Source of the DNA: an uncultured Acidobacteriaceae bacterium
GTDB lineage: Bacteria; Acidobacteriota; Terriglobia; Terriglobales; Acidobacteriaceae
Direction: 5' to 3'
Length of the DNA: 64,000 nucleotides
Assembly: GCA_963832035.1 (NCBI GenBank)
Contig: CAWHSK010000001.1
Span: 101,185-165,184 of the forward strand
Under the pieces are notes generated by a model. It was not told where the DNA came from, did no database searches, and saw only the letters and a list, made by a program, of their open reading frames with translations. Of this stretch, positions 1-64,000 are shown piece after piece. The position numbers were made by a program, and so were the translations under genes. Numbering within the stretch: position 1 is the stretch's first letter; each line of letters starts with the position of its first letter.

Positions 1-2
1 CG

Positions 3-734
3 GCCTGCATCGATAATGCAGCGCTCGCGGCTATTCTGCCGCGGGTGCATCGGCGTGTCTTCACTTACGGCATGGCAGCCGAGGCTGACTATCGGCTCGA
101 ATTTCTCGAGGCGCGTGCAGGCAGCTTCTCGCACTTTCAGGTGCATGCGCCGACGGGGGTGCTTGGTTCGTTTGAGCTGCATGTACCTGGCCGCCACAAC
201 GCGCTCAACGCCACGGCTGCTGTTGCGATTGCAGATCAGCTTGGATTGGGGTCGGAGAAGATTGCCGCGGGGATCTCCAGTTTTCGCGGAGTGGATCGCC
301 GTTTTCAGATTCGCGGACAGACAGGCGGAGTTACAGTTGTGGACGACTACGGCCATCATCCTACCGAAATTCGCGCCACATTGGCTGCCGCGCGCGAGTA
401 CTCTCACGGGCGCATTCATGTTGTCTTTCAGCCGCATCGATACTCGCGGACCCGCGATTTGCTTGACGAGTTCGGCGGAGCCTTTAAGGATGCGGACACT
501 GTGAACGTGCTTCCTATCTACGCGGCAAGCGAAGAACCATTGCCTGGAATCACTGCAGAATTGTTGACCTCCAAGATCGCGTCGCCCCACGCGCAATATG
601 TGCCCGACTTTGCCACCGCCATCGATGCGGTTGCCGGTGCAGCTCGCGCGGGAGACCTGATTATGACGCTCGGTGCGGGCAGTGTGAGCCAGCTTGGGCC
701 GCAGATTCTGACCGCTCTTCAGGCCAGAACATAG
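3..734 (+). CDS. murC: UDP-N-acetylmuramate--L-alanine ligase, C-terminal part (5' end lies before the window)
   Basis: Mur-ligase motifs PGRHNALNA, GVDRRFQ, DDYGHHPTEI, VFQPHRYSR and TLGAG; frame is open from base 3; lies upstream of ftsQAZ. Confidence 0.93.
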   Translation, partial: ACIDNAALAAILPRVHRRVFTYGMAAEADYRLEFLEARAGSFSHFQVHAPTGVLGSFELHVPGRHNALNATAAVAIADQLGLGSEKIAAGISSFRGVDRRFQIRGQTGGVTVVDDYGHHPTEIRATLAAAREYSHGRIHVVFQPHRYSRTRDLLDEFGGAFKDADTVNVLPIYAASEEPLPGITAELLTSKIASPHAQYVPDFATAIDAVAGAARAGDLIMTLGAGSVSQLGPQILTALQART

Positions 735-830
735 CCTGATTTTCCAAGTATGAGAATCGGAGAAGTATTTTGTTGCGCGGAGGTATCGGCAGGCGCGCGC
801 GAGCGCTTGTAGCGGTCGTCACAGGTCATA

Positions 831-844
831 GTTAAACCGTTTAC
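831..844. promoter_or_regulatory. Possible LacI-family operator upstream of the GH30 gene
   Basis: GTTAAACCGTTTAC is a quasi-palindrome with an AAAC-CG-TTT core, about 65 nt upstream of a sugar hydrolase; pattern match only. Confidence 0.3.
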
Positions 845-907
845 TGGCGGGTTACATTGTGTGTATGATGTCGCGGACAAACAATTGTCTTAAGTAAGGA
901 GCATGAA

Positions 908-2344
908 ATGAAGCATGGATCGCGCCGGGATTTTTTGAAGACTGCCACTGCCTCCGCGGCGGCTCTTGCCCTTGCCCACAGGTTTCCGGCCTATGCGGCT
1001 GGTGCCGCTCCATCGGGGTCGGTAAAGGCTTGGGGAACCTTCCGCGATCAGCGTCATGCGGAGCGTCCGGCACTGGAGTGGAAGCGCGCGAGCCAGGTCG
1101 CCGCAAGCGCTATCCAACTCGACATGTCCGCGTCTCGGCAGGAGATTCTCGGTTTCGGCGCGGCAATCACCGAGTCCTCCGCATATATGCTCAGCCGGCT
1201 TACGGATGCAGAGCGCGCGCCTGTGATGCACGATCTATTCGCACCCGAGGCTATGGCGCTGAATGTCTGCCGCACGTGCATCGGATCGAGTGATTACGCG
1301 ACGAAGGTGTACAGCTACGACGAAAGCAACGAACCCGATCCTGATCTGAAAAAGTTTTCGATCGATCACGACAAGGAGTTCTACCTTCCGATTCTGCGTG
1401 AGGCACGCAAACAGAATCCCGATTTGTTTTTGTTCTCGTCGCCATGGAGCCCACCGGGCTGGATGAAACCGAACAACTCCATGATTGGTGGGGCGATGCG
1501 CAAACTGAGCTTCGGCCCGTACGCCAACTACTTCGTGAAGTTCCTCGACGCTTACAAGGCAGAGGGCGTGGAAATCAACGCCGTCACTGTTCAGAATGAG
1601 ACTGATGCCGAGCAAGAAGGCCACATGTCGGCCTGCTTGTGGGCACAGGAGCAGGAGATGGAGTTTGCTGCGCGCTTCCTCGCGCCTGCGATCCGCAAGG
1701 CCGGATTGAACGCAAAGATTTGGCTGCTGGATCACAACTACAGCCTGTGGGGACGCGCTGTTGACGAACTGAGCGATCCGTCGGTTTACGAAGCAGTCGA
1801 CGGAATCGCCTGGCACGGATATGTAGGTGAGCCAACAGCGATGACGCGCGTGCATGATGCGTTTCCCGCAAAGAACGCCTATTGGACAGAGGGCGGCCCG
1901 GACATTAACCAGCCGGACTACCAGACCGATCACACAAAGTGGGCCGATCAATTCAACGGCATCCTGAACAACTGGGCGCGGTCACTTACGGCTTGGAATG
2001 TTGCTCTGGATGAAAAGGGCAAGCCGGATCTCGGGCCGTTCTCGTGCGGAGGTGTCATCACGATCGACAACTCCACGCACAAAATCACAACCAGCGGCCA
2101 GTACTGGGCATTCGCGCACTATTCAAAGCACGTCAAACGCGGTGCAAGGGTTTTCGCAACCAACGCACTAGGTGGACCGACTATGGACGGCGTGTCGCAC
2201 ACCGGCTTCTGCAATCCTGACGGCAGTTGCGTTGTGGTGCTCGCGAACAAGGGTGCGGAGAAGCGTGTTCAACTCGTGATGGGATCTCAGACGCTGGACG
2301 TTGACCTGCCCGCGGATTCAGTGCAGACGCTGCTTTGGTCGTAA
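908..2344 (+). CDS. Glycoside hydrolase family 30 (glucosylceramidase-like) with Tat signal
   Basis: SRRDFLK twin-arginine leader; GH30 motifs GFGAAITES, SSPWSPPGWMK, TVQNE (acid/base) and WTEG (nucleophile); AAGGAG RBS. Confidence 0.9.
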   Translation: MKHGSRRDFLKTATASAAALALAHRFPAYAAGAAPSGSVKAWGTFRDQRHAERPALEWKRASQVAASAIQLDMSASRQEILGFGAAITESSAYMLSRLTDAERAPVMHDLFAPEAMALNVCRTCIGSSDYATKVYSYDESNEPDPDLKKFSIDHDKEFYLPILREARKQNPDLFLFSSPWSPPGWMKPNNSMIGGAMRKLSFGPYANYFVKFLDAYKAEGVEINAVTVQNETDAEQEGHMSACLWAQEQEMEFAARFLAPAIRKAGLNAKIWLLDHNYSLWGRAVDELSDPSVYEAVDGIAWHGYVGEPTAMTRVHDAFPAKNAYWTEGGPDINQPDYQTDHTKWADQFNGILNNWARSLTAWNVALDEKGKPDLGPFSCGGVITIDNSTHKITTSGQYWAFAHYSKHVKRGARVFATNALGGPTMDGVSHTGFCNPDGSCVVVLANKGAEKRVQLVMGSQTLDVDLPADSVQTLLWS

Positions 2345-2364
2345 GTGTTTTTGGGGCTTTACCC

Positions 2365-2398
2365 GGGGTGCTTCTTTCCGAAGCGCCCCTTCCTTTTT
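2365..2398 (+). terminator. Rho-independent terminator between the convergent GH30 and cyanophycinase-like genes
   Basis: Stem GGGGTGCTTC/GAAGCGCCCC, 5-nt loop, followed by TTCCTTTTT. Confidence 0.7.
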
Positions 2399-2401
2399 AG
2401 C

Positions 2402-3424
2402 TCAGTAGATTTCGTTTGCCGTTTGCGTCGAGTGTATCTTGCCATTTTCGACTGAGAGCTTGTAGGTGATGCCGTCTCCGGCCCATGACTTGATGTAGAA
2501 GTCTGCGCCCGGTGCGACCTTCTGCACGGTGAACGGACCGTAAGTCAACGGTTTGTGCGCCTCCAATGTCACGCCTGACACGTGGTCGGCATCAATGAAG
2601 TACGCTGCGCCGTAACCAACCACGTGCGCTCTGCCGTCCGGCTCAAGCAACACTGCTGCGCGTTCCTCGATTCCGATGCCCCTGACCAATGAGGTGCGGG
2701 GAGGCACTCCTTTTCCGTCTGGCTCGTTGAATCGAGCGAGGAATACAAGCAGGCGTCCCATGCGATCGCGCCTCGCAAAGTGAGTGTCGGTAACTATGTT
2801 TTTCAGGATGGGGATCGAGAGGAAATTTTGCGCCAGTCGAATTCGAGAGCTATATGGATCAGCCAATGCCGTTTTGCCGTCGAGGTTCGGGTCGTCGGGC
2901 TTGTCCCCTTGTGCGGTGTAGATGTACTCGCCCATCACAGCCAGCCCCGCGCTGGTGCCTCCGATCGGCACACCGCGCCGGATCGCATCGTTGAGCGCTA
3001 CCTGCACGGGCGAGTTCATCCAGAAATTGATGTAGTTTGCCTGATCGCCTCCGGCAATGAAGATCGCGTCGGCATGTTGGATTGCGTCACTTACGAATGG
3101 GTCGACTGCTGCGTCGCGATTGGGAATGATGAGGGTCGCCACGGAATTGAGATGGCAGAGGCCGCGGAGGTAGGGGTTGTATTCGTCGTCTCCGGTGGCG
3201 CGCAGCACAAGGAAATCTCCGCCGCCTGCGCGATCACAAAGAAACCTGAACGCATCGTCGAGGTCGGTGCCTCCGCCCATCAACGCAAAACCAGGCCGAG
3301 CCTGCGCCTTGATGTTCGATGGCTCTCCTGCCCGCATGTACCGATAGGCAGGCGACTGCGAGAGCGAGGCAAGCCCGCTCGCCGTAAGTAAAAATCCCAA
3401 ACCCAGCAGTCGCAAACACTCCAT
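2402..3424 (-). CDS. Cyanophycinase-like serine peptidase (family S51) with signal peptide
   Basis: LMGGG, IFIAGGDQANY, GGTSAGLAV nucleophile motif and DTHFARRDRMGRL; hydrophobic N-terminus. Confidence 0.85.
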   Translation of the reverse strand: MECLRLLGLGFLLTASGLASLSQSPAYRYMRAGEPSNIKAQARPGFALMGGGTDLDDAFRFLCDRAGGGDFLVLRATGDDEYNPYLRGLCHLNSVATLIIPNRDAAVDPFVSDAIQHADAIFIAGGDQANYINFWMNSPVQVALNDAIRRGVPIGGTSAGLAVMGEYIYTAQGDKPDDPNLDGKTALADPYSSRIRLAQNFLSIPILKNIVTDTHFARRDRMGRLLVFLARFNEPDGKGVPPRTSLVRGIGIEERAAVLLEPDGRAHVVGYGAAYFIDADHVSGVTLEAHKPLTYGPFTVQKVAPGADFYIKSWAGDGITYKLSVENGKIHSTQTANEIY

Positions 3425-3520
3425 TTCGGTAGCTTATTCTATGACGCGCTCGAAGCCCGTTACGGTACGGGTTCCCCTTCCAGAGTATGCGGAAAAAAGC
3501 CACTTTAGCGCAGGCTATAG

Positions 3521-4807
3521 TTGAGCCTGACGATTCTCCCGATCTACGGCTCAGGCGTGGCACAACGAGAAAATAAAACCCGGTCCCTTGTGTGGGAGGA
3601 AGAAGTCCCTGCAGAACCGCGCTTTCGGCGCGCGCAGCCCAGTGTGCCGATCTCCGGCCGCAGTCTGCCCGGTATGCCCGTCGATCTAAACGACGATGAC
3701 GATGATGGACCTCGAGGCCGCGGCAAACCACGCAAGTTCGGCGAAGAGGCCGTTCGGCCGTGGTGGCGTCCCGGATCTACCTTCGGCCGCGTTTTGCTGG
3801 GAGCGGGCCTGGCAATTGTCTTCTCGGCCATGGGATTCTGTGCCTATGTCGTCAAGAATTTTCTCGATCACGATGCGCGCTTCCGCATTGTGGGCACCAG
3901 CAACATTCAAGCCACAGGCCTGGGAGAGGTGAGCCGCGCAGAGATGCTGCCTGTCTTCGGTGAAGATATTGGCCGCAACATTTTCTTTGTGCCTCTCGCC
4001 GACCGGCGCAAGCAGCTCGAGCAGATTCCCTGGATCGAGCACGCAAGCGTAATGCGGTTGCTGCCCGATCAGATTCGCATCTCGGTAGTGGAGCGCAAAC
4101 CGATCGCCTTTCTTCGGCAGGGTGCGCAGGTTGGCCTCGTCGACGCAAATGGCGTTCTGTTGACCGAGCCGCCGGCGATGATGGCGCAGCATCACTATTC
4201 CTTTCCTGTGGTGACTGGAATCGACAGCCGCGACCCTGTTGCTTCGCGCCGTGCACGCATGGAGACGTATCAGCGTCTCATCGGCGAACTCGATGCCAAC
4301 GGGCAGCATCTCTCCGATCAAATCTCAGAGATCGACCTGTCGGATCCGGAAGATGCGCGCGTGCTGATGCCGGAGCAAGGAACTGACATCGTAGCGCACT
4401 TTGGTTCGGACCATTTCATGGAGCGCTATCAGCGCTACAAGGCGCACATTGCCGAGTGGCGGCAGCAGTATCCCAAGCTTGCCGAGGTTGATCTGCGCTA
4501 CGAGCAGCAGGTCGTGTTGCAGATGACGGGCGGGGCGAATGCCGCGCCGGCGAAGTTGAACGCGAGCGAGGCGGTTGACTCATCCCTGGAGTCTCCGAAA
4601 CCCGAGGCAGCAAAACCAGAAGTGAAGGCAGAGGCACCGAAGCCCGCGCAGCCGAAGCATGCCGCGACCACCAAAGTTGCAAAGGCGCATAGCCCGGCCA
4701 AACCGCCAACGAAGACGAAGGTTACGAAGAAGAAGCATCCTGATCCGAAGCACACCGTGAAAAAGACAACGCCGAAGCCACACGCTGCAACAGTCACCGG
4801 CCAGTGA
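3521..4807 (+). CDS. ftsQ: Cell division protein FtsQ/DivIB with a Lys/Pro/Ala-rich C-terminal tail
   Basis: Single TM segment, then POTRA-like region (LEQIPWIEHASVMRLLPDQIRISVVERKP) and DLRY motif; directly upstream of ftsA; TTG start. Confidence 0.9.
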   Translation: MSLTILPIYGSGVAQRENKTRSLVWEEEVPAEPRFRRAQPSVPISGRSLPGMPVDLNDDDDDGPRGRGKPRKFGEEAVRPWWRPGSTFGRVLLGAGLAIVFSAMGFCAYVVKNFLDHDARFRIVGTSNIQATGLGEVSRAEMLPVFGEDIGRNIFFVPLADRRKQLEQIPWIEHASVMRLLPDQIRISVVERKPIAFLRQGAQVGLVDANGVLLTEPPAMMAQHHYSFPVVTGIDSRDPVASRRARMETYQRLIGELDANGQHLSDQISEIDLSDPEDARVLMPEQGTDIVAHFGSDHFMERYQRYKAHIAEWRQQYPKLAEVDLRYEQQVVLQMTGGANAAPAKLNASEAVDSSLESPKPEAAKPEVKAEAPKPAQPKHAATTKVAKAHSPAKPPTKTKVTKKKHPDPKHTVKKTTPKPHAATVTGQ

Positions 4808-4814
4808 GAGAACG

Positions 4815-6026
4815 ATGATCGAGAAGCAAGACGACAATCTGATCGTGGTGCTCGACGTGGGTAGTTCGTGGACGCGGGTTCTGGCGGCCGATGTGAATGA
4901 GGGCGCGCTTCGCTATCGCGGACACGGGCTGGTTGAATCAACTGGAATGCGCAAAGGACTCATCTCCGAGCTTGGTCCCGCAGCCAAAGTGGTGAAGGCG
5001 GCGAACGAGCAGGCGGAGTGGACTGCGCGCGCCAACATCGACCAGTGCGTGGTTGGCGTAGGCGGCCCGCATATTCGCGGACTGAACACGAACGGCGGGC
5101 TCGACCTTGGTAGCCGTATGCGCGAGATTACTCGCGACGATGTGCGTGCCGCTGTCGAACGAGCACGCGCTGTGGAACGGCCGCCGGACCGCGAGATTCT
5201 GCACCTGCTGCCGCGTCAGTTTATTCTCGATGATCAGCCCGGCATCTTCGATCCGGTGGGCATGGTTGGCGCGCGGCTTGAAGTGGATTTGCATATCGCC
5301 ACGTGTTCGGGCAGCGCGCTGCAAAGCACGGTGACATGCGCAAATCGTGCAGGGCTTGAAGTATCAGAGGCGGTGCTCGAATCGATCGCGGCAGCGGAGT
5401 CAACGCTTTCAGCCGACGAACGCGAACTTGGGGTCTGTTTGCTGGATATTGGCGCGCACTCCAGCGACATGGTTGTGTTCTTCGAGGGCGCGGTGGCACA
5501 CACGTCATCGGTGCCCGTTGGCGGCAATCACTTTACGAACGACCTGGCCGTCGGTTTGCAGATGCCGGTGGCACAGGCTGAGGAGTTGAAGCGCCAGTAT
5601 GGGCACGCTGTTGTCACGGCGGTTCCGATTGAAGCGGAGATTGAGATCAATAATCCAGAGCCGCAACGTCTCGTATTACGCACACTTGCTGAGATTCTGG
5701 AACCGCGGGCCCGTGAGCTTTTGTATTTTGTAAAAGAGAGTCTTCGCCAGGGCGGCGTGCTTGAAGCGCTTGGCGCCGGATGCGTGTTGACCGGCGGCGG
5801 TGCCATGTTGCCGGGCATGCTGGATGTTACGGAGAGCCAGCTTAGGGTTCCGGCTCGGACGGGTATGCCGGTGCGGCTATCCAATATGCCAGGCGAACTA
5901 GTTCATCCCAGCTTTTCCACTGCCATCGGAATGCTACTGTATGCACATCGCACCCGTGTAACCCGTGCGGCAGAAAACAACAGCCTGCGCGCCAAGCTGC
6001 GCGCCATATTCGCAGCGAGTTTCTAA
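4815..6026 (+). CDS. ftsA: Cell division protein FtsA
   Basis: [28 protein letters not shown] and VLTGGGAML actin-like ATPase motifs; lies between ftsQ and ftsZ. Confidence 0.95.
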
Positions 6027-6030
6027 GATC

Positions 6031-7461
6031 ATGTCAACCACGAATGGGGAGGCGCCAGCCGCTATGGATCAGCAGAAGATAGAAGCCGCAGAGATACGCA
6101 TTCAGTTTCACGACGAAGAACAGCGTGGAGCGCGAATCAAAGTCATCGGTGTGGGTGGCGGCGGCGGTAACGCCGTGAATCGCATGATTCAGGCCGGCCT
6201 GGAGGGTGTCGAGTTCATTGCGGCGAATACTGACGTGCAGGCGCTGAAGCTGTCGCTGGCTCCGATCAAGCTGCAACTCGGCGTACGCTTGACGGCTGGT
6301 TTGGGTGCCGGCGCGAATCCCGACGTAGGCCGGCGCGCGGCGCTTGAAGATTCCGAGAAGATCATCGAGGCGCTCGAAGGCGCGGACATGGTGTTTGTAA
6401 CCGCGGGACTCGGCGGCGGCACCGGAACTGGCGCGGCTCCGGTGATTGCTTCGCTGGCGAGCGAGATGGGGATTCTTACTGTCGCTGTGATCACGCGGCC
6501 CTTCGCCTTCGAAGGTAAGCGCCGTCTGCAACAGGCGGAACGCGGATTGAAGGAGCTTCTCGAAAGCGTGGATACGATGATCGTGATCCCCAACGAGAAG
6601 CTGCTGGCTGTTGCCAAGGACGCGGGATTCTTTGAGAGTTTCCGCATCGCCGATGACGTATTGCGGCAAGGTGTTCAAGGCATCTCCGACATCATCACGA
6701 TTCCCGGCATCATCAACCGCGACTTTGCCGATGTGAAGACCACGATGGCGGGCATGGGTCACGCTGTGATGGGGACGGCGATTCGTTCTGGTGACAACCG
6801 TGCGAAAGAAGCCGCACAAGCTGCGATGGCTTCTCCGCTGCTCGATGCCGGTGCGATCGATGGGGCGCGTGGCATCCTGATCAACATCACGGGATCCAGC
6901 AACCTGAAGCTTTCGGAGGTCAACGAGGCATCTTCGCTGATCCAGAGTTCGGCACACGAAGATGCCAACATCATCTTCGGCGCAGTGCTCGACGAGCGGA
7001 TGGGCGAGGAGGTGAAGATCACGGTGATTGCTACCGGCTTCCGGGACCAGATGCCAGAGCGGCGTGCGCGCATGCTGAACGTGGAAGAGATGGCTGTGGT
7101 TTCGGTTCCAGTGGTTGCGGCGGATGCATGGATGCGCGAGAAAGCTCCAGTGCCAACGCCGGCTCCAGCCCTTCCGCGGTTCATGAGCGAGGACGAAGAC
7201 GAGGAATCGGGCGATGGCGTGGATGCCGAGCCTGAGTTTGTAGCAGCAGCGGCTCGGCAGAATCGAGTGGAGATGGCTGAGGAGCCGGCATTCGCGCCGC
7301 TGCCGCGCGATTACGCTTCTGACTTTGGTAACCGCGCGCGGACGCCTGCGATTACGGAGGAGCCTGTCGATCAGCCCGGTGTAAGTCCTTTGACTGCCGC
7401 TTCAGGTGAAGAGGAGAGGGACCTGGATGTGCCGACGTTCATGCGGCGGATGAAGTTCTGA
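6031..7461 (+). CDS. ftsZ: Cell division protein FtsZ
   Basis: [25 protein letters not shown] signature, NRDFADV, C-terminal core [10 protein letters not shown]; ATG at 6031 chosen just after the ftsA stop. Confidence 0.98.
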
Positions 7462-7485
7462 TGAAAGCGGCCCAAAAACAGGGAC

Positions 7486-7513
7486 TTGCTTTGAATCGAG
7501 AGAACGGTATAGT
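7486..7513 (+). promoter_or_regulatory. Possible sigma70 promoter for the transpeptidase gene
   Basis: TTGCTT-16 nt-TATAGT, about 190 nt upstream of the ATG at 7701. Confidence 0.35.
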
Positions 7514-7700
7514 TCAAAGTAGCTCTCCAAAAATACAGGGTTTCAAACAGCGGCCCGAAATAGAAGTTCAATGTAAGGGTGTTGTCTTTTCCCGGTCACT
7601 TGTGGGCGGTCCACAAAGAAGCCGACGGGTGAATTTGCTCACATACTGCGACCAAGGCGTGTGACATAAACAGTTCGAAAACAGTTCGAACAAAGAAGAA

Positions 7701-8981
7701 ATGCACGCAATCCATTTTGTTGAGGGGAATTTTTCTGGAATGAGACTGTCTCGGTTGTTTGCTTTGGGGCTGGCGGTAGTTGGAACGAGCATTGGAGCCG
7801 GTCGCGCGATTGCGCTTGATGTTCACCACACAGTGCATCACGCCAAGGCCACGAGCAAGCATCTGACCTTAAAGACCACCTCGCATTCCAGGACATCTTC
7901 CACGGCATCTCATCATGTGTATACGACGCGATCGAGTGCCTCTCTTCATCACGTTGTGATTGCCGGCCACCATCATCACTACTATGGCGAGCGCTTCACG
8001 GCGAGTTCGTTTGCAAAGGGCGACATCTTTGCGGGAGACATCACGACCGGCGAAGATCCGGTTGTGCGGCAGGCCGCGATTGACGCGCTGGGCGACATGA
8101 ACGGGACGGCGGTAGTGATCGATCCATCGAATGGCCGCATTCTGGCCATGGTCAACCAGAAGCTGGCGCTTTCACCGGGTGCAGAGCCCTGCTCCACCAT
8201 CAAGCTTTCTGTCGCCCTGGCCGCGTTGAGCGAAGGGCTGGTTACGCGCGACACGCCGGTCCAACTCGCCGGTTTCCGCATGAACATGACGGACGCGATT
8301 GCCAAGAGCAACAATCTCTATTTCGAAGAGCTTGGACGCGAACTTGGCTTTGAGCGTGTGCGCCACTACGCAACACAGTTTGGACTGGGCGAACTGGCCG
8401 GTTACCACATCGAAGGCGAACAGCTTGGCGAGTACCCGACCCAGGTATTACCCGTATCGGAAGGCGGCGTAGGCCGCATGTGCAGCTTCGGACAGGGCGT
8501 TTCAATGACGCCGCTGCAACTTGGCGCCTTTGTCGCAGCCATGGCCAATGGCGGAACTCTCTACTATCTGCAGCATCCCACATCGACCGAAGAAGTGATG
8601 GCATTCCAGCCCAAAGTGAAGCGGACACTGGATATCGCCCGCTACGTGCCGGATATGCAGGACGGCATGGCCGGTGCTGTGCAGTACGGGACCGCACGTC
8701 GCCTGCGAGCCAACTTTCAGGAGCTGCCGGTATTTGGCAAGACAGGCACCTGCTCCGATAAAGGGACACGGTTTGGGTGGTTCGTTTCTTACTCCGAGAC
8801 ACCGCTGGGCAGCCTGGTGACGGTGTTCTTCCTCGAAGGCGGCCGGCCAACGTTCGGTCCGCGCGCAGCGGAGTTGACGGGCGAGTTCTACAAGAATCTA
8901 TGGGATCGAAATTATTTCGCCGAGAAGGGCACGCAGGCTCACGCCGCACTGCAAGTGACAAGCACAACGAGCACACGGTAG
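7701..8981 (+). CDS. Secreted stand-alone penicillin-binding transpeptidase-domain protein with a His-rich N-terminus
   Basis: Signal peptide; complete SxxK (STIK), SxN (SNN) and KTG motifs; no dimerisation or glycosyltransferase domain. Confidence 0.85.
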   Translation: MHAIHFVEGNFSGMRLSRLFALGLAVVGTSIGAGRAIALDVHHTVHHAKATSKHLTLKTTSHSRTSSTASHHVYTTRSSASLHHVVIAGHHHHYYGERFTASSFAKGDIFAGDITTGEDPVVRQAAIDALGDMNGTAVVIDPSNGRILAMVNQKLALSPGAEPCSTIKLSVALAALSEGLVTRDTPVQLAGFRMNMTDAIAKSNNLYFEELGRELGFERVRHYATQFGLGELAGYHIEGEQLGEYPTQVLPVSEGGVGRMCSFGQGVSMTPLQLGAFVAAMANGGTLYYLQHPTSTEEVMAFQPKVKRTLDIARYVPDMQDGMAGAVQYGTARRLRANFQELPVFGKTGTCSDKGTRFGWFVSYSETPLGSLVTVFFLEGGRPTFGPRAAELTGEFYKNLWDRNYFAEKGTQAHAALQVTSTTSTR

Positions 8982-9002
8982 TCGTCCGCATCCTCTAACG
9001 GC

Positions 9003-9029
9003 AAAAGCCGCCTACGGGCGGCTTTCCTT
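9003..9029 (+). terminator. Rho-independent terminator, likely bidirectional
   Basis: AAAAGCCGCC-TACG-GGCGGCTTT: UNCG tetraloop stem with A and T tracts on either side. Confidence 0.8.
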
Positions 9030-9135
9030 ATTGCGCGGACAGCCGGGGGATCCCCTTCTATGCCGGCTTCGAGATTCTCGCCGTCGTCATCCGCTTCGTC
9101 ATGCGGATCTTTCATCTTGAGATATAGGAAAACTA

Positions 9136-9184
9136 GGTGCCCCATCCATGGCGCAGCATCATCGCGCCATGGGTGGGAAAGCAC
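9136..9184 (-). repeat. REP-like palindromic element, family A (TTTCCCACCC...GGATGGGGCA)
   Basis: Reverse complement GTGCTTTCCCACCCATGGCGCGATGATGCTGCGCCATGGATGGGGCACC is nearly identical to 58477-58525 and shares both ends with 16865-16901. Confidence 0.85.
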
Positions 9185-9513
9185 ATACCTTCGCGGCTTC
9201 TTCGGTCCAATCCGACCCCTTAGCCCAAACGCAAATCAGCCCCGAAAGCATCCACCTTCGGGGCCGATCTCGACCAATAGATAAGGAGAAGTAAACGCTG
9301 CTTGTCGGCGTCCCATTCAGCCTGCGATCCGGAACCTTGCCGGATCCTCGTGCCTGCCCACCGATGCAACATCGGAAAGGCCCTGCCCGATTCGCTCCCC
9401 GCCAAGAAAAGGCCGAGAAGTTTGGTTCACGAAGTATATCCAACTCCCTGCAAATGCGAATACTTACGAAAGTCACATGAACCCGGCTTGCCACTCCGGG
9501 CGTCCTATCGTCG

Positions 9514-10497
9514 TCACCGCTCCACTTGCACCACGTGCACTACCTGCACCAGCGGATTCACCGGCGGAATCTCATCCAGAGGAAACCCCAGCCGTTTCCA
9601 TTCGTCATATCCCCCGCGCAACGGCCGCACCCGCTCAATTCCCAGCTTATGCAGCGTCATCGCCGTCTTCGCCGCCGTCGCTTCGCTGGGGCAGGTGCAG
9701 AACAGCACCACGTCGCGATCCCGCGGAATCTCCCCGTGCCGCGCCGCCAGCGCATCCGGAGAAAAGTGCATCGCGCTTGGCAAGGTGAACGGCTCTGCCA
9801 TCAACTCCAGCGGATGACGCAGATCCACGATATACACATGTTCACCTGCATCAAGTTGCGCCTTCAGTTCCTCCGGCTCCAGCCGCGAAGCCACCAGCCT
9901 CTTCAGCACCATGCGTCGCCGATAGACACGCATGACAAAAAATCCCAGAATGCCGGCTATCAAGAGCGCCCCTGAGAACCGACCCGCCAAATCCAGCAGG
10001 TTGGGATCGCGTTTCAGAGCATCCCCAAAGAGCCTGCCGCTCGTCAGCAACGCCAGAAGCCACAGGCTCGCGCCAATCGCGTCGAAAAACAAGAACCGCG
10101 GCAGGCTCATCCCGTTCTCGCCCGCCACCGGAGCCGCCAAAGTCGCCAGCCCCGGCACAAACTTCGCGAACATCAGCATTACGCTGCGCCGCCGCCCAAA
10201 CGAGTCCTGCGTGCGACGAACACAAATCGTCGGCTCCATCGAAAGCTTGCAGAGTAGGCGCATCACATGGTGCCCATAGCGCCGCCCGATTAGAAACCAG
10301 CTCGTGTCCGCCACCATGCATGCCAGAAAGCCAGCCAGAAACGCAGCACCAAAGCTGAGCTCGTGATCCGCCGAGAGCCCGCCCGCCGCCAGCAACACTG
10401 GTGTCGCGGGCAGCGGAATGCCGAACTGCTCCACCAGCACCCAACCGAATAGCAGAATGTAACCGTAAGTGAGAAGAATATGTGTGGGAAGAGCCAT
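9514..10497 (-). CDS. DedA/VTT-family membrane protein fused to a C-terminal rhodanese domain
   Basis: EQFGIPLP, GWYxxG-like segment and KFVPG DedA motifs; IVDLR...CTCPSE...LRGGYDEW rhodanese fold; start MALPTH at 10497. Confidence 0.88.
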   Translation of the reverse strand: MALPTHILLTYGYILLFGWVLVEQFGIPLPATPVLLAAGGLSADHELSFGAAFLAGFLACMVADTSWFLIGRRYGHHVMRLLCKLSMEPTICVRRTQDSFGRRRSVMLMFAKFVPGLATLAAPVAGENGMSLPRFLFFDAIGASLWLLALLTSGRLFGDALKRDPNLLDLAGRFSGALLIAGILGFFVMRVYRRRMVLKRLVASRLEPEELKAQLDAGEHVYIVDLRHPLELMAEPFTLPSAMHFSPDALAARHGEIPRDRDVVLFCTCPSEATAAKTAMTLHKLGIERVRPLRGGYDEWKRLGFPLDEIPPVNPLVQVVHVVQVER

Positions 10498-10675
10498 ACG
10501 CTGAGTCCAGTTTTCTGTCGGCTTCAGATCATGAATCGGGGCGCAATGCATCGCATCCGCCTGACCTTACTCTATCCGATGATCCTAAACCAGATTCGTT
10601 TCATCCATCCCGGCTCGGCGACCGTCGCCGAGCAGATCCACCCCGATCTTGTCTTGAATTTCCGGCTCGCGAGAA

Positions 10676-10921
10676 CTACTTATGCCGCGGCGCGGTCAGA
10701 GCGGCAAGAACAGGAGCATCGTCCAGGGCGTCAACCATGTGTATCTCGGCAAGCCCGTTAAGAATCGACCGTTTGGCTTGGATCACAGCAGGGTCGGTAG
10801 GACTGCTCGCCTCCTCCATGCTTCTGAACACCGTGCAAATCGCAGTCAATAGCTCCTTGCGTTCGGTAATCATTTGGAGCTCCGTTGGACCCCAGGGATG
10901 GGGAGCCTCAACATAGCGCAT
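10676..10921 (-). CDS. Small hypothetical protein (about 81 aa, helical)
   Basis: Part of ORF 10676-11095 from the internal ATG (MRYVEAP...) has natural amphipathic composition; no domain recognised. Confidence 0.5.
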   Translation of the reverse strand: MRYVEAPHPWGPTELQMITERKELLTAICTVFRSMEEASSPTDPAVIQAKRSILNGLAEIHMVDALDDAPVLAALTAPRHK

Positions 10922-11118
10922 CTCAATCTCAGTTGCAAGATCGAATGCGGATCGCCCTGCCGACGCGCTGGTAAATGCTACCGGGCACGTTCTCCGCCTC
11001 CCCCATGTCCACCCCGGGTGAAAGTCCGTGTTCCCCTCCATCGCAGTTTGGCTTTGAGTGGGCCCGGAACGCCTAGAAATCAGCGCCCAACTCATCCTGA
11101 ATCAATGCGAACGAAGAT

Positions 11119-11373
11119 TCAAAGCCGCAGAAGCGGCCACTTACCGCCCTCGCGCCGGACCCTGAAGACGCGGCCTCGAACATCCAGGCGATAGATTCCA
11201 TCCGGCGGTGACTGTTCGGCCGAGTCGATCCTGAGGCTGGTGAACACCGCGTTTGCTGACCTTCCGGGTGTCACCTTTGTCACCAGCGCCACCGTGCACT
11301 TGAGTTCGACGGCGCCTCCGTCTTCTCGAAGAATGCCCGGAAACGAATCGGTTTTGTCCGTACCCTTTTTCAT
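11119..11373 (-). CDS. Small hypothetical protein (84 aa, beta-rich)
   Basis: ATG start, balanced composition with alternating beta-strand patterns (GIYRLDVRGRVFRVRR); no competing long ORF. Confidence 0.6.
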   Translation of the reverse strand: MKKGTDKTDSFPGILREDGGAVELKCTVALVTKVTPGRSANAVFTSLRIDSAEQSPPDGIYRLDVRGRVFRVRREGGKWPLLRL

Positions 11374-11511
11374 TGCCTGCTTACCATTCTAAGAACACGC
11401 CGGCCGCCCGACACTCAAGTGAACCACAACCGTAACTCTCATAGAAGATGACAGTGGTCGGGTAGACGTCGGTGTTCAGAAGCTGATTAAGCTCTTTTGA
11501 TTGTGGCGTGT

Positions 11512-11703
11512 TTACGGCTTCGGCGGGGGTCCCGGTGCGGGATTGCGGCTGTGCCGGTCCAATGCGGCAATGCGCTGCAGAAGCCGGCGCCGATACTCGG
11601 CCGTGGCGTTCTGGCCCAGGACTGAGGGTCCTTCAAGGTCCAGAACACGGAGCGCGGCGAGATAGTCCTGAATCAGTGAATCGGCAGATTGCATGGCTTT
11701 CAA
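11512..11703 (-). CDS. Small hypothetical protein (about 63 aa)
   Basis: TTG start overlaps the stop of the upstream ORF (TTGA); alternative ATG at 11694; amphipathic helices. Confidence 0.5.
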   Translation of the reverse strand: MKAMQSADSLIQDYLAALRVLDLEGPSVLGQNATAEYRRRLLQRIAALDRHSRNPAPGPPPKP

Positions 11704-11894
11704 ATCCCCTGGGCTGCCGCGCGCCGCAATTCTTCCACTCGACGCAGAGCGGCTTCAAGCCCCGCGACGCGGTAGCGAAGAAACCGGCTAAGGTCACGCT
11801 GGATCCTCTCCGCAATCAATGCGCCTTCCCCGTGGCTGCGAGCGAGAGCCCGTTGCAAGATGTCTGCCGCGTTGACCCGTGACGAAGTGTGCAT
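11700..11894 (-). CDS. Small hypothetical protein (64 aa, helical and Arg-rich)
   Basis: ATG start; coupled by overlap to 11512-11703; coiled-coil-like LEAALRRVEELRR. Confidence 0.5.
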   Translation of the reverse strand: MHTSSRVNAADILQRALARSHGEGALIAERIQRDLSRFLRYRVAGLEAALRRVEELRRAAAQGI

Positions 11895-12007
11895 GATTGA
11901 GAGAGGTTGGCACAGCTTATGCGAGGCGGGATGTATGCGCGATCACAACAGGCGACCAAAACCGGCCATTGCAGTCCGGCGAGAACGCTGGGCTTCTATC
12001 CCACGAA

Positions 12008-12043
12008 TAACTGCTCTGGTAACTGCTCTGCTCACTGTTCTGG
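12008..12043. repeat. Three imperfect tandem copies of a 12-bp unit
   Basis: TAACTGCTCTGG TAACTGCTCTGC TCACTGTTCTGG. Confidence 0.7.
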
Positions 12044-12155
12044 AACAGAGTTGGTTTCATCCTTCGCGTCCCTGATGCGGCAAACTGCGATAGACGTGCG
12101 ATGGCAACCTCAATCATAGCGATACGGCGGAGTAGAAGATCCCTGACGGCTCAGA

Positions 12156-12374
12156 CTACTTGGCGCTGGATTTGGACGCGGCAAAGCTCGCGCTCGCAGG
12201 AGCTGCGGGAGCGAATTGCGGTGGCCGCGCGGGTTCAGGTTCTGCATCATCTGGACCGAATAACTCACGGAAGTCCTCGACGAACGAGATAAGGATCACG
12301 ACTGAGGAGCCCGCCAAACCTATAAAGAATAGTGCAACTACTACATCGACAAAAACCACGCCTAAGGAGTGCAT
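12156..12374 (-). CDS. Small single-pass membrane protein
   Basis: Hydrophobic segment VVVALFFIGLAGSSVVILISF followed by VEDFRELFG and a Pro/Ala tail. Confidence 0.7.
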   Translation of the reverse strand: MHSLGVVFVDVVVALFFIGLAGSSVVILISFVEDFRELFGPDDAEPEPARPPQFAPAAPASASFAASKSSAK

Positions 12375-12606
12375 TCCCGCAGTATGGTGCGTGAACTGTC
12401 AATAAAAGCTAAGGACAACGTAAGGAAACTATAAGAGGTCAAACCGATCGAAGATGTAGGCTGTTCTCCGTTGCTCATTCCGCGCATCCATAAGGAGTTC
12501 CCTGCCGACGCGAACATCCGGTTTCGGGGACTCACGACACGGAAAAGCCTGCTCCATCTCGGTTGCAGCTTTTTCGATCATCACACGGCCACTCGAACTC
12601 GCGCGG

Positions 12607-13014
12607 CTATTCGAAGCTGACAAATCGCTGGCCTGACAGCGCGGCATCGATCGCCGGCAGCAGGTCGTTCGCGGCATGTGTCTTGAAGACGTAACCGCAC
12701 GCTCCCTGTCTCATCACTTCTTGAACGATGTCGGGAGAGGTCTCCTGGGTCGAAAAGATGATCTTCGACTCCGGCACAATTGCGCGAATCCGCCGCGCAG
12801 CCTCGATGCCGTTCAGCGTCGGCAGGCAAATGTCGAGAAAGATCAGATCCGGATGCAGTTCCTCAGCCTTTTGAACCGCTTCCAGCCCGTCTTCCACTTC
12901 ACAAATGACCCGCAACGCGGCCCTCTTCTTCAATTCTGAGCAGACGAAACGCCGGAAAGGCTGGAAATCCTCAACCACCATTACACGAATCGATGATCCT
13001 GCTTTCACAAACAT
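12607..13014 (-). CDS. Single-domain response regulator (NarL-type receiver, no output domain)
   Basis: VMVVEDF, LIFLDICLP (phospho-Asp), FSTQ and YVFK motifs; ends right after the receiver domain. Confidence 0.9.
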   Translation of the reverse strand: MFVKAGSSIRVMVVEDFQPFRRFVCSELKKRAALRVICEVEDGLEAVQKAEELHPDLIFLDICLPTLNGIEAARRIRAIVPESKIIFSTQETSPDIVQEVMRQGACGYVFKTHAANDLLPAIDAALSGQRFVSFE

Positions 13015-13095
13015 GGCCCTCTGATTCGTGAACGCAGCTGATCGCGAATCGGATTCTAAGATGGGGAACTGAACACAATTGTTATCACTTCGACA

Positions 13096-13237
13096 GCTGC
13101 CGAATCCGTGATGTGTGACACCGGTGGGGGGCCCGGTGGTAACCTTCGGCAGCCTCTGACTCAGCGAGCAAATGAATTGCAGGTCACCACAGGTTGTGGG
13201 AGCTCTGGGGGGTGGAACTCAAACCACAACCTGTGGT
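13096..13237. ncRNA. Candidate structured RNA: two adjacent hairpins, each with a TGGGGGG loop (CCCCCCA on the minus strand)
   Basis: GCTGCCGAA/TTCGGCAGC enclosing CACCGG/CCGGTG; perfect 14-bp ACCACAGGTTGTGG/CCACAACCTGTGGT; the same G6 loop in both. Confidence 0.4.
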
Positions 13238-13448
13238 ATTTCACCATCCATCTTCCCAATGGATAGCGGGGAGGGCTGTGGAGGTTCAGCCACCCACAGT
13301 CTGACAGTGAACGCTCTAAACTGACCTGACAACTGGAAGATTTACCAGTTTGCACCCCACGACTTTTGGATCCCATCAGCGATTAGAGGCTGAGAATTCG
13401 GACGCACTTTGCGAGCTTCAGTCCAGAGGAGCTCGTTGCTTTGCAGGC

Positions 13449-13614
13449 GGCACGAGTTCAAATTCCGCCGAAAAACTTCACACTTTATGGAAAACTCCAC
13501 GCCCTATAGATGGAGGGAGCGTGGGGCTTCCAGCCCCACGAATAACAGCCCTGGAACCACTGGGCTTCAGCCCCGGCAGCCTCATCATCGAGGTGATCTG
13601 GAACACCGCGCCAT
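13449..13614 (-). repeat. MITE-like element (family C), minus-strand copy with one diverged end
   Basis: Core GCCGGGGCTGAAGCCC...ATTCGTGGGGCTGGAAGCCCCACGCTCCCTCC matches 31886-31950; the end GGCACGAGTTCAAATTCCGCCGAAAAA resembles the terminal repeat of the 31.9-kb copy. Confidence 0.7.
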
Positions 13615-13626
13615 GGATGGGCACCC
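13608..13626 (+). repeat. Fragment of REP family A
   Basis: GCGCCATGGATGGGCACCC matches the 3' half of the element at 9136-9184. Confidence 0.6.
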
Positions 13627-13654
13627 AGTTTCGAGCTGAGCTAGACGAAAGCGA

Positions 13655-13707
13655 AAGCAGGTCCTTCGACTCCCCTTCACTTTGTGAAGGGTTGCTCAGG
13701 ATGACGG
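13655..13707 (+). repeat. REP-like element, family B (AAGCAGGTCCTTCGAC...GCTCAGGATGACGG)
   Basis: Same 16-nt left end and 14-nt right end as 58418-58460, with a different internal hairpin. Confidence 0.8.
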
Positions 13708-13720
13708 ACTCGGGTAGGTT

Positions 13721-14866
13721 TCAGCTTCTCTGGATCTGGGCGTTGGGGTTGTGGCCTGAGGCCGGCGTGAAAAGAGTGGCGAGCTTGTTGCCGATGGGGG
13801 AGCCAAGGCCGGTGCAGGGGTCGGGACCGGGGGCGGCGTTGTAGTAGCCGTTGCCGCCGCTGGTGATGTCGTTAAAGTCGGACTGGTTCTGGTAGAGCGA
13901 GGGCGTTACGAAGCCGAGCTTTTTTCCGAAGGCTGCGAAGAGACCTGCGTAGAGGGGCGCGACGGCGCTGGTGCCGCCGACGACTGTTGTCGATCCGTGG
14001 ACGAAGACGTTGTAACCGGTGTTGGGATCGGCGTCGGCAGCGACGTCGGGAACCATGCGGCCTTTTCCGTAGGGCGAGTTGGCGGGCGCCTTGGGAATGC
14101 CGATCTGAAAGCTCTGTACGGGAAAGATGGTGGAGTATCCGCCGCCAGTGCCTTCGCCATTGGTCTGGCCGGGGCTGTCGTTCCAGACGGTTTCGACTGC
14201 GGATGTTTTGTAGGTGCCCCCGCAACCCACGACGTGGGGGCACGACGAGGGAGCGTCGACGTTCGCGGGAGTTGAACTGCCATCGCTGGAGTCGTTATCG
14301 CCGGATGCGGCGAAGACAATCATGCCGAGGGCGGTGGCGGTAGCGGCAGCGGATTCCATTTCGTCGGCGGCCTCGGTGCCCCAGGTGGACTCATCGGCTC
14401 CCCAGGAGATGGAGCAGACGTCACAGCCATCGTTGGCGGCTTTCTCGACGGCGGTGGCGATGTCCTGCGACCAGTACATGCGGATGGTGGCGGGTTTGCC
14501 GGTGGCTGCGTAGTAGGCGGCCGCGGAGACTTCGATGTCGAGCGCGACTTCGTAATCGGGATCGCTGTTTGAGCCGGGGCTCTGGTTGGGGCTGTTCTTT
14601 GTGCCGTCGACAGAGACGTCGGTGATATTGGGAACCGGCTGATTGATGGATTTGAAGTATTGGTCGATGTCGGACTGGACCCATCCGCCACCGAGCTCAA
14701 TGATTGCGATGACGCCGCCGCCGGCGAGGTTGGTAGGCCAGTTGTAGGCCGCGCAGAGATTGGGAGTGCTCCAGGGCGCGGGCGCCAGGGGACCGAGTTG
14801 GAAATGGGGAGTGAGACGACGGAGACGGAAGTAGGGATGGCAGGGAACGCGCGGAGTGTTTGGCAT
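13721..14866 (-). CDS. Sedolisin/kumamolisin-like S53 serine peptidase lacking the prodomain
   Basis: IAIIELGGG, EVALDIE (Glu/Asp), SISWG, SGDNDS oxyanion Asp, GGTSAVAP (Ser) and DITSG...DPCTGLGSP Ca site; AAGGA RBS before the ATG at 14866. Confidence 0.92.
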   Translation of the reverse strand: MPNTPRVPCHPYFRLRRLTPHFQLGPLAPAPWSTPNLCAAYNWPTNLAGGGVIAIIELGGGWVQSDIDQYFKSINQPVPNITDVSVDGTKNSPNQSPGSNSDPDYEVALDIEVSAAAYYAATGKPATIRMYWSQDIATAVEKAANDGCDVCSISWGADESTWGTEAADEMESAAATATALGMIVFAASGDNDSSDGSSTPANVDAPSSCPHVVGCGGTYKTSAVETVWNDSPGQTNGEGTGGGYSTIFPVQSFQIGIPKAPANSPYGKGRMVPDVAADADPNTGYNVFVHGSTTVVGGTSAVAPLYAGLFAAFGKKLGFVTPSLYQNQSDFNDITSGGNGYYNAAPGPDPCTGLGSPIGNKLATLFTPASGHNPNAQIQRS

Positions 14867-15117
14867 GGGCGAGTGTCCTTTGTGGGATTTGGCGCTTCCT
14901 TGCGTGCTTAGATGCGGGAAGTTTGCAGTGGTGGTTTGAGACAAGGGTGTTGCGAAACTAAAGTTATGAAGAGCTAAAGCCTTAGTATGGTTGGGGGGGT
15001 GGCAGATGAAGGGGAATCGCGAGCAGGTTTTAACGAGCATGGTTCAGTTCTGAATCTCCTAGCAAGTTAGCGGCGCTTTGCGCCGAGCAAGTCAGCAAGT
15101 CAGTGGGGAGAAAAATT

Positions 15118-16773
15118 TTGGCATACGACGATCTGCGCGACTGGATCAAGATTCTTGAGAAGAATGGCGAACTGAAGCGGATTCGCGAGGAAGTGTCTCC
15201 GGAACTGGAGATCACGGAGATTACGGATCGGGTGTCGAAAACAGGGGTCAGGGCTCAGGGATCTGGGATCAGAAAGACAACTGGATCGATTGAAGGAAAG
15301 TACGCTCCCGGCGGGCCTGCGCTTCTGTTTGAAAACGTTAAGGGGCATCCGGGGCACAAGGTGTTGATGAACCAGTTCGGCAGCGAGCGACGGATGGCGA
15401 TGGCGCTGGGCGTGGAGCGGCTGGACGAGATTGCCGAACGCATCAAGGGGCTGATGAATGTGAAGGCGCCGGGGGGCGGGTTCCTGGACAAGCTGAAGAT
15501 GCTGCCGCAGCTGGCGGAGTTGGGGAATGTGTTTCCGAAAACGGTCCAGGCAAAGGATGCGCCGTGCAAGGAAGTGATTCTGCGTGACGGGTTTGATTTG
15601 AATGCGTTTCCGATTTTGAAGTGCTGGCCGTATGACGGAGGCCGGTTCATCACGCTGCCGTGTGTGCACACGAAGGATCCGCGGACAGGGAAGCGGAATA
15701 TCGGGATGTATCGCATGCAGGTGTATGACGGGCAGACGACGGGGATGCACTGGCAGCGGCAGAAGGTGGCGGCGGAGCATTTTCGAAATGCGTTGAGGGC
15801 TTCTGCGCAGACCGCGGCGACTGGTGATCCGCGGACGGCGAGTGTGGCGGCGATGGCGGAGTCGGCGGGTGGGGCGGTGACGATTCCGGATGGGCCGATT
15901 GGCGGTCTGCCGCAGGTGGCGATGGGGAATCTGAAGGGGTCGCGGTTGGAAGTGGCTGTTGCGATCGGGACTGATCCGGCGACGACGTTTGCGGCGATCG
16001 TGCCTGCGCCTCCGGAGGTCGAGGAGTTCATGATCGCGGGGTTCCTGCGCGGCAAGCCGGTGGAGATTGTGAAGTGCGAGACGGTGGATCTGGAAGTGCC
16101 GGCGAATGCGGAGATTGTGCTTGAGGGCTACGTCGAGCTTGGCGAGCTGCGCAGTGAGGGGCCGTTTGGCGATCACACCGGCTTCTACACCATGACGGAT
16201 GAGTATCCGGTGTTTCATCTGACGTGCATTACGCACCGCAAGGATCCGATTTATGCGGCAACGATTGTGGGGAAGCCGCCGATGGAAGATGCGTGGATGG
16301 GCAAGGCGGTGGAGCGGATTTTTTTGCCAGCAATGAGGCTGACGATTCCGGAGATTGTGGACATCAATTTGCCGGTTGAAGGCGTGTTTCACAATCTGAT
16401 GCTGGTATCGATCAAGAAGAGCTATCCGGGGCAGGCGCGGAAAGTAATGAACGCGATCTGGTCGCTGGGGCAGGCGATGTTTACCAAGTGCATCGTGGTG
16501 GTGGATGAGGACTGCGATGTGCAGGACATTGGCGAGGTGGTGCTTCGGGTGACGAACAACATCGATCCGGAGCGGGACATTCAGTTCACGCTGGGGCCGG
16601 TCGATTCGCTGGATCACTCGTCGCGCATGCCGAATTACGGATCGAAGATGGGGATCGATGCGACGCGGAAATGGAAGGCGGAGGGATTCGAGCGGCCGTG
16701 GCCGGCGATGATCGAGATGGATAGCGCGACGAAGGCCAACGTGGATGCGATTTGGGCGAAGCTGGGGCTGTAG
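15118..16773 (+). CDS. ubiD: UbiD-family (prFMN-dependent) decarboxylase, probably menaquinone pathway type
   Basis: LEITEITDR, GGPALLFENV, RNIGMYRMQ, EGPFGDHTG and SKMGIDAT; TTG start (MAYDDLRDW) after GGGGAG. Confidence 0.9.
   Translation: MAYDDLRDWIKILEKNGELKRIREEVSPELEITEITDRVSKTGVRAQGSGIRKTTGSIEGKYAPGGPALLFENVKGHPGHKVLMNQFGSERRMAMALGVERLDEIAERIKGLMNVKAPGGGFLDKLKMLPQLAELGNVFPKTVQAKDAPCKEVILRDGFDLNAFPILKCWPYDGGRFITLPCVHTKDPRTGKRNIGMYRMQVYDGQTTGMHWQRQKVAAEHFRNALRASAQTAATGDPRTASVAAMAESAGGAVTIPDGPIGGLPQVAMGNLKGSRLEVAVAIGTDPATTFAAIVPAPPEVEEFMIAGFLRGKPVEIVKCETVDLEVPANAEIVLEGYVELGELRSEGPFGDHTGFYTMTDEYPVFHLTCITHRKDPIYAATIVGKPPMEDAWMGKAVERIFLPAMRLTIPEIVDINLPVEGVFHNLMLVSIKKSYPGQARKVMNAIWSLGQAMFTKCIVVVDEDCDVQDIGEVVLRVTNNIDPERDIQFTLGPVDSLDHSSRMPNYGSKMGIDATRKWKAEGFERPWPAMIEMDSATKANVDAIWAKLGL
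15244..15271 (+). repeat. Four tandem heptamers (GGGNTCA) inside the ubiD coding sequence
   Basis: GGGGTCA GGGCTCA GGGATCT GGGATCA, read in frame as part of TGVRAQGSGIRK. Confidence 0.7.
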
Positions 16774-16864
16774 GGGATCGAACCCCTTCTTAACGGCAAC
16801 CGCTGTCATGAATGATGTCGCCAAGCGGCGCCCAGAAAAATGAAGATTGCCGCTAGTTGGGTTC

Positions 16865-16901
16865 GTGCTTTCCCACCCAAGCGGAGCTTGGATGGGGCAC
16901 C
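16865..16901 (+). repeat. REP-like element, family A (short internal hairpin)
   Basis: GTGCTTTCCCACCC-AAGCGGAGCTT-GGATGGGGCACC. Confidence 0.85.
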
Positions 16902-17041
16902 CTTCTTCTGTGCTGGTGTTTGAGTTTTTAAGGTCGATGTTTCGACTTTGGTTCGCTGCCTTCAACATGACAAATCTGTCGGGTGGCTTGGTGTGGTGAA
17001 CAGGCAGTTTGTTCGCTTGCTGCGTTTGATAGCCTGAGTTC

Positions 17042-17920
17042 ATGCGTGGTGTTTTCCCTTGGGCTGTTGCGGGCTTGATTGCCTTGGCGATCGCCGTTGT
17101 GACTTCCTCTTGTGCTGCGCAGGCTCCGGACACATTTCGATGGATTGATTTTCATGCGCAGAGCGACCAGGACGTGGTGGTGTGGGTGACGCGCGCGCTG
17201 GATAACGAGAAATGGACGGCGATACGCGAGATCGGCGTGCAATATGATGCGGCGCTGGTGATTACTTCGCTCCGTGCTACTCCTCAATCTGCGACCAATC
17301 GGGATACATTCACGATCTGGAGTATTTCGCTGAGCGATCGCAAGCTGACGCGCATCGTGGACTGCTCGAACCTGCGCCTGATGGACTGGGTGCTGCTGAA
17401 TGTGGGCCAGGGCAGGGAACTGGCTGCGCTTTACGATGACTGCAACGATTGCCAGGCGACTACGTATTTCACTGCGTTCCACTACGACCTGCGGCAGCGC
17501 ACGTTTGCCGGGCGTTGGATGGTGAACGGCAAGGCCGTACCGGTTTGGGCGTCGAATGCGGCCCTGGGAGTGACGCAGACGCAGGTGTTTGCGGTGATGG
17601 CGGATGGAAACGGACATGAAACTCTGGGCACCTGGAACTATCTGGATTATGGCAAGCAAAAGGGGGCCGAGGAGAGCGTTTATCGTTACGACCTCGATCC
17701 GCAGAGCGACCTGGAACGGGCGCAGCTGCTGACCGGGCGGGATGCAGCCGATATGAAGGACCGGTTGTGCAGGGCACAGGATGTGGTGCCGGGGCTGAGC
17801 CGGGGGCAGGATTCACTGCTCTGCCAGATGAGCCTGAGGCCGCACTACGAGCGCAAGCCAGTTACGACTCCGCCTGCAAATAATCAGGGGCAGTCGCGAC
17901 CTCCTGTGTCCCGACATTAG
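17042..17920 (+). CDS. Secreted or lipoprotein hypothetical protein (292 aa)
   Basis: Signal peptide ending TSSCAAQA; long ORF with normal composition and a CxDC pair; no family recognised. Confidence 0.75.
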   Translation: MRGVFPWAVAGLIALAIAVVTSSCAAQAPDTFRWIDFHAQSDQDVVVWVTRALDNEKWTAIREIGVQYDAALVITSLRATPQSATNRDTFTIWSISLSDRKLTRIVDCSNLRLMDWVLLNVGQGRELAALYDDCNDCQATTYFTAFHYDLRQRTFAGRWMVNGKAVPVWASNAALGVTQTQVFAVMADGNGHETLGTWNYLDYGKQKGAEESVYRYDLDPQSDLERAQLLTGRDAADMKDRLCRAQDVVPGLSRGQDSLLCQMSLRPHYERKPVTTPPANNQGQSRPPVSRH

Positions 17921-17924
17921 AAAA

Positions 17925-18512
17925 TCAATCGGCGGCTTGGACTTTGATGGAAGTGACGTTGCGGACCCAGCGTGCGGGGCGCCGTTCCCCTGAACTGATG
18001 AGTTCGATGGGGCCGTTGTCGGCGAGGGGCTTGCCGTCGACGCTGTCGGCCAGCAGCACGGAGCCCTCGTGCACGTCGGGTGAGACTTCGCCGAGTGAAT
18101 ATACGACCTTGTATCCATCGCGGCCCTCGGCAATCAGGTAGAGGCGGAAATCTTTTCCTTTGAGCTTCTGCGGCACTCCGAGCTCGACGAGCAGCGCCAT
18201 GAGGGGCACTCCGGAGTAGGTTTCCTGTGCCTGGGTGCGCTCGTTGGTCGTCTGAATAGTCTCGTGGGGAAGCTGGGCGAGTTTGGGCGCGGTCCATTCA
18301 GCGGACTTTTTTCCGTAGCTGATTTTCAAGGGGGCGACCATCTCGTCACGATTTTGGTCGGCTTGTTGACGGGTATGTGTTGTGTCCAATGGGCCGGGCG
18401 GGTGAAATGTACGTCCTCCTGGTCCCATATCGGGGTTGTCAGGGAGCTGGCAGAATGCTGCTGCCGGCACCAACGCCAGCGATAAGATGAGTTTGATGGC
18501 CCTGCGGCGCAT
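17925..18512 (-). CDS. Secreted protein with a molybdopterin-oxidoreductase-like (Oxidored_molyb) domain
   Basis: Signal MRRRAIKLILSLAL; YSGVPLMALL, AEGRDGYKVVYSLGE, LADSVDGKPL..GP and RWVRNV pattern; no catalytic Cys apparent. Confidence 0.65.
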   Translation of the reverse strand: MRRRAIKLILSLALVPAAAFCQLPDNPDMGPGGRTFHPPGPLDTTHTRQQADQNRDEMVAPLKISYGKKSAEWTAPKLAQLPHETIQTTNERTQAQETYSGVPLMALLVELGVPQKLKGKDFRLYLIAEGRDGYKVVYSLGEVSPDVHEGSVLLADSVDGKPLADNGPIELISSGERRPARWVRNVTSIKVQAAD

Positions 18513-18550
18513 GGGTGGTGGCCTCCAGGCATACATCGTATACTGAGGGC

Positions 18551-19021
18551 ATGTCGGTTGTGCGCAATATTGCAGCCATCGCCAAGGGCATGAGCATCAC
18601 CTTCGGGGAGATGCTGCAGCCCACACAGGTTGAGAACTATCCCGACGGCAAGGGGCCGATGCGGGGCGCTAAGTTTGAGCAGCGCTTTCGCGGTGCGCAC
18701 GTGCTGCAGCGGGATGAAAATGGGCTGGAGAAGTGCGTGGCCTGCTTCCTGTGCGCGGCGGCCTGCCCAGCGAATTGCATTTTTATCGAGGCGGCCGAGA
18801 ATACCGAGGAGATTCGGATCTCGTCGTCGGAGCGGTATGCGAAGGTCTACAACATCGACTACAACCGGTGCATTTTTTGCGGGTATTGCGTGGAAGCCTG
18901 CCCAACGGACGCCATTACGCATGGCCATGGGTTTGAACTGGCCAGCCTGAATGCGACGAACCTGGTGATGCGCAAGGAAGACATGCTGCTGCCGGTGAGT
19001 GCGATCGCGACGGCGAAGTAG
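18551..19021 (+). CDS. nuoI: NADH-quinone oxidoreductase subunit I (orphan copy)
   Basis: RFRGAHVL, CVACFLCAAACP and CIFCGYCVEACP (two 4Fe-4S clusters); GAGG RBS before 18551. Confidence 0.92.
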   Translation: MSVVRNIAAIAKGMSITFGEMLQPTQVENYPDGKGPMRGAKFEQRFRGAHVLQRDENGLEKCVACFLCAAACPANCIFIEAAENTEEIRISSSERYAKVYNIDYNRCIFCGYCVEACPTDAITHGHGFELASLNATNLVMRKEDMLLPVSAIATAK

Positions 19022-19174
19022 GGGCTCCGCCGTTTCGCCCCTTGGGGTACGCCGTATCAATCGCTCGTGCGGCATTTCAGGCCTTTAATCTCCCGATCCA
19101 ATCCCAAATTGTTTCTGTTCCGTGCTTCGGGCCGACGTTCTGGTCCGTAAGCCTCTTACAATCATCAAAGAGAT

Positions 19175-20307
19175 ATGACGACGACACACGAACATCCCCT
19201 GTTGGAGATTCTCAAGAACCGCATTGCCATTATTGATGGCGCGATGGGTACGACCATCCGCACCTATGGCATGACCGAAGCAGACATCCGCGGCGAGCGC
19301 TTCAAGGACGCCAAGAAGGACCTCAAGAATAATGGCGACCTGTTCGTGTTGACGCAGCCGGAGATGATTGGCGACATTCATCGGCGGTTTTTGGAGGCGG
19401 GGGCGGACATCATCGAGACCAATACGTTTGGCGCGACGACTATTTCGCAGAGCGAGTTCTTTGTCGACGATCCGCGGGAGCATGGGGGTCGGAAGGATCC
19501 GGAGTTCTATCAGAAGATTATCGACGATCCGTTTTTGAAGGGCCTGGCGTGGGAGATCAACGAGGTTTCGGCGAGGATTTGTCGGGAGTGGGCTGACAAG
19601 GTTGGCAGGGAGACGGGGAAGCCGCGGTTTGTTGCGGGATCGATTGGGCCGCTGACAGTGTCGTTGTCGAATTCGCCGGACGCGAATGATCCGGGGTTCC
19701 GGTCGGTGACGTTCGACCAGGTGAAGACGGCGTATGCAGAGCAGGTGCGGGCGCTGATTGCGGGCGGAGTTGATTTTCTGCTGGTGGAGACGATCTTCGA
19801 TTCGTTGAATGCCAAGGCGGCGCTGGTGGCGATTCGCGAGGTGTTCGACGAGGATGGTGTTGAGTTGCCGGTGATGATTTCGGCGGCGGTAGGGCGCGGC
19901 GGAGAGACGTTGATTTCGGCGCAGACCACCGAGGCATTCTGGAACGCGGTGGAGCATGTGAAGCCTCTGTCGGTGGGATTGAACTGTTCGCTGGGGCCGG
20001 ATCTGATGTATCCGTTTCTGTCGGAATTGTCGGAAAAGGCGAACGTGGCGATTTCGTGCTATCCGAATGCGGGGCTGCCGAATCCGCTGTCGCCGACTGG
20101 GTTCGATCTGGGGCCGGAGGATATGGCGCGTTATCTGAGCGAATTTGCGAAGGCGGGACTGATCAACATTGCTGGCGGGTGCTGCGGGAATACGCCGGAG
20201 CATATTGCGGCGATTGCGAAGGCGCTGGAGGGGTTGCCGCCGCGAGAACTGAAGCGGGATGTGGATGCAGGCGAGGATGTGGACGCCGGCGTGAGTGAGG
20301 TTAGTCG

Positions 20308-20311
<4 letters not shown>
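19175..20311 (+). CDS. metH: B12-dependent methionine synthase, homocysteine-binding module (split metH, part 1)
   Basis: [23 protein letters not shown] and GGCCG zinc-ligand motifs; stops after this domain. Confidence 0.92.
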
Positions 20312-22998
<2,687 letters not shown>

Positions 22999-23192
22999 CG
23001 CCATACCACGCGAAATGCAATCGGTTGCCGTGAAGGAATACGCGTAGGCTGGGCGTTGATTTTCCTGAGCTAATGTGCCCGAAGTCACATTCAGAGATGC
23101 TTTCAATGATTGACCCTTTCAGACACGAGTGTTTTGATGTTGGGCGGGAATATTTTCCCGCCGATTCGTCGTTTTGATGAGGGAGTGACCAC

Positions 23193-24344
23193 GTGGGGAT
23201 GAGGCCTGACATGTTTGCAGCTTTATTTTTGGCGAGTGCTTTGGTTTGCGGTTGTGGTGGAGGGGGCGGCGGCAGAACGAGCAGTGGAGGTGGTGGCGGA
23301 ACGACAGCCACGCCGGCCGCGACGCCGACGATATCTTCCGTGCCGGTGCAGAACGGTGCAGCGATTGTCACTCTGGCCGATATCACTGGCACTGCGACGA
23401 TCTACTACACCACGGACGGATCGACGCCGACAACCACGTCCATGGTTTACTATGCGCCCTTTCTCGTTTCGTCGAATCTGACAGTCAAGGCCCTGGCGGT
23501 CGCCTCGGGATACTCGAACAGCACCGTGGCCTCGCAGAGTTTCAGCCCGAACATCGCATCAGGCACGCTGGTCTGGAGCGATGAGTTTACGAGACCAGGT
23601 CTTTTGAACTGGCTTCCGAGTTCGACGACGTGGACGTATGACACCGGATTCCGGTGCTGCGGGAACAACGAGCTCGAGACCTACTGCGCTGCGGATTCCT
23701 CGACTGCGCCATGCTCAGGTTCGAATACTTATATCGATGAATCGGGAATTCTCCACATTGTTGCCGTGAATCCTTCGGGAACGACGTACACTTCGGCCCG
23801 CATGAAAACTCAGGGACTCTTCAGCTTCATGTACGGGCGCATCGAGGCGCGGATGAAGCTGCCGGAGAGCCAGGGCATGTGGCCCGCCTTTTGGCTATTG
23901 GGCAACAACATTACGAAGGTGAGCTGGCCGGCGTGCGGCGAGCTTGACGTGATGGAACATATCAACGGCAACAATTCTCCGATGTCTGTTGGAGGCACGC
24001 CGCCGGGGTATGACTGGATTGCGGGGTCGGTGCACGGAGGAACCAGCGCGAGCGAAGCAAACGGAACGCAGCAATACCATCCAGCCGGTTTTCTGGCGAG
24101 CGACTGGCATACGTACGGCATGATCTGGAGCAAGGGGCAGGTGCAGTTTTACGTGGACGATCCGGCGAATGTTTATGCCACGTTTACGCCAGCGAACTTC
24201 CCGGGCACATGGCCGTTCGACCAGGGGCCGCAGTTCATTATTTTGAATTTGGCGGTGGGGGGCGACTGGCCGGGGAATGTGAACGGGACGACGGTTTTCC
24301 CGGGAGATATGCAGGTGGACTACGTGAGGATTTACACGAACTGA
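23193..24344 (+). CDS. Lipoprotein: chitobiase/FN3-like domain plus GH16 beta-glucanase
   Basis: LVCGC lipobox and poly-Gly linker; IYYTTDGSTP domain; WSDEF, MWPAFWLLG and ELDVMEH catalytic motif. Confidence 0.9.
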   Translation: MGMRPDMFAALFLASALVCGCGGGGGGRTSSGGGGGTTATPAATPTISSVPVQNGAAIVTLADITGTATIYYTTDGSTPTTTSMVYYAPFLVSSNLTVKALAVASGYSNSTVASQSFSPNIASGTLVWSDEFTRPGLLNWLPSSTTWTYDTGFRCCGNNELETYCAADSSTAPCSGSNTYIDESGILHIVAVNPSGTTYTSARMKTQGLFSFMYGRIEARMKLPESQGMWPAFWLLGNNITKVSWPACGELDVMEHINGNNSPMSVGGTPPGYDWIAGSVHGGTSASEANGTQQYHPAGFLASDWHTYGMIWSKGQVQFYVDDPANVYATFTPANFPGTWPFDQGPQFIILNLAVGGDWPGNVNGTTVFPGDMQVDYVRIYTN

Positions 24345-24481
24345 GGCTCTCCTCAAAAACGTCTAAACAGAGTGGGCCCGTCAGCCGTTGTGCTGGCGAG
24401 CCTGCTTCATTTTGGGTGCCGGTTCAAAAGTCGCTGACAACGCGATGCATGGATGACCGCCGGTGGTATGATCCCGACGAG

Positions 24482-26494
24482 ATGCGACGCACATTTGCTA
24501 TACCTCACTTCGTTTGCATCGTTGATGTGCGCTTTTCGCCTGTGGCGCAGGAATCCAGCTACGGCGGAGATTCAGGTGAAATCGCCGATGGGCAGATTGT
24601 CTTTCTGCTTTCCGACGCGCCGAAGAGTCAAGCGACGGGACATCGAACAGCGAGCATCCATTACTCTGTGATTTCCACGGCAAACTGCTTGTGGACGACA
24701 GCGTGCTTGGGCTGAAGCTGCAGGGGCAGGCGGCGCTCGGACCGGGAATGCGCAAGGCTGAACGTACGGACAAGCGAGCACGATGAGACGTATACCATTC
24801 CGGTCGGCAAGACGAGTACGGTGCGGGATCACTACAACTCAACGGTTGTGGACTTTGAGGATGCGTCGGGACGAAAGCTCTCGATTGAGATTCGAGCGTA
24901 TGACGATGGCGTGGCGTTCCGGTACATCGTGCCCGTGCAGCCAAGCCTGAGCAAAGTGCGCATTGAACGGGAGTTGACCGAGTTCTCTTTCGCCAAGGAT
25001 GCGACGCTCTACCCGCTCGTCGTAGATGGTTTTCAATCGTCGTACGAGGATGATTACCAGATGCGACCTGTGAGCGGTATACATCGCGATTGGCTCATTG
25101 CGTTGCCTCTTTTGGCGGAGGTTCCGGGAACTGGCTGGGTTGCGGTTACGGAAGCCGATATCGAGAACTACGCTGGGATGTATCTGCGCAAGGCAGACGC
25201 TCGTTTCGGCTTGCGGGCGGAGCTTTCGCCGCGAATTGGTAAGCAGGGAATCGCCGTGGAGGCCAACGCTCCGGTTACAACGCCATGGCGTGTTCTGATG
25301 ATTGGCGACGAGCCGGGGCGACTGATCGAGTCGAATATCGTGCTCAACCTCAATCCTCCATCGAAGATTGCCGACACCTCGTGGATTCGTGCGGGTAAGT
25401 CGGCGTGGGACTGGTGGTCGGGCGAGGCTGCACCCAGCATGAGCACGACGCCGGGAATGAATACGGCGACGATGAAGCACTACATCGACTTTGCTTCGGA
25501 GTCGGGATTCCCGTACATGCTGATCGATGCGGGGTGGGCGCAGGCAAACCGCAAAGGGCCTGACGATTACGCCGCAGTTGCCGACATCACCAAGGTGGAT
25601 CCGAACATAGATATGGCGGAGTTACTGACCTATGCGAAGGAGAAGCATGTTGGCATCTGGCTCTGGTCGCACTGGACATCCGTGGATAAGTACATGGACC
25701 AGGCCTTTCCGTTGTTCGAGAAATGGGGAGTGGCCGGCGTAAAAATCGACTTCATGAATCGCGATGACCAGGAGATGGTGGCTTGGTATCGGCATGTTGC
25801 GGAGACTGCCGCGGCGCATCACCTGATGCTTGATTTTCACGGGGCATTCAAGCCGGACGGTCTGCGGCGGACCTGGCCCAACGTGATGACACGCGAAGGC
25901 GTGATGGGCAAAGAGTATCTAAAGTGGAGTGCGCGGACTTCTCCAGTGCACAACACGACGCTGCCGTTTACAAGGATGCTTGCCGGACCGATGGACTACA
26001 CGCCGGGTGCGTTTGGAAACAGCAACCGGGAGAATTTTGTTGCGCGGAACTTAATGCCGATGGGGCTCGGAACCCGCGCACACGAGCTGGCACTGTACGT
26101 TGTGGTGGAGAGCCCCCTGGAGATGGTGTCGGATTATCCGGAGCATTACCAGGGGCAGCACGATTTCGAGTTCATCCGGCAGGTTCCGACCACATGGGAT
26201 GAGGTGCGCGTGATCGCGGGACGGCCTATGGAGAACGTCACGATCGCGCGGCGGAGCGGGAAGGACTGGTATGTCGGGTCGATAACTAATTGGGATCCGC
26301 GGACGGTGAAGGTGCCGCTGGACTTCCTGGGTGAAGGGAAGTACATATCGGAGATTTACGCCGACGCGGCGGATGCGGGGACGAACGCGACGCACACCGA
26401 GTTTTCGAAGCAGGAAGTGGATCGGAATACGGTGATGGAGGTGCGGATGGTTTCGGGCGGAGGGAACGCGGTTTGGATCCATCCGCAGCCGTGA
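24482..26494 (+). CDS. Glycoside hydrolase family 97 with apparent frameshifts in the first 300 nt (sequencing error or pseudogene)
   Basis: RAYDDGVAFRY, GKSAWDWW, YMLIDAGW, GVKIDF, TREGVMGKE and GPMDYTPG; in-frame TGA at 24713 while the next frame reads DFHGKLLVDDSVLGLKL, which fits the GH97 N-terminus. Confidence 0.85.
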
Positions 26495-26553
26495 AAGGTG
26501 CGACACTCTAAAGGCGCCCAAATCTACAGGAGGCTGTTCAGCACGGGATCGAG

Positions 26554-26591
26554 ACTCACTCATCTCTATGAAACCGCGATGAATGGGGCAC
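26554..26591 (+). repeat. Degenerate REP family A copy
   Basis: ACTCACTCATC...GATGAATGGGGCAC resembles the family A ends. Confidence 0.5.
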
Positions 26592-26711
26592 AGACTTCGA
26601 TCCGCCCAATCGCTGACAAGTAAAGAATTGGAGTACGCCGCCAGCATTCGCCTTTCCCGCCTCAAATTCGTCCATTCAAACGGTTTTGCCGTCCGTTCGC
26701 TGTCTTGCCAC

Positions 26712-26740
26712 TTGCGGGCGCAACGGGGCTGTGATACAAA
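26712..26740 (+). promoter_or_regulatory. Probable sigma70 promoter driving the riboswitch leader
   Basis: TTGCGG-17 nt-TACAAA with an extended -10 TG, about 40 nt upstream of the riboswitch. Confidence 0.45.
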
Positions 26741-26777
26741 CTAAGCATTCAAGTTTGCCCCCAAAGGGCAAGCCTGA

Positions 26778-26885
26778 GTTTCATGCAGAGTGGCTGAGGG
26801 ACGAGCCCTGTGACGCCACGACAACCTGCCCGCGCAAAACGGGAGTATGGTGTCAACTCTTGCCCGGAGACGGGGAACATGAGAT
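26778..26885 (+). ncRNA. SAM-I (S-box) riboswitch
   Basis: TTTCATGCAGAGTGGCTGAGGGACGAGCCCTGTGACGCCACGACAACC...GGTGTCAACTC...AACATGAGA follows the S-box layout (AGAG, GAGGGA kink-turn, GCCC, CAACC, GGTGYYAA, closing P1 TCATG/CATGA). Confidence 0.88.
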
Positions 26886-27014
26886 TCGGGGGTTGCTTCA
26901 GCACTCTTTGCTTGAGCAGCTTCGCAGGCAGTTTCGAGTCAATTCACGTTCTTTCATTCCTGGGCACGTCACGCGCTCGCGTTCTTCGTGTCACTCGCAT
27001 ACAGCGAGGGACCT

Positions 27015-28306
27015 TTGACGACTGCGTATTGGTTGCGATGTCGGGAATGCGGCAAGACCTATGGTCATCAGCCGCTTTCGATCTGCGATGAGTGCTTTTC
27101 CCCGCTCGAAGTGACCTACGACTTCGAGTATGCCCGCACCCGCTTTACCCGCGAGACAATCTCCCAGGGCCCGCTGGATATGTGGCGTTATCGTGCGCTG
27201 CTGCCGGTTGCGGACAGCTACGTTCCGCAGACGCCGTCGGGGTTGACGCCGCTGGTGAAGGCTCCGCGGCTGGGCGCGCAGTTTGGCGCGACGCAATCTG
27301 TACATCAAGAATGATGCCGTATGCATGCCTACGCTGAGCTTCAAGGATCGCGTCGTGGCAGTGGCGCTGGCGAATGCGCAGGATTTCGGATTCGATACGG
27401 TTGGGTGCTCATCGACGGGGAACCTGGCGAACGCTGTTGCGGCGCATGCGGCGCGACTGGGGTTGAAGACGTTCATCCTGGTTCCGGCGGATCTGGAGCC
27501 AGCGAAGATTCTGAACACCCAGGTGTATGGGGCGACGCTGGTGCGCGTGGATGGCAACTACGACCATGTGAATCGGCTGTGCTCGCAGATTGCGGATCGA
27601 TATAACTGGGGATTTGTGAACGTGAACCTGCGGCCTTACTACGCCGAGGGTTCGAAGACGGTGGGGTTCGAGATCGCGGAGCAGCTTGGGTGGCGGCTGC
27701 CGGACAACGTGGTGGTGCCGATGGCGGGCGGTTCGCTGATTACGAAGATCAAGAAGGCATTCAACGAACTGATTGAACTTGGGCTTGTGGATGAGAAGCC
27801 GGTGCGGTTCTTCGGGGCGCAGGCAACAGGATGCTCGCCGATTGCGAAGGCTGTGAAGAACGGGACCGACGTGATTGAGCCGCAGCGGCCGAACACGATT
27901 GCGCGATCGCTGGCGATTGGGAATCCGGCGGATGGTATTTATGCGTCGCGCGTGATTCGCGGGACGGGCGGCTGGGCTGAAGATGTGTCGGACGTGGAGA
28001 TTGTGTCGGCGATCCAGGAACTCGCGGAGACTGAGGGCATCTTTACGGAGACGGCGGGTGGCGTGACGACGGCAGTGACGGCGCGGTTGTATGCGCATGG
28101 ACGCATTAAGCCGGACGAATTGACGGTCAGCTGCATTACCGGAAATGGCTTGAAGACGACGGATTGCCTGGACGGCGCATACGAACAGAGAGCGGCGATT
28201 CGTCCGCGGCTCACAGATTTTGAGAACTTCGTGGAAGAACGCAACGCAGCGAACCCTGCAAACTATCAGGCCCTGAGCCTGGCGGGAGAATCCGATGGCC
28301 TGTTAG
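27015..28306 (+). CDS. Threonine-synthase-like PLP enzyme (fold type II), interrupted by two apparent single-base frameshifts
   Basis: CRECG...CDECFSPL N-terminal zinc ribbon, PTLSFKDR (PLP Lys), SSTGNLA, PMAGGSL and TGNGLKT; TTG start with GAGGGA RBS; frame change near 27290; natural stop restored at 28304-28306 if one C near 28300 is removed. Confidence 0.85.
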
Positions 28307-28571
28307 AGTTTTATTGCCGAACGCATTTCAGAAACACACCAACAACGTGCGCGAGATTTCGAGTACTGCGTCGAATCTTCCGGAACTTGTTACCGATATC
28401 GAGGGTCGTTTTCCCGCGCTGCGGCAACATCTGCGAGGAGAAGATGGGCAGGTGCGGCGGTTTATCAACTTCTATGTCAATGAGGAAGATATCCGCTTCC
28501 TTGGGAATGACAAATATAACTTCCAGGAAGGCGATGAGGTGCTGGTTATTCCTTCGATTGCCGGGGGTTGA
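28295..28571 (+). CDS. MoaD/ThiS/CysO-family ubiquitin-like sulfur carrier protein
   Basis: FINFYVNEEDIRFL...EGDEVLVIPSIAGG with terminal Gly-Gly; the ATG at 28295 comes into frame (MAVRVLLPNAF) after removing one C. Confidence 0.9.
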
Positions 28572-28702
28572 GTATAAGTAGGTGAGATACATCACATAAG
28601 TCGACTTAAGAGCCTACCTAATCGGCGGGCTCCTTTGTTACTAAGTCATGAATTGATTATTTGCACTACATTCGCAACTGATTTACTTTCCTCTTACAAT
28701 TT

Positions 28703-29614
28703 GTGCCGGATAATACTCCCGTGATTGCGCAAGCAGGGCAGAAGGCTCCGTTCGCACTGTTACCTCCTACCACCGTTCCGGTGGAAGCTCCCAAATCAGT
28801 TTTGCTCGCAACCGGTTCCGTATCTGCGGAGAGGCCGCGTATTCATGCGGAGGTGGGGCGCTACCGGCTGCGACTGGCGCGGAGCACAGAAGATCGCGAA
28901 GCCGCGTACCGGCTGCGTTTCAAGGTCTTCAACATTGAATTGGGCGAAGGCCTGGAGCGTTCGTACCGGACGGGAATTGATACGGATCACTTCGATGTCT
29001 TCTGCGAGCACCTGCTGGTTGAGGACAAGACCGATGGCCGCGTTGTGGGCACTTATCGAATGCAATCAGGAAGTATCGCTCAAAGGAACCTTGGCTATTA
29101 TTCGGAACAGGAATTTGAGTTTGCGCCTTATGAGCCTCTGCGCCGCGACATATTGGAACTCGGGCGCGCATCTATCGATCGTGAGCATCGCACTCCAGAA
29201 GTACTTACTTTGTTATGGCGGGGCATTGCGCAGTATGCTCATGACATGGGGCTTCGTTACTTGCTTGGTTGTTCGTCTTTGAATTCCAAGGATCCGGGCC
29301 GGGGCTGGCAGATGTATCGCGAACTCGATCGGTACCGTGTTTCGCCGGAATTCGAGACGATGCCGACCGGAGCTTACGAATGTCCCAGCGAACATGCGGG
29401 TGTGGTGACACAGCTATCATCGGACCCGTGCAATCAGTCTGAGCTACCGAAGGTGCCCAAGCTATTGAAAACCTATTTGACGATTGGCGCGCGTATTTGC
29501 GCTCCGCCGGCATGGGACCGCGAGTTTGGCACGATTGATTTTCTTACTCTGCTCGATTTGAAGATGCTGTCGCAGGCGGCGCGCAATCGGTTTCTGGCGC
29601 CGTTGACGCAATGA
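28703..29614 (+). CDS. GNAT N-acyltransferase, OlsB-like (ornithine lipid synthesis)
   Basis: AYRLRFKVF, DTDHFDVFCEHLLV, VVGTYRM, LELGRASI, YLLGCSSL and PAWDREFGTIDF pattern of the Acetyltransf_5/OlsB family. Confidence 0.8.
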   Translation: MPDNTPVIAQAGQKAPFALLPPTTVPVEAPKSVLLATGSVSAERPRIHAEVGRYRLRLARSTEDREAAYRLRFKVFNIELGEGLERSYRTGIDTDHFDVFCEHLLVEDKTDGRVVGTYRMQSGSIAQRNLGYYSEQEFEFAPYEPLRRDILELGRASIDREHRTPEVLTLLWRGIAQYAHDMGLRYLLGCSSLNSKDPGRGWQMYRELDRYRVSPEFETMPTGAYECPSEHAGVVTQLSSDPCNQSELPKVPKLLKTYLTIGARICAPPAWDREFGTIDFLTLLDLKMLSQAARNRFLAPLTQ

Positions 29615-30375
29615 ACCTTCGAAGGATCTGGCGCGCTGTGGCGCTGTTTCTTGCTTTCTCAGTGAGCCTTCTGAACCTGTTACTGGTGCGCTTGAGTGGC
29701 CGCTTCACACTGGAGCGTCGCGCGCTTTGGATTCAAGCGACTGCACGGCGAGTGATGTCGGCTTTAGGGCTTCGCGTCAGGATCAAGGGCCATCCGCCGA
29801 CACGCGGTCTTCTTGTCTCTAATCACCTTAGCTATCTCGATGTCGTGGTTTATGCCGCGATTGTACCGAGCAGCATGGTGGCAAAGGCCGAAATCGGCGG
29901 TTGGCTCTTGTTTGGCATGATGGCTCGCGCCAGTGGAGCGCTTTTTGTAGACCGGTCGAGTCGATCCAGCGCGCTTGCCGTGACTGAGCAGGTCGCGGAA
30001 AGACTAGGCGGGCCGATCCCGGTTTTCTTTTTTCCGGAGGGCACCAGTACGGACGACAGCGAAGTGCTGCGCTTTCACTCAAGACTCTTCACGCCAGCGG
30101 TTGAAGCAGGAGCGCCAGTGACGGCGGCATCGATTCGCTACGTAGCCGAAGATGGCACACCCGAAAAGGATCTGTGCTGGTTTGGAGACACGCTGCTGCT
30201 CCCACATGTCTGGAAGGCGCTCGGGGTGTCCGGTTTGTTCGCCGAGGTTCATTTCGGTGAGCCAAAGGTTTACTCTCACCGCCGTGCCGCAGCCAACGAA
30301 ACCCGCAATGAGATCGTCGCTATGCGTGAGGGGTCGTTGGTCCGCGAAGAGGTGGAGATGTTGCAGGCGGTCTAG
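29611..30375 (+). CDS. Lysophospholipid acyltransferase (PlsC/OlsA-like)
   Basis: NHLSYLD (HX4D), FVDR and FFPEGTS motifs; ATGA overlap with the GNAT gene. Confidence 0.88.
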   Translation: MNLRRIWRAVALFLAFSVSLLNLLLVRLSGRFTLERRALWIQATARRVMSALGLRVRIKGHPPTRGLLVSNHLSYLDVVVYAAIVPSSMVAKAEIGGWLLFGMMARASGALFVDRSSRSSALAVTEQVAERLGGPIPVFFFPEGTSTDDSEVLRFHSRLFTPAVEAGAPVTAASIRYVAEDGTPEKDLCWFGDTLLLPHVWKALGVSGLFAEVHFGEPKVYSHRRAAANETRNEIVAMREGSLVREEVEMLQAV

Positions 30376-30395
30376 AGGTGTGGCTGATGGTCCTT

Positions 30396-30560
30396 GCGCG
30401 ACGGAACTTCCCTCAGAAATGCTCCCATGGAGCGTTGCAATGAGAACGACCAGGGCGAAAGCCCGCCGACTCTCTTGGCTGTTGTTCCTGGGTCTGAAGC
30501 GCCACGCTCCCTCCGGACGATGATTTCGTGCGTTTTCCGCAGTCTGTAAAGTCGTGCGCC
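30396..30560 (+). repeat. MITE-like element (family C), diverged copy
   Basis: GGAGCG..AATGAGAA..GGGCGAAAGCCC...GGGTCTGAAGCGCCACGCTCCCTCC...TTTTCCGCAGTCTGTAAAGTCGTGC is collinear with 31832-31996. Confidence 0.7.
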
Positions 30561-30612
30561 TTCAGACTTTCCTGGGAGCCCTATACTTGGCATGAAAGCG
30601 AGAAGGCTGAGT

Positions 30613-31665
30613 TCAAGCGGCGCCCGCTGGCGGCGGTGCGGTTGAACCGCGTACTACCAGGCTGGTTGACACGAGGAACTCGCGTTGTGAACCTGTCTTT
30701 TCCCCTTCTCCATGCTGCCGGAGCGCATCGAATGCCGCCTTTGCCAATTCAACCCGAGAGAGGCGGATGGTGGTGAGCGGAGGGAGCGTGAATTCTGCGA
30801 AGGCTATGTCGTCGAGGCCTATGACAGAGAGATCCTGTGGCACTCGGAGGCCCTGGAGATATGCGGCGCGCAGGACGCCGATGGCCGTCATGTCGTTCGA
30901 ACAGATGACTGCTGTGGGTTGGGAACGGAGATCCTGCAGCTTGTTGAATCCGGCAACACCACCTTTGAGAGTGTGATCGCACTCGATGATCCATTTTTTC
31001 TGGATATTTAATTCGTGTTCGTGCATCGCGGCCTGGAAGTCGTTCTGGCGCGTGATGGCGGAGTGGAGTTTGTGCGGTCCGGCGAGGAAGCCGATTTTGC
31101 GATGGCCAAGGGCAACGAGATGCGCGACCGCTGCGCGAATACCGGTGTTGTAGTCGAGGACGATGGTGCTGGCTTTTGGCTCGCCCAGCTTGAACTCGGC
31201 GAGAACGAAGGGCACGTCGTGAAACGACAGTTGATCGAGAACAGGTTCTTCTTCGCCGAAGGTCATCACCGCGACGCCTTCCACTTTGCGTTCCAGCATG
31301 CGGCGGACGCAGGTGGTGAGCACGGCGGGATCGCTGTTGGATGAACTGACCAGGATTTCGTATCCGTTGGCGACGGCGATTTCTTCGAAACTCTGGATGA
31401 GCTCAGGGAAGAACGGATTGGTGATGTTTTCGACGATGATGCCAAAGAGTCGGCTGCGGCCGGAGACGAGCGTGCGCGCATGTGTATTGGGAAAGTAATT
31501 CAGTTGTTCGATCGCTTGCCACACGCGCTTTGAGAGCTTCTCGCTTACGACGGGCGAGCCATTGATGGTGCGGGAGACAGTAGCGATGGAAACTTTGGCC
31601 AATGCGGCCACAGCCCGGATATCGGGTGTCTTGTCGGTGCCTTTGCGACTGGATTTTCGAGCCAC
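30613..31665 (-). CDS. LacI-family transcriptional regulator
   Basis: IRAVAALAKVSIATVSRTING HTH, YFPNTHARTL hinge and sugar-binding domain (CSNDMTAIG, VIGLDDI, LTTI). Confidence 0.95.
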   Translation of the reverse strand: MARKSSRKGTDKTPDIRAVAALAKVSIATVSRTINGSPVVSEKLSKRVWQAIEQLNYFPNTHARTLVSGRSRLFGIIVENITNPFFPELIQSFEEIAVANGYEILVSSSNSDPAVLTTCVRRMLERKVEGVAVMTFGEEEPVLDQLSFHDVPFVLAEFKLGEPKASTIVLDYNTGIRAAVAHLVALGHRKIGFLAGPHKLHSAITRQNDFQAAMHEHELNIQKKWIIECDHTLKGGVAGFNKLQDLRSQPTAVICSNDMTAIGVLRAAYLQGLRVPQDLSVIGLDDIAFAEFTLPPLTTIRLSRVELAKAAFDALRQHGEGEKTGSQREFLVSTSLVVRGSTAPPPAGAA

Positions 31666-31831
31666 GTGCGAATCCTAGGTACGGTTGAAAGTAAATACGG
31701 ATTGAATTTCAATCATAGCTCCGAGTGGTGGCCGACGGCGGGTGAAGCGGGGAGTTAGGCCTCGCATTTCCAGTTTTGCGATCGACCATTCCCTCGGAGA
31801 GTGAAGCCGGCGATCTTTCTTGAATCCTGCA

Positions 31832-31996
31832 GGCACGGCTAAATAGCTTGCTGAAAAACTCCCTTGGAGCGTCGCGAATGAGAAGGCCGGGGCTAAAGCC
31901 CCCTGTTTTTATGGCTGAGATTCGTGGGGCTGAAGCCCCACGCTCCCTCCTGGATACAAAGGCCCGCATTTTTTCAACAGACTGTAAAGCTGTGCC
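31832..31996 (+). repeat. MITE-like element (family C), 165 bp with imperfect 27-bp terminal inverted repeats
   Basis: Left GGCACGGCTAAATAGCTTGCTGAAAAA against the reverse complement of the right end GGCACAGCTTTACAGTCTGTTGAAAAA (20/27); internal GGGGCTAAAGCCCC and GGGGCTGAAGCCCC palindromes. Confidence 0.75.
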
Positions 31997-32031
31997 CTTT
32001 AAAGCATCGACTGAATCAGAGGCTTCTCGGT

Positions 32032-33486
32032 TCAGGATTTGTCGGAGATCAATAGGCGGAGGTCGCGTAGATTATGGCCTGTTGGTCCGGTGACCACGGT
32101 GTCGCCGAGTGCCGTGAAGAGAGGGCAGGCGTTGAAGGTGCGAAGGGATGCTTCCGGCTCGAATCCAAAGGCGACGGCACGTGCGACAGTGGTGGGGTCG
32201 GCGATGGCTCCGGCGTTTGGTGTGTTGCCGTCGATGCCATCAGAACCGGCGCTGAGAACTGTGAGCATTTCACCGGGATGATGCGCGAGTTCAGTTGCGC
32301 AAGCCAAGGCGAATTGCTGGTTTCGTCCGCCTGCGCCGGGTGTGCCATTCAGCGTGACAGTCACTTCGCCGCCGGAGATGAGGCAGAAGCGGCGATGCAG
32401 TACGCGCAGGTCATGAAAGCGGTCAAGCAGGTAGCGGGCGGCATCCGCATAGTCCCAGTCATCGCAGGAGTTGTCGACCGCGACGAAATAGCCGGCCTTT
32501 TGTGCAAGGGCACGTGCACTTTCGACGAGGTCGTGCGTCGACAGCAGCACTTCAAAAACTGAATCGCGGAAGGCTTCTTCTTCGCCGGTGAGATTGAGCG
32601 CGGAGGTGGACCGGCGTGCCTGCGGCGCATCGGTCCGCTGGAAGCGGGCGAAAAACGGCGGTCGCCAACTCTTGTTTCCCGGAGATTCGGGAAGGTCCGT
32701 TCGCTCGAAGAATGCGCGCACCGCTTGAGGAAATTTCGCGCGGAGGTTGTACTTCTCAATAATCTCGCGCACTTCATCGACAGTGGAGTGATCGGGAGAA
32801 CTTGGTCCGGATGAGAGGGCATCGAGCGTTCGAAGGGGAACGTCGGGCACCAGGAAGGAAACCTTGAGAGCCTCGGCTGCGGCAATGGCCAGCCGCCCAC
32901 CCTTGACGGCGCTGAAGTGCTTTCGCAGCGTGTTGATCTCGTTGATGGGTGCGCCCGAGCCGACGAGGGTTTCGTGGAAGGCGATGGTATCGTCAAGCCC
33001 GATCTGCGGATCGAGGGGCAAGTCAAACATGGCGGACCCACCGCCGGAGATGAGGAAGAAGACCAGGGTATCTCTCTTCGCCTTCTTCAGCATGGCAAGA
33101 GCAGCGCGGGCTGCGGCAAACGATTCCTCATTTGGCAAAGGGTGGCCGCCTTCGAAGTAGCGGAACCGCCAGTTGCGCTTCTTCGGCAGGTACTTTGTGC
33201 AGCAGATGCCGCGTAGACCTTTGCGGCGCTTCATGCGATCGAGCAAAATTTCGAGCATCGGGCCGGCGGCCTTGCCCACGGCGATGACAAAGATTCGCTT
33301 GAACTGAGAGAGATTGATGACGTCGGGTCCGCTGCCATCGGGAAGCAGCCGCTTGAGGGTGTTGCTTTCGAATCGAATGCGCCGATCGAAGGCGGACTCG
33401 ATGCTGCTTGCCTCGAGCGCGCCGGTAAAGAACTCGGTGGCACGGGCATGTAGAAATTCGAGGGCGGTGTCACTGGCCGGTGTCAT
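32032..33486 (-). CDS. Class II glycerate kinase (DUF4147/MOFRL family)
   Basis: AVGKAA, GGHPLP, LISGGGSAM, SAVKGGRLA, ISGGEVTV, GGRNQ, GSDGIDG and TGHNLRDL. Confidence 0.9.
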   Translation of the reverse strand: MTPASDTALEFLHARATEFFTGALEASSIESAFDRRIRFESNTLKRLLPDGSGPDVINLSQFKRIFVIAVGKAAGPMLEILLDRMKRRKGLRGICCTKYLPKKRNWRFRYFEGGHPLPNEESFAAARAALAMLKKAKRDTLVFFLISGGGSAMFDLPLDPQIGLDDTIAFHETLVGSGAPINEINTLRKHFSAVKGGRLAIAAAEALKVSFLVPDVPLRTLDALSSGPSSPDHSTVDEVREIIEKYNLRAKFPQAVRAFFERTDLPESPGNKSWRPPFFARFQRTDAPQARRSTSALNLTGEEEAFRDSVFEVLLSTHDLVESARALAQKAGYFVAVDNSCDDWDYADAARYLLDRFHDLRVLHRRFCLISGGEVTVTLNGTPGAGGRNQQFALACATELAHHPGEMLTVLSAGSDGIDGNTPNAGAIADPTTVARAVAFGFEPEASLRTFNACPLFTALGDTVVTGPTGHNLRDLRLLISDKS

Positions 33487-34192
33487 TGCACGTCTCCTTC
33501 AGCCAGTTTGTGAGCGACTGTTGCATAAGATTCAATTGACCTGTAAAGAAGTGATCGGCGCCGGGAATGAACACCAGGTTTTTGGGGTCGGCCGCGGTAT
33601 CAACCACCTGCCCCAGGTCCTGCTGCGGGGCGAACGAGTCGCCGTCGCCGCTGAGGAAGAGCTTGGGAAGGCGGCACTCCGAGAGCAACGGGTAACGATA
33701 GGTATTGCCGAAGCCCTGGGTTGGAAGTCCCAAGGCAACCAGGGCGCGAGAACTCGTTCCGCTCTGTGTCTCTGTTGCACAGGATGCTGCGATCGCCATC
33801 GCCGCGCCAAAGCTAAAGCCGACCAGGACTACGGGTAATTTGTATTCGGCATGGAGCCAGTCGAGCGCGGCGGAAACGTCCGACGCCTCTGCGCGGCCGT
33901 CATGTTGCCCTTCGCTGAAACCGGTGCCACGGAAGTTGAAGCGTAATACGGGCCAGCACAGGCCCCACTCGGGGGCATTCAGCACCTTCATGGCGTGGTA
34001 GACGACCTTGTTGTGCATGGTGCCGCCGCCGAGAGGGTGCGGATGGCAGACAAGCCCGACGGATCGCGAATCGGGCGCGCCCTCGTTCAATAAAGCTTCC
34101 AGCCGTCCCGAAGGACCGCGCAAATCAAGTGTGCGCAGGGAAGGGCCTGGCCGACTCGTTTCGGATCCGGACAACGCACAAGGGGAGTTCAT
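33470..34192 (-). CDS. Alpha/beta hydrolase family protein
   Basis: CHPHPLGGGTMHNKVV, RFNFRGTG, GFSFG nucleophile elbow and GADHFF; overlaps the glycerate kinase start by 17 nt; start uncertain (34192 or 34216). Confidence 0.88.
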   Translation of the reverse strand: MNSPCALSGSETSRPGPSLRTLDLRGPSGRLEALLNEGAPDSRSVGLVCHPHPLGGGTMHNKVVYHAMKVLNAPEWGLCWPVLRFNFRGTGFSEGQHDGRAEASDVSAALDWLHAEYKLPVVLVGFSFGAAMAIAASCATETQSGTSSRALVALGLPTQGFGNTYRYPLLSECRLPKLFLSGDGDSFAPQQDLGQVVDTAADPKNLVFIPGADHFFTGQLNLMQQSLTNWLKETCNDTGQ

Positions 34193-34313
34193 TCCAAGGA
34201 GTATTTTACGCTGCATTCACACCGGGGCCATCCGCAATTGTGACAGTGTGAGTTGCCGGATCAGCAGGTTGGCAAGGTACGGGAATCGGTGACTGCGATA
34301 TTCTGGCAGAACT

Positions 34314-35348
34314 ATGCACGAGTTATCGTCGCTCGATCCGATTCGGTTCACACAGCAACTCTGCGAAATTGAATCCACGACCTACAACGAGGGACGGGTA
34401 GGGGATTTTCTTGCGGATTTTCTGGCTTCGCGGGGCTGGGCGGTCGAGAAGACCCCGGTGCCGCAGCCTGAAGAGAGCGCGGGCGGAGGCGAGCGATGGA
34501 ATGTTTACGCAGGGCCCGCTGGACAAACTCCGGAGCTTGTTTTTTCTACGCACATGGATACGGTTCCTCCATACATTCCATTCAGCGAAGATGCGGAGTT
34601 CCTGTACGGACGCGGCGTGTCGGATGCCAAGGGCATTATTGCCGCGCAAGTGATTGCAGCCGAGAATCTGCGGGCTGCTGGATTTCGGATTGGATTGCTG
34701 TTCGTATCGGGCGAAGAACGGGACTCCGCAGGGGCGAAGGTAGCGAATGAATCGCCGAAGGGAAGCCGGTTCCTGATCAATGGCGAGCCGACGGACAACC
34801 GCCTCGGACTTGCTTCGAAGGGCTCGTTGCGCGCGGTTTTCAAGGCGCAAGGAAAGATGGCACACTCGGCTTATCCTGAACTCGGCGACAGCGCGGTTCA
34901 CAAGCTTGTTGAGGTGCTTGCCCGATTGTTGAAGCTGGATTTGCCGGTTACGGAAGGAGTGGGTCCGAGTACGCTGAACATTGGAGAGATCAGTGGTGGA
35001 CGCGCGCCCAATGTGATCGCCGACAAGGCAGAGGCGCAGGTTCTGGTGCGGCTGGTTGGCGATTCCGAGCCGGTTCGCGCGGCGCTGATGGAGGCCGCGA
35101 GCGACGACGCTGAAGTGGACTTTACCCTTGAAATTCCATTTGTGCGGCTTCGCGCGGTGGATGGCTTGCCCACGATGATTGCGAAGTTCACTACCGATAT
35201 TCCGCAGCTTACGAATTGGGGCGAGCCCCTGTTGCTGGGACCCGGCTCGATTCATGTGGCGCACACGCCGTATGAGAAGCTGGCGAAGAAAGAACTGAAG
35301 GAAGCCATCGAGCTGTATATCCGGGTGGCGAAGCAGTTGCTGGCTTGA
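34314..35348 (+). CDS. M20/M25/M40 metallo-hydrolase (ArgE/DapE-like)
   Basis: STHMDTV, YGRGVSDAKG, GEE, INGEPT, AHSAYPELG and AHTPYE metal ligands. Confidence 0.9.
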   Translation: MHELSSLDPIRFTQQLCEIESTTYNEGRVGDFLADFLASRGWAVEKTPVPQPEESAGGGERWNVYAGPAGQTPELVFSTHMDTVPPYIPFSEDAEFLYGRGVSDAKGIIAAQVIAAENLRAAGFRIGLLFVSGEERDSAGAKVANESPKGSRFLINGEPTDNRLGLASKGSLRAVFKAQGKMAHSAYPELGDSAVHKLVEVLARLLKLDLPVTEGVGPSTLNIGEISGGRAPNVIADKAEAQVLVRLVGDSEPVRAALMEAASDDAEVDFTLEIPFVRLRAVDGLPTMIAKFTTDIPQLTNWGEPLLLGPGSIHVAHTPYEKLAKKELKEAIELYIRVAKQLLA

Positions 35349-35423
35349 TTGACCACAACGAATGCTGAACGAACGCATCCAATCTGTTATCAAATCGAAG
35401 AAATTCCCAAGGAGACTTCATTT

Positions 35424-35978
35424 ATGAGCACTGCTATCTATGACATTCCCGTGAACAAAATAACGGGAGAAGATGCATCACTGGCTGAATTCAAAGGGAA
35501 GGTGCTGCTGGTAGTGAACGTGGCGTCGAAGTGCGGCCTTACGCCTCAGTATGAGGGACTGGAGAGTCTGTATGAGCAGTTCCGCGGCCAGGGATTGGTG
35601 GTTACTGGATTTCCAGCGAACAACTTCAAAAGCCAGGAGCCGGGCACGAATGAGGAAATTCAGTCATTCTGCACGACGAATTTTGGCGTGAAGTTTCCCA
35701 TGTTCGGCAAGATCAGCGTGGCCGGCGATGACAAGCATCCGCTGTACAAAGCGCTGACGGCGGCGCAGCCCAAGGCGATCAGCGTGGCGGAAGTTCCTTT
35801 TCGCGAGAAGCTCAAGGGATATGGAATTGAGACCAATGCGGATCCTGAGATTCTGTGGAATTTTGAGAAGTTTGTTGTGAGCCGCGATGGTGATATTGTG
35901 AAGCGCTTCTCTCCGGACACGCTGCCGGACGCGCCGGAACTGGTGGCCGTGATTAAAGAGGAATTGGCTAAGGACTGA
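35424..35978 (+). CDS. Cys-type glutathione peroxidase (BtuE/Gpx family)
   Basis: VNVASKCGLTPQY, GFPANNFKSQEPG and WNFEKF; AAGGAG RBS. Confidence 0.92.
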   Translation: MSTAIYDIPVNKITGEDASLAEFKGKVLLVVNVASKCGLTPQYEGLESLYEQFRGQGLVVTGFPANNFKSQEPGTNEEIQSFCTTNFGVKFPMFGKISVAGDDKHPLYKALTAAQPKAISVAEVPFREKLKGYGIETNADPEILWNFEKFVVSRDGDIVKRFSPDTLPDAPELVAVIKEELAKD

Positions 35979-38900
35979 CCTCGCGCGGCACCCACTGCGC
36001 CTGGTCCTGGTGCGGCGGTTCCGGCGAATCGACTTTGACGGCGACGGGAAAGAAGATGCGGAAGACTGTGCCGCAACCGGACTTGGAGCGCACGGCAACG
36101 CGGGCTTCATGTTTGTCGAGGATCCCCTTCGAAACCCAGAGGCCCAGTCCCGTGCCTGCTTCGCCCTTGGTGGTGATGAAGGGGTGGAACAAGCGCTCGA
36201 ACATGTACCGGTCCATGCCTGAACCGCTGTCCGCGACGGTCACCGAAATACCTTGCTGACCAATGTGATCCTTCGCGGATCGTACTACGACGATGAGGCG
36301 CCCCTTTTTAGGCAGGGCATCGAGGGCATTTGAAATGAGGTTGGTGAATACCTGCTGAATCTCACCCGGCTGGCAGAGGACCGCGGGCGCGGAGCGATAG
36401 CGCCGTTCCACTGAGATGTTGCGAAGGCGGATGGCGGGATCGTGAAAGTAGATGACCGAATCGATGAGCTCGTCCAGTGCGGTGAAAGTGGGTGCGGTGC
36501 GCTGGCGATAGAACTTGAGGCTGCGCGCGGTAATGTGCGAGAGCCGCTGCAGTTCCTTGTCGGCAATCTCGAGCAAGTCTTTTGAGCCGGGGGAGAGTCC
36601 GGCATCACTTTTTGCGAGGAAGAGAAGATTGGTGACGGCCTCAAGCGGATTGTTGATTTCGTGCGCGATGCTTGCGGCAAGGCGGCCCGCGGCAGCCAGT
36701 TGCTCAGAGCGGCGCAGCGCCTGCTCGGCCTTGCGTGCTTCGGTTGTGTTGCGGCAATAGAGAATGATGCCTTCGCCTGGTTGCGGGTAAATGTAGAACT
36801 GAAACCATGTCTCGCCAGCGGGAGCGGGGAAGAATTGCTCGAACTCTATGGAAACGCGATCTTCCATGGCGCGTCTGATGTTTGATTCAACTGCGCTACC
36901 GATCAATTCAGGGTAGAGGTCCCAAAGACGCGCGCCCATGTGGGGCTTGCCCGAGAGTGCGGCAAGCTGCATCGCCGCGGCGTTCATATACGTAATCGAG
37001 TAATCGCGATCCATGGTGCAGAACGCGACGGGGACATGCTCCAGCGCTTCGCCGGCAAACTGGCGGGCGCGGTTGATCTCCATGGTCAGGGCTGCTTTTT
37101 GCTCGGCGGCTTCGCGGCGCATACGCGCCATCTTCAGCTGTGCCTCGACGCGCGCTATCAGTTCGCGGGCGGTAAAAGGTTTTGTGAGGTAGTCGTCGGC
37201 GCCGGCTTCTACGCCTTCAATACGCGCTTCTTCGCCGGCACGCGCGGAGAGCATGATGATGGGAATAGTGGCGGTGTCCGGATTGCGGCGAAGCGCTGCG
37301 AGCAGGGCAAAGCCATCCATCTCCGGCATCATGACGTCGGTGAGGACGAGAGAGGGAGGCCGGCGCTGTATTTCTTCGAGCGCCAGCTTTCCGTTTCCTG
37401 TAGCGACAACCTCAAACCGTCCTGCGAGAAGGGAGCGAACATACTCTCGCATGTCGGCGTTGTCGTCCACGAGAAGTACGACTGGCCTTGCTGCGGAAGT
37501 GATGCGTTCGTCGTCCTGGTCGCCCGCGACGGAACCGGCGATCTGGTTTCGCAATTGTTCGTGGCCCGGCATCCAGCCGAGCGCTTCCTGAACGTAAGCC
37601 ACTGCCGACCCCTGCACGACGAGGGGACTGCTGGCGTCCTTTGCTACCTGGCCGCGGGTGAGATGCTCGTATCCGAAGGGGAGGCGAATGCGGAAGGTAG
37701 TGCCATCGTCGAGTTTGCTCGCGACGGAAATTGATCCACCGTGCATTTCGACGAGTTCCTGCACGAGAGCGAGGCCGATTCCGCTTCCTTCGTGGCTGCG
37801 CCGGCGTGCTCCCTCAATGCGGCTGAAGCGCTCAAAGAGATGCGGGAGTTCCTGCTCTGAAATTCCAGTGCCGCTATCGCGCACGGTGAGCTCCGCGCCC
37901 GTCTCGTCGTTGGAGATGGAGACGTGAATTTCTCCGTCGAATGTTGCCTTCAGCGCGTTGGAGAGGAGGTTCAGAACGATCTTTTCCCACATTTCGCGAT
38001 CGACGTACACCGGCTCGGGCAACGGAGGGCATTCGACGATCAGCTTCAACCCTGCGCGCTCCACGGCCGAACGGAAGACACTGGCAAGTTGGGTGGTCAG
38101 GAGGGAGAGATCTGTTGGCTGGTAAGTGGCCCGCATGCGACCCACTTCGATACGTACGAAATCGAGAAGGCCGTTTACAAGCTTGAGCAGGCGAAGGGCG
38201 TTCCGGTGAAGCATCTCAAGCGACTCGGACGAGGGCGGAACCTGATTGAGCAGCGCGTCTTCAATGGGACCGAGGATGAGCGTGAGGGGAGTGCGCAGTT
38301 CGTGACTTATGTTGCTGAAGAACGCAGTTTTGGCGCGATCAAGGTCGGTTAACTCTTCAGCCCGCTTTTTCTCTGATTCATACGCTTCAGCATTGGTAAT
38401 GCTGGCGGCAATCTGGCCGGCAGCCAGATCGAGAAAGCCCTCATAGCTCGAGTCAAATTGACGGTAGGGGTTCAGCGCTGCGATGAAAACGCCCGCAGGC
38501 TTCTCCTGGCCGCGCCTGAAAAGAGGGACCAAGCGCGCCTGATGTGGCGGCTTATCCCAGACGCCTGCCGGCAATTCCGGGAAGAGGTCACCCAGCCGAT
38601 CGATGGTCATGGCACGGTTGGAGTTGAAGAGAATGTCGACGGGCCAAGGACTGCTAATTGATTCGGCATCAATTTCCCGTGGGGCCGCGGGATGACCGGG
38701 CTCAATGCCGGTTTGCGCCTCCAAGCAGAGTGTCGGGCCGCCGTCGTCAAAGCAATAGACCATCGCGAAAGGAATATCCTTCTGGTCAGAGAGGCCACGC
38801 CGGATTGCGGTGAACACGTCCTTCCTGGTGTTCGCATTTACTAATGCTCCGGCGAGTGTGGTCAGGGATGCCAGTTGGCGTTCACCGCGAACACGTTGCG

Positions 38901-39381
38901 TGTCCTCCATTACGACGCAGAGCAGGCCCTCGATCTTGTCACTTTGTCCAGCGAGAGGGCTGTAGGAGAAGGTGTGAAAGGTTTCCTCAGGGAACCCGCT
39001 GCGCTCGAGGATGAGGCCCAGGGTCTCGTCCCATGAGGCCTCTCCGGTCGTCATAACGCGCTCGATACGCGGGCCGATATCGGACCAAATTTCGTGCCAG
39101 ACTTCCGGGGCCGGCTTTCCGAGCGCCCAGGGATGCTTCTTGCCCAGGGTGACCCGGGCGTAGGCATCGTTGTAGAGCATTGTGAGTTCGGGCCCCCACG
39201 CCATCCACATTGGGAAGCGCGATGTGACCAGGATGCGGACCGCTGCCTTGAGGCTGTCGGGCCAGGCGGCCACGTGGCCAAGCGGCGTCCTCGCCCAATC
39301 GTAGGAGCTGATCAACTGGCTCATGGCGGATGACTGAAGCGTTCCCGCCCGTACATGGGGTTGTGACGTGTCTTCCTGCAT
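35968..39381 (-). CDS. Cytoplasmic hybrid sensor kinase: PAS-like/GAF - HisKA/HATPase - REC - PAS - HisKA/HATPase
   Basis: H-boxes SHELRTPL and AHEINNPL, two sets of N/G boxes, REC with VDDN...TDVMMP...KPF; no TM segments; start uncertain. Confidence 0.9.
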   Translation of the reverse strand: MQEDTSQPHVRAGTLQSSAMSQLISSYDWARTPLGHVAAWPDSLKAAVRILVTSRFPMWMAWGPELTMLYNDAYARVTLGKKHPWALGKPAPEVWHEIWSDIGPRIERVMTTGEASWDETLGLILERSGFPEETFHTFSYSPLAGQSDKIEGLLCVVMEDTQRVRGERQLASLTTLAGALVNANTRKDVFTAIRRGLSDQKDIPFAMVYCFDDGGPTLCLEAQTGIEPGHPAAPREIDAESISSPWPVDILFNSNRAMTIDRLGDLFPELPAGVWDKPPHQARLVPLFRRGQEKPAGVFIAALNPYRQFDSSYEGFLDLAAGQIAASITNAEAYESEKKRAEELTDLDRAKTAFFSNISHELRTPLTLILGPIEDALLNQVPPSSESLEMLHRNALRLLKLVNGLLDFVRIEVGRMRATYQPTDLSLLTTQLASVFRSAVERAGLKLIVECPPLPEPVYVDREMWEKIVLNLLSNALKATFDGEIHVSISNDETGAELTVRDSGTGISEQELPHLFERFSRIEGARRRSHEGSGIGLALVQELVEMHGGSISVASKLDDGTTFRIRLPFGYEHLTRGQVAKDASSPLVVQGSAVAYVQEALGWMPGHEQLRNQIAGSVAGDQDDERITSAARPVVLLVDDNADMREYVRSLLAGRFEVVATGNGKLALEEIQRRPPSLVLTDVMMPEMDGFALLAALRRNPDTATIPIIMLSARAGEEARIEGVEAGADDYLTKPFTARELIARVEAQLKMARMRREAAEQKAALTMEINRARQFAGEALEHVPVAFCTMDRDYSITYMNAAAMQLAALSGKPHMGARLWDLYPELIGSAVESNIRRAMEDRVSIEFEQFFPAPAGETWFQFYIYPQPGEGIILYCRNTTEARKAEQALRRSEQLAAAGRLAASIAHEINNPLEAVTNLLFLAKSDAGLSPGSKDLLEIADKELQRLSHITARSLKFYRQRTAPTFTALDELIDSVIYFHDPAIRLRNISVERRYRSAPAVLCQPGEIQQVFTNLISNALDALPKKGRLIVVVRSAKDHIGQQGISVTVADSGSGMDRYMFERLFHPFITTKGEAGTGLGLWVSKGILDKHEARVAVRSKSGCGTVFRIFFPVAVKVDSPEPPHQDQAQWVPREVSP

Positions 39382-39639
39382 CGGATCCTCTTCGGCCTTC
39401 ATCAACCCCATTACCACTTCAGCATCGAATTTCGCGCAAGGAAGTGAATGCAATCGTAGTTTGATCGAGAAAACTTCAGATCGCGGTGTTCGTCGTTAAT
39501 CAGACTTAGATGCACTTGTATCTCCCTTTGTTGCTTATACATTTCGCGTTGGGAGGGATCAGTGGACGCGTTGTGCAGCCAAGAAGCTATCGGCGCCCAG
39601 GAGTGGCCGTGCAAGCTCATGCACGTGTATTCTCGGCCC

Positions 39640-41778
<2,139 letters not shown>

Positions 41779-41800
41779 GCACTTGACCATCGCGCAGCTT

Positions 41801-42745
41801 TCATCCTCCGCTGAAGGGATTCGCTTCCTGCGGCTTTATGGTGGTTGGATCGCACGGGGGCTCTGATGGGCTGGAGGGACTGCCTGTGCGAGAAGGCGAG
41901 CCCGAGTTACCGGTGTACACCCGGAACGGATCGCCCGGCAGCATGTGGTTTTCTTCAAGCGCCAACCGCACGCGTCTGCGGAATTCCCGCACCGGGGCGT
42001 ATTGCTGGGTTGCGAGCGTTTTGAAAACTACAGGGAATATCTGCTCCGAACCTTTCATCGCATCGACGCCTAGGACCTGGGGATCGGCGACGAACACGCC
42101 CTTGAACTCGTCGCTATTGCGAATTTCCATGGCAGTTTTCTTGAGCAGTTCCATTACCTTGTCGGGGTGCGCGGAGAAATCTACACTGACGTTGACTGTA
42201 GCGACCGAGTAATCCATGCTCTGGTTCGCGACTGTGGTGATCTGCGAGTTGGGTATGATGTAGAGAGTGCCATCGCCATCGCGCAGGGTGGTTTTACGCA
42301 AGGTCATGGACTCGACCACGCCTGACACTCCGGCGATCTTGATGGTCTCTCCAACGTTAAATTGATCTTCAAGCAGAATCAGGACCCCATTGAGCATGTC
42401 GCGTACGATGTTCTGCGCGGCCAGACCGATGGCGACTCCGGCGACTCCTGCGGAAGCCAGCAACGGGGCTAGATTTACGCCCACGGCGGCCAGGAATTGC
42501 ATCGTCACAATTGCGGCTATGATTGTCAGCCCTGTGTTGCGAACGACGCCCGCCAGCGTCTTGACCTGGGCTATTCGGCTATGCGCCACCGCGTGTTGCT
42601 CTGCAATCCGGATCATCCGGGTTGTGATCATGCTGAGAACCCGGTAGAGTGCGAATGCGATTAAAGCGGCGACGAGCAGGCGCGGAAGTTTCAAATGTAT
42701 GAATTCCTGTATGTCGGAGATCCATTCGTCGAGCACTTTGCCCAT
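41801..42745 (-). CDS. Small-conductance mechanosensitive channel (MscS family)
   Basis: Three TM segments, AGVAIGLAAQNIVRD, DQFNVGETI, GVVESMTLR and IPNSQI; start uncertain. Confidence 0.88.
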   Translation of the reverse strand: MGKVLDEWISDIQEFIHLKLPRLLVAALIAFALYRVLSMITTRMIRIAEQHAVAHSRIAQVKTLAGVVRNTGLTIIAAIVTMQFLAAVGVNLAPLLASAGVAGVAIGLAAQNIVRDMLNGVLILLEDQFNVGETIKIAGVSGVVESMTLRKTTLRDGDGTLYIIPNSQITTVANQSMDYSVATVNVSVDFSAHPDKVMELLKKTAMEIRNSDEFKGVFVADPQVLGVDAMKGSEQIFPVVFKTLATQQYAPVREFRRRVRLALEENHMLPGDPFRVYTGNSGSPSRTGSPSSPSEPPCDPTTIKPQEANPFSGG

Positions 42746-43079
42746 AAACCGGCCTTCGGCGAACCAACCAGACCGCATTGCCAACAAAATTGCAATCATG
42801 CAAGCTCCTCTTATTCCATCTATATTGTGCAGAATCCGGCTATTGGTCCGGCGTGCAGGACCTTTAAAAGCAGAGATGCGCTGAGGCTTCGAACTGTCGT
42901 TGGGCATTTGTGCTTTCGAGCGGCTTGGAGTGCGGGCCGGTTTCGATCAATGTTTTGATGGATTCAAAAGGCCGGGAGAAAAAGGCATTGCGAATGAGAC
43001 CGGAAAACTGCTTTCATTAAACCGGTTCTGCAACTGACTGAGGCCGATAATGGAGATGCAGTTCAAAGAGGAGGTTCCG

Positions 43080-43502
43080 ATGGGACCTGCTGAATTCCCC
43101 GATTGTTCAGGCACCGGGGGCGAAGCCGGTGGGCTTGCATGGAGACGGGTTTGCACGGGGCTGGTGATTGCCGCTGTCTTCGCGTGCCTCGCACAGTTCG
43201 GACACCCTGCGAACGCTGCGGCCGGGCAGACCAATGCGGCGCCCCAGGCAGAGGGGAACGCCCAGCCGCAGGCGGACAAGGGCAAAGACTCAGGGAAAAG
43301 CGCCCAGGCTGAGATCGAGCGGAAGAAGCAGATATCCGACGAAAGTACACGACTGCTGGCCATGGCAATTGCCCTGAAAGCCGAAGTGGACAAGACGACC
43401 AAAGATACGTTGTCTCTGAACGTGATTCGCAAAGCGGACGAGATCGAAAGGCTGGCGAAGACCGTTAAAGAAAAGATGAAGCAGGGTTCGGGACCGGGTT
43501 AA
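43080..43502 (+). CDS. Secreted helical hypothetical protein, paralog 1
   Basis: GAGGAGG RBS; signal-like segment, then ERKKQISDESTRLL...EIERLAKTVKEKM. Confidence 0.75.
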   Translation: MGPAEFPDCSGTGGEAGGLAWRRVCTGLVIAAVFACLAQFGHPANAAAGQTNAAPQAEGNAQPQADKGKDSGKSAQAEIERKKQISDESTRLLAMAIALKAEVDKTTKDTLSLNVIRKADEIERLAKTVKEKMKQGSGPG

Positions 43503-43512
43503 CGGAGTTGCC

Positions 43513-43914
43513 ATGGCCGTGTTTGAACTGAGGTTGGAGAGGTGGATGTTCGCAGCCGGCATGATTGCTGTGGCTTGCGTTGCCGCAGGCAAGGGATACG
43601 GACAGCAAGGGGCTGCGCAGGTTGCTCCAAAACCGATTGTCATTCCCAACCGCACGCTCGATTCGCATGAGCTGAACGACCTGGCCGAGAAGAACGCAAG
43701 AAAGAAAAACTATGAAGCCGCGAATGTTGAGCGAAAGCGCGTTATCGATGATGAAACCAACAAGCTACTGATCCTGGCGCGGGATCTGAAGATGAAAACC
43801 GATGATCTCGGGAGTGCTCCGCCGACGCAAACGATGGTGCGCGAGGCAGAAGTGATTGAGTTGCTGGCAAACGACGTGAAGGCAAAGATGAAGCTGACCG
43901 TCAGCTCAGACTGA
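43513..43914 (+). CDS. Secreted helical hypothetical protein, paralog 2
   Basis: Signal-like segment; ERKRVIDDETNKLL...VIELLANDVKAKM. Confidence 0.75.
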   Translation: MAVFELRLERWMFAAGMIAVACVAAGKGYGQQGAAQVAPKPIVIPNRTLDSHELNDLAEKNARKKNYEAANVERKRVIDDETNKLLILARDLKMKTDDLGSAPPTQTMVREAEVIELLANDVKAKMKLTVSSD

Positions 43915-43947
43915 GGGGCGGACTGACGAGTCGGGGGGCCTGATGCA

Positions 43948-44388
43948 ATGAAGCTCAGTTCGGTTTGGAATTCGGGGATGGTCGGAGTTGCCGGGTTGGT
44001 TTTGACTGCAGCGTTGTTTGGCTGGTCACAGTATTCGCCTACTGCGAACAGCGGCGGACTCCAGCCAAATTCACACTCACAGGGAAGCGGGCTGACCGGA
44101 AGCATCGAAACAGATTCCGTTTTCATTGAGAAGCGCCAACGAGCTCTGAATGCGGACCGCCAGAAGTCCATGGTGTCTGACGCCGACAAACTGGTAAAAC
44201 TGGCTCGTCAGCTCGACGCGGAGATCGCATCTAACCCAACGGAACGGTTGACGTCTGAGGAACTGCATAAGGTCGCGGAGATCGAGAAACTGGCACACAG
44301 CGTGAAATCGAAGATGGCTCAATCATTTGGAGGGGGCCCGCAGTTTCAGCCAACGCCATCTCCAATTGGGAATTCACGGATACAGTGA
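43948..44388 (+). CDS. Secreted helical hypothetical protein, paralog 3
   Basis: Signal-like segment; DRQKSMVSDADKLV...EIEKLAHSVKSKM. Confidence 0.75.
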   Translation: MKLSSVWNSGMVGVAGLVLTAALFGWSQYSPTANSGGLQPNSHSQGSGLTGSIETDSVFIEKRQRALNADRQKSMVSDADKLVKLARQLDAEIASNPTERLTSEELHKVAEIEKLAHSVKSKMAQSFGGGPQFQPTPSPIGNSRIQ

Positions 44389-44456
44389 CGATTGTTACAA
44401 TATTTGTATAGAGATATATAGACTCGAAGGGCTTCAAAAAGAACCCGAACCTTGGA

Positions 44457-46667
44457 GTGAGACAAATGGGACTTGCGGTTTCCAGCGCCCACGCGCCGAC
44501 GACGGCAGATGCCACTGGCAGCCTGAGCGCACAGGAGCTGATCAACATCTATCGGCTCATGTATTTGTCTCGCCGGATCGACGATCGCGAGATATCTCTT
44601 AAGAAGCAGCAAAAGACGTTTTTTCAGATATCCGCGGCCGGCCACGAGGCGTTACAGGTGGGTGCGGCCCTTGCTCTCAAGCCGGGATATGACTGGTTTT
44701 TTCCTTATTATCGGGACCGGGCACTGTGCCTGGCATTGGGCGTGACGCCTACCGATATGTTTCTGCAGGCTGTGGGCGCGGGCACCGATCCGGCGAGCGG
44801 CGGACGGCAGATGCCGACACATTGGAGCAGCCGCCCTTTGCATATTGTGAGTACGTCGTCGTCGACGGCGACGCAGATTCTGCACGCGGTGGGATGCGCT
44901 GAAGCGGGGCAGTACTTCGCTCGGCATCCTGAAGCTGCGGCGAAAGTCGAAGGCGACTATCGCGCTCACAACGAAGTGACGTTTCACGGCGATGAAGTGG
45001 TTCTCGCGTGCATCGGAGAGGGCTCAACTTCGCAGGGTGAGTTCTGGGAAGCGTTGAACACGGCATCAAATCGAAAGCTTCCGGTGATCTTCATGGTGGA
45101 AGACAACGGGTATGCGATCAGTGTCCCGGTGGAGGTGAACACGCCGGGTGGCAACATATCGCGCCTGGTCGCCAATTTTCCAAACTTCCACTTTGAAGAG
45201 ATTGACGGCACCGATGCGGAGGCGAGCCTGCGTGCATTCCAGAGAGCTGCAGAACATTGCCGCGCGGGACTGGGACCGGCATTTGTTCACGGTCATTGCG
45301 TGAGGATTTATTCACATTCACAGTCGGATGATGACAAGCTTTATCGTTCTGCAGCGGAGCGCGAAGCCGACGCGATGCGCGACCCGATTGCGAAGCTGCA
45401 AATGCGCCTGCTGCGCGAGGGCATTCTGACGGATGAGCAGATTACCGCTCTGGAAAAGGAAGCGGAGCGCGAGGCGGCCGAAGCGGCCGAACGTGCGCTG
45501 GAAGCGCCCCTGCCGGAGATCGCGAGTATTCCGCGGCATGTTTACTCAGAAGACCTTGATCCGACGCGTGCGGCCTTTGCGACGGAAACTGCGCAGGCGG
45601 CGGGCACAGGACCCGGGAAGTCTGCGAGCGGGAAAGGCAGCGCCCCGCGTACGATGGCCGACCTGATCAACTCCTGTCTGCATGATGAGATGAGCCGCGA
45701 TCCTCGGATTATCGTGTATGGCGAGGATGTTGCCGATGCGAGCCGGGAAGAGGCTCTCTCCGAGGTCAAGGGGAAAGGCGGCGTCTTCAAGCTGACTTCG
45801 GGGTTGCAGACTGCTTTCGGTTCCGAGCGCGTGTTCAACTCGCCTTTGGCTGAGGCCAATATTGTGGGGCGTGCTGTGGGGTACGCTGTGCGCGGGATGA
45901 AGCCTGTGGTTGAAATTCAGTTCTTCGACTACATCTGGCCCGCCGTGCATCAGATCCACAACGAACTCGCGCTGATGCGGTGGCGCTCCAATGGGGCGTG
46001 GGCATCTCCGGCGGTGATTCGAGTGCCGATCGGCGGATACCTAACAGGCGGTGCGATTTATCACTCGCAGTCTGGCGAAAGCATCTTCACGCATATTCCG
46101 GGGCTGCGTGTTGTTTTTCCGTCGAATGCGCTGGATGCCAATGGCCTGCTGAGAACCGCAATTCGCTGCGACGATCCTGTGCTGTTCCTTGAGCACAAGC
46201 GGCTCTATCGTGAGTCGTACGGGCGGGCACCGTATCCGGGACCTGACTTTGCGATTCCATTCGGCAAGGCGAAGATTGTCAGGCCGGGCACCCATATGAC
46301 CCTGGTGACTTATGGGGCGCTGGTGCCTCGCGCTTTGCAGGCCGCGCAAACGGCGAGCCGCGAGAAGGGCATCGAGGTTGAGGTGATCGACCTGCGTACG
46401 CTGAGTCCGTACGACTGGGACGCAATCGCGACCTCGGTTCGCAAGACGAGTCGGGTGATTGTGGCGCATGAGGACATGCTGAGCTGGGGATATGGCGCAG
46501 AGATTGCGGCACGGATCGCCGACGAACTGTTTGACGAGCTCGACGCGCCTGTGAAGAGAATTGGCGCGATGGACACCTTTGTTGCTTACCAGCCGGTGCT
46601 TGAGGACGCGATTCTGCCCCAGCCGGATACGGTGCTGAGGGCCATTCAGGAGTTGCACTCGTACTGA
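44457..46667 (+). CDS. 2-oxoacid dehydrogenase E1 component, fused alpha and beta subunits (branched-chain/pyruvate type)
   Basis: [16 protein letters not shown]...NGYAIS TPP motif, YSHSQSDD; beta part [21 protein letters not shown] and HSQS. Confidence 0.92.
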
Positions 46668-46800
46668 GTTCCTTGTCCTGGTAGGGCAGGCCGGACTTCA
46701 GCTTGGCCCAGATACAATACTGGGATGGGCACCCATCCTGAAGATAGCCTGCGGCATCGGCCAATTTGGAGCATCCCGGCAGGCGGGCGGAACTGGCAGC

Positions 46801-48705
46801 ATGAGTAGTTTTTTCCGCCTAGTTCGCTACGGGCTGCCCTATTCCCTGCAATGGGCGCTGGGCGTTGTTCTGCTGGCCGCTGTGGGCGTTCTCGACACCT
46901 TCCGCGTACTTCTGCTGCAACCCGTTTTCGACCAGGTTCTGCGGCCCGATGCCCCGGAAGGACCGATCATTCTGGGGCTGCCGAACAGCCGTTGGCACTT
47001 TGACCTCAGGACGTTCGTTCCGCATTTTCTCCACATGCACAATGCGTGGACGGTTGTGGCGACGTCGATTATTGCAGCGACGATCGCAAAGGGAGTGTGC
47101 GACTATCTCGGCACCTACCTGGTGAGCTACGCGGGATACGGGATGATTACCGATTTGAGGAATCACCTGTATGAGGCCACGCTCCGCCGTTCCTCAAGCT
47201 TCTTTCACAAGCACGCAACGGGGACAATTCTCTCCACGCTGATCAACGATGTGGATCGCGTGCAGCTTGCGCTGAGTTCGGTTATCGGCGAATTTCTGCA
47301 GCAGTTTTTTACGTTCCTTGTGGGAATCGTTTTCGTGATTCGCCTTGGCGGACATTTGAGCTGGGCGCTTGTGTTGTTTGTTCCGGTAGTGATTACTTCG
47401 GCACGAAAGATAGGGCGGGAGGTTCGCACACGCACGCGGACGGGCCAGGACAAGCTCGCCGAGATTCAGAACATCCTGCACGAGACTGTCACCGGCAATC
47501 GCATTGTGAAGGCGTTCAACACTGAGATCTGGGAGATTCTCCGATTCAAGCGCGCCGCCAAACGACTCTTCCGGGCGAACCTGCGCAATGTGCGGATCCA
47601 GTCGATCAGTTCGCCGTTGATGGACACTATCGGCGCTATCGCCATCGCAATGTTTCTTCTCGTCGGGCGCAATGAGATTCAGCACGGCCGTATGACGATG
47701 GGGCTTTTCGGCGCTTTCATCTTTCTGTTGTTCAAGCTTTACGATCCGGTTCGGAAGTTTGCGTATTTCTATAACAGCTTTCAGCAGGCGATGGGTGCTT
47801 CGGCTTCGATTTTTGGGTTCTTCGATACCAAGGATGACGTGAAGGAGATGCCGCATGCCGCGGCGATGCCGCAATTTTCGAATTCCATACGGTTTGAGAA
47901 TGTCGGTTTTTCGTATTCAACGGAGAAGGGCGAAGAGCAGATTCTGCATAATGTGGACCTCGATGTGCGAGCGGGCGAGCTGCTGGCACTGGTGGGACCG
48001 AGCGGTGCAGGGAAGTCGACGCTGGTGAATTTAATTCCGCGTTTCTTCGACGTGACGTCGGGGCGCATCCTGATTGACGGGCGCGATATTCGCGAGATGA
48101 CTTTGAGCTCATTGCGTCGCCAGGTCGCACAAGTTACGCAGGAAACAATTCTGTTCAACGACACTGTGCGCAACAATATTGCGTACGGCCAACCCGATAC
48201 GAAGAATGAGCTGGTGGAGCAAGCGGCGAGGAACGCGCTGGCGCATGACTTCATCATGCGTATGCCGCAGGGCTATGCAACGGTGGTTGGCGAAAAGGGC
48301 TTTCGGCTGTCGGGAGGCGAAAAGCAGCGATTGGCGATTGCGCGCGCAATTCTGAAGAACGCTCCTATTCTCATTCTCGATGAGGCCACTTCGGCGCTCG
48401 ATGCAGAGAGCGAGTCGCTGGTGCAGTCTGCACTGTCGAACCTGATGCAGAACCGGACCGTAGTGGTGATTGCGCACCGGCTTGGCACGATCCGTCGCGC
48501 CAATCGAATCGCCGTGCTGGAGCGCGGACGCATTACGGCCATCGGCTCGCATGAAGAGTTGCTGACAACTTCACCCACTTACCAGAGGCTGTATCAACTG
48601 CAATTCATGGATGTGCCCGAGCAGGAAGATTCTGTGGAGACCGAATCACAGGCTCTGGATCGGCTTTTACAGCCGACGCTCTGGGCCGATGCAGAGGAAA
48701 AGTAA
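46801..48705 (+). CDS. MsbA-like ABC exporter (permease plus ATPase)
   Basis: Six TM segments, GPSGAGKST, LSGGEKQRLAIAR, LDEATSALD and IAHRL. Confidence 0.9.
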   Translation: MSSFFRLVRYGLPYSLQWALGVVLLAAVGVLDTFRVLLLQPVFDQVLRPDAPEGPIILGLPNSRWHFDLRTFVPHFLHMHNAWTVVATSIIAATIAKGVCDYLGTYLVSYAGYGMITDLRNHLYEATLRRSSSFFHKHATGTILSTLINDVDRVQLALSSVIGEFLQQFFTFLVGIVFVIRLGGHLSWALVLFVPVVITSARKIGREVRTRTRTGQDKLAEIQNILHETVTGNRIVKAFNTEIWEILRFKRAAKRLFRANLRNVRIQSISSPLMDTIGAIAIAMFLLVGRNEIQHGRMTMGLFGAFIFLLFKLYDPVRKFAYFYNSFQQAMGASASIFGFFDTKDDVKEMPHAAAMPQFSNSIRFENVGFSYSTEKGEEQILHNVDLDVRAGELLALVGPSGAGKSTLVNLIPRFFDVTSGRILIDGRDIREMTLSSLRRQVAQVTQETILFNDTVRNNIAYGQPDTKNELVEQAARNALAHDFIMRMPQGYATVVGEKGFRLSGGEKQRLAIARAILKNAPILILDEATSALDAESESLVQSALSNLMQNRTVVVIAHRLGTIRRANRIAVLERGRITAIGSHEELLTTSPTYQRLYQLQFMDVPEQEDSVETESQALDRLLQPTLWADAEEK

Positions 48706-48707
48706 GT

Positions 48708-49607
48708 ATGGCTATTTATTCGATGACCGGATTTGCGCGGACGCTGGTTCGCGTGCACGATCAGCTTGCGTATACGCTCAGTGTGAAAAGCGTGAATCAT
48801 CGTTTTCTCGATATCCAGTTGCGTTTGCCGGTTGGGCTGGATGCACTGGAGATGGAGATGCGCCGCGTGCTGAAAGAGAGCCTGGTGCGCGGGCACGTGG
48901 AATTGACGCTTTCAGTCGATCGCTCCGTGCAACAGAAGTCAGGCTATAACCGCGAAATGGTAGCCGGATATCTGGATGCGTTCAAGCAGGCGCGCGCTGA
49001 GTTTCGTTTGAAGGGCGAGCCGGATTTGAATGTGGCGTTGCGCATGCCGGGAGCGCTGCAATCGGAAACACGCAACAACTCCGAGGAAGATGTTGCCGCG
49101 CTGACAGAAAGCGCCGTGCGCGAGATCGGGCCGCTGCTTGAAGAGCTTAAGGTGATGCGTGCTCGAGAAGGTGAATCGCTCGAGGCTATTCTGCGCGCGT
49201 GTCTCTCTCGTTTGGCTGAAGCGGTGGAGGGAGTGGCAGCAATGCGGCCGGAGGTGGAGCAGCGCTACCAGGAGCGGCTTACACAGCGACTGACCGCCGC
49301 GACGGGGAACGAGTTTAACCGGCAGCGCTTGCTCGAAGAGGTGGCCGTGCTCGTGGACCATAGCGACATTTCGGAAGAGCTGGAACGCATGGTGACGCAT
49401 ATCGGACACTTTCGCGAAGTGCTGACGGCGGGCGGGGAAGTGGGCAAGAAGCTGGACTTTCTGCTGCAGGAGATGAATCGCGAGGCCAACACGCTGCTGT
49501 CCAAGACCGGGGGCGTGGGCGGCAAGGGAACAAAGATCACGGAACTTGGGCTGGGCATGAAGGCCGATATCGAGAAAGCTCGCGAGCAGGTTCAGAACGC
49601 GGAATAG
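48708..49607 (+). CDS. yicC: YicC/YloC-family endoribonuclease
   Basis: SMTGF, SVNHRFLDI, RGHVE, DISEELER, GKKLDFLLQEMNREANT and REQVQNAE; upstream of gmk. Confidence 0.92.
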   Translation: MAIYSMTGFARTLVRVHDQLAYTLSVKSVNHRFLDIQLRLPVGLDALEMEMRRVLKESLVRGHVELTLSVDRSVQQKSGYNREMVAGYLDAFKQARAEFRLKGEPDLNVALRMPGALQSETRNNSEEDVAALTESAVREIGPLLEELKVMRAREGESLEAILRACLSRLAEAVEGVAAMRPEVEQRYQERLTQRLTAATGNEFNRQRLLEEVAVLVDHSDISEELERMVTHIGHFREVLTAGGEVGKKLDFLLQEMNREANTLLSKTGGVGGKGTKITELGLGMKADIEKAREQVQNAE

Positions 49608-49655
49608 CGGCATCAGAAGAACGAGTTGACAGAACGACGAAAGGGATCATCGCAC

Positions 49656-50396
49656 GTGGCAGGAATTCTATTTATTATTTCGGCGCCATCGGGCTCAGGC
49701 AAGAGCACCCTCGTAAGCGAACTTCGCAAGCAAGTGAGGGACGTCGATTTCTCCATCTCGTGGACCACGCGACCGCCGCGTGGATCAGAGGAGCATGGGC
49801 GCGAGTACTATTTCACCAGCCGCGATGAATTTGAGCGCATGATCGCGGAGGGCAAATTTCTGGAGCACGCCGAGGTGTTCGGCAACTACTACGGAACCGC
49901 ACGCCAGTCGCTCGAAGATGCGCGGCGCCTGGGGCACGACCTGCTGCTTGATATTGACGTACAGGGGGCGGCGCAGGTCCGTGCAATGATGCCTGAGGCG
50001 GTAAGCATTTTCGTCCTTGCGCCGAAGCCGAAGGAACTGCGAACGCGGCTGCGTAACCGGAGCCGCGCGGAAGGTGTTGTAAATGAAGCGGAACTTTACC
50101 GAAGGCTATCAGAAGCCATCAAGGAAATTGAGAATTATCGTGAATACAGCTATATTCTCATCAACGACATTCTTGATCGGGCAGTAGCGCAACTTGAGGC
50201 GATTGTGCTGAGCGAGCGTTACTATCGCAATGCCGAGCCGATTGCCTATCGTTCGAGCAGAGTGTTGGAGGTCGCCGCGGGCTGCAGGTTGTCAAACTCG
50301 CGGGAGCGGCTAAAACCTGTGCTGGAAGCCTTCGGGATTGAAGGTGGCTCCGGCCAGCAACAACTTCCCTTTGGAGAGGATCCCGATGACGATTGA
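49656..50396 (+). CDS. gmk: Guanylate kinase
   Basis: ISAPSGSGKST, SWTTRPPRG, YYFT, YYGT and LDIDVQGA. Confidence 0.95.
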   Translation: MAGILFIISAPSGSGKSTLVSELRKQVRDVDFSISWTTRPPRGSEEHGREYYFTSRDEFERMIAEGKFLEHAEVFGNYYGTARQSLEDARRLGHDLLLDIDVQGAAQVRAMMPEAVSIFVLAPKPKELRTRLRNRSRAEGVVNEAELYRRLSEAIKEIENYREYSYILINDILDRAVAQLEAIVLSERYYRNAEPIAYRSSRVLEVAAGCRLSNSRERLKPVLEAFGIEGGSGQQQLPFGEDPDDD

Positions 50397-50610
50397 AACA
50401 AGCTTCGATTCGAACTACCGCAAGGTACTTGTGGCAGCACGTCGTGCACGTCAGATCCAGAGCGGCTCAGCCGCCCTCGTCCACACTCATTCGACTAAGG
50501 CATGCCGCATCGCGCAGGATGAAATCGAAGCCGGCAAGATTTCTTATGTGAAGAAAGAACAGCCGATTGTAAAGCCGCTGGTGGCTGAGACCGGCATTCC
50601 GATCCTCTAG
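50386..50610 (+). CDS. rpoZ: RNA polymerase omega subunit
   Basis: NYRKVLVAARRARQI...IAQDEI pattern; gmk-rpoZ-coaBC gene order. Confidence 0.9.
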   Translation: MTIETSFDSNYRKVLVAARRARQIQSGSAALVHTHSTKACRIAQDEIEAGKISYVKKEQPIVKPLVAETGIPIL

Positions 50611-50749
50611 CCTGCAAGTGTTGGGGGATCACGGGCTTTTAGACTTTCCCCCTTCTTTCAGCCAGCGATCTCGCGGCGCACGTGTGTATTACGTGCGTAA
50701 AGGGTGTGCGCCATATCGCGTCAATTCAAGTCGGACTACAATCGTATAT

Positions 50750-52048
50750 ATGCGAGTGACGGTCGGCGTTTCCGGGGGCATTGCAGCGTACAAAGCAGCG
50801 GAACTGGTGCGCGCATTGCAACGGCGTGGCATGGAAGTGCACGTGGTGATGACGGAGGCGGCAACCCGCTTTGTGCAGCCGCTCACTTTCGCGGCACTTA
50901 CCGGCCACCGCGTGATCGCCAGCCTTTGGGATGAATCGGACACAAACGAAGCCAGCTACGAATCCTCAATTGAACACATCGGTGAAGCGCAATGGACTGA
51001 GGGGCTGGTTGTGGCTCCCGCGACCGCCGACGTTCTGGCGAAATTTGCGCAGGGTATCGCCAACGATTTTTTGACGACGATGTATCTCGCCACACGCGCG
51101 CCTGTTCTTGTTGCTCCGGCGATGAACGTGAACATGTGGCAGCATCCGGCCGTGCAAGCCAATCTCGATATTCTGCGCCAACGCGGCGTGCGCGTTATCG
51201 ACCCCGGCACCGGTGACCTGGCATGCGGCATGGTCGGAGAGGGACGAATGGCAGAGCCCGAAGCGATTGCCGACGTCGTGTTCCAGTCAATGGGCCGCCG
51301 CAATGATCTTGCGGGCGAGACGGTTCTGGTGACAGCGGGCGGCACGCGTGAGGCACTCGACCCGGTGCGCTATATCGGCAACCGCTCCAGCGGCAAGATG
51401 GGGTATGCACTAGCCGATGCAGCGCAAAGTCGAGGCGCCAAAGTGATTCTCATCAGCGGGCCATCGGCGCTGCATCCGCCGGCACGCTGCGAAGTGGTGC
51501 ATGTGATCACCGCCGCCGAGATGCGCAAGGCTGTTCTCGAACGCATGGTGGAAGCGACCATGGTAATTAAGGCTGCGGCTGTCGCGGACTATCGTCCCGT
51601 CATCGTCTCGGAGCAGAAGCTGAAGCGCACGGGACCTTTGACGCTGGAGCTTGCGCCCACTGAAGATATTTTGGCGGAAGTTACGAAGCAGCGCCGGCCG
51701 GGTCAGCTGATTGTGGGCTTCGCCGCCGAGACACAGAACACGATGGAGAATGGCCGCGCCAAGCTCCTGCGCAAAGGCGCCGATGCGATTGTCGTGAATG
51801 ATGTGTCGGGCGAGGGCGTCGGCATTGACTCCGACCGCAATGCTGCGACGTTTCTTACGCCTTCAACCTCCATCGAGCTTCCGGAGATGACGAAGCGCAA
51901 GCTTGCCGACCGCATCCTCGATGAGATTTCCGCACTGCGACGGCCGCGGCCACTGGTTTTTGAAGTGGACGAAGGCTCGCCGCAGGATAAGATTCTCAAA
52001 GAGTCTGTTGCACCCACCATCTCACGCCGCCAGATCATCGTGGAGTAG
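50750..52048 (+). CDS. coaBC: Bifunctional phosphopantothenoylcysteine decarboxylase/ligase
   Basis: GVSGGIAAYKA, APATAD, APAMNVNM, TAGGTRE..DPVRYIGNRSSGKMG, AAVADY and GFAAET. Confidence 0.96.
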   Translation: MRVTVGVSGGIAAYKAAELVRALQRRGMEVHVVMTEAATRFVQPLTFAALTGHRVIASLWDESDTNEASYESSIEHIGEAQWTEGLVVAPATADVLAKFAQGIANDFLTTMYLATRAPVLVAPAMNVNMWQHPAVQANLDILRQRGVRVIDPGTGDLACGMVGEGRMAEPEAIADVVFQSMGRRNDLAGETVLVTAGGTREALDPVRYIGNRSSGKMGYALADAAQSRGAKVILISGPSALHPPARCEVVHVITAAEMRKAVLERMVEATMVIKAAAVADYRPVIVSEQKLKRTGPLTLELAPTEDILAEVTKQRRPGQLIVGFAAETQNTMENGRAKLLRKGADAIVVNDVSGEGVGIDSDRNAATFLTPSTSIELPEMTKRKLADRILDEISALRRPRPLVFEVDEGSPQDKILKESVAPTISRRQIIVE

Positions 52049-52054
52049 CCCCAA

Positions 52055-52861
52055 TTGCCTGCGCTCGACCCTGCAACTCGCGAGGCGCTCGAAGCGCGCC
52101 TGCGCTTCTACCGCGAACTAGGTCTCACCGATTTCTATCGCAGGCCTGTCGATGCATCGCAGATAATCAATTCGGCCCTTGAACCCGAATCGTCAGACGC
52201 ACCGGCACAGGAGAATACTTCCATTCCACCTCGCAAGACTTTCCAAGCTCCTCCGCCGATCGCTGCTGCGGTCGCATCCATAGACCGCGCCTCGGCCCTT
52301 CAACTCATCAGGGAAGAAATTGGCGACTGTACGCGTTGCGCGCTCCACAAAGGGCGCAGCAAGATTGTGTTTGCGGATGGCGACGCAAACGCGCGCCTGA
52401 TGTTTGTGGGCGAAGGGCCAGGCGCCGACGAGGATGCACAGGGGCTGCCGTTTGTAGGTCGCGCCGGGCAGCTACTCAACAACATGATTGTCGCGATGGG
52501 ACTGAAGCGGGAAGAAGTCTATATTGCCAATGTGGTCAAGTGCCGTCCGCCGCAGAACCGCACGCCGGAGCCTGAGGAAGCGAACACGTGCTCACCGTTT
52601 CTGTTCAGGCAGATTGATGTGGTGCGGCCGGAGGTGATTGTCGCGCTGGGCGCCACCGCGGCAACCTATCTTCTGGGCCAGCGACAACCTCTTGCTGGAT
52701 TGCGGGGCCGCGTACATGCGTTTCGTGGCAGCAAGCTGATTGTGACGTACCATCCGGCGTTTCTTTTGCGCGATCCGCGGCAGAAGAAGGAAGCTTGGGC
52801 GGATTTGCAGATCGCCATGCGTGAGCTGGGCCTTAAGCCGCCCGCGAAGTCAATTTCGTAG
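52055..52861 (+). CDS. udg: Family 4 (Fe-S) uracil-DNA glycosylase
   Basis: CTRCALH, VGEGPGADED, FVGRAGQLL, NVVKCRPP...C and YHPAFLLR. Confidence 0.92.
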   Translation: MPALDPATREALEARLRFYRELGLTDFYRRPVDASQIINSALEPESSDAPAQENTSIPPRKTFQAPPPIAAAVASIDRASALQLIREEIGDCTRCALHKGRSKIVFADGDANARLMFVGEGPGADEDAQGLPFVGRAGQLLNNMIVAMGLKREEVYIANVVKCRPPQNRTPEPEEANTCSPFLFRQIDVVRPEVIVALGATAATYLLGQRQPLAGLRGRVHAFRGSKLIVTYHPAFLLRDPRQKKEAWADLQIAMRELGLKPPAKSIS

Positions 52862-52908
52862 TGTCCTGATCTCACATTGCGAGGGCGAAGATTTATACTC
52901 GCCTCGCC

Positions 52909-54162
52909 ATGTTTCCCAAGCATATTTCTGTTCTCTACCTGGTTCTCGCGATCCTGCTTGCACCCGCGCTCATCGCGCAACCCGGTTTCGTCCACGCCGA
53001 CGGTGTCGAACTCGTGGACGGCTCTGGCAAACCGCTGTTGCTCCGGGGCACGAACCTCGGCAACTGGTTCGAGCCCGAAGGCTACATGTTCCACCTGGAA
53101 GAGTCCGCGCAGAGCCCACGTGAAATCGAAGACCTGAGCCGCGAACTCATTGGTCCCGAGAAAGCGGAAGCCTTCTGGAGGACGTGGCGCGAAGACTACA
53201 TCACCGAGGCCGATATCGACCGCATCAAGGCGATGGGTTTTAACTCGGTGCGCGTACCCATCCACTGGAAGTTCTTCACCGAAGACAACTCAGAAGGCTT
53301 TCGCATGCTCGACCGGCTTGTCGAGTGGGCTCGCAAGGATCACGTTTACATCATTATCGATCTGCACTGTGCCCCCGGTGGGCAGACCGGCACCAACATC
53401 GACGACAGCTATGGGTATCCATGGCTTTACATGAGCACCGAAGCGCAGCAGCAGACTATTGCCGTATGGCGACGGATCGCCGCGCATTTCAGCCGGGAGC
53501 CGATCGTCCTTGGATACGATCTGCTCAATGAGCCGATTCCGCATTTTCAGCAAGTGCAACGATTCAATCCCGACCTCGAGCCACTGTACCGCCGAATCGC
53601 AGCAGCCGTGCGCGAAGTCGACCGCAACCATGTGCTCATCCTCGGCGGCGCACAGTGGGATACCAATTTCAAAGTCTTCGGCAAGCCATTCGACTCGAAC
53701 GTGATGTACACCTTTCACAAGTACTGGACCGCGACAGACGCCAGCGTCATTCGCGAGTACATTGAGTTCCGTGACAAATACAAGGTGCCGATTTGGCTGG
53801 GCGAATCCGGCGAGAACAAGGATGAGTGGATTGCCGGCTTTGTAAAGACGCTCGAAGCCAACCACATCGGCTGGTGCTTCTGGCCGTACAAGAAAATGGA
53901 TGCGACCTCGAGCGAAGTCACATTTGACCGTCCGCTGCATTGGGATGCAATTATCGCGCTGAGCAAAATGGCGGGCGGCACGGGGAATGCAGAAAAGCGC
54001 ATTGCGGCGCGACCCTCTCCTGAGGATGCACAGGCTGCTTTCGAGGATCTGCTGAAAAAGATCCGTTTCTCGAATGAGAAGGTCAACCCGGGTTACGTAC
54101 TAGCTCTCGGTTTGATGGTGCCGGTTTCCCGTCTTCCGACCATGCACGATGTCACTCAATAG
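52909..54162 (+). CDS. Secreted glycoside hydrolase family 5
   Basis: Signal peptide; GTNLGNW, NSVRVPI, IDLHCAPG, LNEP (acid/base), FHKY and WLGESGE (nucleophile). Confidence 0.9.
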   Translation: MFPKHISVLYLVLAILLAPALIAQPGFVHADGVELVDGSGKPLLLRGTNLGNWFEPEGYMFHLEESAQSPREIEDLSRELIGPEKAEAFWRTWREDYITEADIDRIKAMGFNSVRVPIHWKFFTEDNSEGFRMLDRLVEWARKDHVYIIIDLHCAPGGQTGTNIDDSYGYPWLYMSTEAQQQTIAVWRRIAAHFSREPIVLGYDLLNEPIPHFQQVQRFNPDLEPLYRRIAAAVREVDRNHVLILGGAQWDTNFKVFGKPFDSNVMYTFHKYWTATDASVIREYIEFRDKYKVPIWLGESGENKDEWIAGFVKTLEANHIGWCFWPYKKMDATSSEVTFDRPLHWDAIIALSKMAGGTGNAEKRIAARPSPEDAQAAFEDLLKKIRFSNEKVNPGYVLALGLMVPVSRLPTMHDVTQ

Positions 54163-54244
54163 AGGATGCGGATCACCAGGGCGAGTAGAGGCCAAAGACG
54201 GGGTTTCTTCACGGGATATTTCCTACAACTCGAAACGGGAGAGA

Positions 54245-54343
54245 CTACCGTCGGCGTGACTTCGCTTTCGCCCTGGCCATGAGTGCGAAGGGTGAAGCGA
54301 CCGTTATCAGAACGAGCGCCAGGACCAACCCCAAACCGAACAT
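54245..54343 (-). CDS. Candidate 32-aa membrane microprotein
   Basis: MFGLGLVLALVLITVASPFALMARAKAKSRRR: one hydrophobic helix plus a basic tail; purine-rich upstream sequence; too short to appear in the ORF track. Confidence 0.4.
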   Translation of the reverse strand: MFGLGLVLALVLITVASPFALMARAKAKSRRR

Positions 54344-54638
54344 GCTCTCTCGCTTTCTCCCGATTCAGCGTGAAACAGGATAAGGATGGGCCGCCGCAAC
54401 AACGTTAGCCATAGCTCGTTTGCAGAATGGTAATACCCAAAAGGTTGCAAAGCGCAGGGATCGGAGAACCCGATGTTTCTCAATATGGTGGCTTTGGACT
54501 ATTGAAATCCCTGTCCTTTTCATGTGCTCTGGCCGTAGCCACTGAGTCGCCCCAACTGATTCGATCGAATCGCGTTTGAATCTCTACAATATTTGCGGCT
54601 GTCATTCGTCTAGCAGAGTAGATGGGTGGCCATCGAGC

Positions 54639-55202
54639 ATGATCGCGATGATCGAGCAAGACCGTCAAATCGCGGATGTTATCGCCAAAGAGCGGCCCCG
54701 ACTGCGGAGCTTCATCCGACGCCGGGTCCAGAATGACGAGGACGCCGAAGATCTGCTGCAGGATGTGTTCTTTGAGCTTGTGCAGGCGAACCGTCTTCTG
54801 ACGCCAATTGACTTCGTGACCGGCTGGCTGTTTCGCGTGGCGCGGAATCGCATTACGGATCTCTTCCGCAAGAAGCGACCCGAGGCTTTCAGCGATGTGA
54901 TGGAGGAAGGGGAAGACGGCGATTTGCTCGAAATGGAAGATTTGCTGCCTTCGCCGGAGGGTGGGCCTGAAGCGGAATACAGCAGAGCAGTGCTGCTGGA
55001 TGAGCTGCAACGGGCTCTAGCTGAACTACCCGCCGAGCAGCGCGATGTTTTTGTCGCTCACGAGCTGGAAGGGCGGAGCTTTAAAGAGCTTTCGGCGGAG
55101 AGCGGCGTAAGTGTGAATACGCTGCTCTCGCGGAAGCGCTACGCGGTGCTGCAGCTGCGCGAGCGGCTGCAAACCGTTCACGATGACTTTCTGGAGAAAT
55201 GA
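54639..55202 (+). CDS. ECF-type sigma-70 factor
   Basis: AEDLLQDVF (region 2), WLFRVARNRITD, and region 4 LPAEQRDVF...SFKELS...VNTLLSRKRYA. Confidence 0.92.
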   Translation: MIAMIEQDRQIADVIAKERPRLRSFIRRRVQNDEDAEDLLQDVFFELVQANRLLTPIDFVTGWLFRVARNRITDLFRKKRPEAFSDVMEEGEDGDLLEMEDLLPSPEGGPEAEYSRAVLLDELQRALAELPAEQRDVFVAHELEGRSFKELSAESGVSVNTLLSRKRYAVLQLRERLQTVHDDFLEK

Positions 55203-55543
55203 GGAAGGATATGAAAAAGCTTTGGATTGCATTGATTGCTCCGCCGGCGATTGTGCTGTTTGTGTGGCTGTTTGGCGAACTGGTGATGCATCTGTGGAAC
55301 TGGCTTCTGCCGCCGCTCTTCGGCTGGCATCTGATCACCTTCTGGCAGGCACTTGGGCTCCTTCTGCTGTCGCGAATTCTCTTCGGGAGCTGGGGTTCGG
55401 GAGGAGGAAATCGCGGGCGGCGCGGGCGCAGGGAACGGTGGGACAAGATGACGCCCGAGGAGCGTGAGAGACTTCGCCAGAATTGGTCCGCGCGGTGCGG
55501 GGGATTCCCTAATATGCCAGATGAGAGCAAAGAACCTGCATGA
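55199..55543 (+). CDS. Small membrane protein coupled to the ECF sigma (possible anti-sigma or partner)
   Basis: ATGA overlap with the sigma stop; LWNWLLPPLFG..ITFWQALGLLLLSRILFG; basic tail with KMTPEERE. Confidence 0.8.
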   Translation: MRKDMKKLWIALIAPPAIVLFVWLFGELVMHLWNWLLPPLFGWHLITFWQALGLLLLSRILFGSWGSGGGNRGRRGRRERWDKMTPEERERLRQNWSARCGGFPNMPDESKEPA

Positions 55544-55761
55544 CGGGGGATTCGGGTTCTCAAGAACCTGATGTGTCCCGCAGGAGGATGCGCACTAAAT
55601 TCTGCTGAAAGTATTCGTCGCATGAAAATCTCGAGCGTTTCCTGTCAATGCAACGCATTGGGAGACGCTCGACAATTGTCGTCTGCAAAGCCGGAACATC
55701 TTCGTTGTCTCAAGCGTATATTCATTGCAATTCCCCACATGAAGGTCACGAGAGGGTTGCG

Positions 55762-58317
55762 ATGCGTACGTTGCGTCAGGATGTTCTCTATGCGTTGCGG
55801 CAGATGCGTTTGTCGCCTGTGTTCACGCTGACAGCGATGCTGACCCTGGCCTTGGGAATTGGGGCGACGACAGCGATTTTCTCGCTGATTGACAGCGTGA
55901 TGCTGAAGTCATTGCCCGTGGCCGATCCTTCGCGGCTGTATCGAGTTGGTTCGGGAATGAAGTGTTGCGGTCAGATCGGCCCACAGCAAGAGTGGGGCAT
56001 CTTCCCCTATACGCTTTACGAGCGGATTGCCGCGGCAGCGCCGGAGTTTGAGCAGACGGCAGCTTTCGAAGCGTGGCACTCAGACCTTAGCGTGCGCCGC
56101 GCAGACAGCAACGCACCGGCAAAGCCGCTGCGGAGCGAGTATGTTTCCGGCAACTATTTTGTGACGCTGGGTATTCGTGCGTTTGCCGGTCGGACTTTGA
56201 CGCAGGCCGACGATCAGGCCGCGGCGGCTCCGACCGCGATGATGAGTCATCGCGTGTGGCAGCAGGAATACGGATCGGACCCGAAGGTGGTGGGATCTAC
56301 CTTCGTGCTGGACGGGCACGCATTCACGGTTGTTGGAGTCACGCCGCCGGGATTTTATGGCGAGACACTCCGCAGCGACCCACCGGAGCTGTTTGTGCCA
56401 TTACGGCAGGAGCCAGTGCTTGCCGGGCAGAACACGGTGCTGAAGACGCCGCTGGCGTGGCTGCGTGTGATTGGACGGTTAAGGCCGGGCGCGAAGATAG
56501 ACAGGATGGACGCGCGATTCACAACGATTACGCGCGAGTGGCTTGTAACCGAACTTGGTGCGGAATATCCGCAGTATCTGGATCAACTGAAGAAAGTGCT
56601 CCCTGGCGAAGTGGTGAACGTGGTTCCGGCTGGCGGGGGCGTGGCCGAGATGAAGTCGGGATACCAGAGCAGCCTGCGGATTCTGATGGTGGTTTGCGGA
56701 TTGGTTCTGCTGATTGCGTGCGCGAACCTGGCGAACCTGCTGCTTGCACGAGGCTCGGCACGCGGGACCCAGGCAGCAGTACGGCTGGCGATGGGCGCGA
56801 CGAAGATGCGGATGGTGAGGCAGTCCTTGACCGAGAGCATTGTGCTGGCGGTGCTGGGCGGAGTTGCAGGCATCGCGGTTGCGTTCGCAGGCGTGAAGGT
56901 GATTGTGGTGCTTGCGTTTCACTCGGCGAACTATGTTCCACTGGATGCGACTCCTTCGCTTGCGGTGCTGGGGTTTGCCTTCGGGATGGCGTTGCTGACG
57001 GGGCTTCTGTTTGGGACGGCGCCAGCATGGTTCGCGGCTCGCACTAATCCGGCGGCAGTGCTGCACGGGGTGGGGCGCAGCACACGCGACGGCAGGGCGC
57101 TGCCGCAGAAGGCGCTCGTGGTTGTGCAGGCAACGTTGTCTGTTGTGTTGTTGACGGGCGCCGGCCTGTTGACGCGCAGTTTGATGAAAATGGAGCACCA
57201 GAACTTTGGGTTCGAAACCGATCACCGGGTAAGCATCCGCGTGAATGCGCCGTTCTCGTCGTACTCGCCCGAGAAGCTGGATGCCACGTATCGTGCGCTG
57301 CAGGAGCGCCTGAGAGAGATTCCGGGCGTGCAGGGCGCAGCGTTGGCTATGTATACGCCGTTTACGAATAACTGGGACGCCATGATCGCGCGCCAGGGGC
57401 AGGGCACAATCGACGTGAATGGGGACAACGCATCGTCGTGGGATCGCGTGAGCACAGGATACCTTGAGATGATGGGGCAGCGCATTGTGCGCGGACGGAG
57501 CATCACCGAGCAGGACACTGCCTCAACACCCAATATCGCGGTTGTGGATGAAGCATTTGTGAAGAAGTTTTTCAAACCGGGTGAAGAACCGATTGGGACG
57601 CATTTCGGCATGAACGATGCGCAGTACAGCGGCATGTACGAGATTGTGGGGGTGGTGCGAACCGCGAACTACACCGATCCGAGCGGCCATTGGAGGATGC
57701 CGCTGCTTTTTGTACCGCTGGCGCAGCGCGCTCACTTCAATACGACAATGGCGCAGATGATTGAAGAGCGCTCGCACCTGATTGAAGGCGTAGTGCTGGA
57801 AATGCACGGCAGCATGCAGGGGCTGGAGCCACAGGTGCGGCGCGCATTTGCCGAAGTGGATTCGAACTTGACGCTGGTGAGCATACGAACCATGGAGCAG
57901 CAGGTAGCCGATCGAATGGACCAGGAGCGTTCGATCTCGCAATTGACGGGCCTTTTTGGCATTCTTGCGCTGGTGCTCGCCGCGGTGGGTCTGTATGGCG
58001 TGACAGCTTACGGGGTAGAACGGCGTACCGGGGAAATTGGCGTGCGCATTGCGCTGGGTGCGAATCGGGCGCAGGTGGTGGCCATGGTGCTGCGCGGCGC
58101 CTTTGTGCAGATTCTGATTGGACTGGCCATCGGGATTCCGGTGTCGATCGGGTGTGCACGGCTGATTGCTTCGCAGTTGTACGAGGTGAAGGGATGGGAT
58201 CCGATTGCGCTGGGCGGTTCGGTAGCGGCACTCGCGCTGTGCGCGCTGGTGGCGAGCCTGGTGCCGGCGCGTCGTGCGGCAAACATCAATCCTGTGCTGG
58301 CACTGCGGGTGGAGTAG
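55762..58317 (+). CDS. ADOP-type duplicated ABC permease (MacB/FtsX repeats, no ATPase)
   Basis: LRQDVLYALRQMRLSPVF, LGIGATTAIFS, LLIACANLANLL and RRTGEIGVRIALGA...ALRVE; two MacB-FtsX halves. Confidence 0.92.
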   Translation: MRTLRQDVLYALRQMRLSPVFTLTAMLTLALGIGATTAIFSLIDSVMLKSLPVADPSRLYRVGSGMKCCGQIGPQQEWGIFPYTLYERIAAAAPEFEQTAAFEAWHSDLSVRRADSNAPAKPLRSEYVSGNYFVTLGIRAFAGRTLTQADDQAAAAPTAMMSHRVWQQEYGSDPKVVGSTFVLDGHAFTVVGVTPPGFYGETLRSDPPELFVPLRQEPVLAGQNTVLKTPLAWLRVIGRLRPGAKIDRMDARFTTITREWLVTELGAEYPQYLDQLKKVLPGEVVNVVPAGGGVAEMKSGYQSSLRILMVVCGLVLLIACANLANLLLARGSARGTQAAVRLAMGATKMRMVRQSLTESIVLAVLGGVAGIAVAFAGVKVIVVLAFHSANYVPLDATPSLAVLGFAFGMALLTGLLFGTAPAWFAARTNPAAVLHGVGRSTRDGRALPQKALVVVQATLSVVLLTGAGLLTRSLMKMEHQNFGFETDHRVSIRVNAPFSSYSPEKLDATYRALQERLREIPGVQGAALAMYTPFTNNWDAMIARQGQGTIDVNGDNASSWDRVSTGYLEMMGQRIVRGRSITEQDTASTPNIAVVDEAFVKKFFKPGEEPIGTHFGMNDAQYSGMYEIVGVVRTANYTDPSGHWRMPLLFVPLAQRAHFNTTMAQMIEERSHLIEGVVLEMHGSMQGLEPQVRRAFAEVDSNLTLVSIRTMEQQVADRMDQERSISQLTGLFGILALVLAAVGLYGVTAYGVERRTGEIGVRIALGANRAQVVAMVLRGAFVQILIGLAIGIPVSIGCARLIASQLYEVKGWDPIALGGSVAALALCALVASLVPARRAANINPVLALRVE

Positions 58318-58417
58318 GTCGTCGGATCGTAGTCTTACGATTCCCAGGTCTCAGAAGCGAGTTCTCGAGCCTTCGACTAAGGCCTCTCGACGGGGACCCC
58401 CGGTTGTCCGAAGAGAG

Positions 58418-58460
58418 AAGCAGGTCCTTCGACTTCGCTGCGCTCCGCTCAGGATGACGG
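58418..58460 (+). repeat. REP-like element, family B
   Basis: AAGCAGGTCCTTCGACTTCGCTGCGCTCCGCTCAGGATGACGG has the same ends as 13655-13707. Confidence 0.8.
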
Positions 58461-58476
58461 GTGGTTGTTGAGGGGC

Positions 58477-58525
58477 GTGGTTTCCCACCCATGGCGCGAT
58501 AAGGCTGCGTCATGGATGGGGCAGC
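58477..58525 (+). repeat. REP-like element, family A
   Basis: GTGGTTTCCCACCCATGGCGCGATAAGGCTGCGTCATGGATGGGGCAGCC. Confidence 0.85.
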
Positions 58526-58551
58526 CAGTTCTGAATCGGAACTAGGGAATG

Positions 58552-61047
58552 TTACTCTCCGCGGAGGGCTTGCATGGGGTCGATGGAGGCGGCGCGGAAT
58601 GCGGGCAGGGTCGAGGCGACGATGGCCAGGAGTAAGACGCCGATTGCTGCAAGGGTCAGCACCATTGGGTCGAAGGGACTTACGCCGAACAGCATCGATT
58701 TCAGAAGTCTTGAAGCCGCTGCAGCTCCTGCCAATCCGATGATGCATCCGATTACCGCCAGTTTCGCACCTGACTCGATCACCAGGCGCACGATGGCCGA
58801 GCGTTGCGATCCCAGCGTCATGCGGATCGCCATCTCCTGTATGCGCGAGGCAACAGAGAAAGCGATGACACTGTAGATGCCAAGAACTGCGAGCAGCACG
58901 GCTGCAAAGGCGAAGCTTGAGATCAGCACGGTATTGAAGCGGCGAGATGCCTCCGAATCCGAGACCACCTGTTCCATGGTTTGCACCTGCGTCAAGGGGA
59001 GCAGCGGGTCTAAGGAGCGAACGGTGGCGCGAAGAGCGTTCTCCATCTGCTCCGGCGGGAGCGCCGAGCGCAGCACGATGTACCCGCCGTTGCCGTTGAC
59101 ATCAGTGGGGGCGGCCAGGGAACCGATAGCTTCCTCTACCTGATCGACGGGCATGTAGTACTGCTCGGTCGCGGGATTGTCGGGAGACATGAGCTGGGTG
59201 TCAGACACTTCGCCCACAACGGTCAGCCACGGTGTCTGCATCTGCTGTGTGCCGATGCGTAGTCGTTTGCCGACAGGATCCTGGTTGGGCCAGTAGTGCT
59301 GCGAAAACTTATGATTCACGATGAGGACCAATTGCGCGCCGGCATGGTCAGCCTCGTTGAACGTGCGACCGCGCAAAACGCGAACTCCCATCGCGGGGAA
59401 GAAATTTCCTTCAACTTGCGAAACAGTTGCAAGGTTCAGGTTTGCACCCGGAGGCGGCGTGAAGCCATCGACTACGAAGGTCTGATTGTTGTTTACGCCC
59501 TGCGAGGGCAGCATGCTTGTGAGGCCAACAGACTGAACTCCTGGAAGCTGGCTGAGCTTCAGCAGAAGTTCGCGGTTGAACGTATCCACCTGCGGCTGTT
59601 TTGAGTACTGCAGTTGCGGCAACGAGTACGCGGCGGTTGTTACGTGCTGCGGACTGAATCCGAGATCAACCGCGCGCATTTTGTCGAAGCTGCGCAACAG
59701 CAGACCTGAGGCGGTGAGCAGCACGAGGGCGATCGCAATCTCCGCTACTACAAGCGCGGAACGCAGCCGTGCATGGCCTCCGCCGGCGCTACCGGTGCGG
59801 CCGCCTTCTTTCAGGTTGCTGTTCACGTTGGTACGGATCGCAGCGAATGCGGGTGCGAGAGCGCACACCAGTCCTGTTACGACGGCCAGGCCTAGCGCAA
59901 AGACAATCACTTGCCAGCTCAGCGAAATCTCGTTTACGCGCGGGAGATTTTCGGGGAGCATGTTTTTGCCCACGCTCAAGGCGACTCCAGCGAGAATCAG
60001 CCCAAGCACTCCGCCGCTCACGCTCAGGACGAGGCTCTCCAGAACAGCCTGCCTGATCAGCGCAGATGCACGGGCGCCGAGCGCCAGACGGACTGCAACC
60101 TCACGCTGGCGCCGGATCGCCCGCACGAGCATCAGCCCCGCAAGATTAAAGCACGCAATGAGCAGCACTACTGCGACGGCAAGAAACAGGGTGCGCAACA
60201 GGGACCGCGATTGCTGAACAGTATCGCCCTGCAGCGGGCGTACGAGGGCGTTGATGTGCAGGCTGGCCATTTCAGCCGGATAGCCGCGCATGATCTCCTG
60301 GGCCACACGGTCGGCATCGCTTTGTGCCTGCTCAGGTGAGATGCCGGGCTTTAGACGCCCGATCATCTGGTAGCTCCAGTTGCTGGCGCTTCGGGTTGCA
60401 AGCTCATCGGGCCGGAAGCTCATGGGCACCCACAGCTCCGAGCGATTCAGCTGGCCGGGGATCAGGGGAAATTCGAAACCGCGCGGCATCACGCCGATGA
60501 TGATGTACGGCTTGCGATCGAGAAGAACCTTGGCGCCGACGATTTGCGGGTCAGCGTGAAAGCGCGTACGCCAAGTGGCATTGCTGAGAACGGCGACCTG
60601 CTGGTGATGTTCGTCCTCGTCTGTGGTGAACACGCGACCGAGCTGCGGAGCTACGCCGAGCGCAGAGAAGATTCCGGCCGTGATGCGCGACGCGTTTACC
60701 TGTGCAGGATCGCCTTTGCCGGAGAGTTCATAGGCTGCGCCCTGATATGCGCCCAGTGCGCTGAAGGATCGCGTATCGCGGGTGTAAGCAAGGATGTCGG
60801 GAACCGTGACGCCGACCTCATCGCCGCCCTGGCCAACTTCTACGCCCTGCAAATGATCGGAGAGCACCATCAGACGATCGGAATCCGGGAAGGGCAGGGG
60901 CCTGAGCAGAACGCCTTCGACGATGGAGAAGATTGCGGTAGTGGCACCGATGCCAAAGGCCAGCATGAGAACTGCGGTCAGCGCAAAACCTAACGATTTG
61001 CTCAATTGGCGGAGGGAAAACTTCAGATCGAATATGAGCTTTTGCAT
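58552..61047 (-). CDS. ADOP-type duplicated ABC permease, second copy, convergent
   Basis: DLKFSLRQLSKSLGF, FGIGATTAIFS, LLIACFNLAGL, REVAVRLALGA and IDPMQALRGE. Confidence 0.92.
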   Translation of the reverse strand: MQKLIFDLKFSLRQLSKSLGFALTAVLMLAFGIGATTAIFSIVEGVLLRPLPFPDSDRLMVLSDHLQGVEVGQGGDEVGVTVPDILAYTRDTRSFSALGAYQGAAYELSGKGDPAQVNASRITAGIFSALGVAPQLGRVFTTDEDEHHQQVAVLSNATWRTRFHADPQIVGAKVLLDRKPYIIIGVMPRGFEFPLIPGQLNRSELWVPMSFRPDELATRSASNWSYQMIGRLKPGISPEQAQSDADRVAQEIMRGYPAEMASLHINALVRPLQGDTVQQSRSLLRTLFLAVAVVLLIACFNLAGLMLVRAIRRQREVAVRLALGARASALIRQAVLESLVLSVSGGVLGLILAGVALSVGKNMLPENLPRVNEISLSWQVIVFALGLAVVTGLVCALAPAFAAIRTNVNSNLKEGGRTGSAGGGHARLRSALVVAEIAIALVLLTASGLLLRSFDKMRAVDLGFSPQHVTTAAYSLPQLQYSKQPQVDTFNRELLLKLSQLPGVQSVGLTSMLPSQGVNNNQTFVVDGFTPPPGANLNLATVSQVEGNFFPAMGVRVLRGRTFNEADHAGAQLVLIVNHKFSQHYWPNQDPVGKRLRIGTQQMQTPWLTVVGEVSDTQLMSPDNPATEQYYMPVDQVEEAIGSLAAPTDVNGNGGYIVLRSALPPEQMENALRATVRSLDPLLPLTQVQTMEQVVSDSEASRRFNTVLISSFAFAAVLLAVLGIYSVIAFSVASRIQEMAIRMTLGSQRSAIVRLVIESGAKLAVIGCIIGLAGAAAASRLLKSMLFGVSPFDPMVLTLAAIGVLLLAIVASTLPAFRAASIDPMQALRGE

Positions 61048-61229
61048 AGGTATCCTCAGGTCTTCGCGATAACAGTTTCAGCACGCGTCGAACCAAACCT
61101 TCTCACGGAAAACTCATAGAATCAATTGGACTTATGAAGAGGAAAGACGCTCACGCGTCGTTCAAAAACGGCCGCATGTGTCCGAAAACGAACGGCGATG
61201 CGGGGTTCCGTGGAGGCACGAAATCAAAG

Positions 61230-62897
61230 TTAGATGCGAACCCAAATCTTGTAACGGTACGACACTAGTCGCTCTTCGCCGGGCTTCAAAGTCATCTCCC
61301 AACTGAGACGGGACCTGGGATTATCGCTCTCAATTCCTTCTCCCAGTTGCTCCGCCTTCCCGAGATCGGACTGGAACTCGGTTTTGCCGCGCAAGGTCTT
61401 GCAGATCGACAAGCGCACTTCCTTACTTTTGTAGTTCTTTACCTTCAGTTTGCCCTCGACCGTGACGAGATCATAGTTGTAGCCGCGGCGATGCGTGACC
61501 TCCTGCTGTCTTGCAACCTCGCGCTCTTCGTGGCTGGCCCGAATGTCCGTCGCAATCGTGATCTTGAGAGTTGATGACGCGCCTTTCGGCGTATAGGGCA
61601 AAACATCTTGAGAAACCGGCTTGCCGCCGGACATTACCAGAGCGGGCGCGCTCGTCCAGGGGATCTTGGAAGCGTTCTTTAACCGGATCGCGTGCCACAC
61701 ACGATCCCCGCGGTTTCCATCCTGCGCATTGGGATTCGGGGTAACCACGTTTCCGAATCCATCGACGCGAGGCTGATCCTCCACCTCCCAGTCATAAAGA
61801 TGTTCGTAGGTCACATCTCCTGAAAATACGTTGTAGCTGGCGCGTTCGCCTTTTGCCAACGTGACGTCGGAGCGGGTGTAGAGAAAGAGATCTTCCTCTG
61901 GCGCGCCAGACAACTGATCGACTGAAGTAGCGAGGGAGATTGAAGGCATCGAAGCCTTCTCGTCAAACGAAACGTATTGTCCTTGAATGGCGTTTGAAAG
62001 TGCGCCGAATTCTCTCTTGCGGCTGTCATCCCGTTCTGCGTCCTTCATGAAATCCACCAAAGATTGTTGAAGGCTCATCGGCGAGAGCGTATCGGCGTAC
62101 GCGAAATTGGGAGCGCCAACCACGAAGAACAACTCCGCATTCTGAATGTCTTCGGCGTCGTTGGTGACGACCGCCTGCATGTTGAGCTGGGCATTGGTGT
62201 CGTCGACAAGGGAAATGAGATACGAAGGAGTCCAGCCGAGGCCATGTTCCAGGTATCCTATCGTGAGCTTTTCTTTTGCGGAACCACCATTCACTTTCAA
62301 GCGCAGTGCCTGGCCAGGCCGCTCCACACTCTCGCGCAGAATTGCGTCGTCGGGCAGGCTTGCGTTTGAAATTCCGCCCAGGGGGAAGGCTAGGAGTCTT
62401 TTGTCGACTCTGAGCAGTAGGTAGTCGGTTCGAGGCATGGCGTTGCTGGATGAATCGGGCGCGGGAGATGCGGATGAAGCGGAACGGTCAGAATCTTTCA
62501 GACCCACAACTTCCCCAGTGTATTCCTTCATCTGGTAGGTGATCGTAACCGTTTTTCCCGCGTTGGCCTGGAGAATATCGCCGATGGATGGGAGAGTTCG
62601 CTCGCCTGAAATCCGGTAGCGATATGCGACCAATTCATCGATTCGCGATTCCGGTGTCCCAGGCGTCAGCCAAAGCGTGCCGAGAGTTGCATTGGGGATG
62701 GGGGCTATTCGGCCCGTTCCAGACGAGAGTGGAATTTCACCTTGCCGGATTACGAAAGCCAAGCCGTTTTTGAATGCCGCTATGGCGACCGTCTTCGGCA
62801 GCGGACTTGGCGTACCTGCATTTTCTCCGCCAAACAGAGCAACGGAAGGCACCAGAAAGCAGCAGAAAAATCGCGACACGATGGGACTGAGACGCAT
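61230..62897 (-). CDS. Secreted DUF4140/DUF4139-like protein
   Basis: Signal peptide; IAAFKNGLAFV N-terminal strand, YLEHGLGWTPSY, AVVTNDAED and C-terminal LSWEMTLKPGEE..YRY pattern. Confidence 0.7.
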   Translation of the reverse strand: MRLSPIVSRFFCCFLVPSVALFGGENAGTPSPLPKTVAIAAFKNGLAFVIRQGEIPLSSGTGRIAPIPNATLGTLWLTPGTPESRIDELVAYRYRISGERTLPSIGDILQANAGKTVTITYQMKEYTGEVVGLKDSDRSASSASPAPDSSSNAMPRTDYLLLRVDKRLLAFPLGGISNASLPDDAILRESVERPGQALRLKVNGGSAKEKLTIGYLEHGLGWTPSYLISLVDDTNAQLNMQAVVTNDAEDIQNAELFFVVGAPNFAYADTLSPMSLQQSLVDFMKDAERDDSRKREFGALSNAIQGQYVSFDEKASMPSISLATSVDQLSGAPEEDLFLYTRSDVTLAKGERASYNVFSGDVTYEHLYDWEVEDQPRVDGFGNVVTPNPNAQDGNRGDRVWHAIRLKNASKIPWTSAPALVMSGGKPVSQDVLPYTPKGASSTLKITIATDIRASHEEREVARQQEVTHRRGYNYDLVTVEGKLKVKNYKSKEVRLSICKTLRGKTEFQSDLGKAEQLGEGIESDNPRSRLSWEMTLKPGEERLVSYRYKIWVRI

Positions 62898-63044
62898 GGT
62901 TCGACCTCCAGGGATCTTCGAAATGGAGGCTTTGCTTCAAGTCCATTTCGATAGCTTTATCCCTGGAACGAGCGATGCCGGATTTCTTGCATTTGTCTTT
63001 GCGGCGCCTGTCGGGTTACCGCTTCCTGGTAGCTGGTCCCGCCA

Positions 63045-63800
63045 TCAATCCCACTCTTTCCACAGAGCCACGCCGCCGAGCAGCCCGGCCTCGTTTGAAA
63101 CGATCTCGATGTTCTTGCCGGGCTTGAAGTCTATTTTTTTGGCGTTGCCGCCGCCAAGGTAGAGGTGATCCCAGTTGAAGAGCTTGGCAGTTTGCTCAAT
63201 CGCTTCCTGCAGCAACTGGTTCCAACGCTTCTTTCCGTACTTGTCGAGTCCACGGCGACCGAGGTAGTCCTCGTACTCGCGGTCTCTCTTCCACGGATGA
63301 TGGCCGAGTTCAAGGCCCGGGCATAGACGTCCATCGGTAAATAGCGATGAGCCGAGTCCTGTTCCAAGGGTGATGGCCAGTTCCACGCCGTTGCCCTTGA
63401 TGCATCCATAGCCCTGTACGGAAGCGTCATTCGCCAGCCGTACCGGCTTCTTCCAAAGCTTCGCGAGTTCGTTCTCCAACGGAAACCCGTACCACATGGC
63501 ATGGAGATTCGCCGCAGTATAAGTGACACCTTTCTTGACTACGCCGGGGAAGCCGATGGAAACGCGATCGAAGTTAGGCAGCGTCTTGCGCAGTTCTTCA
63601 AGGCCTTTCAGCACTGCCCTTGGCGTGGGTATGGCGGGTGTTGCCACGCGCTGGCGTTCACTGACTGGGCGACCCTTGGCGTCGAGCAACATCGCCTTCA
63701 GACCTGAGCCGCCGATATCGATGGAAATGGTGATGGGGTTGGAGGTTTTGGGCGAAGTGGTACGGCCGTTTCTAGAGGGCTTGATCTGTCGCGTGGTCAT
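63045..63800 (-). CDS. ppgK: ROK-family (poly)phosphate glucokinase
   Basis: IDIGGSGLK, IGFPGVV, NDASVQG, TLGTGLGS, ELGH, YLGGGNAK and NEAGLLG. Confidence 0.85.
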   Translation of the reverse strand: MTTRQIKPSRNGRTTSPKTSNPITISIDIGGSGLKAMLLDAKGRPVSERQRVATPAIPTPRAVLKGLEELRKTLPNFDRVSIGFPGVVKKGVTYTAANLHAMWYGFPLENELAKLWKKPVRLANDASVQGYGCIKGNGVELAITLGTGLGSSLFTDGRLCPGLELGHHPWKRDREYEDYLGRRGLDKYGKKRWNQLLQEAIEQTAKLFNWDHLYLGGGNAKKIDFKPGKNIEIVSNEAGLLGGVALWKEWD

Positions 63801-63820
63801 CAGCACGAATTGTACTGAAG

Positions 63821-63848
63821 AGAGTGGACAGTGAACAGTGTTCAGTGA
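63821..63848. repeat. Four tandem heptamers (NCAGTGN) in the ppgK-priA intergenic region
   Basis: AGAGTGG ACAGTGA ACAGTGT TCAGTGA. Confidence 0.7.
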
Positions 63849-63938
63849 ACAAAAACGGGACTGCACAGGCGGCGAATTGGTGCGGGTTACGCACATAGGC
63901 GGGCGCGGGTGAGGCCGCTAAACTGGGAGTTGCTCCCA

Positions 63939-64000
63939 ATGCCTGCTTATTGCGAAGTCGCGTTGCCGGTGCCGCTCGATCGCACCTTTACCTACTTCCT
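63939..64000 (+). CDS. priA: Primosomal protein N' (start only, runs off the window)
   Basis: MPAYCEVALPVPLDRTFTY matches the typical PriA N-terminus. Confidence 0.75.
   Translation, partial: MPAYCEVALPVPLDRTFTYF

Follow-up and report, generated by a model that had tools for sequence, protein, structure and literature searches.

What does a gene that scores as a threonine synthase do behind a SAM-I riboswitch and next to a gene for a sulfur carrier ending in Gly-Gly, and what is to be made of the frame breaks that both genes carry as deposited? We analysed a stretch of 64,000 nt from an uncultured Acidobacteriaceae bacterium (the window), its genome and its relatives. We think it probable that the locus is a metM-metO operon, repressed by SAM and serving thiocarboxylate-dependent homocysteine synthesis, and that its frame breaks are long-read consensus errors. 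Its features are:

26755-26771, + strand: small TTGCCC-CCAAA-GGGCAA hairpin immediately 5' of the aptamer (alignment of relatives)
26778-26885, + strand: SAM-I (S-box) riboswitch aptamer (RF00162)
26886-27014, + strand: candidate expression platform, between the aptamer and the metM start
27015-27314, + strand: metM 5' segment in frame 0, with TTG start, Cys4 ribbon (27039-27095) and premature TGA (27312-27314)
27291-27294, + strand: single extra base, GCGA[C]GCAAT, after which metM continues in frame 1 instead of frame 0
27295-28306, + strand: metM PLP-enzyme core in frame 1 (PF00291, TIGR00260; tree; clade motifs)
28295-28571, + strand: metO, a ThiS/MoaD-type sulfur carrier ending ...VIPSIAGG (PF02597; stop 28569-28571)
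28301, + strand: single extra T, ATGGCC[T]GTTAG, by which the metM stop is lost and the metO ATG is out of frame

The sequence-only reading of this DNA had proposed a SAM-I aptamer and an Rfam model search as a check. In this search, the leader matched RF00162 over the full model (1-108), including its four-helix junction, scoring 70.7 bits (gathering score 44.4; E 1.6e-14), which confirms the proposal. The aptamer was the only RF00162 match in the genome (5.73 Mb). A riboswitch was also found upstream of the metM orthologue in 10 of the 11 relatives scanned, and a SAM-I aptamer was present at two actinomycete loci (Nonomuraea and a Micromonosporaceae homologue). The small hairpin just 5' of the aptamer showed compensatory changes, with GCCC/GGGC in the window vs GCTC/GAGC in three relatives (L039, L054 and L073).

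Between aptamer and metM (26886-27014), a terminator scan found no intrinsic terminator. Because the leader lacks such a terminator, control of the operon by SAM is probably exerted at translation or by way of Rho. In the minimum free energy fold, the Shine-Dalgarno sequence GAGGGA (27006-27011) lies with its 5' part in a hairpin formed by CTCGC (26994-26998) and GCGAG (27004-27008). The Shine-Dalgarno sequence was paired in the minimum free energy folds of 68 out of 73 distinct leaders of relatives (93%), which is barely above the 70% obtained with shuffled controls, and RNAalifold found no consensus fold on a MAFFT alignment of this region. The promoter that had been claimed upstream of the aptamer was not recovered: a scan of this region for the sigma-70 consensus gave no match.

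The enzyme had been described as ThrC-like and PLP-dependent, with a Cys4 ribbon at its N-terminus, and the profile searches agree. The 5' segment matched NF006050 (threonine-synthase N-terminus; 63.5 bits) and its translation contains the Cys4 motif CRECG...CDEC; the TTG start aligned with ATG, GTG or TTG starts in relatives. The core scored 213 bits with PF00291 and 265 bits with TIGR00260 (cut-off 167), and the Schiff-base lysine of its SFKDR motif lies at 27343-27345. Automated annotation had been predicted to mislabel the protein; its core indeed exceeds the NCBIfam thrC cut-off, and public homologues carry the name 'threonine synthase'. Three active-site loops of ThrC are changed throughout the clade to which MetM belongs. 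STGNL replaces STGNT; VNVNLRPYYAEGSKT replaces VN-SVNPyRlEGQKT, with the arginine shifted in LRPYYAEG; and PxAgGsL replaces PVGNAGN (AGGSL where ThrC has GNAGN).

Although the TIGR00260 equivalog score was passed, the tree did not place MetM among ThrC orthologues. MetM grouped with proteins from Acidobacteriota and actinomycetes whose genes are linked to riboswitches, and this clade was split with 100/99 support from the genome's own ThrC and from four solved ThrCs, included as PDB segments [1UIM (Thermus), 2ZSJ (Aquifex), 6CGQ, and 2D1F (M. tuberculosis)]. A phylogeny against true ThrC and a search for a second thrC had both been suggested. The second gene exists and adjoins thrB on contig C4, and metM is thus not the only thrC-like gene of the genome and is a paralogue, not an orthologue, of its housekeeping threonine synthase. 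Neither of the two outcomes that had been named as refuting, grouping with canonical ThrC and being the sole thrC, was therefore obtained. The MetM core shared 57% identity with the Nonomuraea copy, 40% with the ThrC encoded elsewhere in the genome and 36% with the Thermus ThrC. The operon and its riboswitch are conserved among relatives, and at the Nonomuraea locus a SAM-I aptamer is likewise followed by a Cys4-ThrC-like gene and then by the gene for a carrier ending in GG.

The carrier had been described as a coupled MoaD-like protein ending in IAGG. Its family and ending stood (PF02597, 39.9 bits; moaD_arch and SAMP1 were weaker). As written, the metO ATG (28295-28297) and the remainder of metO are in different frames. 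In relatives this ATG overlaps the metM end (ATGGCCGTTAG), which implies that the two genes may be translationally coupled there; in Nonomuraea they are adjacent. The metO C-terminus was located in 79 of 80 relatives. Tails of 2 aa or long Cys-rich tails occur in relatives. MetO of the window, which was 31% identical to that of Nonomuraea, ends exactly at GG, and a maturation step by Mec should therefore not be needed.

The remaining parts of the pathway lie elsewhere in the window and genome:

19175-20311 and 20308-22998 of the window, + strand: split B12-dependent methionine synthase, metH (Pfam; ATGA overlap)
363428-364612 of contig C3: MoeZ-type protein with ThiF and rhodanese domains, 394 aa (family-level assignment)
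365840-366280 of contig C3: JAMM peptidase (Mec), 146 aa (family-level assignment)

The metH pair, which had been noted as a B12-dependent metH, ends about 4 kb upstream of the operon and encodes an Hcy-binding domain (378 aa) followed by pterin, B12 and activation domains (896 aa). Its split is natural, because the clean genome G007 and short-read metagenome-assembled genomes have it as well. The activator and the carrier-releasing peptidase had been said to lie outside the window, as is the case for both genes on contig C3. They were assigned at family level only, because the MoeZ and desampylase models scored below their equivalog cut-offs. Homoserine kinase (thrB) scored 227.9 bits with TIGR00191 (cut-off 168), consistent with a supply of O-phosphohomoserine. 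MoeZ, the JAMM peptidase and thrB are all intact. The genome also holds a remnant of a CysM-type cluster on contig C7, separate from metM-metO, and an intact metY-metX pair, for which a search had likewise been proposed. No riboswitch was found on metY-metX. Because of this intact pair, MetM/MetO is not the sole way to homocysteine; it would be a second, SAM-gated route beside unregulated direct sulfhydrylation.

From homology and the work on Streptomyces albulus we infer the following sequence of steps. ThrB would make O-phosphohomoserine, while MoeZ would adenylate the C-terminal Gly-Gly of MetO and convert it to a thiocarboxylate. MetM, as a PLP enzyme of the ThrC fold, would eliminate phosphate from O-phosphohomoserine; in place of the addition of water at C-beta, it would then add the MetO thiocarboxylate at C-gamma. 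The product would undergo an S-to-N acyl shift before the JAMM peptidase or hydrolysis releases homocysteine, and the split MetH would methylate homocysteine to methionine. Plentiful SAM would then bind the leader aptamer and turn the operon off.

The deposited sequence does not contain this operon with intact reading frames, owing to two private 1-nt insertions. The sequence-only reading had overlooked this: as written, both genes are frameshifted. After the second insertion the ancestral metM stop TAG (28304-28306) is out of frame and the ORF extends to 28581. Both insertions were absent from all 80 relatives compared and are private to this assembly; the alignment context was clean at 21 loci for the insertion at 27291-27294 and at 20 loci for the T at 28301, and L138 is also without either. 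When we searched for independent copies, the 99-aa and 418-aa broken products were found on only one public contig (308,002 nt). The 74-aa MetO fragment, tried as an independent copy, led to L138, which is from a different species (89% identity) and has private insertions of its own.

These breaks resemble many others in the assembly. Single-base insertions occurred at about 6.6 per 100 kb, compared with 0.4 in a clean relative. When intact ORFs of G007, a relative assembled as a single contig, were taken as reference, this assembly (G000) changed frame at 17 sites in 259 kb, whereas the reverse test (G007 against G000) gave 1 site in 274 kb. Nearly all of the sites in G000 were 1-nt insertions outside homopolymers, matching the two operon lesions in kind; about half lay within 1.7 kb of another, and long, highly conserved proteins were hit as well. 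Sister long-read contigs have private insertions of their own, different from these, in the operon (L001 in metO, L138 and L020 in metM), and a split metM was found in none of 46 short-read or isolate relatives. Several apparent frame switches within the window's metH were errors of the comparator G001 and not of the window, and an assembly frameshift suspected as the reason why a sedolisin (13721-14866) lacks a prodomain was rejected, as G007 has the same short ORF. Taken together, the comparisons suggest that the two frame breaks are most likely, and with good confidence, consensus errors of a long-read metagenome assembly.

If the insertions were real instead, metM-metO would have been recently inactivated and would be on its way out, with its riboswitch still intact and metY-metX making it dispensable. 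We regard such a loss as unlikely, but several observations speak for it. Among genomes of the same genus, metM is present in 8/19 and absent from 11/19, several of the latter being 98-100% complete. The metY-metX and thrC-thrB pairs, MoeZ and Mec are all intact, and the second sulfur-carrier cluster on C7 appears truly degraded, with cysM reduced to a C-terminal fragment. Moreover, the two lesions lie within 1.56 kb, while no further window-private out-of-frame indel was found in the flanking coding sequence that relatives cover (about 12 kb); under a plain Poisson model two hits at this distance are unlikely (about 0.5%). Against a genuine loss, the lesions match the type and the clustering found throughout this assembly, long and highly conserved proteins included, and different private insertions occur in the same operon on other long-read contigs. 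Apart from the two insertions there is also no decay: the proteins are 98-99% identical to the nearest intact orthologue, and in-frame stops are absent. A biological decoding of the extra bases, by programmed +1 frameshifting or quadruplet decoding that yields intact proteins, is extremely improbable. It could draw on the same +1 correction being needed at both breaks and on nearly all frame breaks aligned genome-wide being +1-type insertions as well. However, the break sites have no motif in common, the closest relatives have no extra bases in their genes for these proteins, such sites are missing from the clean relative G007, and the private sites differ between long-read assemblies.

With consensus errors as the preferred account of the breaks, the function of the enzyme may still be read differently. 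MetM could be a ThrC-like enzyme with another SAM-regulated PLP activity, such as a second threonine synthase or deaminase, or one that carries out some other carrier-using gamma- or beta-replacement. Its score above the NCBIfam thrC cut-off fits this, and the acidobacterial clade is known from sequence alone. In addition, a Microcystis homologue beside a metO-like gene is described in PMC12172450 as acting in vitro as a threonine synthase and a deaminase and not as a full MetM. What makes such an activity quite doubtful is the combination of SAM-I control, a GG carrier as obligatory partner, a clear distance from characterised ThrCs and a thrC-thrB pair of the genome's own, together with the same architecture in actinomycetes and a pathway demonstrated in Streptomyces. 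The tree split, the separate thrC, the Nonomuraea architecture and the S. albulus literature thus favour homocysteine over threonine as the probable product, as the sequence-only reading had suggested.

In Acidobacteriota, riboswitch-linked 'threonine synthases' with an adjacent MoaD/ThiS gene were found in 39 of 200 high-quality genomes (26 of 135 genera). Such genes should carry MetM/MetO annotation, which changes how methionine synthesis is reconstructed for bacteria that are abundant in soil. For the present genome, roughly 6-7 single-base insertions per 100 kb extrapolate to about 370 genome-wide, and apparent split genes, truncated domains and pseudogenes should be compared with relatives before they are interpreted. 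Were the insertions in metM-metO genuine, they would offer a snapshot of a sulfur-carrier pathway being discarded, in a genus that has already lost it in more than half of its species.

MetM shares its fold and the SFKDR motif of the PLP lysine with canonical threonine synthase, and its substrate is presumably O-phosphohomoserine as well. It differs from the solved enzymes (1UIM, 2ZSJ, 6CGQ and 2D1F) by its separate clade (100/99), an identity of 34-36% and altered loops; moreover, metM is under SAM rather than threonine control and is paired with a carrier. In the CysO/CysM/Mec/MoeZ system of M. tuberculosis, a thiocarboxylated ubiquitin-like carrier gives its sulfur to a fold-type II PLP enzyme, CysM, which is a beta-replacement enzyme of the CysK family and makes cysteine from O-phosphoserine. 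The sulfur-donating carrier, the fold-type II PLP enzyme with its phosphorylated amino-acid substrate, and both E1 and JAMM peptidase have counterparts here, whereas the enzyme belongs to the ThrC family and is predicted to act on O-phosphohomoserine. Krishnamoorthy and Begley are said to have described, in 2011, a Wolinella succinogenes system in which HcyS, HcyF and HcyD work with MetY and the homocysteine sulfur comes from a protein thiocarboxylate. This sulfur source is the likeness; the PLP enzyme of that system is a MetY-type O-acetylhomoserine sulfhydrylase, which uses O-acetylhomoserine and is not a ThrC homologue.

The closest known system is MetM/MetO of S. albulus (UniProt A0A059WBP2 and A0A059W7F4). 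A Streptomyces route had been named in the sequence-only reading, and this matches the literature (Hasebe et al. 2024, AEM 90:e0124724; GapMind 2026; PMC12172450). As summarised in Appendix 4 of GapMind 2026, Hasebe et al. 2024 found that MetM, MetO, MoeZ and Mec of S. albulus make homocysteine from O-phosphohomoserine; the GapMind 2026 entry on MetM calls the enzyme 'often misannotated' as threonine synthase, and PMC12172450 places a SAM riboswitch upstream of S. albulus metM. The acidobacterial locus likewise has a ThrC-homologous PLP enzyme, a ThiS/MoaD-type GG carrier and a SAM riboswitch upstream, with a MoeZ-type E1, a JAMM peptidase and homoserine kinase in the genome, and its enzyme is annotated as threonine synthase. 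In contrast, the host here belongs to the Acidobacteriota, with ~57% identity to the nearest actinomycete homologue compared (Nonomuraea, as a proxy); MetO has no residues beyond the GG; and metM-metO coexists with metY-metX. The MetM/MetO pathway and its misannotation have already been published, and the present case is one of correct recognition, not of discovery.

The window operon carries a ThrC-like PLP enzyme gene and a ThiS/MoaD-type sulfur carrier gene, named metM and metO after the Streptomyces albulus pathway, 3' of a SAM-I riboswitch.

Features of the window operon and of the upstream methionine synthase genes

19175-20311: MetH gene 1, Hcy-binding domain alone
20308-22998: MetH gene 2, pterin, B12 and activation domains; overlaps gene 1
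26755-26771: small hairpin directly 5' of the SAM-I aptamer
26778-26885 (+): full-length SAM-I aptamer (Rfam, 70.7 bits; gathering score 44.4)
TTG 27015 to TGA 27312-27314 (+): metM N-terminal segment, frame 0 (six-frame translation)
27039-27095: Cys4 motif CRECG...CDEC in this segment
27291-27294: insertion 1, one extra base, GCGA[C]GCAAT; relatives have GCGA-AGAAT or GCCA-GCAAT (alignment)
from 27295: metM PLP-enzyme core, frame 1 (PF00291, 213 bits; TIGR00260 thrC, 265 bits, cut-off 167)
28301: insertion 2, extra T, ATGGCC[T]GTTAG; relatives have ATGGCCGTTAG (alignment)
stop 28569-28571: metO ThiS/MoaD-like ORF, frame 0 (PF02597, 39.9 bits), C-terminus ...VIPSIAGG

The riboswitch, enzyme and carrier described in an earlier sequence-only reading are all present, but the operon is not intact: the two insertions leave its three coding pieces mutually out of register. 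The insertion at 27291-27294 breaks metM in two. The metM stop (TAG) of relatives overlaps the metO start by 11 nt, and the extra T at 28301 therefore removes that stop from the window copy; the metM frame then extends to 28581 and the metO ATG (28295) is out of frame. Neither insertion was found in any relative with a clean local alignment (0/21 loci for the first, 0/20 for the second). Public protein collections contain the exact broken products (99 and 418 aa) on one contig only, 308,002 nt long like the window's own, and both lesions are therefore part of the deposited assembly.

SAM-I was the only Rfam family within the 64-kb window, and the 5.73-Mb genome has no other SAM-I riboswitch. 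The aptamer was present in 10 of the 11 acidobacterial relatives scanned; the contig of the eleventh stops short upstream. The promoter proposed in the sequence-only reading had no match upstream of the aptamer in a sigma-70 consensus scan, and a scan of the leader region found no intrinsic terminator. The Shine-Dalgarno sequence (27006-27011) lies within a small hairpin that was found again in relatives, its excess over shuffled controls being small (93% versus 70% hairpin-bound). Pairs of the 26755-26771 hairpin read GCCC/GGGC in the window versus GCTC/GAGC in relatives, a compensatory conservation; this hairpin may stabilise the 5' end or belong to the switch.

Maximum-likelihood phylogeny (44 sequences, LG+C20 PMSF) gave a tree that splits in two at 100/99 support. 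One side holds the PDB threonine synthases (Aquifex, Thermus, 6CGQ and M. tuberculosis) and two further ThrC-like proteins of the same genome, encoded on contigs C4 and C6; the window protein falls on the other, with its acidobacterial orthologues, two actinomycete proteins and the remaining top database representatives. The enzyme thus falls in a clade separate from canonical ThrC. Nor is it the only ThrC of its genome, which has three ThrC-like genes: the C4 copy (451 aa) lies directly 5' of a gene passing the thrB equivalog model (227.9 bits versus 168), and these two are the housekeeping thrC-thrB pair. Sequence identity of the window enzyme is 40% to the C4 copy, 34-36% to solved threonine synthases, 57% to a Nonomuraea gerenzanensis protein and 54% to a Micromonosporaceae protein. 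Three motifs consistently distinguish the window side from ThrC: STGNL versus STGNT, VNVNLRPYYAEGSKT versus VN-SVNPyRlEGQKT, and PxAgGsL versus PVGNAGN. The loops bearing them line the ThrC active site and, from the Thermus ThrC structures, presumably form the binding site for substrate and leaving phosphate. The third paralogue (C6:256315-257514, 399 aa) also has a Cys motif at its N-terminus; in the tree its branch is very long and placed close to canonical ThrC, and its 159 bits fall short of the thrC cut-off.

The Nonomuraea locus has the same order of SAM-I aptamer, Cys4-ThrC-like gene and carrier (91 aa, ending AVAGG); the Micromonosporaceae locus has the aptamer and no adjacent carrier. 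Among 80 relatives, the Cys4 motif is in frame with the core in 76 and the metO C-terminus was recovered in 79. The distribution of metM is patchy: 8 of 19 same-genus genomes have it, as do all 12 sampled from a sister family and 39 of 200 high-quality genomes of Acidobacteriota. On its 3' side the window operon is followed by acyltransferases and a LacI regulator; 5' are two glycoside hydrolases and a split B12-dependent methionine synthase. Since this two-gene split is common to the clean single-contig congener G007 and short-read MAGs, it is a natural split MetH of the lineage.

MetO termini vary among the 79 relatives. Fourteen, window included, end in Gly-Gly, 33 have 2-residue tails (CC, SR, SC and others), and 29 continue past Gly-Gly by 16-48 residues that close with a Cys-rich motif under strong conservation, C-x-CCSYCGQE(D/E)C-x-C(C/G)(D). 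The loci concerned include L039-L048, L052-L066, L068, L069, L071, L075, L079 and L080. The Cys-rich tail matched no Pfam or NCBIfam family, and no relevant paper was found. Its prior removal would be required for thiocarboxylation; alternatively, the tail may be a binding site for metal or persulfide.

Other candidate pathway genes lie elsewhere in the genome. Contig C3 encodes a 394-aa MoeZ/MoeB-type E1 that includes a rhodanese domain and, 1.2 kb away, a 146-aa JAMM peptidase; thrB is the predicted source of O-phosphohomoserine. By homology, MoeZ would adenylate and then thiocarboxylate the C-terminal glycine of MetO; MetM would eliminate phosphate from PLP-bound O-phosphohomoserine and add the thiocarboxylate at C-gamma; an acyl shift and hydrolysis would free homocysteine, to be methylated by the split MetH. 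With GG as its very C-terminus, the window MetO should not require Mec trimming to be activated. On C2, the metY-metX pair is intact and passes the models for homocysteine synthase and MetX; no riboswitch was found at it. MetM/MetO is therefore predicted to be a second, SAM-gated homocysteine route and not the sole one. A second sulfur-carrier cluster (C7:545883-547785) adjoins a tRNA gene. Of a CysM-like PALP enzyme it keeps only the C-terminal ~88 aa (profile positions 224-295); its JAMM gene is divided between two frames, and its CysO-like carrier has the C-terminus IAGGGPLK. A simple 1-nt error does not explain the cysM truncation, which may be a real remnant.

Loss of the operon by real mutation is biologically plausible, as the metY-metX route is intact and metM is dispensed with in part of the genus. 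We estimated the background of frame breaks by translating, over 400 kb from each of two congeners, all ORFs of 150 aa or longer, a site being one intact congener ORF that aligns to the window's genome in two adjacent frames. With G007 ORFs, 17 sites were found in 259 kb (6.6 per 100 kb), several inside very long conserved proteins (e.g. 834+290 and 92+1005 aa); the reciprocal test gave one site in 274 kb of G007. At the DNA level nearly all sites in the window's genome were single-base insertions outside homopolymers, like the operon's two. Two hits within 1.56 kb are improbable under a plain Poisson model, and ~12 kb of flanking coding sequence showed no other window-private frameshift, both of which favour real mutation; about half of the background sites have another no more than 1.7 kb away. 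Different private insertions interrupt the same operon in sister long-read-style contigs (metO in L001, metM in L138 and L020), and no split metM was seen in the 46 relatives of short-read or isolate origin. The two insertions aside, protein identity to the nearest intact orthologues is 98-99%, with no in-frame stops. The background rate, the private insertions in sister contigs and the otherwise undecayed coding sequence lead us to conclude that both frame breaks are very probably consensus errors of the assembly.

Extrapolated genome-wide, the load of frame-breaking single-base insertions is about 370, often clustered; further examples are C3:1041345, C3:1067196, C4:338046, C4:393545 and C5:950530-950964, and window position 18513 is an additional candidate. 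The same error type occurs in the comparator genome G001 and in contigs L001 and L138. A short sedolisin ORF (13721-14890, minus strand) was considered as an assembly frameshift and rejected: G007 has the same short frame (379 aa), that of G001 is 410 aa, and these two align in one frame at 87-93%. Split genes of this genome should be checked before any biological reading.

As summarized in GapMind 2026 (paper and preprint, from Hasebe et al. 2024), the Streptomyces albulus thiocarboxylate pathway converts O-phosphohomoserine to homocysteine with MetO as carrier, MoeZ as sulfur ligase, Mec required for maturation of the MetO terminus, and MetM as homocysteine synthase, an enzyme 'often misannotated' as threonine synthase. 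A cyanobacterial study (PMC12172450) places a SAM riboswitch 5' of S. albulus metM. The window operon shares every testable defining feature of this system, as far as sequence can tell, and is thus predicted to serve homocysteine rather than threonine synthesis. The sequence-only reading, which proposed this, is supported; the system itself, and its mislabelling as threonine synthase, were already in print. The window operon is a correctly recognised case of an already known type of system, in a phylum new to it; as deposited it carries frameshifts, for which assembly error is the most likely cause.
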